From NCBI GenBank assembly GCA_030040855.1, contig JASHSL010000259.1, forward strand, positions 1 to 37,645: a stretch of 37,645 bases of DNA. Direction: 5' to 3'. Shown piece after piece: positions 1 to 37,645 of the stretch; the stretch's first letter is position 1, and every line of letters starts with the position of its first letter. The stretch comes from Terriglobales bacterium (GTDB lineage: Bacteria > Acidobacteriota > Terriglobia > Terriglobales > Acidobacteriaceae). Both the position numbers and the translations under genes were made by a program. The notes below the pieces were generated by a model. The model did not search any database. It was not told where the DNA came from and was given only the letters and a program-made list of their open reading frames with translations.

Positions 1-848
1 GTGTACTTGTAACTGTTCTCGGTGTGAATGCGTTCTCCCTTAGCGAGGTGCAGGTGCATGGGGAGCAAGGCAAGATCTACACTTTGAGCCCGAAGACTCT
101 CGAGGTGGATTTCGACCGTGGACTCTGGCGGATTCCAAAGGGCCACATGACGGAAACCGTCCAGATCGAAGTTCGCAAACAGCTCCCGATTGAGGCGGGC
201 GAGAATGTTCTTGTTGAACTGCTCCGTAACTCCCTGCGAGTCGTCATAGGCAGCCAGCAACATCGATTCGTCTTTCACCAGATCAGTGCCGAGGAGCAGC
301 GTGTCCTGAGCCGCAAGTTGCTGGTTGATCTCGCTTAGCATCGCGACTGCGGTTTCTGGGTCGAAGTTGCCGATGCTTGAACCAAGGTAGGCGACCAACT
401 TCTTGCCCGGGATGTCGCGCAAAAACTCGAAACCGTCACTGAAATCGGCGACGACGGGGCGGACCCGGATCTGCTGGCAAACGGTGTCAACGCGCTCTCG
501 CGCTTGCTCCAGGGCGGCGCGGGAGATGTCCACGGGAAAATATTGAACCCCGATTTGCCGCCGTGACAAAGACTTGAGCAGGGTACAGGTTTTCGCCGCG
601 GTTCCCGCGCCCAGCTCCACTACGGTAACCGATCCCATGGTGCGCGCCATTTCATCCGCCCGCTCCCGCAGAATCTCGAGTTCAGTGCGCGTCAGGTAAT
701 ACTCGGGTAAACGAGTAATCTCTTCAAACAAAGCTGAACCCGCGCCGTCGTAGAAGAGCTTGCAAGGAAGCGACTTGGGGCGGCTCGCGAGACCTTGGGC
801 CACTTCGTCTGCGTAGGAGGGCAGCGCAACCAGTTCGCGAGCGATCAT
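1..848 (-). CDS. egtD: L-histidine N-alpha-methyltransferase EgtD (ergothioneine biosynthesis); C-terminus cut by the window edge
   Basis: My own minus-strand translation from ATG 848-846 reads MIARELVALPSYADEVAQGLASRPKSLPCKLFYDGAGSALFEEITRLPEYYLTRTELEILRE...VELGAGTAAKT...YLGSSIGNF...GERIHTENSYKY. These are hallmark EgtD motifs. The start overlaps the egtB stop as ATGA (845-848). It is absent from the ORF track because no stop lies inside the window. Confidence 0.9.
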   Translation of the reverse strand, partial: MIARELVALPSYADEVAQGLASRPKSLPCKLFYDGAGSALFEEITRLPEYYLTRTELEILRERADEMARTMGSVTVVELGAGTAAKTCTLLKSLSRRQIGVQYFPVDISRAALEQARERVDTVCQQIRVRPVVADFSDGFEFLRDIPGKKLVAYLGSSIGNFDPETAVAMLSEINQQLAAQDTLLLGTDLVKDESMLLAAYDDSQGVTEQFNKNILARLNRELFANFDLDGFRHVALWNPPESTVEIHLESLRAQSVDLALLPMHLHLAKGERIHTENSYKY

Positions 849-2101
849 TGGGCTAACCGGAGCCCGGTAAATTGCCATCGGGCGTGGGGTGGGAAAAAGT
901 TACGGTAAGTGGGACGGATGTGGCTGCGAGGGGTTACGCAAGAGCCGCCCCGCAGCACCAACTGATTGCACATGAATTTGCCATTGTACTCGCCCAGGAA
1001 CCCCGCGGCCGGCCGGAATCCCGGATATGCGATGTATGGGCTTGAGGTCCATACCCAAACGTCCCCAAACATCTGCTGATTTCCCTCTCCTTGGGCCGGC
1101 TGGGGATGGAAAATACGGTCCTCAAGGAAAGTCCCGCTCGACGGCATGCGAACGGCCGTGACCTCCCATTCCTGTTCGCTCGGAAGCCTAGCACCCCTCC
1201 AGCGAGCGTAAGCGTCGGCCTCGAAGTAGCTGACATGACAAACCGGTTCGGCCGGGTGGACCTTTTTCCTTCCCTGCCGGACGAATTGCCACCACCCGCC
1301 ATCGTCGCAGCGTTCCCAGTAAAGCGGGGCGTTCCAACCCTGGGCACTGACCGTGTCCCATCCGTCGGAGAGCCACAGCTCGGGGCGGCGATAGCCGCCG
1401 TCCTCGATGAACTCAAGATACTCGGCATTGGTCACGTCCCGGGAAGCGATGCGAAAGGGCTGCAGCAGAACCTGGTGCTGCGGGCTCTCATTGTCGAAGG
1501 CAAACCCTTCGCCGCGATGGCCGATCAGGTGAATGCCACCATCCACCTCAGTCCAGCGCATTGCCGAAGGGGCGGTGGCATCGGTCATTTCCGTGGAGGG
1601 TTCCGGTCGGAGCGGATTCGACCACAATGCGTGTTTGAGATCGGTCAAGAGCAGCTCTTGGTGCTGCTGCTCGTGGTGGAGACCCAGTTCGACCCGCTTG
1701 AGCACCTCCTCTTGCGCATGTTCGAGAATTGCCAGGAGGGCGTTGTCCACATGGGCTCGATAGGCGTGCACCTGCGGTAACGTCGGGCGCGACATCAGTC
1801 CCCGTGTACCGCGCAGGGGATGGGAACCTAGCTGTTTGTAGTAGGAATTGAAGAGGTGTCGAAATCGTGGGTCAAACGGCTTGTAGCCATCGCCATAGGG
1901 TTCGAGAATGAAAGTCTCAAAGAACCAGGTGGTGTGCGCGAGATGCCACTTGGTGGGGCTGGCGTCCGGCATGGATTGAACCATCTGGTCCTCGGCTGTG
2001 AGCCCCTCGGTGATACCAACCGTGGTGTTGCGAATCTCTGTGAAGCGCCTGGCGAGCGAGGGGGTGTGAGTGCTGCTTGGCTGCGCGAGGACTGTTGCCA
2101 T
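845..2101 (-). CDS. egtB: Ergothioneine biosynthesis sulfoxide synthase EgtB (DinB-like plus FGE-sulfatase-like domains)
   Basis: The N-terminal half has His motifs WHLAHTTWF and GLHHEQQHQELL. The C-terminal half is FGE-sulfatase-like (GDVWVWTSSPY, LRGGSCVT). I place the start at ATG 2101 (MATVLAQ) because GGAGG lies 8 nt upstream. The track start at 2149 adds 16 aa with no RBS. Confidence 0.9.
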   Translation of the reverse strand: MATVLAQPSSTHTPSLARRFTEIRNTTVGITEGLTAEDQMVQSMPDASPTKWHLAHTTWFFETFILEPYGDGYKPFDPRFRHLFNSYYKQLGSHPLRGTRGLMSRPTLPQVHAYRAHVDNALLAILEHAQEEVLKRVELGLHHEQQHQELLLTDLKHALWSNPLRPEPSTEMTDATAPSAMRWTEVDGGIHLIGHRGEGFAFDNESPQHQVLLQPFRIASRDVTNAEYLEFIEDGGYRRPELWLSDGWDTVSAQGWNAPLYWERCDDGGWWQFVRQGRKKVHPAEPVCHVSYFEADAYARWRGARLPSEQEWEVTAVRMPSSGTFLEDRIFHPQPAQGEGNQQMFGDVWVWTSSPYIAYPGFRPAAGFLGEYNGKFMCNQLVLRGGSCVTPRSHIRPTYRNFFPPHARWQFTGLRLAQ

Positions 2102-2380
2102 GGGATTATTCCTCCCCGGACGCGATGACCGACCCTGTATCCGATGCACCTGGGAACAGGGGCGTTGTGAAAAATTTGCAGGGGCGGAGTAGAGACTTTC
2201 GTCTCAAATTTGATCCCAAGGTCCTCGCATGCTATTCAGCTTACTGAGCTGCGGAGCCATGGTTCCTTTTGGCTGATCTACATAGCTTCGCTAGAAACCT
2301 GGGGGGCAGCCACCGTAGGTCAGGAAACCGCCGTGCACGCTAGGCCCACCGCCCCCCCGACCCCAATCCCCCGTTTTCGA

Positions 2381-2386
2381 TAGAAT
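2381..2386 (+). promoter_or_regulatory. Putative -10 element TAGAAT upstream of the metallophosphoesterase gene
   Basis: TAGAAT lies 39 nt before ATG 2426. It belongs to the recurrent TAGAAT family seen in this window. No convincing -35. Confidence 0.35.
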
Positions 2387-2425
2387 CAATAGAGGACCCA
2401 TGCGAGTTGAAGGCTTCGAAAGCCT

Positions 2426-3310
2426 ATGGAGAAGTCGCAATTGGCTTCTCTAAGCCGGCGCAAATTTCTGCTTGCGGCCGGAGTTGTCTCCGCCAGCGCG
2501 CTAGCTTTCGGGGAAGAAGGACTGATCCGGGAGCCGAGCAGCGCCGCGCTGGTGCGGGTCGAAATGGCATTGCCCCGACTGCCCAGCTGTTTCGACGGCT
2601 TCACCATTGCCCAGTTGAGCGATTTTCACTACAGCGAGAGCTTCGCGGTCACCCCGATCCGCAAGGCAATTCAGATTGTGAATGGCCTGAATCCGGATCT
2701 CGTGGTACTGACAGGCGACTTTGTGACCACCTCTCTGTTTTCGAAAGCGCCGGAGCCGGCGGCCGCAAAGGCTGCGGAACCCTGCGCAAAGCTGCTGCGC
2801 GAATTACGCGCGCCGCTTGGCAGCCTAGCCGTGCTGGGAAATCACGATGTCACCGCGGATCCACACTTTGTTACCGAGGCTCTCGAGGCGCAGGGCATTA
2901 CCGTTCTTCGCAACCGGTCGCATGTTCTTGAGCGCGGACAAAACCGGCTATGGTTGTGCGGTTTGGATTCTATGGAAGGACATCCTCGCCTCGATCAGCT
3001 TTTGCAAGGTGTGCCCAGCCATGAATCAGTCGTCGTATGCGTGCATGAGCCGGATTTTGCCGACGAGGCATCGCGCTATCCGGTCGATCTGCAGCTTTCG
3101 GGTCACTCCCACGGCGGGCAAATCTGGATTCCCGGCATTGGCGCACCTTGGTTGCCTCTGTATGCGCGAAAATATCCGCGGGGCCAATACCGAGTGGGTA
3201 GGCTGTTGCTCTATACGAACATAGGCCTGGGCACGATCCGCATCCCGATGCGCTTCCATTGCGTTCCCGAGGTTACGCTGATTACCTTGCGCTCCCCGAG
3301 GGCATCCTAA
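2426..3310 (+). CDS. YaeI-family metallophosphoesterase with a Tat-like signal
   Basis: A twin-arginine-like N-terminus (SRRKFLLAAG) is followed by calcineurin-type motifs: SDFHYS, LTGDFV, GNHD, VHEPD, GHSHGGQ. The overall layout resembles E. coli YaeI. Confidence 0.85.
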   Translation: MEKSQLASLSRRKFLLAAGVVSASALAFGEEGLIREPSSAALVRVEMALPRLPSCFDGFTIAQLSDFHYSESFAVTPIRKAIQIVNGLNPDLVVLTGDFVTTSLFSKAPEPAAAKAAEPCAKLLRELRAPLGSLAVLGNHDVTADPHFVTEALEAQGITVLRNRSHVLERGQNRLWLCGLDSMEGHPRLDQLLQGVPSHESVVVCVHEPDFADEASRYPVDLQLSGHSHGGQIWIPGIGAPWLPLYARKYPRGQYRVGRLLLYTNIGLGTIRIPMRFHCVPEVTLITLRSPRAS

Positions 3311-3330
3311 GCCGCGAGCCGGCAAAGCCC

Positions 3331-3338
3331 GGGGGGGG
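3331..3338. repeat. G8 homopolymer in the intergenic region downstream of the metallophosphoesterase gene
   Basis: Read directly: gcccGGGGGGGGag. Confidence 0.9.
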
Positions 3339-3449
3339 AGAATGCATCCTTTCGCAGCTTTAAGATTCGAAATTGCGGCCGATTTGCTCTCCGCAACGGG
3401 AACCAAATCGGGCTACGGTTCCTCGTTTCCGGGGCCATGGCAACCCGTC

Positions 3450-3464
3450 GATTTCGGCTAGAAT
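3450..3464 (+). promoter_or_regulatory. Putative promoter box GATTTCGGCTAGAAT (-10 = TAGAAT) for the zinc-ribbon gene
   Basis: The -10-like hexamer lies 29 nt before GTG 3494. The 12-mer GATTTCGGCTAG recurs at 4572-4583. Confidence 0.4.
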
Positions 3465-3493
3465 AAAAGCAACCTAAAGACCTGGAGTCACAC

Positions 3494-4465
3494 GTGGAAC
3501 AGGGAAAACCGCCCACTCAGCCCAAGAACCCGCCTGCCGAGCAGAAACTCCCGGACGAAACAAGTTCCGGCCTGGAGGATATGCTTCGCCAGCTGAGTGC
3601 GGAGATGGTCCGTTCCAAGCCCACCGATGAAAAGGTCCTCACGGCTCTCGAAGCGGCGCAAAAGGTTGCCTTCCAGATGGATCTTGCCAGATCGGTCGCA
3701 CCAGGCGCCGAAGCTCAGGAAGGGCGCAGGTGCCACGGCTGCGGCAGCCAAAATCCGCGAGGGAACCGTTTCTGCGCCAAATGCGGTGTCCCGCTGCAAG
3801 CCGGGCCGGAGGAAGGTCCTGCGGCGTCGGGAGAAGCAAAGTCAACCCATTCACTGCCAACGGCCGCCGGTCCCCATTATTACCATCATCACTACCACCA
3901 TCACTACTTCGGCTCCTCCGAAGATATGGCCTCAGAGGGGGACTTCGATCCGCGGACTGCGACTGCGCCTCCCGCGCGGGAGACCTCGAAGGGCCGCATC
4001 ACGCACGCAGCCCGGTTCAGTCGGACGGAGACGGCGCTTCGCCAGCTGGCCCAGGATTGGGCCCTGGCATGTAATACCAAGCACTTGGATGAGCTCGTGG
4101 ACCTGTATGCTCCTGATGCCATGGTCCTACGCCCCAATGTGCCTCCTGTACGGAGCACCGGGTCGATTCGTGAGCTGTTTTTTTCCGTGCTCGAAGCGGG
4201 CTTGGGCGAAGTTCAAATGGAACCGTTGCGGGTGGAAATCTTCGGGGAGATTGCGTACGAGGTCGGCCGCTGCACGATGCTGGTGCCGACGACGACGGGC
4301 AAGCGCCGTGAAGAGCGGGGCAAATACGTGATGGTAATCGGGCGGCAGGCAGGGGAGTGGAAGATTCTGGTGGACTGCTGGTCGACCGACTTAAGCCTGG
4401 ACGTCGGAGCCGATACCAGGTCCAGGTCGCCGAATGTGACGAATGCGGTTCCGAAGGGCACCTAG
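3494..4465 (+). CDS. Zinc-ribbon protein with a His/Tyr-rich tract and a C-terminal NTF2-like (DUF4440/SnoaL-like) domain
   Basis: GTG start with GGAG 6 nt upstream. It contains CHGCGSQNPRGNRFCAKCG (CxxC-x11-CxxC), the tract HYYHHHYHHHYF, and about 120 C-terminal aa resembling DUF4440 (LRQLAQDWALACNTKHLDELVDLYAPDAMV...GEWKILVDCWS). No TM segment is visible. Confidence 0.7.
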   Translation: MEQGKPPTQPKNPPAEQKLPDETSSGLEDMLRQLSAEMVRSKPTDEKVLTALEAAQKVAFQMDLARSVAPGAEAQEGRRCHGCGSQNPRGNRFCAKCGVPLQAGPEEGPAASGEAKSTHSLPTAAGPHYYHHHYHHHYFGSSEDMASEGDFDPRTATAPPARETSKGRITHAARFSRTETALRQLAQDWALACNTKHLDELVDLYAPDAMVLRPNVPPVRSTGSIRELFFSVLEAGLGEVQMEPLRVEIFGEIAYEVGRCTMLVPTTTGKRREERGKYVMVIGRQAGEWKILVDCWSTDLSLDVGADTRSRSPNVTNAVPKGT

Positions 4466-4571
4466 GTCCCCCCCTCGCCATAAGGTTCTGATGGCACGCG
4501 CCTCATGACGGCGAACCCCAGGATCGCGGGGAACTTGGCCTAGGACTCGAACGAGTAGCCGGTTTCTTGCA

Positions 4572-4586
4572 GATTTCGGCTAGGAT
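4572..4586 (+). promoter_or_regulatory. Putative promoter box GATTTCGGCTAGGAT immediately upstream of mobA
   Basis: It shares the same 12-mer as 3450-3461. TAGGAT ends 6 nt before GTG 4593. There is no SD. Confidence 0.35.
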
Positions 4587-4592
4587 CGCGGT

Positions 4593-5192
4593 GTGGTTGA
4601 CTTGACTGGCTTCGTGCTGGCTGGCGGCGAAAGCAGGCGTATGGGCACGGACAAAGCTTTTCTCCCCTGGCACGAGGGAACCTTACTGGAGCACGCTCTC
4701 GCGCTGGCCCGCGAGCTAACGCCCGAGGTCCGGATCGTGGCGAATGGCAAGAAATTTGCCCACCTTGCTGTCGTGGTAATCGAGGATATCTATCGCGGGC
4801 GTGGTCCTTTGGGAGGAATTCACGCCGCGCTCTCAACGACTGCGTCCCCCTGGAATCTTATACTGGCTGTCGATCTACCTTTGCTCAATCGCCAGCTTCT
4901 TTCCTACTTGCTTGCGCGGGCTCGAGAATCGCCTGCGAGCGTTACCGTGCCCAGCGTTGGAGGTCGGCTGCAGCCCCTGTGCGCAGTATATCGACGGGAG
5001 TTTGCCGAGGTTGCCCAGCAGTCGCTCGAAGCAGGGGAGAATAAGATCGATCTCCTCTTTGCCAAGGTCCGAACCCAGGTGATCGACGAAGCAACCTTGT
5101 CGCGAGCCGGCTTTTCTCGAGAGATGTTTCGCAATGTCAATACTCCGCAAGAGCTGGCAGAGGTGAGACGCCACTCAGTTTCCGAGACCTAG
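4593..5192 (+). CDS. mobA: Molybdenum cofactor guanylyltransferase MobA
   Basis: The N-terminal GFVLAGGESRRMGTDKAFL motif and the length (199 aa) are typical of MobA. An in-frame TAG at 4581-4583 limits the start to GTG 4593 or TTG 4602. There is no SD. Confidence 0.85.
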   Translation: MVDLTGFVLAGGESRRMGTDKAFLPWHEGTLLEHALALARELTPEVRIVANGKKFAHLAVVVIEDIYRGRGPLGGIHAALSTTASPWNLILAVDLPLLNRQLLSYLLARARESPASVTVPSVGGRLQPLCAVYRREFAEVAQQSLEAGENKIDLLFAKVRTQVIDEATLSRAGFSREMFRNVNTPQELAEVRRHSVSET

Positions 5193-5303
5193 GGTCGAGC
5201 TCTTCCGTCGCCTGGTTCTCAGGAACGCCCCGCCATTCCCCATCGTTTATCATCAAACTATCATTCACCCTGAGGAGAAGCCGGGAAGAGACAGAGACCG
5301 GGC

Positions 5304-6077
5304 ATGGGCAACAACGAACAGGCGGCCCCCTATATCGAGTTTGAAGACGTCTCCAAGTCTTTTGACAGCAAACTGATCCTTGATCGCGTCAGCTTCAATG
5401 TGATGCCCGCCGAAACCGTCTGCATTCTGGGGCGCAGCGGCGTGGGGAAATCCGTCACCCTGCAGACCATCATGGGATTTCTGAAAGCCGATTCCGGCCG
5501 CGTGGTGGTCGCCCAGGAGGACATCACCGATTACGACGAAGAACAACTGGAAGGCATCCGCAAACGGGTGACCATGGTATTTCAGAACGGAGCCCTCTTC
5601 GACTCGCTGACCGTAGGGGAGAACGTGGCATTTCCCTTGCGCGAGCACAAGGATTTAAACGAAGAGCAAATTCTCGAGGTCACCGACGGCCTCCTCGAAA
5701 TGGTGGGTGTGAAGCACATGCGCGACTTAATGCCATCGGACCTGTCGACCGGGATGAAGCGTTCGGTGGCGATCGCGCGCGCCCTGGCTGCGCGGCCGGA
5801 ATGCGTTCTCTACGACGAGCCTACCACGATGGTCGATCCCTTAATGGCGCAGTTGCTGGGAGACTTGATCAAGCGGCTGAAGGTGCAATTACAGTTGACC
5901 AGCGTGGTCGTGACGCACGACATGCGGCTCGCTAAGAAGCTGGCCGATCGCGTGGTTTTCCTGCACGAGGCCAAGGTTCTGTTCTTTGGCACCTACCCCC
6001 AGATGGAAAAGTGCGAGGAACCGATCGTGCAGGAGTTTCTGCGGTTGGATGAGTTGGATTCGGCTCGCTTGGCGTGA
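5304..6077 (+). CDS. ABC transporter ATP-binding protein, MlaF/Ttg2A-like
   Basis: Walker A GRSGVGKS, signature LSTGMKRSVAIARAL, Walker B VLYDEPTTMVDP, H-loop VVTHD. The motif flavour is typical of MlaF-type ATPases. No cognate MlaE or MlaD gene is adjacent. Confidence 0.8.
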   Translation: MGNNEQAAPYIEFEDVSKSFDSKLILDRVSFNVMPAETVCILGRSGVGKSVTLQTIMGFLKADSGRVVVAQEDITDYDEEQLEGIRKRVTMVFQNGALFDSLTVGENVAFPLREHKDLNEEQILEVTDGLLEMVGVKHMRDLMPSDLSTGMKRSVAIARALAARPECVLYDEPTTMVDPLMAQLLGDLIKRLKVQLQLTSVVVTHDMRLAKKLADRVVFLHEAKVLFFGTYPQMEKCEEPIVQEFLRLDELDSARLA

Positions 6078-6155
6078 GCAAGAGGGTCGGCGATACCATC
6101 TTTTGTCTCCCCTCGGAGGCCTGCCTGGGTCACCGTTCAAGGCCAGCGTGAAGCG

Positions 6156-6800
6156 TCAGAAGCCCTGTCGCATGAGGTGATCCAACGTGATCGAGCTGTT
6201 CTCCGACTCGCGTCCGATCATTTTTTCTACATACTTCGCGATCACATCCACCTCGAGGTTGACCGGATCCCCGGGCTGAAGCGATTGCAGATTGGTCATG
6301 CGAACCGTGTGCGGAATGATTGCGATCCTCACCTGGATGCCCCGAATTTCAGCCACGGTCAGGCTGATTCCCTCGATCGAAAGCGATCCCTTGAAGATGA
6401 CATAGCGCGCCAGTTCGCGGGGAATCTCGATCCGCAGCCAGTAGTTATCGGTGTTCGGAATCAGTTCCAGGCCGAGAAACTTGCCGGTGCCGTCCACATG
6501 CCCTTGCACGATGTGGCCTCCGAAGCGTCCGTCGGCGCGCATCGGAAGCTCGAGATTTACCAGAGCGCCGGGTTTGATTCGGGAGAACGAGGTTCGGTTC
6601 CAGGTCTCCTGAGCCAGGTCGAAGCTGACCGAGCGGGAGGTCATCTCGACTGCGGTCAGGCACACACCGCTCACCGCCATGCTGTCACCTTTCTTCAGCT
6701 GCCTGGTGAGATGGGGGGCGGACACGGTGAGCCGGCGGTTCCCGCCGGCCTCGCGGATGTCGAGAACCTGTCCCACTTCCTCGATGATGCCTGTGAACAT
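6156..6800 (-). CDS. ribE: Riboflavin synthase alpha subunit
   Basis: The canonical N-terminus MFTGIIEEVG begins at ATG 6800. It is preceded by GAGG and lies 7 nt after the ribD stop. The track start at 6836 would overlap ribD. Two lumazine-binding repeats are present (GDS.AV.GVCLT / GSLSIEGISLTV). Confidence 0.9.
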   Translation of the reverse strand: MFTGIIEEVGQVLDIREAGGNRRLTVSAPHLTRQLKKGDSMAVSGVCLTAVEMTSRSVSFDLAQETWNRTSFSRIKPGALVNLELPMRADGRFGGHIVQGHVDGTGKFLGLELIPNTDNYWLRIEIPRELARYVIFKGSLSIEGISLTVAEIRGIQVRIAIIPHTVRMTNLQSLQPGDPVNLEVDVIAKYVEKMIGRESENSSITLDHLMRQGF

Positions 6801-6807
6801 GAGCCTC

Positions 6808-8001
6808 TCAGTGCTTGGGGTTGGGCCTTCCATCACCCGTGTCGCCGTAGGGATCCTTCAAGTATCCCTCCACCGCGAAATCTTCACCAAAGCGGTGCAG
6901 GCGAATCGATTTCACGTGGGCCGCATCACTGATGCGTGCGAATCCTGTCCCCAGGGCGAAGGGTACGGAGGCCGTCCCGCCCAGGATCTTGGGCGCATAG
7001 TAGAGAAAGACCTTGTCCACGATTCCCGAATCCAAGGCCTCCCCATTGACCATGGCCCCGCCTTCAATCATCAGGCTGGAGATCTCCCTCTCCCCCAGAT
7101 AATCGACGACCGCTGCTAGATCGGGGTGTCCGGTCTGCGTTGGCTGGGAGATCGTTTCTGCCCGCACTCCCCGCTTCGCAAGCTCCCGTCTCTTTTCATC
7201 GTCTGGAAAACAACAGAGTACCAGGACGTCCTCCTGTGCCGTCTTGACGATGCGCGACTGCAGCGGCAGGCGAAGGCGAGAATCGAGAATGACCCGCAGC
7301 AGGGGCCGGCGGCGAGCCCGCGCCGTACGATCCGTGAGCAGGGGGTCATCGGCGATGACGGTACCGACGCCAACCAGAATCGCATCCTGCTGGTGCCGCA
7401 ACTCCTGCACGTGGGCACGGGCCAGTTCGCTGGTGATCCAGCCGGCATGGGCCGCCGACGCACCGAGCGCGGTCGGATTATGCGATTCGCTCGACGGCGG
7501 CGCAATCTTGCCATCCAGAGTCATAGCGGCCTTCAAGGTGACGAGCGGACGATGGTGACGGATGTAGTTGGCGAAGGACTCGTTCAGCGCCCGGGCCTCT
7601 GCCTGCAAAATACCCGCAGTCACCGCGATCCCCCCTGCCCGTAGCCTTTCCAGGCCCTGCCCGCTGGCCAGAGGATTTGGATCCTCCATGCAGGCGACGA
7701 CACGAGCGATCCTGGCGGCGAGAATGGCATCGACGCAGGCAGGTGTACGACCTTGATGGCAGCACGGCTCAAGGTTGACATAGAGGGTGGCGCCGCGCGC
7801 GTTTTCTCCCGCTTGCTCGATAGCCAGCACCTCGGCGTGCTTTACACCCTCGTAGGTGTGGCTGCCGGAGCCCACAACGGCGCCGTTCCGACCGACAAGC
7901 ACCGCCCCCACACAAGGATTGGGCGAGGTCAGGGCGATCCCCCGGCGCGCCAGGTCGAGCGCGCGCTCGAGAAATTGCCTGTCAGTTCCGTGATCGGACA
8001 T
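6808..8001 (-). CDS. ribD: Bifunctional diaminohydroxyphosphoribosylaminopyrimidine deaminase / 5-amino-6-(5-phosphoribosylamino)uracil reductase
   Basis: Deaminase zinc motifs HAEVLAI and PCCHQGRTPAC, followed by a reductase half (TLKAAMTLDGKIA, LMIEGG). Confidence 0.9.
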   Translation of the reverse strand: MSDHGTDRQFLERALDLARRGIALTSPNPCVGAVLVGRNGAVVGSGSHTYEGVKHAEVLAIEQAGENARGATLYVNLEPCCHQGRTPACVDAILAARIARVVACMEDPNPLASGQGLERLRAGGIAVTAGILQAEARALNESFANYIRHHRPLVTLKAAMTLDGKIAPPSSESHNPTALGASAAHAGWITSELARAHVQELRHQQDAILVGVGTVIADDPLLTDRTARARRRPLLRVILDSRLRLPLQSRIVKTAQEDVLVLCCFPDDEKRRELAKRGVRAETISQPTQTGHPDLAAVVDYLGEREISSLMIEGGAMVNGEALDSGIVDKVFLYYAPKILGGTASVPFALGTGFARISDAAHVKSIRLHRFGEDFAVEGYLKDPYGDTGDGRPNPKH

Positions 8002-8080
8002 TCTCCAGGGTGATGCCTAAGCGATGCTTCGTGTTCTGCGCGCTTGTTCCGCAAAAACCTGCGCCAAGGATTTGGCAGGA

Positions 8081-9037
8081 CTACGCGAACAGCGAATCTA
8101 CAAACTCTTGGGAATTGAACGGTAGAAGGTCTCCCGGCTTTTCCCCGATCCCCACATAACGCACCGGCAATCCCAATTCCCGGCTGATGGCCACGACCAC
8201 TCCGCCTTTGGCGGTCCCGTCGAGCTTGGTAAGAACGATGCCGGTGACTCCTACCGCGCCGGTGAACTGGCGCGCCTGCTGCAGGCCGTTTTGTCCGGTG
8301 GTTGCATCCATGACCAAAAGGGTTTCGTGAGGCGCGCCAGAAATCAGACGCTGCGCGGTCCGGCGCATCTTTTCGAGCTCAGCCATCAGGTTGGTCTTGG
8401 TATGCAGCCGGCCGGCGGTATCGACAATCACATAGTCGGTATGGCGCGCCAAGGCAGCCTGGAGGGCATCATAAAGCACGGCGGCGGGATCGCCACCGGG
8501 TTTGGTGCGGATCACCTCGGTTCCGGTCGACGCTCCCCAGATTTCCAGTTGCTCAATGGCGGCTGCCCGAAACGTATCCGCAGCACACAACAGGACCGTC
8601 TGCCCCTGGGAACGAAACACTTGCGCCAGCTTGCCAATGGTGGTGGTTTTGCCCGTGCCGTTCACGCCGACCACCAGAATGACCTCAGGCCTGCCCTCGA
8701 CTTTCTCGACCGGGCGCGTGTTGGCGGCATTCAGGATCGCCAGCAGTTCCTGTTTTAACAGACGCTTCAGTTCCTCGACGTTCTGGATCTGCTTTCGATC
8801 GGCTTTCTCCCGCAGCTTGCCCAAGATTTCGCGAGTCGTAGTCGTTCCCAGATCGGCTCCGATCAGGGTGGCTTCCAAGTCGTCGAGAAGGCTGCGGTCA
8901 ATCTCCTTGCCCAAGGAAACCACGTCCTCGATGCGCTCCGACAGGTTTTCCCGCGTCCGGGCGACGGCTTCTTTCATGCGCTCGAAGAAGCTGGGCTTCT
9001 GTTTTTCCTCTAGGCTGCCGAAAAGGGTCTGAATCAT
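8081..9037 (-). CDS. ftsY: Signal recognition particle receptor FtsY (NG domain only, short N-terminus)
   Basis: [15 protein letters not shown] (G1), DTAGRLH (G3), [10 protein letters not shown] (G4). The protein is 318 aa. Confidence 0.92.
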
Positions 9038-9069
9038 AATTCTGGCTGTGTGTTAGGAGGCAACTAGTA

Positions 9070-9075
9070 ATTATA
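9070..9075 (-). promoter_or_regulatory. Putative -10 element TATAAT upstream of ftsY
   Basis: A perfect TATAAT on the minus strand lies 32 nt upstream of ATG 9037, in the 119-nt gap after the HD-GYP gene. Confidence 0.4.
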
Positions 9076-9090
9076 GCGGGAGGCAACGAA

Positions 9091-9098
9091 GGGGGGGG
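9091..9098. repeat. G8 (C8 on the minus strand) homopolymer in the ftsY upstream region
   Basis: Read directly: cgaaGGGGGGGGcg. It lies 16-23 nt upstream of the minus-strand TATAAT. Confidence 0.9.
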
Positions 9099-9156
9099 CG
9101 GGCGCGAATTTGCCCCAGACCGGCTTGTAGATTGACGCTACGCCAGGCAGGGACCG

Positions 9157-11010
9157 CTAGAAGCGGGTGGTCTGAATGAAGGCGGTCTCGTGAGGATCGC
9201 CGGCGGCACTGAGAGTTTGACTGAGAGGTCCGGACTCGGTGGCCATGGCCGGCGTGGATAGGGCGAGCCCGACGTGTGCCGGGTGCACCACCTGGATCTC
9301 GCCGCGCTCATAGAGGGCGGTGAGAGCGGCCACGGCGGTTGGATCCAGCCGCTTGCCCGACAGCGAGTGGATGATGCGCAGGGCCTCCTTGGGCTCATGA
9401 GCGCGTTGATAAGGACGGTTCGTGGTGAGCGCGTCAAAGGTATCGGCCACGGCGATGATCCGTGGGAGCAAGGGAATTTCCTCACCTTTGAGTCCGTGGG
9501 GATAGCCGCGGCCGTCCAGGGATTCGTGGTGAAGCTCGATGCCGGGGATCATATCCTTCAATTGCGCCACCGGGCGCAGGATATTGGCACCCTTGGTGGT
9601 GTGGGTCTTCATGATCTCGAATTCCTCGGCCGTGAGCGCCCCCGGCTTCTTGAGAATCCTGTCCTCGATGCCGATTTTGCCGACATCGTGCAATTGGGCG
9701 GAGATGCGTACCACTTCGACGTACTCCTCGTAGATGCCCATCTCGCGGGTGATCATCACGGAATAGCGCGTGACGCGGTCGGAATGGCCACGAGTGTAGG
9801 GGTCCTTTTCGTCGACCGCGCCGGCGAGCATCTGGATGGACCCCATGAAAAGCTCACGGTTTTCGACCGCAGCGCGCTTCAAGTCGAGCACGAACTGTTC
9901 GAGTTCGGCGGACATGATATTGAACGTGGCTGCGAGTTCGCCAATTTCCGTGTGGCTGTTGAGATGCACACGTTGGGAGAAATCACCCCGAGCGATAGCT
10001 CGGCTGGAGTGGGTCAATACCTCCAAGGGATTGGTGATTCGCCGCGCGGCAAACACGCTCAGGGCGACGCTCAAAGCGATCGCCATGATGGCCAGGATGC
10101 GCCCGGTGCGCTGCATCTCGTAGACACCCCGGTAGGCTTCCGCACGGGGCTTCTGTACCACCACCGCCCAATCCAGACTGGTCACCGGGCTGTAGGTGCC
10201 GAGCATCTTGATGTTGTGCTCACCATCGGGCAGGCTGAACTCCCTGGTGGCGGCCACCATCTGGGCCTTGCTGCCTTGCTCCACGAAGTTGTGCACGATC
10301 TCGAGCTTGCTCATGTCTTGGCCGGTGGCGTAGTCGGAGGTTGCGCCCACGACCAGGCGTCCCTGGCTGTCGACTACATAGGGCGTCAGACCGCCTCGAC
10401 TGACCTCTTGCAGGCGCCGGATCAGAAATTGCAGGTCGACGACCGAGGCAATCATCCCGATAAAGCGGCCACCCGCCATGACCGGAGTACTCACCAACAT
10501 CACCGTGCGCGCCGTCTTCCCCGTTCCTACCACCAGCGCCTGGCCGTTGTACACGCGCCCCTCCCGAGCGGCGGCGTAGGCTTGCTCCAGTTCGCGTTGC
10601 AAGAAGGCATCGGCTGCAATGCGTCCGGCTGAAATCCCTTTGCCTTCGGAGTTCAGCAAGGTGGCATAGGCCAGATCTTCGGAGGAAGAGACAAAATTCT
10701 CGAGCAATGCCCGTAGCTCCGGTGCTTGCACATGTTCCGCAGTCAGATCGCCCCCGCTGGACACTTCGAGGGCGGAAGAAAAGTTTGCCAGCATCAGGCG
10801 CAGTTGTTCCTGATGCTCGGAAATGTCTTCGGCGAGCGAGCGGGTCACGGTGTTCTGCAGCAGCCTCTCGTTGGTGATCAGCCGCTCTCGGTTGATCGAT
10901 TCCACCTTCTCCGAATAGAAATACATGGGGACCACGCTGACCAGGATGAGCACACCGAGAATGACGTAGAGAATCGGTAGACGGGACGGGCGTGGCAATT
11001 TGAATGGCAA
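9157..11010 (-). CDS. Membrane sensor HD-GYP phosphodiesterase (periplasmic Cache-like domain, HAMP, HD-GYP)
   Basis: Two TM segments flank a domain of about 270 aa. HAMP is seen as RRITNPLEVLTHSSRAIARGDFSQRV. The HD-GYP module shows HSDRV...LHDVGKIGI...HHESLDGRGYPHGL. TTG start at 11010 with GGAGG 6 nt upstream. Confidence 0.85.
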   Translation of the reverse strand: MPFKLPRPSRLPILYVILGVLILVSVVPMYFYSEKVESINRERLITNERLLQNTVTRSLAEDISEHQEQLRLMLANFSSALEVSSGGDLTAEHVQAPELRALLENFVSSSEDLAYATLLNSEGKGISAGRIAADAFLQRELEQAYAAAREGRVYNGQALVVGTGKTARTVMLVSTPVMAGGRFIGMIASVVDLQFLIRRLQEVSRGGLTPYVVDSQGRLVVGATSDYATGQDMSKLEIVHNFVEQGSKAQMVAATREFSLPDGEHNIKMLGTYSPVTSLDWAVVVQKPRAEAYRGVYEMQRTGRILAIMAIALSVALSVFAARRITNPLEVLTHSSRAIARGDFSQRVHLNSHTEIGELAATFNIMSAELEQFVLDLKRAAVENRELFMGSIQMLAGAVDEKDPYTRGHSDRVTRYSVMITREMGIYEEYVEVVRISAQLHDVGKIGIEDRILKKPGALTAEEFEIMKTHTTKGANILRPVAQLKDMIPGIELHHESLDGRGYPHGLKGEEIPLLPRIIAVADTFDALTTNRPYQRAHEPKEALRIIHSLSGKRLDPTAVAALTALYERGEIQVVHPAHVGLALSTPAMATESGPLSQTLSAAGDPHETAFIQTTRF

Positions 11011-11329
11011 AAACGGCCTCCCCGCGCTCGCCGGCGAGACGCCGGACTTGCCTTTAAGATTTTACTTGCAGCTTGGTTGGTAAATGCTTGGTCTTGCAGG
11101 ACAATGTCCGTTACGAAGGTACTCAATTCGAGTCCGATTTCGCAGTACTTTCGGAGCAAGATCGGTTGCGTGCGCCATGGGATCTAGACTTTCCGAGATC
11201 CGGTCGGCGGGCGGCTCTGGCATAGCCCGGGTTGCGATCCGTCAAGCTCTTGTTCCCTAGCCGTCTTGGTTACCTTCGAGCCCTGGGTTGGTACCAGCCG
11301 TAAGCCCAGCCCGGATCGGGAAAAAACGG

Positions 11330-12358
11330 TCAGGCTTGCTCGAGCACAGTCTCACTTTTTCCACTGCGGGTCATCAACTCCTGAATGGCGTCTCGTGGAG
11401 ACTTGCCCTGGTGCAGGATGGCGTTCATTTGAGCGGTGATAGGCATTTCAACCTTGTGCGCACGCGCCAAGGCGACGGCCGCGCGGGTGGTGAATACGCC
11501 TTCGGCGACCATGCCGTGCATACCGTCGATGATCTCTGCCAGCTTGCGGCCGCGGCCGAGTTCCGCGCCCACGCTGCGATTCCGGGAAAGCCCGCCGGTA
11601 CAAGTGAGAACAAGGTCTCCCAAGCCGGCGAGTCCGGCCATCGTTTCCGGTCGTCCGCCGCAGGCCACCACCAAGCGCGTGATTTCGGCCAAGCCCCTGG
11701 TGATCAGAGCGGCGGCGGAATTGTGTCCGAGTCCCAGACCGTCGCACACCCCGGCGGCGATGGCGATGATGTTCTTTAAGGCGCCTCCCAGCTCGACGCC
11801 GATGATGTCGGAGTTGGTGTAGACACGAAAACTCGGATCGCTGAACTCGCGCTGCACGGTTTCTGCAAGCTCGGCATCGAGAGAAGCGATGGTGATTGCC
11901 GTGGGATCCCCGCGGGCGACTTCCTTGGCGAAGGTCGGCCCACTGAGCGCCCCGATACGCGGCGCAAATCCCCGTTTCGACTGGAGGACCGCTCCGATCA
12001 CTTCGCTCATGCGCAGCAAGCTTTGCTCCTCCAGACCTTTGGTGGCGCTGACAAACAGCATGTCCGCCTGCAGAAAGGCGCTCATCTCGTGGAACAGCCG
12101 TCGACAGTGGTGCGATGGCATCACGCTCACCACAATTTGGGCGTCGCAGAGAGCCTGCTCGAGATCGCCGGTCACCGAAACGCACGCGGGAATGAGGCAT
12201 CCGGGAAGAAAACGGTTGTTCAGCCGGTGGGCCGCAATGGACGCCTGCACTTCTTTCTCGAGCGCCCATAGGCGGACCCGATGTACCCCTTTCCGCCCGA
12301 GGACAATGGCGAGCCCGGTTCCCCAAGCTCCGGCGCCGATGATCGCCACCCTGCTCAT
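11330..12358 (-). CDS. gpsA: NAD(P)H-dependent glycerol-3-phosphate dehydrogenase
   Basis: Rossmann motif VAIIGAGAWGTGLA, with full-length similarity of layout to GpsA. I choose ATG 12358 (MSRVAIIGAG). It forms an ATGA overlap with the plsY stop and has GGAGAAGGA just upstream. Confidence 0.9.
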   Translation of the reverse strand: MSRVAIIGAGAWGTGLAIVLGRKGVHRVRLWALEKEVQASIAAHRLNNRFLPGCLIPACVSVTGDLEQALCDAQIVVSVMPSHHCRRLFHEMSAFLQADMLFVSATKGLEEQSLLRMSEVIGAVLQSKRGFAPRIGALSGPTFAKEVARGDPTAITIASLDAELAETVQREFSDPSFRVYTNSDIIGVELGGALKNIIAIAAGVCDGLGLGHNSAAALITRGLAEITRLVVACGGRPETMAGLAGLGDLVLTCTGGLSRNRSVGAELGRGRKLAEIIDGMHGMVAEGVFTTRAAVALARAHKVEMPITAQMNAILHQGKSPRDAIQELMTRSGKSETVLEQA

Positions 12359-12960
12359 TTCCTTCTCCACGCAAAGCGAGGTTCAGTGTGCGCCCAAAGC
12401 CGCCGGATATTCTCGTGGTGCCGGAAGATGATCAGCAGGGAAGAAGCGGCCAAGAAGAACAGCGTTCCCGGCGCCTTCGAATTGGATTCGACAGCCCAGG
12501 CGACCAGGGGGAAGAAGGCTACGGTGAGGATCGAAGCCAAGGAGACGTAGCGGAATGCCGCTAAGAGAGCCACAAAAATCCCGATCATCACGGCTACGGT
12601 GGTCGGCAGCAAGACCAGGAACGCGCCGAGTCCGGTGGCTACACCCTTGCCGCCACGGAAGTTCAGCCAAATGGGAAAAATGTGTCCCACAATGGCAAAA
12701 AAAGCGGCCGCCGCCAGAAGCACCGTTCGAGCCGGGAAAAACGCGCGGGTGGCGGCGACGGCGACGGCTCCTTTGAGAGCGTCCAGAACCAGCGTGGCAA
12801 CCCCCAAGAGCAGCGAGGTTCGCGAGACGTTGGTGGCTCCGATGTTGCCGCTGCCGGTCTCCCGAATATCCTTTCCGTGAAAGCCACGAACCAAGAGGTA
12901 GCCAAAGGAAATGGATCCCAGCAGGTAACTATAGGCCGCGACTAGCAGAAAACTCGTCAT
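12355..12960 (-). CDS. plsY: Glycerol-3-phosphate acyltransferase PlsY
   Basis: A 201-aa polytopic membrane protein with GSGNIGATN and FRGGKGVAT motifs. Confidence 0.9.
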   Translation of the reverse strand: MTSFLLVAAYSYLLGSISFGYLLVRGFHGKDIRETGSGNIGATNVSRTSLLLGVATLVLDALKGAVAVAATRAFFPARTVLLAAAAFFAIVGHIFPIWLNFRGGKGVATGLGAFLVLLPTTVAVMIGIFVALLAAFRYVSLASILTVAFFPLVAWAVESNSKAPGTLFFLAASSLLIIFRHHENIRRLWAHTEPRFAWRRK

Positions 12961-12990
12961 CGGGGTGTAGCGGACGAGCGGAGCTGTCCC

Positions 12991-13596
12991 TTACAGCGGC
13001 ATGTCCGGCTGACGCAACGGGAATCGCTCGAGTTTGGTATATCGCGACCCTCCCCGCATGAGCTGGCTCTGATACAGAAAAAACTCACGGGCGGTCATGG
13101 TACCAAACTCCGGAGCCGGTAACCGGGACAATTTTTCCTCGAGAAACTGAAAGTTTTTATTGGCTCCATCCCCTTTCCGCCAGCCCGGTGCTCCCGAGCC
13201 TCCTCCGCCGCGCGCCAAGGTGAGATGCGGGCTGAAGGGGCGGTCTTCTTTCGGGATCCCGAGGGCGGAGGTCGCTTGATCCACGGCTTGCGCCAGCTCC
13301 TGAAGCTGGGGACCGCATTCCAAGCCGACCCAGAAGACGCGAGCCGATTTTGCCGTGGGGAAAAACCCATAGCCTCGCAGGCTGAGATCAAACGCTCCGA
13401 CCTGAACGCCGGAAAGGGCGCGCTTGATGTCTTCGACGGTGTCGGCCGGTTTCTCGCCGATAAACTTCAACGTGATATGCAGCGATTGCGGAGAAAGCCA
13501 GCGCGCATCCGGCGCGAAGCCCCGCACACCTTCCATGAAGCGCTGGATGCGCTGGCGAATAGCGTCGTCGAGGTCGAGGGCGACAAAGATTCGCAT
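12991..13596 (-). CDS. thpR: RNA 2',3'-cyclic phosphodiesterase / 2'-5' RNA ligase family ThpR
   Basis: MRIFVALDL N-terminus and two HxT motifs (HITLKF, HLTLAR). The track ORF (to 14043) runs 149 aa further upstream into cinA. I use ATG 13596. Confidence 0.85.
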   Translation of the reverse strand: MRIFVALDLDDAIRQRIQRFMEGVRGFAPDARWLSPQSLHITLKFIGEKPADTVEDIKRALSGVQVGAFDLSLRGYGFFPTAKSARVFWVGLECGPQLQELAQAVDQATSALGIPKEDRPFSPHLTLARGGGGSGAPGWRKGDGANKNFQFLEEKLSRLPAPEFGTMTAREFFLYQSQLMRGGSRYTKLERFPLRQPDMPL

Positions 13597-13643
13597 GTTC
13601 GTCGTAGCGGCCAAAAAGAGCCGACCAGCTGAACCGGGGGTCC

Positions 13644-14888
13644 TTAGAGCAGAGTTCGTCTCACCATATCGAGTGCCTGCTGGCTGGCAAACCAGCGAAT
13701 CAGTCTGCGGTCGCCGGGAAACCGGCGTTCCACGACCTCCGTACTGCGATCGCCCGCCAAGGCATGGAATACCAGCCCGACTGGCTTTTCCGCCGTCCCC
13801 CCGGTCGGACCCGCGATGCCGGTAAGCGCCAAGCCCAGATTGGCCTCGCTCCTCTGCCGGATTCCCTCGGCCAGGGCCGCGGCCACCTCGCGGCTCACCG
13901 CCCCATACTTCTCGATGAGTTGCGCGGGAACCCCGGCCAAGGCGGTTTTCAGCGAGTTGGAATATACAATGGCGCCACCCACGAAGTAACGAGAACTGCC
14001 GCTCACCGAAGTGATGCGCTCGGCGACCAAGCCTCCGGTGCACGATTCGGCTACCGCCAGGGTCTTGTTCCGCATCTCCAGATAGTAACCCACGATCTGC
14101 TCCATGGAGTCGCCATTGTCGGAAAAGACCGAGTCCCCAAGCTCGTCTTCAATTTCCGAGACCAGCGCGTCCACTCGTTGCTGGGCGGCGGCGCGTGAGT
14201 CGGCGCGACACTGCAAGTGCAACTGGATTTCCCCTGCCGCCGCGAGAATCGTGGTTTGGACATCGGGGAAGCGCTGGTAGATCGGCGCCACGCGGGCATC
14301 GCAATGCGATTCCCCCAGCCCGGTAACCTTCAACTCCCGCCGCACGATGAATTGCGGAGGCAGTTTCGAGCGGAGACGCTCCCAACACTGCTCTTCGAAA
14401 AGCGCCTTGAGTTCATGGGGAGGCCCGGGAAGCAGCAGGATAATCTTTTCCTGGCCCTCATACCTTCCGGCGATCCACTGTCCGGGGGCCGTCCCCTTCG
14501 CGTTCGGCAGCACGGTGGCTCCGGCGATCACATCGCCTTGTTTGGCGTTGTTGGCCGTCATCTTCCAGCCGCGTACGGCAAAGCGCCGCTCGATGCCGGC
14601 TACGATGTTGGGGTCGCGGCGAAGTTCAAGACCAAGCGCTTCGGCTACGGCTTCGCGGGTGCAGTCGTCCTCGGTTGGCCCCAGTCCGCCCATAAAAAGG
14701 ACGATATCGGCGCGCGACAGCGCGACCGATGCCACTTGAACCAGGTGCTCCCGAGTATCGCCCACGATGGTCTTGAAGGTGACTTCTACCCCGATGTCAT
14801 TCAACCTCTCGGTTAGGTAAAGGGAATTCGTGTCTTGCCGGAACGGGGTGAGTAGCTCCGAGCCAACCGCAATGATCTCGGCCTTCAT
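13644..14888 (-). CDS. cinA: CinA-family protein (MoCF-binding domain plus nicotinamide-nucleotide amidohydrolase PncC domain)
   Basis: MKAEIIAVGSELL N-terminus, GGLGPTEDD, and a C-terminal ESCTGG motif of the PncC domain. Confidence 0.9.
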   Translation of the reverse strand: MKAEIIAVGSELLTPFRQDTNSLYLTERLNDIGVEVTFKTIVGDTREHLVQVASVALSRADIVLFMGGLGPTEDDCTREAVAEALGLELRRDPNIVAGIERRFAVRGWKMTANNAKQGDVIAGATVLPNAKGTAPGQWIAGRYEGQEKIILLLPGPPHELKALFEEQCWERLRSKLPPQFIVRRELKVTGLGESHCDARVAPIYQRFPDVQTTILAAAGEIQLHLQCRADSRAAAQQRVDALVSEIEDELGDSVFSDNGDSMEQIVGYYLEMRNKTLAVAESCTGGLVAERITSVSGSSRYFVGGAIVYSNSLKTALAGVPAQLIEKYGAVSREVAAALAEGIRQRSEANLGLALTGIAGPTGGTAEKPVGLVFHALAGDRSTEVVERRFPGDRRLIRWFASQQALDMVRRTLL

Positions 14889-14957
14889 TGGCTAAAAGTG
14901 TAAACGATCGAACTCAGCTCGGAGGAATCGCCGGGCCTGCTTCCGCTCGGCACGATT

Positions 14958-16022
14958 TCACACCGGCACGTCCGCAAGCGGCGCTCCTTGGATATTCCAG
15001 GCGAGGTGATGGACGGCGTTGGTGGTGGCCAAGATTGCGGAGCGCCCGGGAGCGAAGGCTAGCCCCACCAAGCCGGCACCGGCTACCTCCAGGCTGGCCT
15101 GGCCGCTCGAATTGATCCGCACGATGCCGCGCTTGCCGGCCAGTGAAGCCGCGAGGTAGAGATTGCCCTCGCTATCGAAAGCCAGTCCCTGAGGGCGGCC
15201 CAAACCACGGAAAAAGGTGGAGACGCTGCCATGAGGGTCGATCTTGTAGACGCAATCGAAGCTGGAGGTCGTGGGACCGGAGACAAATAGGTCGCCTTGC
15301 GGTCCAAAGGCGAGATGGTATGCGGAAACGCTGGGCTCGAGCGTGGCAAAGACGAAAATCTGGCGGTCGGGCGCAATCTTGAAGATGGTTCCGCTACGAT
15401 CCCCCACATAGAGGTTTCCGGCGCGGTCGAAGGCGATGCCCGTGGCAACGCCCATCCCTTCGGCGTACACCGACATGGTCCCATTCGGCGCAACCCGATG
15501 TACCGTGCCCAGCATACGGGATGACACGTACATTTGCCCCGCGCGGTCGAAGGCGATCGAGGTGGCGTTCATGAGATCGGACAGGAACGGAGTCACCTTG
15601 TAGTTGGTGTCGACCTTGAAGATCGAGACGGGGACTTTTTGGCCGCGGCTACCCGAGAAGGTGATATAGATATTTCCCTCGGCATCGAGGGCCGGATTGG
15701 TGACCGGATGCAGATTGTCGGCGATGGGAACCGCAACCTTGATTTGGTGTGGGTTGCTGGAATGACCGTTGGTCGAGACCACAATCGGCCCGGAGGACGC
15801 CCCTTGCGGGACCCGGGCCACCAGAAACCGGTCGGAGCTGATGACCACCGCACCTTCGAGCTCACCAAACCGCACCCGAGGACGGCGCAGCTCGGAAGGA
15901 CGCAGGTCGGTGCCGGTGATACGCACTTCGCCGCCAGGTAGGGCTGCCCCAGGCTGCACCGCAAGAATATGCGGTTTCCCGTTGACATTTTTCTTGCCGA
16001 GCAAGCGGTCAGAGATTCCCAT
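14958..16022 (-). CDS. IPT/TIG domain plus six-bladed NHL/SMP-30-like beta-propeller protein
   Basis: The N-terminal 90 or so aa look IPT/TIG-like (ILAVQPGAALPGGEVRITGTDL...GPIVVSTNG). Six repeats of the type GIAFDRAGNLYVGD follow. No signal peptide is visible. Confidence 0.65.
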   Translation of the reverse strand: MGISDRLLGKKNVNGKPHILAVQPGAALPGGEVRITGTDLRPSELRRPRVRFGELEGAVVISSDRFLVARVPQGASSGPIVVSTNGHSSNPHQIKVAVPIADNLHPVTNPALDAEGNIYITFSGSRGQKVPVSIFKVDTNYKVTPFLSDLMNATSIAFDRAGQMYVSSRMLGTVHRVAPNGTMSVYAEGMGVATGIAFDRAGNLYVGDRSGTIFKIAPDRQIFVFATLEPSVSAYHLAFGPQGDLFVSGPTTSSFDCVYKIDPHGSVSTFFRGLGRPQGLAFDSEGNLYLAASLAGKRGIVRINSSGQASLEVAGAGLVGLAFAPGRSAILATTNAVHHLAWNIQGAPLADVPV

Positions 16023-16050
16023 AATTCATTCGCGGCTGCGCCGCGGTGGC

Positions 16051-16551
16051 CTAGGTTGGCAGAAGTCCGGTGTGAAACAGGATCTGCATGATCCCGAAGG
16101 CGTAGACGCCGGCAGCCACATCATCCATGACGATGCCTAGACCTTCGCGAAGTCGCTCTAGTTGACGCACGGGAGGTGGCTTCACGATGTCGAATCCTCG
16201 AAAGAGTATAAAGCCGAGCAGCAGAGATTTCCACGATGCAGGAATCGCAAGGAAGGGGATGAACTGGCCGGCCACTTCGTCAATGACAACAAACTGTGGA
16301 TCCTTCTGTCCGGTTTCCCGAGCCACGCGGGTGGCAGCCGGAATGCCCAAGCCGATCGCGAAGCCGGCGAGCAGAAGAGCGACCGCGCTCTGCCAGTTGG
16401 GGCGAACGGCCGCGGTCAGGAGCCACCAAGCGATCGTAGTTGCCAACGAGGCCCAGGTGCCGGGAGCCCAAGGAATGTAGCCAAGTCCAAACAGCGTAGC
16501 CACCGGCGCAGCCCAACGCGAAGTCCGCGGGCTGGGGTGCATGGCCTTCAT
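16051..16551 (-). CDS. pgpA: Phosphatidylglycerophosphatase A
   Basis: LFGLGYIPWAPGTWASL and FRGFDIVKPPPVRQLERL motifs. The protein is 166 aa. Confidence 0.88.
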   Translation of the reverse strand: MKAMHPSPRTSRWAAPVATLFGLGYIPWAPGTWASLATTIAWWLLTAAVRPNWQSAVALLLAGFAIGLGIPAATRVARETGQKDPQFVVIDEVAGQFIPFLAIPASWKSLLLGFILFRGFDIVKPPPVRQLERLREGLGIVMDDVAAGVYAFGIMQILFHTGLLPT

Positions 16552-16679
16552 CGTGCCTGGCCGTCGGGCAGAGGGTGCAGTGTGCGCAACGTATCACCTT
16601 CGGTCGCGGTCGCTCCTCGCAGCGCGGCCGTCATTGCCGATTCATGATCGAACCGTCCCGGGCCATCACGCGGCTGACA

Positions 16680-16889
16680 TTATTCTTCATCGGATGTTGT
16701 CTGCCGGGAGTCAGGGACGGAATCCGACACGTCCCGGGTCGGTGAGGAGATCACATAGGCGCCGCTCGCCCATTTCCCCAGGTCGATCAGGCGGCAGCGC
16801 TCGCTGCAGAAGGGGAAATCGGCATCCCGGCTCTCTACCGGCTTCTTGCAGGTGGGACAGTCGAGCTTCACAACCGGCTTGCGCGCCAT
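16680..16889 (-). CDS. yacG: DNA gyrase inhibitor YacG (zinc finger)
   Basis: CPTCKKPV...[16 protein letters not shown]. The protein is 69 aa and starts 6 nt after the rimO stop. Confidence 0.85.
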
Positions 16890-16895
16890 GGTTTC

Positions 16896-18380
16896 TCAGA
16901 CGATCTTGGCTACGAGATCGTAGTCGTGTGCTTGGCTGATCTCGCAACAGTAAAATTCACCCGCTCGGAGCGCGCGACCTTCAGCTACGTCATTGACCAA
17001 AACCCGGCCGTCGATTTCCGGAGCGTGCATTGGAGTACGTCCCTCGAGCAGAAGGTCGCTTTCTTCGGCCCCTCCTTCGAGCAGAAATTCGAATCGCTTT
17101 CCGACCAGAGCCCGTTTGCTGCGCAGGCTGATCTTGCGCTGAATCTGCATCAGGAGCTTGCGACGGCGCTCGATTTCCTGATGGGAGAGCTTTTTCCCTA
17201 GGGCAAACGCCTCCGCACCCTCCTGATCGGAATAGCCGAAGACTCCCATCCAGTCGAACTCGGCTTCGCGGACGAAGGCGCACAACTCGTCGAATTCTTG
17301 CTCCGTCTCACCGGGAAAGCCGACGATGAATGAGGTGCGCAGGATGACTGCGGGGATGATCCGGCGCACGTTCTCGAGCAGGCGAAGAAAAACATCGGCG
17401 CCGCCACCCCGTTTCATACGCTTCAATACCGCGGGCGACGCGTGTTGCAGAGGTAGATCCACATAGGAGCAGACCTTCTCCGAAGCCGCCATGGTGTCTA
17501 GCAGGCGGGCGGTGATTTTGTTCGGGTAGGCGTAGAGGAATCGAATCCAGCGCAGACCGTCGAGGCCGGCAAGCTTCTCAAGCAGCAGCGCCAGACCGTC
17601 CTTCAGGCCCAAGTCTTCGCCGTAGCAGGTGGTGTCTTGGCCGATCAGCGTGATTTCCCGCACGCCGGAGCGAGCCAGTCGTTCAGCCTCGGCCACGACG
17701 GACTCAAATCGACGCGAACGAAACCTACCCCGCAATTGTGGAATGATGCAAAAACTGCAGGGATGGTCACAGCCCTCGGCGATCTTGAGGTAGGCCGTAT
17801 AGGGCGGAGTGGACAACACCCGGGGGGTGGCCTCGTCGTACAAGTAGTTGGGCAGATCGGCGATGGCTCCATCCCAGGACGCACGCGAGAACCGGCCTTT
17901 GGCCAGGCGGGCGTCTCCTTCGGCTCGCGAAGCCAGTACGGGCAGGGAAGAGACGGCGGGCCGGGGCGCCACTCCGGAGGCTGACAGTATGTTTTCGAGT
18001 TCTCCAGTCCCGACGACGGCATCCACTTCCGGAATGCTTTGGCGAATCGCTTCCCGGAACCGTTCCACCAGGCAACCAGCCACCACAAGCTTCCGCGCCC
18101 GACCAGCGGCTTTGTGTTGCACCATCTCGAGAATGGTGTCCACCGATTCCTGTTGCGCACTCTCGATGAACGAACAGGTGTTGACCACGATGATATCGGC
18201 GTCTTCCGGTCGGCGAACCAACTCGGCTCCCGCCCGGCTCAGCATTCCCATCATGACTTCGGTATCGACAAGGTTTTTGGGGCAGCCTAGGCTGACAAAG
18301 CCAACCCTTGCCCTGGGAGAGGGCCTGCTTTCGGTTGCGTCCTCGACGTTGGGAGCTACGGTCAGGTTCGGGTGGGACAT
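16896..18380 (-). CDS. rimO: Ribosomal protein S12 methylthiotransferase RimO (radical SAM)
   Basis: UPF0004 N-domain VGFVSLGCPKNLVDTE, radical SAM CDHPCSFCIIP, and a C-terminal TRAM-like region. Confidence 0.9.
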   Translation of the reverse strand: MSHPNLTVAPNVEDATESRPSPRARVGFVSLGCPKNLVDTEVMMGMLSRAGAELVRRPEDADIIVVNTCSFIESAQQESVDTILEMVQHKAAGRARKLVVAGCLVERFREAIRQSIPEVDAVVGTGELENILSASGVAPRPAVSSLPVLASRAEGDARLAKGRFSRASWDGAIADLPNYLYDEATPRVLSTPPYTAYLKIAEGCDHPCSFCIIPQLRGRFRSRRFESVVAEAERLARSGVREITLIGQDTTCYGEDLGLKDGLALLLEKLAGLDGLRWIRFLYAYPNKITARLLDTMAASEKVCSYVDLPLQHASPAVLKRMKRGGGADVFLRLLENVRRIIPAVILRTSFIVGFPGETEQEFDELCAFVREAEFDWMGVFGYSDQEGAEAFALGKKLSHQEIERRRKLLMQIQRKISLRSKRALVGKRFEFLLEGGAEESDLLLEGRTPMHAPEIDGRVLVNDVAEGRALRAGEFYCCEISQAHDYDLVAKIV

Positions 18381-18391
18381 GCAATGGCTTT

Positions 18392-18400
18392 ATTCTAACA
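18392..18400 (-). promoter_or_regulatory. Extended -10-like TGTTAGAAT, 11 nt upstream of the rimO ATG
   Basis: The minus strand reads TGTTAGAATAAAGCCATTGC-ATG. There is no SD. Confidence 0.45.
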
Positions 18401-18484
18401 TCGCTCGGGCGGAGACCCCGGACCGATCGGCGGCGGACAACAGCTCCTTCCAGGGGCGAGAGGTTGCGCGAATCCGGAGCTGGT

Positions 18485-20665
18485 CTAGTGGCGGCGGGCG
18501 CTTGCGATCTCAGCAAAGATCTTCGGCAAACGCGCGGCATCTTCCGCCGAATCTCCGAAGCGCGCCCGTTCATAAGATTGTGTAAGGCGGGAGATCCGCT
18601 CACGTAGAGCGAGGTCAGGAATCGAGTGCAGGAATTCTTCCGGCGTTTGCACCGGGGATTTCCGAAAGCCTCGTTTGGCAAGTGTCCGGATGGTGCGTTC
18701 GTACCAAATGGTCGCAGCTGCCCGGGGAAACTTCTCGGGATGTGCCGCCATCCGCTGCCGCCGGATCGCCCTCCACAACCGAGTAGCATTGCCGCCTACG
18801 ATCAGCAAGAACACGGCGCACACGGCTTTGCCACTCCAAGCCAAGGGAGCCTGGGAGACGATTTCTCCGGAGCGTCGAGCGGCGTCGAGCAAGCCCTGGT
18901 ACCCGTGCCAGGCCCAGGTTTGGGTGTGACGGAACCACTCGAGTGCGCCCCGGGCTGCCTGCTGGGTAAGGATATGCTGATGACTGACATCATAGTTGAT
19001 GACCCATTCGCGCCAGAATGAGGCGGCCGCATCGAAGTACAGCATCACTCGGCTCCAACCGGTGCGGGCGGGCGCGGGAGCGGCGGGGGTGGGATCAAAA
19101 CTGATCCATCCATAGCCGGGAAAGAACACCTCGACCCAGGAGTGCGCATCTCTGGCCCGCACCAGGTACTGGGAAGTGATGTCGTTGAACTCGCCCGTGC
19201 GGAACCCGTTCACCACCCGCGCCGGAATTCCCACGGTGCGCAGCATGATTGCCATGGCGGAAGCGAAATATTCACAATGCCCTTGCTTGCGCTCAAAGAG
19301 AAAGTTGGCCAGCGGGTCGCGCTCGACCGTGCGCGGCAAGGTAAGGCTGTAGGTGAAGTGCGTGCGCAGGTATCGTTCGATGGCGACGGCTTTGTCGTAA
19401 TTGTTGTTGGCCGAAGAGGTGATCTGCTCTGCCAAGCTGGCAATGCGCGGATCCAGCCCACCGGGAGTCCCGAGGTCGTTCAACAAGATTTGGGGAGGAT
19501 ACTGGGCAGCGGACGTGCGCAGTTGTCGAGGACTGTGCTCGGCGATATTCGAACTCGCTTCGTAGGTATTCACCGGATGTTCGAGATCGGGGTCAAAGAC
19601 CGCGCCGCCGTCGTCCATCGAGATCACCCGATAGTCCCCTTCCAGGGTTAACGGCGTGGGTGCCAGGAAGAACACACTGCTGGCGACCGGCTCCATCAAA
19701 ACTCGATAGCGAATAATCCGGACCGGGCCGGGAAGCTCATGGTTGGTGTCCGGTTGAGCCAACACAAACCGGTTGCCCAGGCGGCGCACAAAATGTTGTT
19801 CGTGAGGGTTGGACCAACTTCGGCCGTTGAATAAGTTCAGGGTCACTCCCCGCCACTTCAAGTCGAACATGCCATGCCGGTCGCCCTCGACTTGAATATG
19901 CATGACCAGGGCACTCGACTGCTGAATCTCGCCGATCTGACCGAGCTGCACCTGGTCGCTAAAACCGGTGGCAATTCCGGTGCCAACCGCATATTGGCTC
20001 AGGTAACCGCTCGAAAGCCGGGGCAGAACCAGAAAGATGACTGCGCCCGCCAGCAGGAGGAAGAGAACAAACCCGGGAGCCGACAGAACCAACCAAAGCC
20101 CCAGCCCCTTGGCCAGGCCCTCATCCCCGCTAGCACTGGCCCGGATGGTCGCCTGACGAGAGGCACTCAGCATTTCCATCAAGATGAACGTCACCACGCC
20201 CACGAGCAGGAAGGCGGCAAAGGCAAACAAGAATGTGCTCTCGACCGTCAGTACCGATGCGCCGAGCAGCATCAGAAAGGAAATCACCGCGAGAAAGTAG
20301 TAGTCGCGCTCGCGCCTCGCGGAAAACAGCCGCACGACCATCACGAAAAGCAGAAGATGCACGGTCGAGCCTAGAAACGTACGCGAGAGGAAGAAATAAT
20401 CCGCGAGGTAGAAGAGCCCATAAGCGACCGTAAGCGGTGTCGTCCAGCTCTCCGGAATCAGGATGGACTGGCAGGAGACCAACGTATATCCGCGAAACAG
20501 AAGAGCGGCGCCGACCAGCAAAACCGGTCCCAGATCGAGCCCTCCGGTCGACGCCAAGCAGCCAAATCCGACGAAGATCAGCAGGTAGAGTGCGATCTCA
20601 AAATAGCGCTCCATGGCGACCGTAACCGTGGGCGCAGCCGCTTCCGCAGGGTTCGCTACCAGCAT
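18485..20665 (-). CDS. TgpA-like membrane transglutaminase (DUF3488 / transglutaminase core / DUF4129 layout)
   Basis: About 6 N-terminal TM segments. The transglutaminase core is QGHCEYFASAMAIMLRTVGIPARVVNGF...DAHSWVEVF. A further TM and a C-terminal domain follow. The start is uncertain (ATG 20665 or the internal ATG 20614, MERYFEI). Neither has an SD. Confidence 0.8.
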   Translation of the reverse strand: MLVANPAEAAAPTVTVAMERYFEIALYLLIFVGFGCLASTGGLDLGPVLLVGAALLFRGYTLVSCQSILIPESWTTPLTVAYGLFYLADYFFLSRTFLGSTVHLLLFVMVVRLFSARRERDYYFLAVISFLMLLGASVLTVESTFLFAFAAFLLVGVVTFILMEMLSASRQATIRASASGDEGLAKGLGLWLVLSAPGFVLFLLLAGAVIFLVLPRLSSGYLSQYAVGTGIATGFSDQVQLGQIGEIQQSSALVMHIQVEGDRHGMFDLKWRGVTLNLFNGRSWSNPHEQHFVRRLGNRFVLAQPDTNHELPGPVRIIRYRVLMEPVASSVFFLAPTPLTLEGDYRVISMDDGGAVFDPDLEHPVNTYEASSNIAEHSPRQLRTSAAQYPPQILLNDLGTPGGLDPRIASLAEQITSSANNNYDKAVAIERYLRTHFTYSLTLPRTVERDPLANFLFERKQGHCEYFASAMAIMLRTVGIPARVVNGFRTGEFNDITSQYLVRARDAHSWVEVFFPGYGWISFDPTPAAPAPARTGWSRVMLYFDAAASFWREWVINYDVSHQHILTQQAARGALEWFRHTQTWAWHGYQGLLDAARRSGEIVSQAPLAWSGKAVCAVFLLIVGGNATRLWRAIRRQRMAAHPEKFPRAAATIWYERTIRTLAKRGFRKSPVQTPEEFLHSIPDLALRERISRLTQSYERARFGDSAEDAARLPKIFAEIASARRH

Positions 20666-20816
20666 GGGCTTTCTGTATTGTTGGCGATTTCCCAGGGAAA
20701 GGGAAGAGTACGGAAGCTTGGTAGTCAGGATACTGGGTCCGCAGTCTTGCCGATCCGTCCCCTCCCGCAGCAGGGAACATCACGGCCGGCAAGGCGCGTA
20801 GCTCCGCCCCGACTCC

Positions 20817-20825
20817 TGCTAGAAT
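20817..20825 (+). promoter_or_regulatory. Extended -10-like TGCTAGAAT for the SRP RNA
   Basis: It ends 6 nt before the first base (G20832) of the closing stem of the SRP RNA hairpin. Confidence 0.5.
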
Positions 20826-20831
20826 CTCACT

Positions 20832-20936
20832 GTCAGGCATCGGTCCCGCGCAACGTTTTCCCGCCAACCCCGCCAGGTCCGGAAGGAAGCAACGGTAACG
20901 GGCTCTTGCGTGTGCAGCGGGTCTCCGGTGCCTGGC
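20832..20936 (+). ncRNA. ffs: Signal recognition particle RNA, small 4.5S type
   Basis: AGGTCCGGAAGGAAGCA at 20875-20891 is identical to the apical helix-8 motif of E. coli 4.5S RNA (GGAA tetraloop at 20881-20884). Hand folding gives one extended hairpin of about 105 nt. It is closed by a 12-bp stem (GTCAGGCATCGG 20832-20843 with CCGGTGCCTGGC 20925-20936), with internal CCCGC/GCGGG and CCCG/CGGG pairings. TGCTAGAAT ends 6 nt before the predicted 5' end. The ends are approximate, within about 10 nt. Confidence 0.8.
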
Positions 20937-21063
20937 TTTCAGATTCCCTGCGCGGCGGCCTCGCCAGACTGTCTTCCCGAGTCTGCACATCCTTCGGCTC
21001 CAGGCCCGGTAACACCCAGGCTCGCGGGAGCGGGTGCGAGTTACTTGGACATTACTGGACGCG

Positions 21064-21073
21064 TGCGTACAAT
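21064..21073 (+). promoter_or_regulatory. Putative -10 region TGCGTACAAT upstream of fabH
   Basis: It lies 35 nt upstream of GTG 21109. The same TGCGTA..A.T pattern occurs at 22348-22357. Confidence 0.3.
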
Positions 21074-21108
21074 AGACGCTTTACCTTTGGAACCGGAGAA
21101 GCCAACGA

Positions 21109-22104
21109 GTGAGCCAAATCGTGCGCGCCAAGATCACTGCTCTAGGAACCTATGTTCCGCCCCGCCTGTTGACCAACGCGGATCTGGAAAAGATGGTGGA
21201 GACGAGCGATCAATGGATCATCGAGCGAGTGGGGATTCGGGAGCGGCATATTGTGGACAAAGGCGTTGCCACCAGTGATTTGGGAGTGCAGGCGGCGAAG
21301 CGGGCGTTGGCGGAGCGGGGCATCGCACCCTCGGATCTTGAGGCTATCATCGTGGCCACGGTCACACCGGATATGCTGTTTCCATGCTCGGCCTGCCTGG
21401 TGCAGCACAAGCTGGGCGCGAAACGGGTCTGGGGATTCGACTTGAATGCGGCCTGTTCCTCGTTCCTCTATGCCCTGCAAGTGGGGTCGCGATTCATTGC
21501 CTCGGGAGTGCACAAGAAAGTCATGGTGATCGGCGCCGACGTGATGTCGTCCATCATCGACTACACCGACCGCGCAACCTGCGTCATTTTCGGAGATGGT
21601 GCCGGAGCCGTGATCCTCGAACCGGCCGAGGACTCCTTGGGCGTCATCGATTTCCTGCATGAAGTGGATGGATCTGGAGGGTGCTCGCTGTTCATGCCGG
21701 GGGGAGGCAGCCTCAATCCGGCGAGCCACGAAACCGTCAACCAAAAGATGCACTATGTCCACCAGGACGGCCAGGCGGTCTTCAAGTTTGCCGTTCGCAA
21801 AATGGCGGAGCTCTGCGAGGAGCTACTCAAACGCAATGGCTTGACGTCGGATGACATTGACGTTTTTGTTCCTCATCAGGCCAACAAAAGGATCATCACC
21901 GCGACCGCGGATCGCTTGGGGATGCCGATCGAAAAGGTGATTATCGACATCGACCGCTATGGCAACACAACCTCCGCTACAATACCTCTCGCCATGAATA
22001 GCGCGCGTCAGCAAGGCAAGCTGAACAAGGGCGATTTAGCGCTGCTGGCTGCGGTTGGTGCAGGCTTCACGGTCGGCACCGCCCTGGTCCGCTGGGCATA
22101 TTAA
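21109..22104 (+). CDS. fabH: Beta-ketoacyl-ACP synthase III
   Basis: [29 protein letters not shown], active-site NAACSSF, and HQAN and GNTSSA-like (GNTTSAT) motifs. GTG start with GGAG 10 nt upstream. Confidence 0.92.
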
Positions 22105-22347
22105 GAGCCTCCCCTGTCGAGCGGTAGCGTCGACTCTTGACATAAATGCCGGCAGCGCAGTGCAAACGACCCTATCAAACTCCCCTGATCGCGACATGCG
22201 CGCTCACCCCGCCTCTTGATCTCCGCCAGTCTCGCTAGAGGGCATGGGTGTAGTGCGAGGAGGATGAAAAGTGCTGTTCTGCACTCCTCTGATCTCTCTC
22301 ACCTGAAATCTCGTCCCGGTCTCAACGGGAACCTGCAGACCACTTTC

Positions 22348-22357
22348 TGCGTATACT
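22348..22357 (+). promoter_or_regulatory. Putative -10 region TGCGTATACT upstream of the ABC ATPase gene
   Basis: It lies 25 nt upstream of ATG 22383, with GAGGAG between it and the start codon. Confidence 0.3.
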
Positions 22358-22382
22358 CAGATATTGTTGGATAGAGGAGTGC

Positions 22383-23279
22383 ATGGAACTTCGAATCAAT
22401 AATCTCTGCAAAAGATATGGCAACAGCGTGCAAGCGCTGCACAACGTTTCGCTAACGATTCCGCTAGGCATGTTTGGCTTGCTCGGGCCTAACGGTGCGG
22501 GCAAATCCACCCTGATGCGAACCCTGGCAACTCTGCAGGAGGCGGATAGCGGAACTGCAACACTTGATGGAATCGACGTCCTAAAACAGAAAGACGACGT
22601 ACGCCGCGTGCTCGGATACTTGCCGCAGGAATTCGGCTTGTATCCCAAGGTCTCTGCAGAGAATTTGCTGATGCACTTCGCCGCCCTGAAAGGAATCAGG
22701 AAAACGCGGCGCGAAGTGGTGAATGCACTGTTGCAACAGACCAATCTGTGGGAGCATCGCCGGAAGCCTCTCGGCAGTTTCTCTGGCGGCATGAAGCAAC
22801 GCTTCGGCATCGCGCAAGCCCTCTTGGGCGATCCTCGCCTGATCATCGTGGACGAACCCACGGCCGGCCTCGACCCCGAGGAGCGCGTTCGGTTCCATAA
22901 CCTGCTCAGCGCCATCGGACAAAACATCATCGTCATTCTTTCTACCCATATCGTTTCCGATGTCAGCGACCTATGCGGGCGAATGGCGATTATTCACCAG
23001 GGGCGGGTCCTGCTCGCGGGTGAACCCGCCACCCTTGTGGCGGAACTTCAAGGGCGGATATGGAAGAAAGCAATTGATGCCAGTGAGCTAGCCAGGAGTG
23101 GGGAACAATTTCAAGTGGTCATGGTGCGACTCTTCGCCGGAAAGACCCTGATCCATGTCCTCAGCGATGGGCAGCCGGGAGCAGGGTTCGAGCCTGTTCT
23201 TCCCGATCTGGAGGATCTGTACTTCGCAGCGATCCGCGGCTTCCTGAGTAAGCCGGCGCTGGCCGCGCCACTGAATTAG
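22383..23279 (+). CDS. ABC transporter ATP-binding protein (ABC-2 subfamily type) with a C-terminal extension of about 80 aa
   Basis: Walker A GPNGAGKST, signature FSGGMKQR, Walker B LIIVDEPTAGLD, H-loop STHIV. GAGGAG lies 3 nt upstream of the ATG. The stop is 4 nt before the next ORF. Confidence 0.9.
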   Translation: MELRINNLCKRYGNSVQALHNVSLTIPLGMFGLLGPNGAGKSTLMRTLATLQEADSGTATLDGIDVLKQKDDVRRVLGYLPQEFGLYPKVSAENLLMHFAALKGIRKTRREVVNALLQQTNLWEHRRKPLGSFSGGMKQRFGIAQALLGDPRLIIVDEPTAGLDPEERVRFHNLLSAIGQNIIVILSTHIVSDVSDLCGRMAIIHQGRVLLAGEPATLVAELQGRIWKKAIDASELARSGEQFQVVMVRLFAGKTLIHVLSDGQPGAGFEPVLPDLEDLYFAAIRGFLSKPALAAPLN

Positions 23280-23283
23280 TTCC

Positions 23284-26200
23284 ATGGTTCTCACCATTGC
23301 GGGCTTCGAATGTGGTCAGAGACTGCAGCGCATCTCCACCTACGTCTATCTTTTCGTCTTTTGCGGATTGGGATATCTATTCACTCTAATGTCGGGCGGT
23401 GCGGTGCCGGGCGCTAGCGTCGAGTTTGGGACCGGGGGCAAGGTTCTACTGAACTCTCCTTTTGCCCTGGATATCATCATCGCCTATGTGAGCTTCTTCG
23501 GCGTGGTGGTGACGGCCGCCATCGCTGGACAAGCAACCTTTCAGGATGTCGACTATCGTGCTACGGATTTCTTCTTTACTGCACCGATTACCAAGTTTGA
23601 CTATTTGGCAGGCCGCTTTCTTGCTGCGCTGGCCATTCAAGTCGTGATCTTTGCCAGTGTGGGTTTGGGAGCGTGGATCGGCACGCAAATGCCATGGCTC
23701 GATCCTACACGGCTTGGTCCGCAGCGACTCGCTGCATATTTGCACCCGTACTTCACACTTGTTCTGCCGAATCTGATTTTGCTGACGGCAATCTTCTTTG
23801 CCTTGGCGGCATTGGGGAAAAAGATGCTTCCCGTTTATGCTGGCAGCGTCCTTCTGCTGATCGGTTATTTCGTCGCTCAACAACTTTCGAGCAGTGTAAC
23901 CGCCAGCGTGCCTGCGGCGCTGGCGGATCCGTTTGGGGGAAACGCCATGGACCGCCTCACCCGGTATTGGACGCCCTTTGAGCGCAACACACAGCTGATT
24001 CCCTTAACAGGAATCATGCTGTGGAATCGGGTCTTATGGCTGGGCGTAGGCGGAGCACTACTGGCGCTTACGTATGCTAAATTCTCCTTTTCTTACGTTG
24101 CCTGGAGAGGCAAGGGGCGCAAGCCGATTGCTCCGGAGGAAGAGATCACTCCCGTTTCCACCCCAGCTTTGCCCCTGCCAGCTCGAGAGTTTTGCTCTGG
24201 TGCCTCGTTAAGCCAGTTTCTCTCGCTCACTCGTATCCAGTTCAGCGAGACGGTTAAGAATGTTTTCTTCCTTGTTCTTTTGCTGGCAGGCGGCTTATTT
24301 GCAATCTTCGCCGCGAACGGGGTCGGCAATCCGTTTTCCACGCGCACGTACCCGGTGACTTACAACATGCTGCAGTTGTCGAGCGCAGGGTTCTTTGTAT
24401 TTGCGCTTGCCATCATTACCTTTTATGCAGGCGAATTGGTTTGGCGGGAGCGGGATGCGGGTGTCAATCAGATTGTGGATGCTCTCCCGGTCGAGCGCTG
24501 GGTGCTGTTCTCTTCGAAGCTGGCAGCTTTGATGCTGGTGCAGGTGCTGATCCTGCTTGTCACCATGCTCTCAGGCCTCATTGTTCAGATCAGTCATGGT
24601 TACTACCGCTTTCAGCTCGGGCTTTACTTCACCGACCTTTGCGGCGTGCGTCTCATTCAGTTCTGGGTCTTGTGTGTGCTGGCCCTGCTCATTCACACAC
24701 TCGTGAACAACAAATATCTCGGGCATTTCGTGATGGTGCTGTATTTCATCGCTATCATCGCTCTACCCAACATGGGTCTGGAGAACTATCTTTATCGCTT
24801 TGGCCAGGCGCCCCCCTACACCTATTCTGATATGAATGGTTACGGACCATTCGCCGCGCCCTTGTTCTGGTATCACGTTTATTGGGCGATTGCCGCCGTA
24901 GCCCTGGCAATTCTTACAAATCTCTTGTGGGTGCGCTCTACCGAGAGCAGTTTCCCTACGCGGCTAAAACAGGCGGAAGGCCAATTGTCCGGCTCCGCAA
25001 TCGCGGCCCTCGCGTTCTGCTTTGTTCTCTTTCTTGGGGTAGGCAGCTACATTTTCTATAACACCAACATGCTCAATTCCTATCGCACCACCTGGCGCAT
25101 CGACGAGGACCGCGCCCAGTATGAAAGGAAATACCGGCAATATCTGACTGTGCCGCAGCCGCGGATCACTGACGTCAACACTCAGATCGATCTCTACCCT
25201 GAACGCGGGTTCGCTGACATTCGAGGTACGATGATGTTGGAGAACCAAACCTCGGCAGCGATCGATCGCATTCTTCTGACCATCTGGCCGGCGGACCTTG
25301 CGCCTTTGCCCCGCGGACATATTGCGATCGGCAAGCTGGCTTTGTCCAGCGAACAAACTGTCATCCTGCAGGATGACAGACTCGGTTTTTATATCTACCA
25401 AATGCCAACGGCCTTGCCGCCGCATGGCCATATCGCCTTGGATTTTGTGCTGAAGTACGAGAATAAGGGTTTCGTCAATTCTCGACCTAATACCGACATC
25501 GCAGCCAATGGTACTTTCCTCAACAGCGCCTACGCGCCCTTCGTCGGCTACGAAGCAGAGATCGAATTAACTGACGACAGCACGCGACACAAGCACGGAC
25601 TCACCCAACCGAAGCGCATGCCGCCGCTCGAGGATGCCGCCGCACGCAATAACAATGGCGTTTCCGCCGACGCCGACTGGATCAATTTCGAAGGAACGGT
25701 GAGCACCGCCCCGGACCAGAGCGCAATTCTGCCTGGCTACTTGCAGAAGGAATGGCTGGAAAACGGCCGGCGTTACTTCCAGTACAAAATGGATGCGCCC
25801 ATCTTGGCCATCGTTTCCGTGAATTCCGCGCGCTACGCTATACGCCGCGATCGCTGGCGGGATGTAAATCTGGAGATCTACTATCAGCCTGGTCATGAGT
25901 TCGATCTCGACCGGATGATGGACAGCATGAAGGCAACGCTCGAATATTGCAGCACGAATTTCAGCCCTTTCCAGTTTCACCAGGAACGGATCATCGAATT
26001 TCCGCGTTACGGCACATTCGCGGAATCGTTCCCGAACACAATCCCCTATTCCGAGGCGATCGGCTTCATTACCTATGTGGATTCTAAAGACCCGCAGGCT
26101 ATCGATATTCCGTTTTATGTCACCGCGCACGAAGTTGGGCATCAGTGGTGGGCGCATCAGGTCATCGGTGCGAATGTTGAGGGCGGAACCGCAATTGACG

Positions 26201-26898
26201 AAACGCTTGCTCAGTACACGGCGCTCATGGTGATGAAGCATCGTTACGGAGAGCGTTCGATGAGGAGATTTCTCCGTTATGAATTAGACAATTATCTTCG
26301 CGGACGAGCGCAGGAGCGCAACCAGGAGCAACCGCTTTACAAAGTTGATGAGAACCAGGGTTACATTCACTATGGCAAGGGGGCGGTGGTCATGTACGCA
26401 CTGCAGGATTACATCGGCGAGGACAACGTCAACAAAGCGTTAGCCGAGTTCATCCAGGCGTATGCCTTCAAGGGACCGCCCTATGCCGTGTCCCTGGACT
26501 TGATTCGTTATCTGAAGCAGCACACACCCCCCGAGTATCAGTACCTGTACGATGATCTCTTCGAGAACATCACGCTGTACGACAACCGGACCCGTTCTGC
26601 CAGTTACGTCGGGCTGGCTGACGGCAAATATCAGGTGAATCTTGATATCGAAGCGAGAAAGCTCCGCGCCGACGGCAAAGGCGAGGAGCACACGGTTCCC
26701 ATGAACGACTGGATTGACATTGGCGTGCTAGACGCGCAAGGGAACTACCTCTATCTGCAAAAGCATAAGATCGAGAAGGAACGGACGGAACTGACTCTCA
26801 TGGTTGACAAACTCCCATCCAAGGCCGGTATCGACCCTCTGAACAAGCTGATCGACCGCAGCCCGGAGGGCAACGTTATCAACGTAGAGAAGAAGTAA
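23284..26898 (+). CDS. Fusion protein: internally duplicated ABC-2-type permease (13 TM-like segments) plus an M1-family zinc metallopeptidase domain
   Basis: Residues 1 to about 590 contain 13 hydrophobic segments. The two halves align with each other (TAPITKFDYLAGRFLAALAIQVVIF versus ALPVERWVLFSSKLAALMLVQVLIL). Residues from about 600 to 1204 carry an intact gluzincin motif, HEVGHQWWAHQVIGANVEGGTAIDETLAQY. A divergent GxMEN-equivalent is present (YGTFAES). Confidence 0.85.
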   Translation: MVLTIAGFECGQRLQRISTYVYLFVFCGLGYLFTLMSGGAVPGASVEFGTGGKVLLNSPFALDIIIAYVSFFGVVVTAAIAGQATFQDVDYRATDFFFTAPITKFDYLAGRFLAALAIQVVIFASVGLGAWIGTQMPWLDPTRLGPQRLAAYLHPYFTLVLPNLILLTAIFFALAALGKKMLPVYAGSVLLLIGYFVAQQLSSSVTASVPAALADPFGGNAMDRLTRYWTPFERNTQLIPLTGIMLWNRVLWLGVGGALLALTYAKFSFSYVAWRGKGRKPIAPEEEITPVSTPALPLPAREFCSGASLSQFLSLTRIQFSETVKNVFFLVLLLAGGLFAIFAANGVGNPFSTRTYPVTYNMLQLSSAGFFVFALAIITFYAGELVWRERDAGVNQIVDALPVERWVLFSSKLAALMLVQVLILLVTMLSGLIVQISHGYYRFQLGLYFTDLCGVRLIQFWVLCVLALLIHTLVNNKYLGHFVMVLYFIAIIALPNMGLENYLYRFGQAPPYTYSDMNGYGPFAAPLFWYHVYWAIAAVALAILTNLLWVRSTESSFPTRLKQAEGQLSGSAIAALAFCFVLFLGVGSYIFYNTNMLNSYRTTWRIDEDRAQYERKYRQYLTVPQPRITDVNTQIDLYPERGFADIRGTMMLENQTSAAIDRILLTIWPADLAPLPRGHIAIGKLALSSEQTVILQDDRLGFYIYQMPTALPPHGHIALDFVLKYENKGFVNSRPNTDIAANGTFLNSAYAPFVGYEAEIELTDDSTRHKHGLTQPKRMPPLEDAAARNNNGVSADADWINFEGTVSTAPDQSAILPGYLQKEWLENGRRYFQYKMDAPILAIVSVNSARYAIRRDRWRDVNLEIYYQPGHEFDLDRMMDSMKATLEYCSTNFSPFQFHQERIIEFPRYGTFAESFPNTIPYSEAIGFITYVDSKDPQAIDIPFYVTAHEVGHQWWAHQVIGANVEGGTAIDETLAQYTALMVMKHRYGERSMRRFLRYELDNYLRGRAQERNQEQPLYKVDENQGYIHYGKGAVVMYALQDYIGEDNVNKALAEFIQAYAFKGPPYAVSLDLIRYLKQHTPPEYQYLYDDLFENITLYDNRTRSASYVGLADGKYQVNLDIEARKLRADGKGEEHTVPMNDWIDIGVLDAQGNYLYLQKHKIEKERTELTLMVDKLPSKAGIDPLNKLIDRSPEGNVINVEKK

Positions 26899-27018
26899 AA
26901 AAGCTCTCTTGGCAAGATTGGCAAAATCGCCCGAGCAAGCGGACTTCAAACGAGGCTAGAGGAGCTCATTCAACAAAAGGGAGTCCAGACAGCGGCCAAC
27001 GCCCGCGCCCTGCGAAAC

Positions 27019-27035
27019 CGGGGGCGCTGCCCCCG
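27019..27035 (-). terminator. GC-rich hairpin between convergent genes (possible intrinsic terminator of the M1-like/TPR gene)
   Basis: CGGGGGC-GCT-GCCCCCG forms a perfect 7-bp stem. On the minus strand it starts 21 nt after the stop and is followed by GTTTCG, a weak U-tract. Confidence 0.35.
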
Positions 27036-27055
27036 CTCGACTCCATGGCCTGGGT

Positions 27056-29110
27056 TCAGTTTCCGGCTTCCGGTTTGTTCTTGGGCTGCTCGAAGGGCTT
27101 TTGCAGGTATCGCCGAGCTTCATCGAGCGCGCCCTGGGTGTTGTCGTTGGTCTGCAGGGCCTGACGGTACTCGTTGGTTGCGCGTTCGCGCTGTCCGGTG
27201 ATATCGAAGATCTTGCCCAGCTGGATGTGGCTCCACACTTCGGTCCAGCGGGGCTCGCCATCGCCGTTCAGCGCGTCACGGTAGGCATTGGCTGAAGCCT
27301 GATAATTCCTTTGCTGGAAAAATACCTCTGCGATGCGATAGTGGGCAAGTGAGCTGTTCTTGTTCACGTCGAGCGCTTTGTTGTACTCGGCGAGGGCACC
27401 CGCCAGATCTCCCTGCTGCACCAGAGCTTGTCCGCGCTGAATCGAGGCGCGCAGGCGGATATTGGGCGAATTCTTCAGCAGTGCGTTGTTCGGATCGAGC
27501 GATATGCGCCGCGGTTTGCCAAAGGTCTCGACGGTGAAAGCCGAATCCGTGCCCACCACCTCGATCCGCTTCTCTTCCGTTCTGCCGTCGGTATCAATTT
27601 TCAGCAACACCGGCATACGGAACAAGTCGAGATCCTGAGCAATCTGGCCGACGACGCGGAAGCCGGGGGTTTTTTCGGCGCCATTCTTGGGCGGTCCGAC
27701 ACCGCCCAAGCGGTACACCGTGTACTTCACCTTGAACTCGGGAGCTCCGGTCGAATCCAGCCACTGGGAAAAGAACCAGGTCAGCTTCTCGCCATAGTTC
27801 TGCTCGGCGATTTCGCGAAAATCGTCCGCCGAGGCGGGTTTGCCTGCATACTTTGCCGCGAAGGTGCGCATCGTCTGATCGAACTTCTGATCGCCTATCA
27901 CCCAGCGCAACATGTGCAGGATCATCCCTCCTTTATCCGTCACTAGGGTTTGGAACTCAGGCGAGAACCAGTCGAGCTTGCCGACGGTCGATAGCGGCAC
28001 CGTGTCATACGCCAGCGCTCCCACCGACATGTCCTTCACCGCTTCTTCCAGTCCGCTTTGTCCGGCAGCATTTTCGATGTATCTTGCTTCCGAATAGCGA
28101 GCGAAGCCGTCGCACAACCACCAGTCGTCCACCGAGGCGGGACTGACGGAAGCACCCCACCACTGGTGCGCGATGGTGTTTGCCAAAAGCCGGTAATTGA
28201 CCTTCTCGGTGATCGCCCGGCTGGCCATGCCTGCCAGTCCCGGAGCCCACACCGAGGGCACGGTGTCGTCGGGAATCTCGACCACCCTCAGCGTCGTAGA
28301 AGGCGCCGGGCCGTAGAGAGTGACGAAGTAGGTGAATTCCTTGATCGCGGTTTCCGCATATAACGCACCCAGGTTCTGGTGAATCGGCTTAAAGAAAACC
28401 TGGAGATCCACCCCCGCTTCATTGCTTTTGAATTGCTGGAAGGTCCCGGCAATGATGGTCCCCGGAAAGCTCGGCTTGCTCCACACAAACGTGAAGGTTT
28501 TGACCGAATCTGTCGGTGTCGTGGTCTTTAAAGCCGGAGTGCTGCTCTCGCTTTCCTCTCCGCTGCCAATCACGGTCATATGGGCCGGTACGGTAACGCT
28601 TATGGTGGCAGTAAAGCGGTTGGTGCCGTAGGCGACCACCGGGAACCAACGGCCGGGGTAGAGCAGGTAGCTGGTGTCGTCGCCCACATAGGCCAGCTTG
28701 AGCCCTTGTACTGGACTGTCATCGGCCGATTCAAGCGTCCCGTCATAGTCAAAGTTCAGGCTGCCAGACTCGTCTTTGTTGAGTGGCTTCAGCAACTGGA
28801 CGCGCACGGTCGAATCCTGGGTAATGCGCTCGGCGCTGAGGGGCTTGCCACTGTCATCGCTCACCTTGTTCAAGCGCAGATCATTGTTCAGTTGAAAAAT
28901 GGCGACATTGGTGCTCTCGAGCGCCGTGAACCTGACTTTGACATGAGCGGCGAGCTTGTGGATGTGGGGGGTAAGCTCAGCATTGATCTGATAATCGTCA
29001 ACCTGAAGGCGAACTTTCTCAGCAGCCCACGCCGGCAACGCCAACAGCAAAAGCAAAAATGCGAAATGACAGATAGGGACTCGGCGCGCGGGCCGAACTC
29101 GACCGAGCAT
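27056..29110 (-). CDS. Secreted M1-peptidase-like protein with a degenerate active site and C-terminal TPR repeats
   Basis: Signal peptide MLGRVRPARRVPICHFAFLLLLLALPAWA/AE begins at ATG 29110, with GGGGAG 11 nt upstream. The M1 fold signature LLANTIAHQWWGASVSPASVDDWWLCDGFARY has NTIAH in place of HEXXH and D in place of the distal E. The C-terminal 130 or so aa are TPR-like (GDLAGALAEYNKALDVNKNSSLAHYRIAEVFFQQRNYQASANAYRDAL). The track ORF to 29476 overlaps lpxB and is rejected. Confidence 0.8.
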   Translation of the reverse strand: MLGRVRPARRVPICHFAFLLLLLALPAWAAEKVRLQVDDYQINAELTPHIHKLAAHVKVRFTALESTNVAIFQLNNDLRLNKVSDDSGKPLSAERITQDSTVRVQLLKPLNKDESGSLNFDYDGTLESADDSPVQGLKLAYVGDDTSYLLYPGRWFPVVAYGTNRFTATISVTVPAHMTVIGSGEESESSTPALKTTTPTDSVKTFTFVWSKPSFPGTIIAGTFQQFKSNEAGVDLQVFFKPIHQNLGALYAETAIKEFTYFVTLYGPAPSTTLRVVEIPDDTVPSVWAPGLAGMASRAITEKVNYRLLANTIAHQWWGASVSPASVDDWWLCDGFARYSEARYIENAAGQSGLEEAVKDMSVGALAYDTVPLSTVGKLDWFSPEFQTLVTDKGGMILHMLRWVIGDQKFDQTMRTFAAKYAGKPASADDFREIAEQNYGEKLTWFFSQWLDSTGAPEFKVKYTVYRLGGVGPPKNGAEKTPGFRVVGQIAQDLDLFRMPVLLKIDTDGRTEEKRIEVVGTDSAFTVETFGKPRRISLDPNNALLKNSPNIRLRASIQRGQALVQQGDLAGALAEYNKALDVNKNSSLAHYRIAEVFFQQRNYQASANAYRDALNGDGEPRWTEVWSHIQLGKIFDITGQRERATNEYRQALQTNDNTQGALDEARRYLQKPFEQPKNKPEAGN

Positions 29111-29211
29111 CAAAACCGTATCTCCCCGAGGTTCTCTCACTATGATGAAGATTTTGGCCCAAAAGATGCTGGCCGCACAAGCCTGAATACTGAAAACGAA
29201 GAGCTCCCTGT

Positions 29212-30495
29212 CTAACGTCTCCGTTCCAGCCAAAGCCGGAGAATGGTCTCGGCGGCCCGCTCTGCAGGGGAGGCACCGCCGGGATTGGGCCCGCGCAGCG
29301 AGTCCCTGACCTGCGTCAGACCCTCGATCATCCCTGCCCGCACCGGGCCGTCGGCCAGGATGGTTTTCAGCTTGCCAACGACATTTGGGGCGGTGAAGTC
29401 CCGCTGCACCAGTTCGGGGACCACTTCTCTGCCTGCGATCAAGTTCACCATGGCCAGATAGGGGACTTTCACCCACGGGCGCCCCAAAGCATAGGTGAGC
29501 GAGCTGACCCGGTAAACCATGACAAATGGGGTTCCCACGATTGCGGCTTCGACGGTGGCAGTGCCGCTGGCAATGATGCCGCCGCGGGAGTAGGTTAAGG
29601 CAGGTAGACTGTCACTGACAAAGTGGATGGGCGGGCGGCTGCCAATCAGGTTTTCGAGCCACGACCGGCTGAGGGTCGGGGCAACCGGCAGCAGGAACTC
29701 GTATGCCGTACCCAGCTGAGAGGCCGCCTCGAGGATCGTAGGCAAGTTCATGCGCACTTCTTTCTCTCGACTGCCAGGCATGAGGGTGATCCAGGGCTTG
29801 TCGGGGTCGAGTCCGTGCTGGGCGGCATAACTGGCTCGCGTGCTTCCCGGCGGCGGCAGATTGGCCAGCGGATGGCCGATGAAGGTGGCATCCACCCCGC
29901 GATCGCGGTAGAAGCGTTCTTCGAACGGGAAAATCACCAGTGCCTTGGCAATATAGCGGCGCAGCAGCCGGACGCGCCCTTGCCTCCAGGCCCAGAATTG
30001 CGGACACACGTAGTAGACGACCGGAACGCCGCGCTTATGCATCTGGCGCGCCACCCTCCAATTGAAGGCTGGCGAATCGATGACCACGGCGACATCGGGC
30101 CGGCGACGGTCGGCTTCGGCAATGAGGCTGGCAAAGAGCCCGTAGATTTTCGGCAGATGGCTAAGGATTTCTGTGATGCCGACCACGGCAAGCTCGCGTG
30201 CGTCGACAACGGCGTCAAAACCGGCGGCTCGCATGCGGTCTCCGCCGACCCCAAAGAATTCGAGCCGCTCCCCGGGCTGGCTGTTTTCTCGGGAGCTCGA
30301 GGTCGGCACTAGGAAGCCACCGTCGGCAGCGGAGACGGGGCCGTTTCCACGGCAAAGCTTGCCGGCCATGTGGCGCAGCGCCGCGATCAGTTGCCCCCCG
30401 TACATTTCGCCGGAGGCTTCGCCGGCCGAGATCAGAATTCTCACACTAGTATTGTGACATTCCCCCTGGCGCCGGGGGCATGGCTCCATCTGCAA
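29212..30495 (-). CDS. lpxB: Lipid-A-disaccharide synthase
   Basis: ILISAGEASGEMYG, FFGVGGDRM, YYVCPQFWAWRQGR and FIGHPL motifs. The start is TTG 30495 (GGAGG 6 nt upstream), ATG 30489 or GTG 30444. I keep the SD-supported one. Confidence 0.88.
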   Translation of the reverse strand: MQMEPCPRRQGECHNTSVRILISAGEASGEMYGGQLIAALRHMAGKLCRGNGPVSAADGGFLVPTSSSRENSQPGERLEFFGVGGDRMRAAGFDAVVDARELAVVGITEILSHLPKIYGLFASLIAEADRRRPDVAVVIDSPAFNWRVARQMHKRGVPVVYYVCPQFWAWRQGRVRLLRRYIAKALVIFPFEERFYRDRGVDATFIGHPLANLPPPGSTRASYAAQHGLDPDKPWITLMPGSREKEVRMNLPTILEAASQLGTAYEFLLPVAPTLSRSWLENLIGSRPPIHFVSDSLPALTYSRGGIIASGTATVEAAIVGTPFVMVYRVSSLTYALGRPWVKVPYLAMVNLIAGREVVPELVQRDFTAPNVVGKLKTILADGPVRAGMIEGLTQVRDSLRGPNPGGASPAERAAETILRLWLERRR

Positions 30496-30597
30496 TGCCG
30501 GCCTCCCCCCAGGCGTGCTCTAGGGGGGAGCCTGCGGCGGGGTCCGAGGTCGTGGATCCGGCTCGGAGCTGTAAGCCTGGCCGAGAACAAGCTGAAA

Positions 30598-31455
30598 CTA
30601 GAGGCCGGCTTCGATACGAGACCGTGGATCCAAGTAATCTCGCAGCGCGTCGCCGATAAAGTTGAATGAGAGCACCGCCAGCATAACCGTGGCTGCAGGG
30701 AACAAAACCAGGTGGGGAGCATCGAACAGGTGAGCCCGGGCGTCGTTCAGCATGGTGCCCCAACTGGCGATGGGCGGAGGGACACCGAGGCCCAGGAAGC
30801 TCATGGTCGCCTCGGCGAGAATGGCCCCCGCCATCCCGATGGCTGCCTGGACAATCACCGGTTGGATGATGTTGGGCAGAATGTGACGGGCCAGGATCCG
30901 CAGGTCGCTTGCGCCGAGAGCGCGTGCGGCTTCGACATACTCTCGCTCCCGCGCCGAGAGCACCTGGGCTCGCACTAAACGGGCATAGCCGACCCAGCCG
31001 CCGAGCGAGAGCGCCAGCACCAGGTTGAAAATGCCCGGTCCGCGAAAGGTAACAAACGCGATCGCCAGAAGAATCCCGGGAAAAGAGAGAAAAGCGTTCA
31101 TCACCACCACGTTGACAATTCGGTCCACCCGGCCGCCGTAGTAGCCGGCAATCGATCCCACGATCAGCCCTAATCCCAGGGATGCGGCCACGACCGAGCT
31201 TCCGACGAGCATGGAAACGCGAGAACCGTAGATCAGGCGGGAACATATATCACGGCCGAGCTCATCGCTTCCGCACCAGTGTGTGGCCGAGGGCGGGGAA
31301 AGGCGCGAAGGCAAATCAATGGAGACCGGGTCGTAAGGCGCAATCCAGGAAGCGAACAGAGCGAAGCTCAAAAACATGACGACCAGCACCAAGCCCACCA
31401 CGGCCAAGGGATGATGCCGAACGGCACGCTGGATTGAGACGGGGGTGGTTTGCAC
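30598..31455 (-). CDS. ABC transporter permease, DppC/OppC family
   Basis: Six-TM BPD-type permease with an EAA-like loop (YVEAARALGASDLRILARHILPN). GTG start with AGGA 8 nt upstream. Confidence 0.85.
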   Translation of the reverse strand: MQTTPVSIQRAVRHHPLAVVGLVLVVMFLSFALFASWIAPYDPVSIDLPSRLSPPSATHWCGSDELGRDICSRLIYGSRVSMLVGSSVVAASLGLGLIVGSIAGYYGGRVDRIVNVVVMNAFLSFPGILLAIAFVTFRGPGIFNLVLALSLGGWVGYARLVRAQVLSAREREYVEAARALGASDLRILARHILPNIIQPVIVQAAIGMAGAILAEATMSFLGLGVPPPIASWGTMLNDARAHLFDAPHLVLFPAATVMLAVLSFNFIGDALRDYLDPRSRIEAGL

Positions 31456-31609
31456 GCGAGATTCCTAAGCCGCCACTACCATGTCTCCAGTCGATCGTTG
31501 CCCTTGCCATGCCTGACTACAAAATCCGCCGGTCGGAGCTGATCACCCCTGCTTGGTAGGAGCCCGCGGTTGAGCTCCATGCTTGTTGCCTTCCTGCCAG
31601 TCAATGTTC

Positions 31610-32527
31610 TCACTGACGAATTCTCGGATTCACCACCGAATAGAGTAGATCGGTTAGAAAATTCACGGCGACGTAGGTCAACCCAATGGCCAGGATACAG
31701 CCTGCGACCAAGTAGTAATCGCGATTGCCAATGGCCTGGATGGCCAAGCGCCCAATTCCAGGCCAGGCAAAGATCGTCTCAGTCACAATGGCGCCCGCGA
31801 GCAGGGCACCTAATTGCAGGCCCAGTACGGTCATCACAGGAATCATCGCATTACGCAGCGCATGGCGGTAGACGACGGCCCGTTCCGAGAGCCCCTTGGC
31901 GCGCGCGGTGCGAATGTAATCCTGGGTGAGCTCTTCGAGCATGGAGGTTCGGACCATGCGCGTTAGGATGGCGGCCAGAGCGCTACCCAGGGTGAGGGCG
32001 GGAAGCACCAGATGGGCGAAGGTGCCGGCCCCGGAGACGGGTAACAGGCGCAGTTTCAGCGCGAAAAGCAAGATTAAAATCGGCCCCAAGGCGAAATTGG
32101 GAAACGACAGTCCAAACAAACTCACCACGCTGAGCCATCGGTCATCCCAGCGATTGCGCCTTTGGGCAGAATGTACGCCCGAGGGAACGGCAAGCACGAC
32201 CGCGACCAGCAGGCTGGCGACGGTCAACTCCACGGTGTACGGGTACCGTGCCGCGATGAGTTTGCTTACGTTTTGGTTGAAGCGCAAGGAAGGCCCGAGA
32301 TCGCCCCGCAAGACGCCCCACCAATAGTGAAGATATTGCTTTCCGAGAGGGGCGTCGAGGCCGTAGGCGTGGCGGGCGGCTTCGAGATCGGCCGCCGGCG
32401 TTCCTTCGCCGAGCATCTGCAAGATGGGATCGCCCGGAACCAGGTGGATGAGCAGGAAGACGACGGAAACCACCAGCCAGACTACGGGAACGGCATAGAG
32501 CAGGCGGCGAGTGACGTAGCGAAACAC
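31610..32527 (-). CDS. ABC transporter permease, DppB/OppB family
   Basis: MFRYVTRRLLYAVPVVWLVVSVVFLLIHLVPGDP N-terminus and an EAA-like loop (YIRTARAKGLSERAVVYRHALRNA). Confidence 0.85.
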   Translation of the reverse strand: MFRYVTRRLLYAVPVVWLVVSVVFLLIHLVPGDPILQMLGEGTPAADLEAARHAYGLDAPLGKQYLHYWWGVLRGDLGPSLRFNQNVSKLIAARYPYTVELTVASLLVAVVLAVPSGVHSAQRRNRWDDRWLSVVSLFGLSFPNFALGPILILLFALKLRLLPVSGAGTFAHLVLPALTLGSALAAILTRMVRTSMLEELTQDYIRTARAKGLSERAVVYRHALRNAMIPVMTVLGLQLGALLAGAIVTETIFAWPGIGRLAIQAIGNRDYYLVAGCILAIGLTYVAVNFLTDLLYSVVNPRIRQ

Positions 32528-32563
32528 GGTTTTCCTTGTACGCCGATTTCTGCGGCCGGGTGT

Positions 32564-33940
32564 TCAATCTCCTGCTTTGCTGATGGTCGAAACATGCAAC
32601 TTCTCGATCCGGACCTTCGCGATCCGGTGACCTTCCATTTCCTCGACCACAAAGCGGTGTCCCTCGTAATCAAAGCCTTCGCCGACCGTGGGAATCCTCT
32701 GCAAGCGAGCCAGCACGAATCCCGCCAGGGTTTCAAAACCGGCATCCCGTGGGAGCTCAAGTTCATATTGGATTTCGAGATCGCGGAGTCCCACCGACCC
32801 GTCGAGAACCAGGGCAAGGTCCGATTGCTGGCTGGAAGCTTGCGTCGCAACCTCGAGTTGGTCCCGTTCGTCTTCGATCTCTCCCACGAGTTGCTGCAAG
32901 ACGTCCTCTATGGTGATGACGCCGGCCGTCGAACCGAACTCATCGACGACCACCGCCAGGTGCCGCTTGCGCTTTCTGAATTCTTCGAGCAACTCGGTCA
33001 ATACCTTGGTCTCGGGAACAACCAGCACGTCGCGCATGATCTGGCTGATCTTCATGCCAGAGATCCGGCCCACCCCGGGTTGTACCAGGTTCGCCGTCAG
33101 TCGCAGCCGGGTCCAGCGCATCAGGTCCTTGGCATAAAGCACGCCCACAATGTGTTCCGGCCCGCTCTGCGGGTCATAGACTGGAACCCGCGAATGCTGA
33201 CCCTCGACCATCCGCGATAAGGCCTCATCGAGCGTCAGATCCCCGGACAGGGAAAAAATGTCGGGCCGGGGCACCATCACCTCGCGGACGGTGATGCTTT
33301 CGAGCTCGAGCGCATGATGGATGACCTCCTCCTGAAACTTCGGAATCTGACCAAATTGACAGCTGGCGGTCACAATGAGCTTGAGTTCGTCGGGCGAATG
33401 CACCGGACCCTGGCGAAGTCTGCGCGAGCCAAACAGGCGCAGCACCGAGCCGGCCGCGCTACCCAGGACGAAGTTCAGCGGGCGGGTCAAAGTGAGAAAT
33501 ACATCGAGCGGGGCGGCCACCGCCAAAGCTATCTGCTCCCCTCTTTGTAAAGCCAAGGACTTCGGCACCAGCTCGCCCAGAATCACATGCAGGCAGGTGA
33601 TAAGAATGAATGCCACCGCGATCGCCAGGCCGTGGGCGTACATCTGAGAATGCGGAGCCCCCGCGAGGAAAGCTTCAAACATACGCGCCAGCCGAGGTTC
33701 TCCCACCCAACCGAGGGTCAGGCTAACGATCGTGATTCCCAGCTGCACCCCGTTGACCACTTCGTCGAGGTTACGGTGTAGCCTCTGAACGATGCGGGCG
33801 CCTATGCGCCGGGCCTCGATTAGCTCCTGGATGCGGGTATCGCGAATGCTCACCAAAGCAAATTCGGCGGCCGCAAAGAAAGCATTGGCCGCAACCAGGA
33901 GCAGAATGAGAACTACCGGGAGCGGCCCGTATGTGAACAT
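32564..33940 (-). CDS. CNNM (DUF21) - CBS pair - CorC/HlyC family membrane protein (putative divalent cation efflux / hemolysin-like)
   Basis: N-terminal DUF21 with about 4 TM segments (FFAAAEFALVS), CBS pair region (VREVMVPRPD...HSRVPVY), and a C-terminal CorC_HlyC-like domain (TLAGFVLARLQRIPTVGE). Confidence 0.85.
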   Translation of the reverse strand: MFTYGPLPVVLILLLVAANAFFAAAEFALVSIRDTRIQELIEARRIGARIVQRLHRNLDEVVNGVQLGITIVSLTLGWVGEPRLARMFEAFLAGAPHSQMYAHGLAIAVAFILITCLHVILGELVPKSLALQRGEQIALAVAAPLDVFLTLTRPLNFVLGSAAGSVLRLFGSRRLRQGPVHSPDELKLIVTASCQFGQIPKFQEEVIHHALELESITVREVMVPRPDIFSLSGDLTLDEALSRMVEGQHSRVPVYDPQSGPEHIVGVLYAKDLMRWTRLRLTANLVQPGVGRISGMKISQIMRDVLVVPETKVLTELLEEFRKRKRHLAVVVDEFGSTAGVITIEDVLQQLVGEIEDERDQLEVATQASSQQSDLALVLDGSVGLRDLEIQYELELPRDAGFETLAGFVLARLQRIPTVGEGFDYEGHRFVVEEMEGHRIAKVRIEKLHVSTISKAGD

Positions 33941-33949
33941 GGATGGCTA

Positions 33950-33958
33950 ATTCTAACA
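33950..33958 (-). promoter_or_regulatory. Extended -10-like TGTTAGAAT, 9 nt upstream of the CNNM gene ATG
   Basis: The minus strand reads TGTTAGAATTAGCCATCC-ATG. There is no SD. The architecture is almost identical to the rimO upstream region. Confidence 0.45.
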
Positions 33959-34017
33959 TTCCAAAGGGAGTAGCAGGCAGGCAGATTACCGAGGTAGTAC
34001 CGTTGCCCGTAGCCGCA

Positions 34018-34025
34018 TGTAGAAT
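34018..34025 (+). promoter_or_regulatory. Putative -10-like TGTAGAAT in the divergent region upstream of the adaptor gene
   Basis: TAGAAT at 34020-34025 is directly preceded by TG. It lies 227 nt upstream of GTG 34253. Confidence 0.3.
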
Positions 34026-34252
34026 AAGATCTTACGCCGGAAGCTCGATTCCCAATTCACCCAGGATTGGCCTGCTCGGTTTTGAGAAGTTCTCGGCGTG
34101 GTTCTGCTTACATTTTTGAAATTGCCAGGTCTAACGCTTCAAAAAGGAGATAATGGGCAAGGTGCCCGACAGGAACTCCCGGAACAAATTCCATTCTGGT
34201 CTCGTAATTAAGGGTCAGGACGAAGGGTAGACCGTCGCCCGAGGAGGCCCAG

Positions 34253-35467
34253 GTGAACGGCAGCGGCAATCATAAAAAGAAGCGGCGCAAACGCATCATC
34301 GCCGTCAGCGTCGTGGTGGGGGTTCTACTGCTCTTTGTGGGCGCCCTCACCGCCTTTACGCGGGGCGGTACCAAGATTGATCCCAGCAAGTTAGCGAAGG
34401 TGGAGAAGGGGGACTTGGCAAAAAGTGTGGTGGCAACCGGGAAAGTCACCCCCATCACCAAGGTCGAGATCAAGTCCAAGGCCAGCGGCATTGTGAAGAA
34501 GCTTCTGGTGGAATACGGCGACCAGGTCAAACGGGGCCAGCTGCTAGCCCAGTTGGATAAGGATGAGATTCAGGCCCAAGTAGATCAGTCTCGCGCAGCC
34601 TTGCAAGCCGCCGAGGCGAGCCTTGCCAGTTCCGAGGCCGATTCCGAGCGCGCCATGGTGGACGCGGAAGGACCCGACGTTCCCTTGCTCAAGCGGCAGT
34701 ACGAACGTGCCGTCGAAATGGCCAAAGACGGAGTGGTTTCCGAGTCCGCGCTCGACGACGCCGACCGCAATTACAAAATGGCGTTGAACAAGCAGAATGT
34801 CGCGAAGGCCCAAGTCACGGTGCTCAAGGCTAAGATTCGCCAGTCGGAGGCGGAGGTGGCCAAGGACAAAGCCAATCTGGCGCAGCTCGAAGAGCAGCTC
34901 AGCTACACCGACATCGTTTCACCGATCGACGGCATCGTGTTGTCGCGAGACGTCGAGATCGGCGACGCGGTGAGCTCGATTCTGGTGCTCGGCTCCTCCG
35001 CCACTCTGGTGATGACTCTAGGCGACACCAGCCAGGTGTATGTCAAGGGGAAGGTCGACGAAAGCGATATCGGCAAGGTTTATCTCGGGCAGCCAGCGCG
35101 AATCAAGGTGGAATCGTTCAAGGACAAAACCTTCTACGGCAAGGTGACCAAAATCTCTCCGATGGGTGTCGAGAAGGACAACGTGACCACCTTCGAAGTG
35201 CGTGTGTCGATCAACAATCCGGGGGGAGAGCTGAAAGCCGAGATGACCGCCAACGCAGAAATCATTCTGGAAGAACACAAGAATGTACTGCAGATTCCGG
35301 AAGGGGCCATTCTCTACGATAAGGACAAGCAAGCCTCGGTCGAAGTACCCGATCCCAAAGCCAAAGACGGCAAGAGGAAGGTCGCGGTGAATATCGGCAT
35401 CTCGAATGGAGCGAAGACCGAGCTCCTCAGCGGCCTGAAGGAAGGCGACCAAGTGGTGTTGCAGTGA
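34253..35467 (+). CDS. Periplasmic adaptor (membrane fusion protein), HlyD/MacA-like
   Basis: N-terminal Lys/Arg-rich stretch plus a single TM. Then a lipoyl-like motif (GIVKKLLVEYGDQVKRGQLLAQLD), a long coiled-coil hairpin, beta-barrel and membrane-proximal regions. GTG start with GAGGAGG 6 nt upstream. Confidence 0.85.
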   Translation: MNGSGNHKKKRRKRIIAVSVVVGVLLLFVGALTAFTRGGTKIDPSKLAKVEKGDLAKSVVATGKVTPITKVEIKSKASGIVKKLLVEYGDQVKRGQLLAQLDKDEIQAQVDQSRAALQAAEASLASSEADSERAMVDAEGPDVPLLKRQYERAVEMAKDGVVSESALDDADRNYKMALNKQNVAKAQVTVLKAKIRQSEAEVAKDKANLAQLEEQLSYTDIVSPIDGIVLSRDVEIGDAVSSILVLGSSATLVMTLGDTSQVYVKGKVDESDIGKVYLGQPARIKVESFKDKTFYGKVTKISPMGVEKDNVTTFEVRVSINNPGGELKAEMTANAEIILEEHKNVLQIPEGAILYDKDKQASVEVPDPKAKDGKRKVAVNIGISNGAKTELLSGLKEGDQVVLQ

Positions 35468-35472
35468 ACCAC

Positions 35473-35498
35473 GGCACGAGCAGAGGCGTGCTGTTTCT
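35473..35498 (+). terminator. Weak terminator-like hairpin between the adaptor and DUF4097 genes
   Basis: GGCACG-agcagagg-CGTGCT forms 5-6 bp and is followed by GTTTCT. It begins 6 nt after the adaptor stop. Confidence 0.3.
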
Positions 35499-35579
35499 AG
35501 CCGAACTGGGATCCACTCCTTTGCTTGCTTGTGTCTTAACTTAGCCCGTGCTCGGTGGTCTGGAGCAAAAGACAGGGAT

Positions 35580-36509
35580 ATGCGCGGTTTGATTCGCCCA
35601 GCGAGGGCATTTCTGGTTCTCGCCTTGTTGCTTGCGAGTGGGCTGGCCGCTACGGCGTCAGACGGAGATTCTTTTGTGCGCACTTATACGGTCACTGGCG
35701 CCGTCGATCTGGAAGTGCGGGTCCACTCCGGCGATGTTTCTGTTCGTGCCGATACGCCCGGCATGGTGACCATCCGGGGCAAGGTTCACGTCAGGGATCT
35801 CCGGCGTCGGGACCACCGTACGGCCGATGTGAACGAAATTGTCAAGGATCCGCCCATCCGGCAGTCAGGGAACAGCCTTCATGTCGATGATCTTAACGAC
35901 AACGACATTTCCATCGATTATGAGATCACGGTGCCGCCTGATACTGCTCTGCACACGCACAGCGGTTCCGGGAACCAGAGGCTGGAAGGGCTGCGAGGAA
36001 CGGTTGAGTTGGAGACGGGCTCGGGGGATCTACGACTGCGGGACGTTGTTACCAGCCGAGTGCGCCTGCATAGCGACTCGGGAGATATCGAGGCGGAGGA
36101 GATTTCCGGCTCGTTTACCGCCGAAACCGGAAGCGGCAACATCCGTTTGGAGGAGAAAGGGGAGGGGGATGTGCACCTCCGCACCGGGTCCGGCAACATC
36201 GAGGTGCAGGGCATGAAAGGAGCACTGTGGGCGGAATCTGGCAGTGGGGACACCGAGATCTCGGGGGTAAACAGCGGCCCTTGGGAGGTTAGGACAGGCT
36301 CCGGGGATGTCGATCTGTCACTGCCTGCGGAAGCCGCCTTCGATTTAGAAGCTACGACGGGCTCGGGCAGCGTCCTCACCGACCGTATCGTCTCCATGAC
36401 GGTTCAGGGTGATCTCCGGAAGTCCCAACACACAATTCGAGGCAAGGTAGCAGGCGGCGGACCCCAACTTTCGGTCCACACGGGATCGGGAGACATTCGC
36501 ATTCACTGA
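35580..36509 (+). CDS. Secreted DUF4097-like beta-helix repeat protein
   Basis: Signal peptide MRGLIRPARAFLVLALLLASGLAATA/SD begins at ATG 35580; the track start at 35529 adds 17 non-signal aa. About nine repeats of 18-20 aa follow, centred on (T/S)GSGD/N-hydrophobic-x-hydrophobic (GSGDLRL, GSGNIRL, GSGNIEV, GSGDTEI, GSGDVDL, GSGDIRI). Confidence 0.75.
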   Translation: MRGLIRPARAFLVLALLLASGLAATASDGDSFVRTYTVTGAVDLEVRVHSGDVSVRADTPGMVTIRGKVHVRDLRRRDHRTADVNEIVKDPPIRQSGNSLHVDDLNDNDISIDYEITVPPDTALHTHSGSGNQRLEGLRGTVELETGSGDLRLRDVVTSRVRLHSDSGDIEAEEISGSFTAETGSGNIRLEEKGEGDVHLRTGSGNIEVQGMKGALWAESGSGDTEISGVNSGPWEVRTGSGDVDLSLPAEAAFDLEATTGSGSVLTDRIVSMTVQGDLRKSQHTIRGKVAGGGPQLSVHTGSGDIRIH

Positions 36510-36525
36510 GACTCCTCGACTCGAG

Positions 36526-36550
36526 GACGAGCAAACGGCTCGTGTCTTTC
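36526..36550 (+). terminator. Possible intrinsic terminator after the DUF4097 gene
   Basis: ACGAGC-aaacg-GCTCGT forms a 6-bp stem followed by GTCTTTCC. It lies 17 nt after the TGA at 36507-36509. Confidence 0.4.
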
Positions 36551-36620
36551 CAACACTTCTCTGCCGAAACCACTTGGGCTCCCTCGACTGAGGCCTTCAT
36601 TTACAGCGATTGACTTCGTC

Positions 36621-36629
36621 TGTTAGAGT
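36621..36629 (+). promoter_or_regulatory. Extended -10-like TGTTAGAGT upstream of the aminotransferase gene
   Basis: It differs by one base from TGTTAGAAT. It lies 47 nt upstream of GTG 36677 and is followed by a 7-bp GC hairpin (36632-36648) and GGGAGG. Confidence 0.35.
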
Positions 36630-36676
36630 TTTGCGGCCGGAGGCCGCATCAGGTGTTGGCCCGGGCGGGAGGTATC

Positions 36677-37645
36677 GTGCGCATTGACTTGTTTCACATG
36701 GAGAGGGCGCAGTGTTTGTATGAGAATGAGGTTGAATATAACCTCTCAGAAAGCGGCGTTCGCCCTCTGCGTTTGGAAGATTTGTTGGAAGGAGAGGATC
36801 CAGCCCGCTTTCTGTCTCAGGCCCTAAAATATCCCGCATCCAATGGATCGCCGGAACTGCGTGAGCGGATTGCCCAATTCCACGGTGCCACAGCCGAACA
36901 AGTCTTAGTGACGAACGGCGGTTCGGAGGCCAACTATACCGCCCTCTGGGGTTTGCTTGAAAAGGGGGATCGGACCGCGGTCATGCTGCCCAATTATTTG
37001 CAAACTTGGGGACTGGCCCGCGCCTACGGCGGCACCGCGGACGCCTTTCACCTGGTGGAGCGTCAGGAAAATGGCAGGATGCGCTGGGCACTTGATGTCG
37101 AGAGCCTACAACGCGCGGTCAGCCGCAGGACGCGTCTGATTGTGGTCACCAATCCCAATAACCCGACGGGTACGGTCCTTACCGAGCCGGAAATGGATGC
37201 GGTAGTTCGTGCTGCCCGCAAGGTCAATGCGTGGCTTCTCGCGGATGAGATCTACCGCGGTGCCGAAGTGGATGGCCCGATCTCGCCCACTTTCTGGGGA
37301 CGGTACGACAAACTACTTCTGACCTCAGGACTCTCCAAGGCCTTCGGCCTGCCAGGCCTGCGCATTGGATGGATCGTTGGGCCAGCAAAAACCGTGGCCA
37401 ACCTCTGTCACTACCGCGACTACACGACACTGACCCCGAACTACCTTTCCGACCGTCTTGCCTGCATGGTCATGGACCCAGCCCGCCGGCAAAAGACCTT
37501 GCAGCGAACTCGGGACATCATCCGGGCGCACCTGCCACGCCTCGAAAGCTGGATCCATAGTCATGATGATATCTTTACTTATATCCCGCCGAGAGCGGGC
37601 GCCATTGCTTTTTTCCGCTACAGGCTTCCGATCTCATCCTCTGCG
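36677..37645 (+). CDS. Class I/II PLP-dependent aminotransferase; C-terminus beyond the window
   Basis: My own translation from GTG 36677 (GGGAGG 4 nt upstream) reads VRIDLFHMERAQCLYENEVEYNLSESG...VTNGGSEANY...VVTNPNNPTG...LTSGLSKAFGLPGLRIGW (PLP lysine motif). The frame stays open to the window end. Confidence 0.85.
   Translation, partial: MRIDLFHMERAQCLYENEVEYNLSESGVRPLRLEDLLEGEDPARFLSQALKYPASNGSPELRERIAQFHGATAEQVLVTNGGSEANYTALWGLLEKGDRTAVMLPNYLQTWGLARAYGGTADAFHLVERQENGRMRWALDVESLQRAVSRRTRLIVVTNPNNPTGTVLTEPEMDAVVRAARKVNAWLLADEIYRGAEVDGPISPTFWGRYDKLLLTSGLSKAFGLPGLRIGWIVGPAKTVANLCHYRDYTTLTPNYLSDRLACMVMDPARRQKTLQRTRDIIRAHLPRLESWIHSHDDIFTYIPPRAGAIAFFRYRLPISSSA

Follow-up and report, generated by a model that had tools for sequence, protein, structure and literature searches.

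The window, a 37,645-nucleotide stretch of a Terriglobales contig, carries a two-gene module that encodes an ABC ATPase and, directly behind it, a tandem ABC-2 permease fused to an M1-type zinc peptidase. Very probably, two copies of the ATPase lie under one pseudo-dimeric permease chain, which continues through a thirteenth transmembrane (TM) segment into a periplasmic peptidase of the M1 clan held in place by a juxtamembrane helix. The mechanism that we infer, an ATP-driven extraction of a peptide-like substrate coupled to its cleavage, has in our estimate somewhat less than an even chance of being right, while architecture and mechanism taken together as one statement fall just short of even.

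The fusion architecture itself is not new, since it was already catalogued in 2013, when Getsin et al. described a 1200-aa, 13-TMS fusion of ABC-2 and Peptidase M1, for which TCDB family 3.A.1.145 was created with Myxococcus xanthus Q1D520 as founding member, and proposed that it exports an amino acid or derivative (PMC3924187). The window protein is a member of this family, placed there by matching the description (about 1200 aa, 13 TMS, N-terminal ABC-2, C-terminal Peptidase M1), and no difference in the described features was found. A view of the fusion as undescribed is thus mistaken. The statement of the original prediction that it knew of no experimental characterisation appears to hold, as our literature search on the fusion family gave only the 2013 TCDB paper and no reported experiment.

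The gene pair and its family

The module and its parts are arranged in the window as follows.

22105-22382, + strand: intergenic region of 278 nt after FabH, putative site of the operon promoter
22383-23279, + strand: ABC ATPase (NBD), 298 aa, DrrA/GldA-like ABC-2 type (Pfam ABC_tran, E 1.2e-29)
23284-26898, + strand: fusion ORF, 1204 aa, comprising tandem ABC-2 permease, TM13 and M1-type zinc peptidase
23284-24093, + strand: TMD1 (aa 1-270), amphipathic connecting helix and TM1-TM6 (hydropathy, AF2 helices, hhalign)
24094-24213, + strand: cytoplasmic linker between the halves (aa 271-310), Lys/Arg-rich and poorly conserved
24214-24939, + strand: TMD2 (aa 311-552), second connecting helix and TM7-TM12 (Pfam, hhalign)
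25000-25056, + strand: TM13 (aa 573-591), extra helix carrying the chain to the periplasmic side (hydropathy 2.37)
25093-25878, + strand: juxtamembrane helix (RAQYEKKY, conserved), then the N-terminal beta-sandwich of the M1 module (aa ~604-865; AF2 secondary structure)
25879-26565, + strand: M1 thermolysin-like catalytic domain (aa ~866-1094; Pfam, PDB profiles, Foldseek)
26017-26031, + strand: GAMEN-equivalent position, FAESF (aa 912-916; HMM alignment to ERAP2, column counts)
26128-26202, + strand: zinc motif HEVGH-X19-E (H949, E950, H953, E973), each residue in 145 or 146 of 146 representatives
26371-26373, + strand: putative transition-state-stabilising Tyr1030 (Y-x-K-G motif), aligned with the Y of ERAP2 SYNKGA
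26566-26895, + strand: C-terminal beta-sandwich (aa ~1095-1204), corresponding to M1 domain III (AF2)

As predicted, the ATPase gene ends 4 nt ahead of the 1204-aa ORF, its TAG stop codon being followed by the spacer TTCC and the ATG of the fusion. The region 22105-22382 is presumed, by inference only, to hold the operon promoter; no sigma-70-like consensus or Rfam element was found in it, and a promoter/terminator scan and Rfam search of the operon region returned nothing usable. The GC content of the two-gene cassette is 0.54, against about 0.60 in its surroundings.

The ATPase contains Walker A (GPNGAGKST, residue 35), the signature FSGGMKQR (residue 133), Walker B (LIIVDEP, residue 153) and the H-loop TH (residue 188), and its catalytic residues are kept in 74-75 of 75 orthologue matches from related loci. 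DrrA and GldA are its best NCBIfam matches, both below their cut-offs, and the lantibiotic-protection ABC ATPase model TIGR03740 is matched with an E-value of 1.9e-41, also below cut-off. PADLOC points to no link with known phage-defence systems: the fusion has no match there, and the ATPase gives nothing beyond generic P-loop noise.

Homologues of the fusion are numerous, with more than 3500 matches and 2236 clusters of 50% identity at E<=1e-30, and the full-length form occurs in at least 595 species from about ten phyla. The hosts are Gram-negative, soil and freshwater bacteria. Genomes of Myxococcales, Myxococcota, Haliangiales and Kofleriaceae contain full-length homologues with 42-46% identity to the window protein. 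That an assembly or frameshift artefact had joined separate permease and peptidase genes has a negligible chance, because the best 120 of the more than 3500 homologues span 1079-1270 aa, nearly all of them close to 1200 aa long and aligned over the full query, and come from independent assemblies, isolate genomes of Massilia, Duganella, Janthinobacterium, Hymenobacter and Adhaeribacter included; separate genes in relatives, which would have pointed to such an artefact, were not what we saw. The few short representatives, in which start or end residues are missing, are contig-end fragments, and the idea of half-size variants with 7 TM segments plus M1 was dropped on that account.

An orthologue of the ATPase lies directly upstream of the fusion in 72 of the 72 loci with enough upstream DNA, again from about ten phyla, so that the predicted adjacency of the two genes is conserved and they do co-occur in other genomes. 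By contrast with this constant pair, none of the window neighbours (TgpA, FabH, an M1-TPR protein, LpxB and others) was found when searched for in 80 related loci, and clustering of all flanking ORFs revealed only Oxalobacteraceae-specific synteny and no third conserved gene. Since no other gene is conserved beside the pair, the module is self-contained. NCBIfam contains no model for the fusion.

The membrane domain

Within residues 17-591 of the fusion, hydropathy recognises 13 TM segments, and the same helices appear in the AF2 secondary structure, in agreement with the proposed 6+6+1 arrangement. The two 6-TM halves had also been claimed to align with each other. This is clear when the family profiles of TMD1 and TMD2 are compared by hhalign (probability 98.2%, E 2.5e-13, 239 columns), whereas pairwise BLASTP of the halves is not significant (E 0.065) and hhalign on a shallow Terriglobales alignment gave a probability of 6.8%; the duplication is thus settled only by the broad-family profile. 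Judged from these profiles, the permease is an internally duplicated pseudo-dimer. In Pfam, where two ABC-2 matches plus Peptidase_M1 had been expected, TMD2 matches ABC2_membrane_4 (residues 329-487, E 3e-10; 40.8 bits, cut-off 27) and the peptidase is likewise above threshold, but the TMD1 match is not (ABC2_membrane_2, E 0.0058, 16.4 bits, below cut-off). The TMD1 of homologue P0053 does pass, matching ABC2_membrane_5 at 30.6 bits (cut-off 25).

From the TMD-only AF2 model, helices are seen at residues 2-14 before TM1 and 305-325 before TM7, together with a short helix at 93-97 after TM2. Type V TMDs are characterised by six TM segments with cytoplasmic ends, an amphipathic N-terminal connecting helix and a TM2-TM3 coupling helix (PMC11406275), and the model displays this layout, with connecting helices and a 6+6 TM arrangement. 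The top Foldseek matches of the TMD model are Rv1217c, PmtCD, NosY, ABCG2, Wzm and KpsM, with a probability of 1.00, a TMt (TM-score normalised to target) of 0.48-0.60 and weak E-values of 3e-3 and worse; Rv1217c is the best of them, with a TMt of 0.48-0.60 over about 600 columns. No type VII structure (FtsEX, MacB or LolCDE) occurs among the 50 best TMD matches listed. The best matches of the model therefore point to a type V (ABC-2) exporter fold, at a moderate AF2 confidence (pLDDT 72-74, pTM 0.63-0.71). When the full-length model was searched against the PDB (entries to April 2026), Foldseek returned only M1 peptidases and nothing covering both the transporter and peptidase halves.

The peptidase is predicted to be periplasmic because a positive-inside bias is present over the 146 family representatives (31.0 versus 8.5 K+R) and because a type V TMD ends in the cytoplasm, from where TM13 would cross the membrane once more. 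This agrees with the extracytoplasmic M1 domain originally proposed; an even TM count with a cytoplasmic peptidase was not found. TM13 is hydrophobic in 97% of the family representatives, falls within an AF2 helix at 570-597 and is preceded by a loop with a mean of 6.0 K+R. The linker between the halves, with an AF2 pLDDT below 50, lies inside the cytoplasmic loop 263-325 (family mean 10.9 K+R), and conservation over residues 271-325 is 0.19. When conservation is read against the hydropathy topology, 16 of the 30 permease positions conserved at 90% or more are on the periplasmic face; conserved motifs are D88 after TM2 and W387/R390 after TM8.

The peptidase module

Pfam Peptidase_M1 matches residues 880-1064 with 38.1 bits against a cut-off of 27.7, the PDB profiles matched by the catalytic domain are those of ERAP2, PepN and F3, and Foldseek aligns the M1 module with M1 aminopeptidases (IRAP, ERAP, PepN) at E-values of 1e-15 to 1e-17 over about 600-650 columns, reaching 2e-17 for the alignments to IRAP, ERAP and PepN. 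EryP, a lanthipeptide M1 peptidase, was tried as a specific relative and rejected, as it ranks only 42nd among generic M1 matches.

The predicted zinc site is intact, with HEVGH at residue 949 and AIDETLAQY downstream. The spacing had been given as HEXXH-X18-E; this does not hold, as both the window and 119 of the 120 representatives that match the motif pattern have X19. Of 146 representatives, 145 have Y1030 and all 146 have K1032; E614 is conserved at 100%. By residue conservation (at least 99% for H949, E950, H953, E973 and Y1030), the zinc metallopeptidase of the M1 clan thus appears catalytically intact.

Two departures from the usual M1 plan are present. The GAMEN-box Glu normally anchors the free N-terminus of the substrate; here, as foreseen, this box is divergent, reading FAESF in the window and FAQSF in the family consensus, with Ser or Ala aligned to the Glu position. 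The C-terminal helical domain IV, which normally caps and gates M1 active sites, is absent, the AF2 model having only strands in residues 1096-1200 before the ORF ends at 1204. With its GAMEN Glu replaced and no domain IV, the enzyme is unlikely to be an aminopeptidase of the classical kind, and it may cut internally or take substrates with a blocked N-terminus. The AF2 pLDDT is below 50 in both the GAMEN-equivalent loop and the loop before Tyr1030.

Proposed export-coupled cleavage, its rivals and known systems

In the architecture that we consider very probable, two ATPase copies sit beneath the single permease chain, whose two homologous 6-TM halves make a pseudo-dimeric membrane domain, TM13 takes the chain across the membrane, and the short conserved juxtamembrane helix keeps the peptidase near the periplasmic face. 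In the mechanism that we favour, ATP binding and hydrolysis would collapse an outer-leaflet cavity, as in Rv1217c-1218c, expelling a hydrophobic or amphipathic peptide-like substrate drawn from the membrane, which would pass straight to the attached peptidase and be cleaved ('extract-and-cleave' proteolysis). The conserved periplasmic-face positions and the conserved helix after TM13 are consistent with a fixed functional link to the peptidase. PmtCD exports amphipathic membrane-active peptides, and its appearance as a structural neighbour counts for a peptide-like substrate. Against this mechanism, the cargo of type V transporters is often a lipid or a lipid-linked polymer instead of a peptide, no conserved biosynthetic, immunity or regulatory gene was found near the pair in related loci, so that nothing nearby points to a peptide substrate, and the moderate AF2 confidence and weak TMD Foldseek E-values also count against it. 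Candidate physiological roles are to clear peptide fragments embedded in the membrane and to detoxify membrane-active peptides.

A wider proposal, which we put forward tentatively and on balance doubt, is that this family forms a class of inner-membrane 'extract-and-cleave' machines of diderm bacteria that has so far gone unrecognised. Membrane-embedded or lipid-anchored peptides would be pulled from the bilayer by the type V exporter and received by a rigidly docked M1-type zinc endopeptidase that is independent of a free N-terminus, the transporter replacing the missing capping domain IV. ATP hydrolysis would thereby be linked to proteolysis in the ATP-free periplasm.

The ATPase cycle could instead work without transport, moving the permease helices so that they open, close or reposition the periplasmic peptidase; envelope or periplasmic proteins or peptides would then be cut only when the system is energised, in the manner of FtsEX-EnvC, FtsEX-PcsB or the NosDFY docking platform. 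The peptidase is indeed joined through a short conserved helix and no floppy linker, the permease shows unusual conservation in its periplasmic loops, NosY, which has a periplasmic partner, is a structural neighbour, and with domain IV, the usual M1 gate, missing, the membrane domain could be the gate. However, the known mechanotransmitters FtsEX, MacB and LolCDE are of type VII while the fold here is type V, Rv1217c and PmtCD, which match it most closely in structure, are genuine exporters, and the transmembrane halves are conserved like the M1 N-domain (0.445 versus 0.448); we consider this reading rather unlikely.

A specific physiological version of export-coupled cleavage would be a resistance pump against membrane-active antimicrobial peptides, in which the ABC-2 part extracts the peptide from the outer leaflet, as in LanFEG-, BcrAB- or PmtCD-type systems, and the fused peptidase destroys it, making the module a one-polypeptide version of the NSR protease and NsrFP transporter. 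To this the sub-threshold resemblance of the ATPase to lantibiotic-protection ATPases (TIGR03740, E 1.9e-41) lends itself, as do the neighbour PmtCD, the soil and freshwater hosts and the matches of the permease to ABC2_membrane_4 (window) and ABC2_membrane_5 (P0053), families that presumably include lantibiotic-immunity permeases; missing synteny and a lower GC content (0.54 versus about 0.60) are also often seen in accessory resistance modules. Such a pump is nevertheless distinctly improbable, for no sensor or regulator, such as a BceRS-like one, is conserved in its vicinity, and the wide, mostly single-copy spread and strong conservation fit a housekeeping role equally well. Still less probable is that the M1 domain generates or processes an exported product outside the cell, or is only a non-catalytic receptor or plug. 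The zinc ligands, catalytic Glu and Tyr are near-invariant, contrary to a non-catalytic role, and the sequence holds no pointer to an amino-acid substrate, although export of an amino acid or derivative was the proposal of Getsin et al. (PMC3924187) and lipids and lipid-linked substrates are common cargo of type V exporters (PMC11406275).

If export-coupled cleavage is correct, a transporter that passes its cargo to a protease joined to it covalently on the periplasmic side would offer a means of powering proteolysis beyond the cytoplasm. ATP-dependent proteolysis is not known to occur there, the periplasm having no ATP. The family is large, strongly conserved and present in culturable, probably genetically tractable genera (Massilia, Janthinobacterium, Hymenobacter, Myxococcus), and as a compact two-gene system with no other conserved partner it is a good target for cryo-EM and reconstitution. 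It is also a good case for roles of type V exporters in bacteria beyond glycolipid and drug export. The labels 'M1 family aminopeptidase', 'ABC transporter permease' and 'multi-copper enzyme maturation permease' each describe half the protein or mislead.

The canonical M1 enzymes (PepN, ERAP1/2, IRAP, PfA-M1, F3) share with the window peptidase the succession of beta-sandwich, thermolysin-like domain and beta-sandwich, the HEXXH...E motif and the catalytic Tyr, at a structure-based identity of 10-15%; the window peptidase differs in having no GAMEN (FAQSF), X19 spacing and no domain IV, and in being anchored via a 13-TM transporter. Peptidase-containing transporters (PCATs, such as PCAT1) are also ABC exporters covalently fused to a cargo-processing peptidase. 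Their peptidase is a C39 cysteine protease that sits at the N-terminus, in the cytoplasm, and works ahead of transport; the exporter is of type IV, with its NBDs fused. The module here combines a type V fold and a separate NBD with a zinc enzyme at the C-terminus, in the periplasm, where it would work once transport is done. Pfam found no C39 peptidase in the fusion.

FtsEX, MacB and LolCDE, as type VII systems, have four TM segments per subunit and a periplasmic domain between TM1 and TM2, in contrast to the 6+6+1 segments and C-terminal periplasmic domain of the window permease. In them, cytoplasmic ATP hydrolysis drives periplasmic work, and FtsEX controls periplasmic hydrolases. The analogy originally drawn with FtsEX, NosDFY and LolCDE is therefore sound in fold for NosDFY and fails for the other two. 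In NosDFY(L) (PDB 7O0Y, 7ZNQ), NosY is an ABC-2 permease (TMt 0.55-0.60) with a periplasmic protein on the transporter, but NosD is a separate beta-helix protein and not a peptidase, NosY is a homodimer, and the role is copper-centre maturation. The JGI label 'multi-copper enzyme maturation permease' on homologues derives from NosY. PmtCD, the phenol-soluble-modulin exporter of Staphylococcus aureus (PDB 6XJH, 9Q2N), shares the ABC-2/type V fold, but is a homodimer of 6-TM subunits without a fused peptidase in a Gram-positive host.

The closest parallel to the transporter half is Rv1217c-Rv1218c, in which a homodimer of NBDs pairs with a single-chain tandem TMD that has a substrate cavity at the outer leaflet (PDB 8K1M-8K1P; PMC11406275). 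Like the module, it is of type V and combines one chain containing two non-identical 6-TM TMDs with an NBD homodimer from one adjacent gene; unlike it, it has neither a 13th TM nor an enzyme domain in the periplasm, a drug (rifampicin) is its substrate, and the aligned sequence identity of Rv1217c to the window TMD is about 14%. This solved complex provides a direct precedent for the single ATPase homodimer that was predicted to lie under a single-chain pseudo-dimer.

The ATPase-fusion gene cassette and its distribution

The ABC ATPase gene and the permease-peptidase fusion gene are located on the same strand, exactly at the positions given in the original prediction:

22383–23279, + strand: ABC ATPase, 298 aa
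23284–26898, + strand: fusion ORF (tandem ABC-2 permease, TM13 and M1-type zinc peptidase), 1204 aa

Since only a 4-nt spacer (TTCC) separates the ATPase stop codon TAG from the fusion ATG, coupled translation of the pair is suggested. The ATPase contains the complete set of motifs (Walker A at 35, Q-loop Q82, FSGGM at 133, Walker B LIIVDE at 153–158 and H-loop H189) and matches Pfam ABC_tran with an E-value of 1.2e-29; its best NCBIfam models are the ABC-2-type ATPases DrrA and GldA, each under the family cut-off. The Walker A Lys, Q-loop Gln, SGG, Walker B Asp-Glu and H-loop His are kept in 74–75 of the 75 ATPase orthologue matches, and from its motifs the protein reads clearly as hydrolysis-competent. 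In one of these 75 tblastn alignments the Walker B E158 position is taken by a stop codon, and this orthologue may be a pseudogene or carry a sequencing error.

A search of 5.8 billion proteins gave more than 3500 matches to the fusion, the best 120 of which are 1079–1270 aa long (nearly all about 1200 aa), 64–100% identical and mostly from Terriglobales. HMMER, run exhaustively against 1.84 billion cluster representatives, gave 2236 clusters at E ≤ 1e-30; among the best 150, 146 fall within 1150–1270 aa, and the remaining four short ones are contig-end fragments. When one genome per species was scanned, the fusion gene was present in at least 595 species. The best 80 of these loci are 37–79% identical over the full length and come from Acidobacteriota, Burkholderiales (Massilia, Duganella, Janthinobacterium, Undibacterium and Rugamonas), Bacteroidota (Hymenobacter, Adhaeribacter and Pontibacter), Gemmatimonadota, Myxococcota, Verrucomicrobiota, Cloacimonadota, Oligoflexia, Salinivenus and Alphaproteobacteria. 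These full-length homologues exclude an assembly or frameshift artefact, which the original prediction had linked to separate permease and peptidase genes in relatives. A bin labelled Verrucomicrobiia (L014) holds a copy that shares 65% identity with the window protein, a level also seen for many of the Terriglobales copies, and two bins labelled Clostridia (L020 and L031) hold copies of 44% identity; these placements suggest mis-binning or recent horizontal transfer.

In all 72 related loci with enough upstream DNA, an ATPase orthologue lies directly upstream of the fusion on the same strand, confirming the adjacency that was to be surveyed, and the 3′ part of the gene is seen at two further truncated loci. 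The ATPase is the more conserved partner, with identities of 56–86% versus 37–79% for the fusion. The sole locus with the ATPase directly downstream (62% identity) belongs to an unclassified MAG (L074, 761–5268), the contig of which is too short upstream to exclude a second copy there. None of the other window neighbours recurs in 80 related loci, clustering of all flanking ORFs gave only an Oxalobacteraceae-specific synteny, and the cassette is a self-contained two-gene unit. The lineage-specific synteny in Oxalobacteraceae (Massilia, Duganella, Janthinobacterium and relatives) is a second ABC-2 system about 0.5–5 kb upstream of the cassette, made up of an ATPase 30–37% identical to the window ATPase and a permease of about 398 aa (L024, L027, L029, L033, L034, L036, L037, L039, L047, L049, L054, L061, L075 and L077).

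The rest of the window is housekeeping (FabH, a TgpA-like transglutaminase, a MiaB-like radical SAM enzyme, LpxB, a CNNM/CorC transporter and SRP RNA). The SRP RNA, of the bacterial small type (Rfam RF00169, 69 bits, E 1.9e-13), is at 20837–20934 on the + strand, between the TgpA-like gene and FabH. GC content is 0.54–0.55 at 23001–27000 versus about 0.59–0.62 in the rest of the window, and the AT skew is strongly negative over the permease part. The composition of membrane proteins may account for this, or else horizontal acquisition, which would agree with the complete absence of conserved synteny around the cassette.

The fusion architecture has already been described by Getsin et al., who set up TCDB family 3.A.1.145 and speculated that an amino acid or a derivative is exported (PMC3924187), and by its architecture the window protein belongs to this catalogued but functionally uncharacterised family. 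As had been anticipated, the database names of homologues ('M1 family aminopeptidase', 'ABC transporter permease' and 'multi-copper enzyme maturation permease') are generic or misleading, and full-text literature searches found no experiments on any family member. No NCBIfam model covers the fusion, and in the PDB copy searched (entries to April 2026) no entry matches both the transporter and the peptidase halves.

Fold and topology of the membrane domain

A 19-residue hydropathy scan of the fusion found the 13 predicted hydrophobic segments, and two AlphaFold2 (AF2) runs put helices at the same positions:

TM1–TM6: about residues 17–41, 64–84, 112–130, 155–177, 181–199 and 244–262
TM7–TM12: about residues 326–344, 362–386, 416–434, 452–470, 479–497 and 527–550
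TM13: about residues 573–591

Two ABC-2 matches plus Peptidase_M1 had been expected from Pfam. The second permease half (ABC2_membrane_4, residues 329–487) and Peptidase_M1 (residues 880–1064) are above threshold, whereas the first half stays under it in the window protein (E 0.0058) and is above it in the homologue P0053. The proposed alignment between the two 6-TM halves is not significant for the window sequence alone (BLASTP E 0.065), nor for a shallow alignment of close relatives. With broad profiles of 146 representatives, each no more than about 64% identical to the query, hhalign pairs residues 1–270 end to end with 311–552 over 239 columns at a probability of 98.2% (E 2.5e-13), which establishes the internal duplication of the permease.

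For the AF2 model of residues 1–600 (pLDDT 74.3, pTM 0.71), the best Foldseek matches in the PDB are 8K1M–8K1P, the mycobacterial exporter Rv1217c–1218c (about 600 columns, TM-score 0.48–0.60 relative to the target), followed by PmtCD, NosY of NosDFY(L), ABCG2, Wzm and KpsM, all of which are type V (ABC-2) exporters. The E-values are weak (3e-3 and worse), with a probability of 1.00 for every ABC entry in the first thirteen hits. The model thus shows the permease with a predicted tandem type V exporter fold. D88 after TM2 and W387 and R390 after TM8 belong to the best-conserved positions of the permease. Conservation read against the hydropathy topology places 16 of the 30 positions conserved at ≥90% in the periplasm (for example D215, P216, W229, N235, N248, R249, W252, Q435, Y448 and S515), showing that the periplasmic face is unusually conserved.

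The TMD of type V transporters starts and finishes in the cytoplasm (PMC11406275), so that the 13th helix, hydrophobic in 97% of the representatives, must take the chain outside. Applied independently to the 146-sequence family alignment, the positive-inside rule gave a mean Lys+Arg of 31.0 in the predicted cytoplasmic loops versus 8.5 in the predicted periplasmic loops, with 10.9 in the inter-half linker and 6.0 in the TM12–TM13 loop. Both the type V topology and these statistics favour a periplasmic peptidase domain, as originally proposed.

A divergent M1 peptidase

Downstream of TM13, the full-length AF2 model of the fusion (pLDDT 72.5, pTM 0.63) and the family alignment give the following elements:

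Directly after TM13: conserved juxtamembrane helix RAQYEKKY, with E614 invariant
About residues 627–867: beta-sandwich (AF2)
About residues 870–1094: helical catalytic domain (AF2)
About residues 1096–1200: final beta-sandwich (AF2)

Foldseek matched the peptidase part to IRAP, ERAP1/2, PepN, PfA-M1 and other M1 enzymes (E 1e-15 to 2e-17, about 600–650 columns), and a profile search of PDB sequences found ERAP2 (E 3e-8). E950, E973 and K1032 are kept in 146/146 representatives and H949, H953 and Y1030 in 145/146; the catalytic residues are under strong selection.

The zinc motif is HEXXH-X19-E in the window, as it is in 119 of the 120 representatives with a match to the motif pattern, differing from the X18 spacing of canonical M1 aminopeptidases that had been assumed for it. 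The GAMEN exopeptidase box, the Glu of which binds the free amino terminus of the substrate, was correctly predicted to be divergent: it aligns with FAESF (912–916) here and with FAQSF in the family consensus, leaving Ser or Ala at the Glu position. The model has no counterpart of helical domain IV, the cap over the active site in canonical M1 enzymes, because the fusion ends after the beta-sandwich. With conserved catalytic residues but an X19 spacing, a replaced GAMEN box and no domain IV, the peptidase is very probably active and probably no classical aminopeptidase. AF2 confidence is low exactly in the GAMEN-equivalent loop and the loop before Y1030, making pocket detail unreadable from the model.

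Convergent with the fusion lies a gene (27056–29476, − strand) for another protein of the M1 fold, which carries TPR repeats at its C-terminus and what looks like a signal peptide. This protein shares about 20% identity with the catalytic domain of the fusion, has lost all catalytic residues (HEXXH to NTIAH, zinc Glu to Asp, catalytic Tyr to Asp) and resembles a secreted pseudo-peptidase. Its gene does not accompany the cassette elsewhere.

Proposed mechanism and relation to known ABC systems

An ATPase with a tandem type V exporter that carries a periplasmic zinc peptidase on a short conserved helix is highly likely to be the correct architecture, and the structural part of the original prediction is supported overall. 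The family is large, conserved and experimentally untouched, and may link ATP in the cytoplasm to proteolysis in the periplasm; its interest lies in that question and not in a novelty of this window.

Rv1217c is one polypeptide of two non-identical TMDs that sits on a homodimeric NBD, Rv1218c, encoded by its own gene. Its type V fold has connecting helices ahead of TM1 and TM7 and a coupling helix between TM2 and TM3, and its substrate cavity, in the outer leaflet, is shut by a periplasmic gate (PMC11406275). This complex is now a solved precedent for the predicted NBD homodimer under a single-chain pseudo-dimer, and matching elements are present in the AF2 model of the fusion as amphipathic helices at 2–14 and 305–325 and a short helix at 93–97. 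By analogy with Rv1217c–1218c and the peptide exporter PmtCD, we tentatively propose that a hydrophobic or amphipathic peptide-like substrate would be expelled from an outer-leaflet cavity and then cleaved by the attached peptidase, with the membrane domain possibly standing in for the missing domain IV. An attractive and more specific form of this export-and-cleavage mechanism would be resistance to membrane-active peptides, for which the evidence is circumstantial: the ATPase resembles lantibiotic-protection ATPases below threshold, and the cassette lacks conserved synteny and has a GC content of 0.54 versus about 0.60 around it.

The main rival, mechanotransmission without transport, had been suggested through a parallel with FtsEX, NosDFY and LolCDE, and we consider it rather unlikely. 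Of the systems in this parallel, NosDFY alone has the type V fold of the fusion, whereas the classic mechanotransmitters FtsEX, MacB and LolCDE are built on another fold, type VII.

Follow-up and report, generated by a model that had tools for sequence, protein, structure and literature searches.

An lpxB-linked family of M1–TPR proteins in Acidobacteriota with an often degenerate zinc-peptidase site

The locus examined here raises the question of what a protein built like an M1 aminopeptidase and ending in a TPR domain does when the residues of catalysis are gone, and with which of its neighbours it works. The window, i.e. the whole stretch of DNA analysed, covers 37,645 nucleotides of contig JASHSL010000259.1 (assembly GCA_030040855.1) from a Terriglobales bacterium, and the gene under study, called here the M1–TPR gene, lies at 27056..29110 on the reverse strand. 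A first-pass annotation of this DNA had described its product as a secreted M1 pseudo-peptidase with C-terminal TPR-like repeats and had suggested that it and the M1 domain of the neighbouring ABC fusion form a single functional unit. The open reading frame and the motifs are as described there: the translation has 684 aa (homologues measure 652-692 aa), the ATG start at 29110 is preceded by GGGGAGA 10 nt upstream, and both NTIAH and GLAGMAS were located on the DNA. A longer reading frame back to a GTG at 29476 was rejected as an artefact, which overlaps lpxB.

In order of their position in the protein, a signal peptide and four domains can be distinguished, all encoded on the reverse strand. 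The N-terminus (aa 1-30, 29021..29110) reads by inspection as a tripartite signal peptide, MLGRVRPARRV / PICHFAFLLLLLALP / AWA/AEK, with an Arg-rich n-region, a Leu-rich core and a predicted cleavage motif that follows the AXA pattern; AWA/AEK is kept in the aligned orthologues, and aa 11-28 appear as an isolated helix of low confidence in the AF2 model. Domain I (aa 35-240, 28391..29008) is an M1 N-terminal beta domain with an AF2 pLDDT of ~ 90, Foldseek matches to IRAP and ERAP and a weak Peptidase_M1_N match. Domain II (aa 242-452, 27755..28387) corresponds to the thermolysin-like "catalytic" domain, here devoid of the catalytic residues, and was delimited with PF01433, a PDB alignment to M1dr, AF2 and Foldseek. 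A beta sandwich (domain III, aa 459-538, 27497..27736) was seen with AF2 and Foldseek, and seven helices equivalent to ~ 3.5 TPR (domain IV, aa 549-670, 27101..27466) with Pfam TPR models and AF2. Indeed, PF01433 (Peptidase_M1) matches residues 306-450 with an E-value of 8.5e-18 and 65.2 bits (curated cut-off 27.7), and at 554-660 TPR_2 (40.7 bits, cut-off 27), TPR_11 (35.1, cut-off 26.8) and TPR_16 (33.5, cut-off 32.7) all exceed their cut-offs, as do TPR_8 (31, cut-off 25.7) and TPR_1 (28.2, cut-off 27.8). The AF2 model used was run with a 115-sequence alignment and reached a pLDDT of 88.6 and a pTM of 0.84, while the single-sequence run gave a pLDDT of 36. With this model, Foldseek retrieved IRAP, ERAP1, ERAP2 and APN at an E-value of 5e-31 and a TMq of 0.64 over at least ~ 680 columns. 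The signal peptide and the TPR-like repeats of the earlier description are thus both upheld, and the protein is predicted to be a Sec-exported four-domain M1 fold, of which the helical domain IV is modelled as a 3.5-repeat TPR. Just 3' of its stop codon, a GC-rich hairpin (GGGGGC-AGC-GCCCCC followed by GGTTTC; 27020..27034, reverse strand) could be a terminator, a candidate that was not called by the consensus terminator scan.

The DNA from 28187 to 28092 reads LLANTIAHQWWGASVSPASVDDWWLCDGFARY, NTIAH beginning at 28180, and both DNA and alignment place N311-T312-I-A-H315 ... D334 (28109..28180, reverse strand) where HExxH-x18-E is expected. In the HMMER alignment to M1dr of Deinococcus radiodurans (6a8z/6iff), N311 and H315 fall on His, T312 on the catalytic Glu and D334 on Glu; this bears out the residue equivalences proposed before. 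A further lesion, absent from the earlier list, is T391 (27938..27940, reverse strand) at the position of the transition-state-stabilising Tyr, as aligned to M1dr and canonical M1 enzymes: in this Y-x-K-G column the close homologues show Thr without exception (119 of 119), and M1dr and all 12 canonical M1 representatives have Tyr. Not one HExxH occurs among the 119 closest homologues, which are 74-92% identical to the target; 108 of them have exactly NTxxH..D. As for GxMEN, its strand position is occupied by GLAGMAS (aa 291-297, 28220..28240, reverse strand; predicted beta strand 292-296), without Glu or Asn. The loss of this Glu, counted before among the signs of inactivity, is therefore real but not diagnostic in this branch, because M1dr and zinc-intact relatives also lack the canonical GxMEN. 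The framework around the metal site is retained (QWWG / W.D.WL..GFA.Y), the QWWG...DDWWLCDGFARYSE block being nearly invariant among the homologues of the target clade, and N311, H315 and D334 are strongly conserved there too, with Asp at the first position in four homologues; these three residues may form a residual metal or ligand site. Two changed zinc ligands (His->Asn, Glu->Asp) and the loss of both catalytic Glu and Tyr support the assignment of the protein as a putatively non-catalytic M1 scaffold. The first-pass view of an exported scaffold of this kind holds, given the site residues and the signal peptide. A dN/dS of 0.05-0.10 indicates strong purifying selection on the gene.

The protein search yielded at least 8000 homologues and, among the matches listed for species-representative genomes, 592 of 600 matched stretches encode a relative. 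The query of the genome search was a six-sequence alignment (A2), and the loci comprised the best 80, all from Terriglobales, with distant clades sampled at five further loci. Wherever a source names the organism, it belongs to Acidobacteriota. The target shows the signal peptide, M1 domains I-III and the motif NGD..P.W.EVWSH..LGKIFD..GQR.RA..EY found with alignments A1 (17 sequences) and A3 and the conservation profile, and the best-conserved part of the family is its TPR domain, in which 26% of columns are conserved at 95% or more, compared to 10-15% in the other domains. The site itself differs between the target clade and two others, P0138 and P0123, all three of which are located downstream of lpxB. 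In the P0138 clade it reads RRxxY..D in 90 of 120 sequences, while the P0123 clade has HExxH..E in 101 of 120 and an eroded form in 19, and 118 of these 120 sequences show Phe instead of the Tyr; other positional orthologues carry NQxxR..N, KLxxN..D and further variants. Since positional orthologues exhibit either differently wrecked sites or HExxH..E with Phe, the sequences point to a repeated loss of catalysis within one orthologous family. The members with HExxH are nested among degenerate ones in the neighbour-joining tree; as a simple Kimura-distance tree without bootstrap support, it gives no more than an indication of how many independent losses occurred. A full-text literature search turned up neither a described bacterial M1 pseudopeptidase nor an lpxB-linked M1/TPR protein.

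What the clades share is their genomic position, immediately downstream of lpxB, which is the defining one for the family. In the window, lpxB (lipid-A-disaccharide synthase, 29212..30495, reverse strand; Pfam LpxB E 1e-85, TIGR00215 245 bits with a cut-off of 190) lies 101 nt upstream of the M1–TPR gene on the same strand. The same order is observed in 79 of 86 informative loci, at a median gap of 176 nt, and three of the 86 have no lpxB nearby. Often the two genes almost touch or overlap. This adjacency persists down to ~ 35% identity of the M1–TPR protein and includes stop/start overlaps of 4-7 nt in two loci (L086 and L087). M1–TPR proteins form a large family that is still uncharacterised, is known to date from Acidobacteriota only and is nearly always encoded just downstream of lpxB. 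A consensus scan of the interval between the two genes in the window found neither promoter nor terminator, a result that is uninformative on co-transcription either way. Furthermore, an ABC exporter is present in 68 of 88 loci, often upstream, its best match being MsbA at a score below the curated cut-off. Downstream of the M1–TPR gene, a profile-certified lpxD is found in L085 and L087, and in one clade a gene with a weak match to LmtA stands between the two. The opp genes were rejected as partners, their adjacency upstream of lpxB being restricted to the window and to loci L004 and L005. In E. coli, bamA and skp adjoin the lipid A cluster lpxD-fabZ-lpxA-lpxB, and the neighbours of lpxB also include rnhB and dnaE; because of the latter, conserved adjacency need not imply a shared function.

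Site and gene neighbourhood together make it moderately probable that the protein serves lipid A/outer-membrane biogenesis from the periplasm, as an adaptor or chaperone without catalytic activity. It would work by binding, not hydrolysis, in the periplasmic assembly of lipid A/LPS or of the outer membrane. Docking would be the task of the TPR domain, with components of BAM or Lpt as conceivable partners, and the dead M1 cleft, which has kept its edge beta-strand, would receive a stretch of unfolded polypeptide or perhaps a lipid ligand, a role that may be likened to the chaperone-like part of BepA in LptD maturation. We advance more tentatively, as conceivable rather than probable, the fuller proposal that the lpxB-linked M1–TPR protein is an unrecognised envelope-biogenesis factor, so far only of Acidobacteriota, whose TPR domain docks onto BAM or Lpt or whose old cleft binds LPS or lipid A, and which derives from a zinc peptidase that shed catalysis independently in several lineages, only binding being needed.

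BepA is a periplasmic zinc peptidase with a TPR domain. In LptD maturation it has a chaperone-like function that relies on an edge beta-strand and that the E137Q mutant, although protease-dead, still retains in part (PMC8423444). The likeness lies in a periplasmic zincin-type domain followed by TPR, and the target retains an equivalent edge strand and has its gene among lipid A genes. However, BepA is catalytically active and belongs to family M48, not M1, and no match to M48 (PF01435) was obtained with the M1–TPR protein at E<=0.1 in Pfam, so that the comparison is one of architecture and context only. With IRAP, ERAP1/2, APN and PepN, the M1–TPR protein shares the overall four-domain fold and the conserved framework of the metal site, but it lacks HExxH...E, the catalytic Tyr and GxMEN, it replaces their long ARM/HEAT-like domain IV by a short TPR recognisable in sequence, and it is predicted to be periplasmic and encoded by an lpxB-linked gene. 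The closest solved relative by sequence is M1dr (HMMER E ~ 1e-16 to 5e-17, residues 100-456). It differs in binding zinc, through H322/H326/E345 (PMC10000809), in having a Tyr opposite T391 and in consisting of two domains only, without TPR. Reuse of the M1 fold for protein binding in place of hydrolysis has parallels in eukaryotes, where TAF2 of TFIID is non-catalytic and Taf2 matches the M1–TPR protein directly in sequence (6hqa_A, E 3.8e-7). The same reuse is described for yeast Tma108 (PMC11266112). Both are cytosolic or nuclear proteins, without signal peptide or TPR, and are not orthologous to the target.

The other candidate partner is the ABC–M1 fusion. An ABC ATPase (22383-23279) and an ABC2-permease–M1 fusion (23284-26898), both on the forward strand, lie within 22112..27051, and the fusion ends tail to tail with the M1–TPR gene, the gap of 157 nt (26899-27055) being exactly that reported before. 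On the basis of this arrangement and of the M1 domain in each protein, the dead M1 had been proposed as a possible partner of the active one that captures substrate, regulates or behaves like an inhibitor, a reading that is now very improbable and, as a conserved module, refuted. Indeed, no ABC2–M1 homologue is found within 8-10 kb in any of 89 loci holding M1–TPR orthologues (35-92% identity) and, conversely, M1–TPR orthologues are missing from all 80 metagenome loci that carry ABC2–M1 relatives (35-85% identity); 66 of these loci retain the ABC ATPase partner. Moreover, in L005 and L004, of 92% and 88% identity, the synteny with the window is exact, yet fabH abuts the M1–TPR gene and 22112-27051 has no counterpart. 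The "same low-GC block" of the earlier note is contradicted by GC3 values of 0.723 for the M1–TPR gene, 0.723 for fabH, 0.724 for oppC and 0.717 for tgpA, compared to 0.657-0.659 for the ABC pair. Because of its absence from these syntenic loci and its lower GC3, the pair represents a recent, lineage-specific insertion of 4.9 kb that is not part of the system, and the closeness of the two M1 genes is an accident of it; the ends of the insertion show no convincing direct or inverted repeats as hallmarks of a mobile element. Nor are the two M1 domains, described before as an active and a dead paralogue, sister paralogues, since only 20% of residues are identical in their 207-aa alignment (E 2e-7) and the target is closer to M1dr; in the neighbour-joining tree, which has no support values, the M1 domain of the fusion falls outside the M1–TPR family.

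If the fusion is set aside, the protein could still be a hydrolase or another enzyme with a non-canonical site, for example Asn/Asp-His-Asp with other residues. The M1 fold is capable of non-peptidase chemistry, as in LTA4H, and the strong conservation of N/D311, H315, D334 and their surrounding block in the target clade would suit such an activity. We consider it unlikely, given that the protein has neither the general-base Glu nor the transition-state Tyr and that no conserved His or Cys was found elsewhere in domain II in the alignment columns and the conservation profile; besides, positional orthologues with RRxxY..D, NQxxR..N, KLxxN..D and other variants have no catalytic set in common. 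The lost catalytic residues could be taken as a sign of a pseudogene in decay or of a wrong annotation, but this is next to inconceivable for an intact frame of 684 codons under purifying selection, with thousands of full-length homologues and a confident AF2 model. A more serious alternative, though still a doubtful one, is a periplasmic protein that binds without catalysing, that stands behind lpxB only through inherited gene order and that has its role outside the envelope, for instance in peptide sensing or scavenging or in another TPR-mediated process. Neighbouring genes are not always functionally linked, oppB and oppC stand upstream of lpxB in the lineage of the window, and there are the three loci without lpxB nearby. 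Against this, the adjacency to lpxB holds over the range of identity given above and with overlapping stop and start codons, more lipid A genes occur on both sides in one clade, and the opp adjacency is limited to the window, L004 and L005.

With the binding role in lipid A/outer-membrane biogenesis as the preferred reading, the deep linkage to lpxB, the MsbA-like exporter and the nearby lpxD would make the M1–TPR protein a candidate periplasmic component of envelope assembly that has so far been missed. To our knowledge, outer-membrane biogenesis is essentially unstudied in Acidobacteriota, an abundant soil phylum. Pseudo-peptidases are well documented in eukaryotes; here, one positional orthologue with its zinc site kept, partly eroded or fully replaced offers a natural experiment on the passage from enzyme to scaffold. 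Thousands of M1–TPR relatives carry the database labels "M1 family aminopeptidase" or "aminopeptidase N". Aminopeptidase activity is very unlikely for most of the proteins so labelled, and peptidase inventories of soil Acidobacteriota are therefore inflated.

The M1–TPR gene (minus strand) runs from an ATG at 29110 to a stop at 27056 and encodes 684 aa, with GGGGAGA located 10 nt upstream of the ATG. A mechanical ORF start at GTG 29476 (29111-29476, minus strand; 122 extra codons) was rejected, and 29110 is the real start, because the extension overlaps the lpxB 3' end and homologues measure 652-692 aa; the added codons are an artefact of high GC content and lie outside the protein. A predicted signal peptide can be read in the sequence (Arg-rich n-region, Leu-rich core, AWA/AEK) and is kept in orthologues, as expected from the Sec signal proposed in the first-pass annotation.

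On the protein, Pfam Peptidase_M1 covers residues 306-450 (E 8.5e-18) and several Pfam TPR models cover residues 554-660, which agrees with the C-terminal repeats described earlier, while none of the curated NCBIfam models scored above its cut-off. The best solved sequence relative is the Deinococcus M1 protease M1dr (6a8z/6iff, E ~1e-16), whose zinc ligands are H322, H326 and E345 (PMC10000809). Window DNA 28187-28092 encodes LLANTIAHQWWGASVSPASVDDWWLCDGFARY, and in the alignment to M1dr N311 and H315 occupy the positions of the first and second zinc His, T312 that of the catalytic Glu and D334 that of the zinc Glu. The Asn, Thr and Asp substitutions of the first-pass annotation are hence confirmed both on the DNA and by residue equivalence to an M1 structure. 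Loss of the catalytic Tyr, which that annotation did not mention, is seen at T391, a column occupied by Tyr in 12/12 canonical M1 representatives. The loss of GxMEN was also correctly read, as the DNA gives GLAGMAS at 28240-28220 (minus strand), but it is not diagnostic here since zinc-intact relatives and M1dr lack GxMEN too. The protein has an M1 fold by homology, falls outside the catalytic M1 members on three criteria and is an M1 non-peptidase homologue.

An AlphaFold2 model computed with a 115-sequence alignment (pLDDT 88.6, pTM 0.84) displays a signal helix (residues 11-28), a beta domain I (35-240), a thermolysin-like domain II (242-452), a beta-sandwich domain III (459-538) and a domain IV of seven TPR helices (549-670). 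Foldseek matched the model to the four-domain M1 enzymes IRAP, ERAP1/2 and APN over ~680 or more columns (E 5e-31, TMq 0.64), and the TPR is therefore predicted to stand in place of the helical domain IV which caps the M1 substrate cavity. Residues 292-296 are still modelled as a beta strand, corresponding to the GxMEN-bearing strand of active enzymes. With three clades weighted equally, the TPR domain is the best conserved, 26% of its columns being at least 95% conserved compared to 10-15% in the other domains.

These clades differ at the active site. In the target's own clade (74-100% identity) NTxxH..D is found in 108/119 members and the Tyr position is Thr in 119/119; HExxH was sought in these 119 closest homologues and found in none. 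The P0138 clade (~35% identity to the target) displays RRxxY..D in 90/120, with Ala or Gly at the Tyr position. In the P0123 clade (~45% identity) HExxH..E persists in 101/120 and the Tyr position is Phe in 118/120, while the remaining 19/120 are eroded (QExxH..D, YExxE..E and others) at ~80% overall identity, and decay appears ongoing there; P0419 compared with P0390, and the distant locus L089, are examples. Other representatives show NQxxR..N, RExxY..Q, KLxxN..D, DLxxH..D and more. A neighbour-joining tree (without support values) sets the family apart from canonical M1 proteins, with HExxH members branching from within degenerate ones. Given that the transition-state Tyr is missing in all three sampled clades, catalysis had probably been impaired by the time of the family ancestor, and zinc ligands were then probably lost independently several times; as judged from these columns, the catalytic site of one orthologue is decaying differently between clades.

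The M1–TPR gene is a selected gene within a very large family. Searching with the M1 part gave at least 8000 candidates, the best 120 being full-length, 74-100% identical, derived from Terriglobales/Acidobacteriaceae metagenome bins and mostly annotated 'aminopeptidase N' or 'M1 family aminopeptidase'. When representatives clustered at 50% identity were searched exhaustively with HMMER, 259 clusters matched at E<=1e-30, and a one-genome-per-species scan matched at least 600 stretches, with a relative encoded in 592 of the 600 listed. All full-length members have a common layout of ~660-720 aa (signal peptide, M1 domains, beta domain, TPR), and five orthologues compared in pairs give dN/dS values of 0.05-0.10.

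The first-pass annotation had suggested that the protein could be the dead partner of the convergent ABC2–M1 fusion. The window order is fabH (21109-22104), ABC ATPase (22383-23279) and ABC2–M1 fusion (23284-26898), all on the plus strand, then M1–TPR and lpxB (both minus), oppC and oppB. In the close relatives L004 and L005 (orthologues 88% and 92% identical) the synteny is the same (HlyD/CNNM/opp genes, lpxB, M1–TPR, fabH, tgpA, miaB) and fabH directly adjoins M1–TPR: the 4.9-kb ABC segment is missing, and nothing in L004 corresponds to window 22112-27051. No ABC2–M1 homologue was found within 8-10 kb of M1–TPR orthologues (0/89 loci), nor an M1–TPR orthologue near ABC2–M1 relatives of 35-85% identity (0/80 metagenome loci), 66/80 of which keep the ABC ATPase. 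The two M1 domains of the window share 20% identity over 207 aa, which does not fit a paralogue pair, and the supposed common low-GC block dissolves, since GC3 of the M1–TPR gene is 0.723, equal to native neighbours, versus 0.657-0.659 for the ABC pair (0.66 versus 0.72 for the whole segment). Thus the exported non-catalytic scaffold stands, while its partnership with the fusion, and with it the striking active-plus-dead module, falls away. The ABC ATPase and the fusion form a two-gene unit of their own, inserted very recently between fabH and M1–TPR; flanking repeats and mobility genes were sought at 22112-27051 and none found. In the fusion, which the Pfam M1 profile matches weakly (E 1.6e-9), the motif HEVGHQWWAHQVIGANVEGGTAIDETLAQY has Asp at the canonical x18 after HExxH and Glu next (IDE), making the third zinc ligand ambiguous. 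The 157-nt convergent spacer holds a GC-rich hairpin (27020-27034, minus strand; GGGGGC-AGC-GCCCCC, then GGTTTC) 20 nt past the M1–TPR stop, which could be a putative terminator; a terminator consensus scan made no call there.

The conserved genomic partner of M1–TPR is lpxB, which is co-oriented and immediately upstream in 79/86 informative loci (median gap ~176 nt), further upstream in 4/86 and absent in 3/86. In the window, lpxB scores above the TIGR00215 cut-off and the gap is 101 nt, in which simple scans found neither promoter nor terminator. Among distant loci, L085-L087 have the order mnmA–lpxB–M1TPR with a 12-nt gap (L085) or stop/start overlaps of 4 nt (L086) and 7 nt (L087). In L085 and L087 (RRxxY..D clade) a small ICMT/PEMT-like membrane protein (10041-10586; 10063-10602) and a certified lpxD (10685-11719; 12686-13726) follow. 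The best NCBIfam match of the former, weak and below cut-off, is LmtA, the Leptospira lipid A 1-phosphate methyltransferase; in these loci M1–TPR thus has lipid A genes to either side. L088 and L089 (HExxH clade) also carry lpxB upstream, L088 with two MsbA-type exporters upstream. An unbiased neighbour census found a co-oriented ABC exporter upstream in 68/88 loci, with MsbA as best match at 440 bits, below the 602-bit cut-off (e.g. L018 2281-4260); in the window, L004 and L005 oppB and oppC take its place. In some Terriglobales the Acidobacteria-specific VWA-domain protein TIGR03436 (above cut-off; L001 5425-7164, L002 3730-5499) lies between this exporter and lpxB.

The target is exported and under selection, has a four-domain M1 fold that lacks the catalytic set, and is encoded amid lipid A genes; the TPR is its conserved business end. 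By gene neighbourhood and analogy, its role would be one of binding, during the periplasmic part of LPS/outer-membrane assembly. There is precedent for a lipid A operon that includes such a periplasmic factor, because in E. coli skp, which encodes a periplasmic chaperone, and bamA share one cluster with lpxD-fabZ-lpxA-lpxB; a rival reading of the lpxB adjacency is inherited gene order without functional link. Since the M1 cavity of LTA4H can hold lipid, lipid A or LPS may, speculatively, be the cavity ligand instead. Residual or novel enzymatic activity is another rival, favoured by conservation of the N311, H315 and D334 trio within the target clade. For the binding role, the nearest parallel in function is BepA, a zinc peptidase of the periplasm that carries a TPR domain at its C-terminus; it aids LptD maturation via edge-strand interaction, and a protease-dead mutant retains part of this chaperone-like activity (PMC8423444). 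Envelope biogenesis in Acidobacteriota is the remaining lead, well-supported and testable.

The target is best filed as a pseudo-peptidase scaffold, which corrects a widespread annotation; the family is of interest for its size, apparent phylum specificity and lipid A linkage. A literature search found no description of a bacterial M1 pseudopeptidase or of an lpxB-linked M1–TPR protein, and to our knowledge known M1 pseudopeptidases are all eukaryotic. One of these, TAF2, is among the sequence matches of the target. Tma108 is another eukaryotic M1 pseudopeptidase (PMC11266112).
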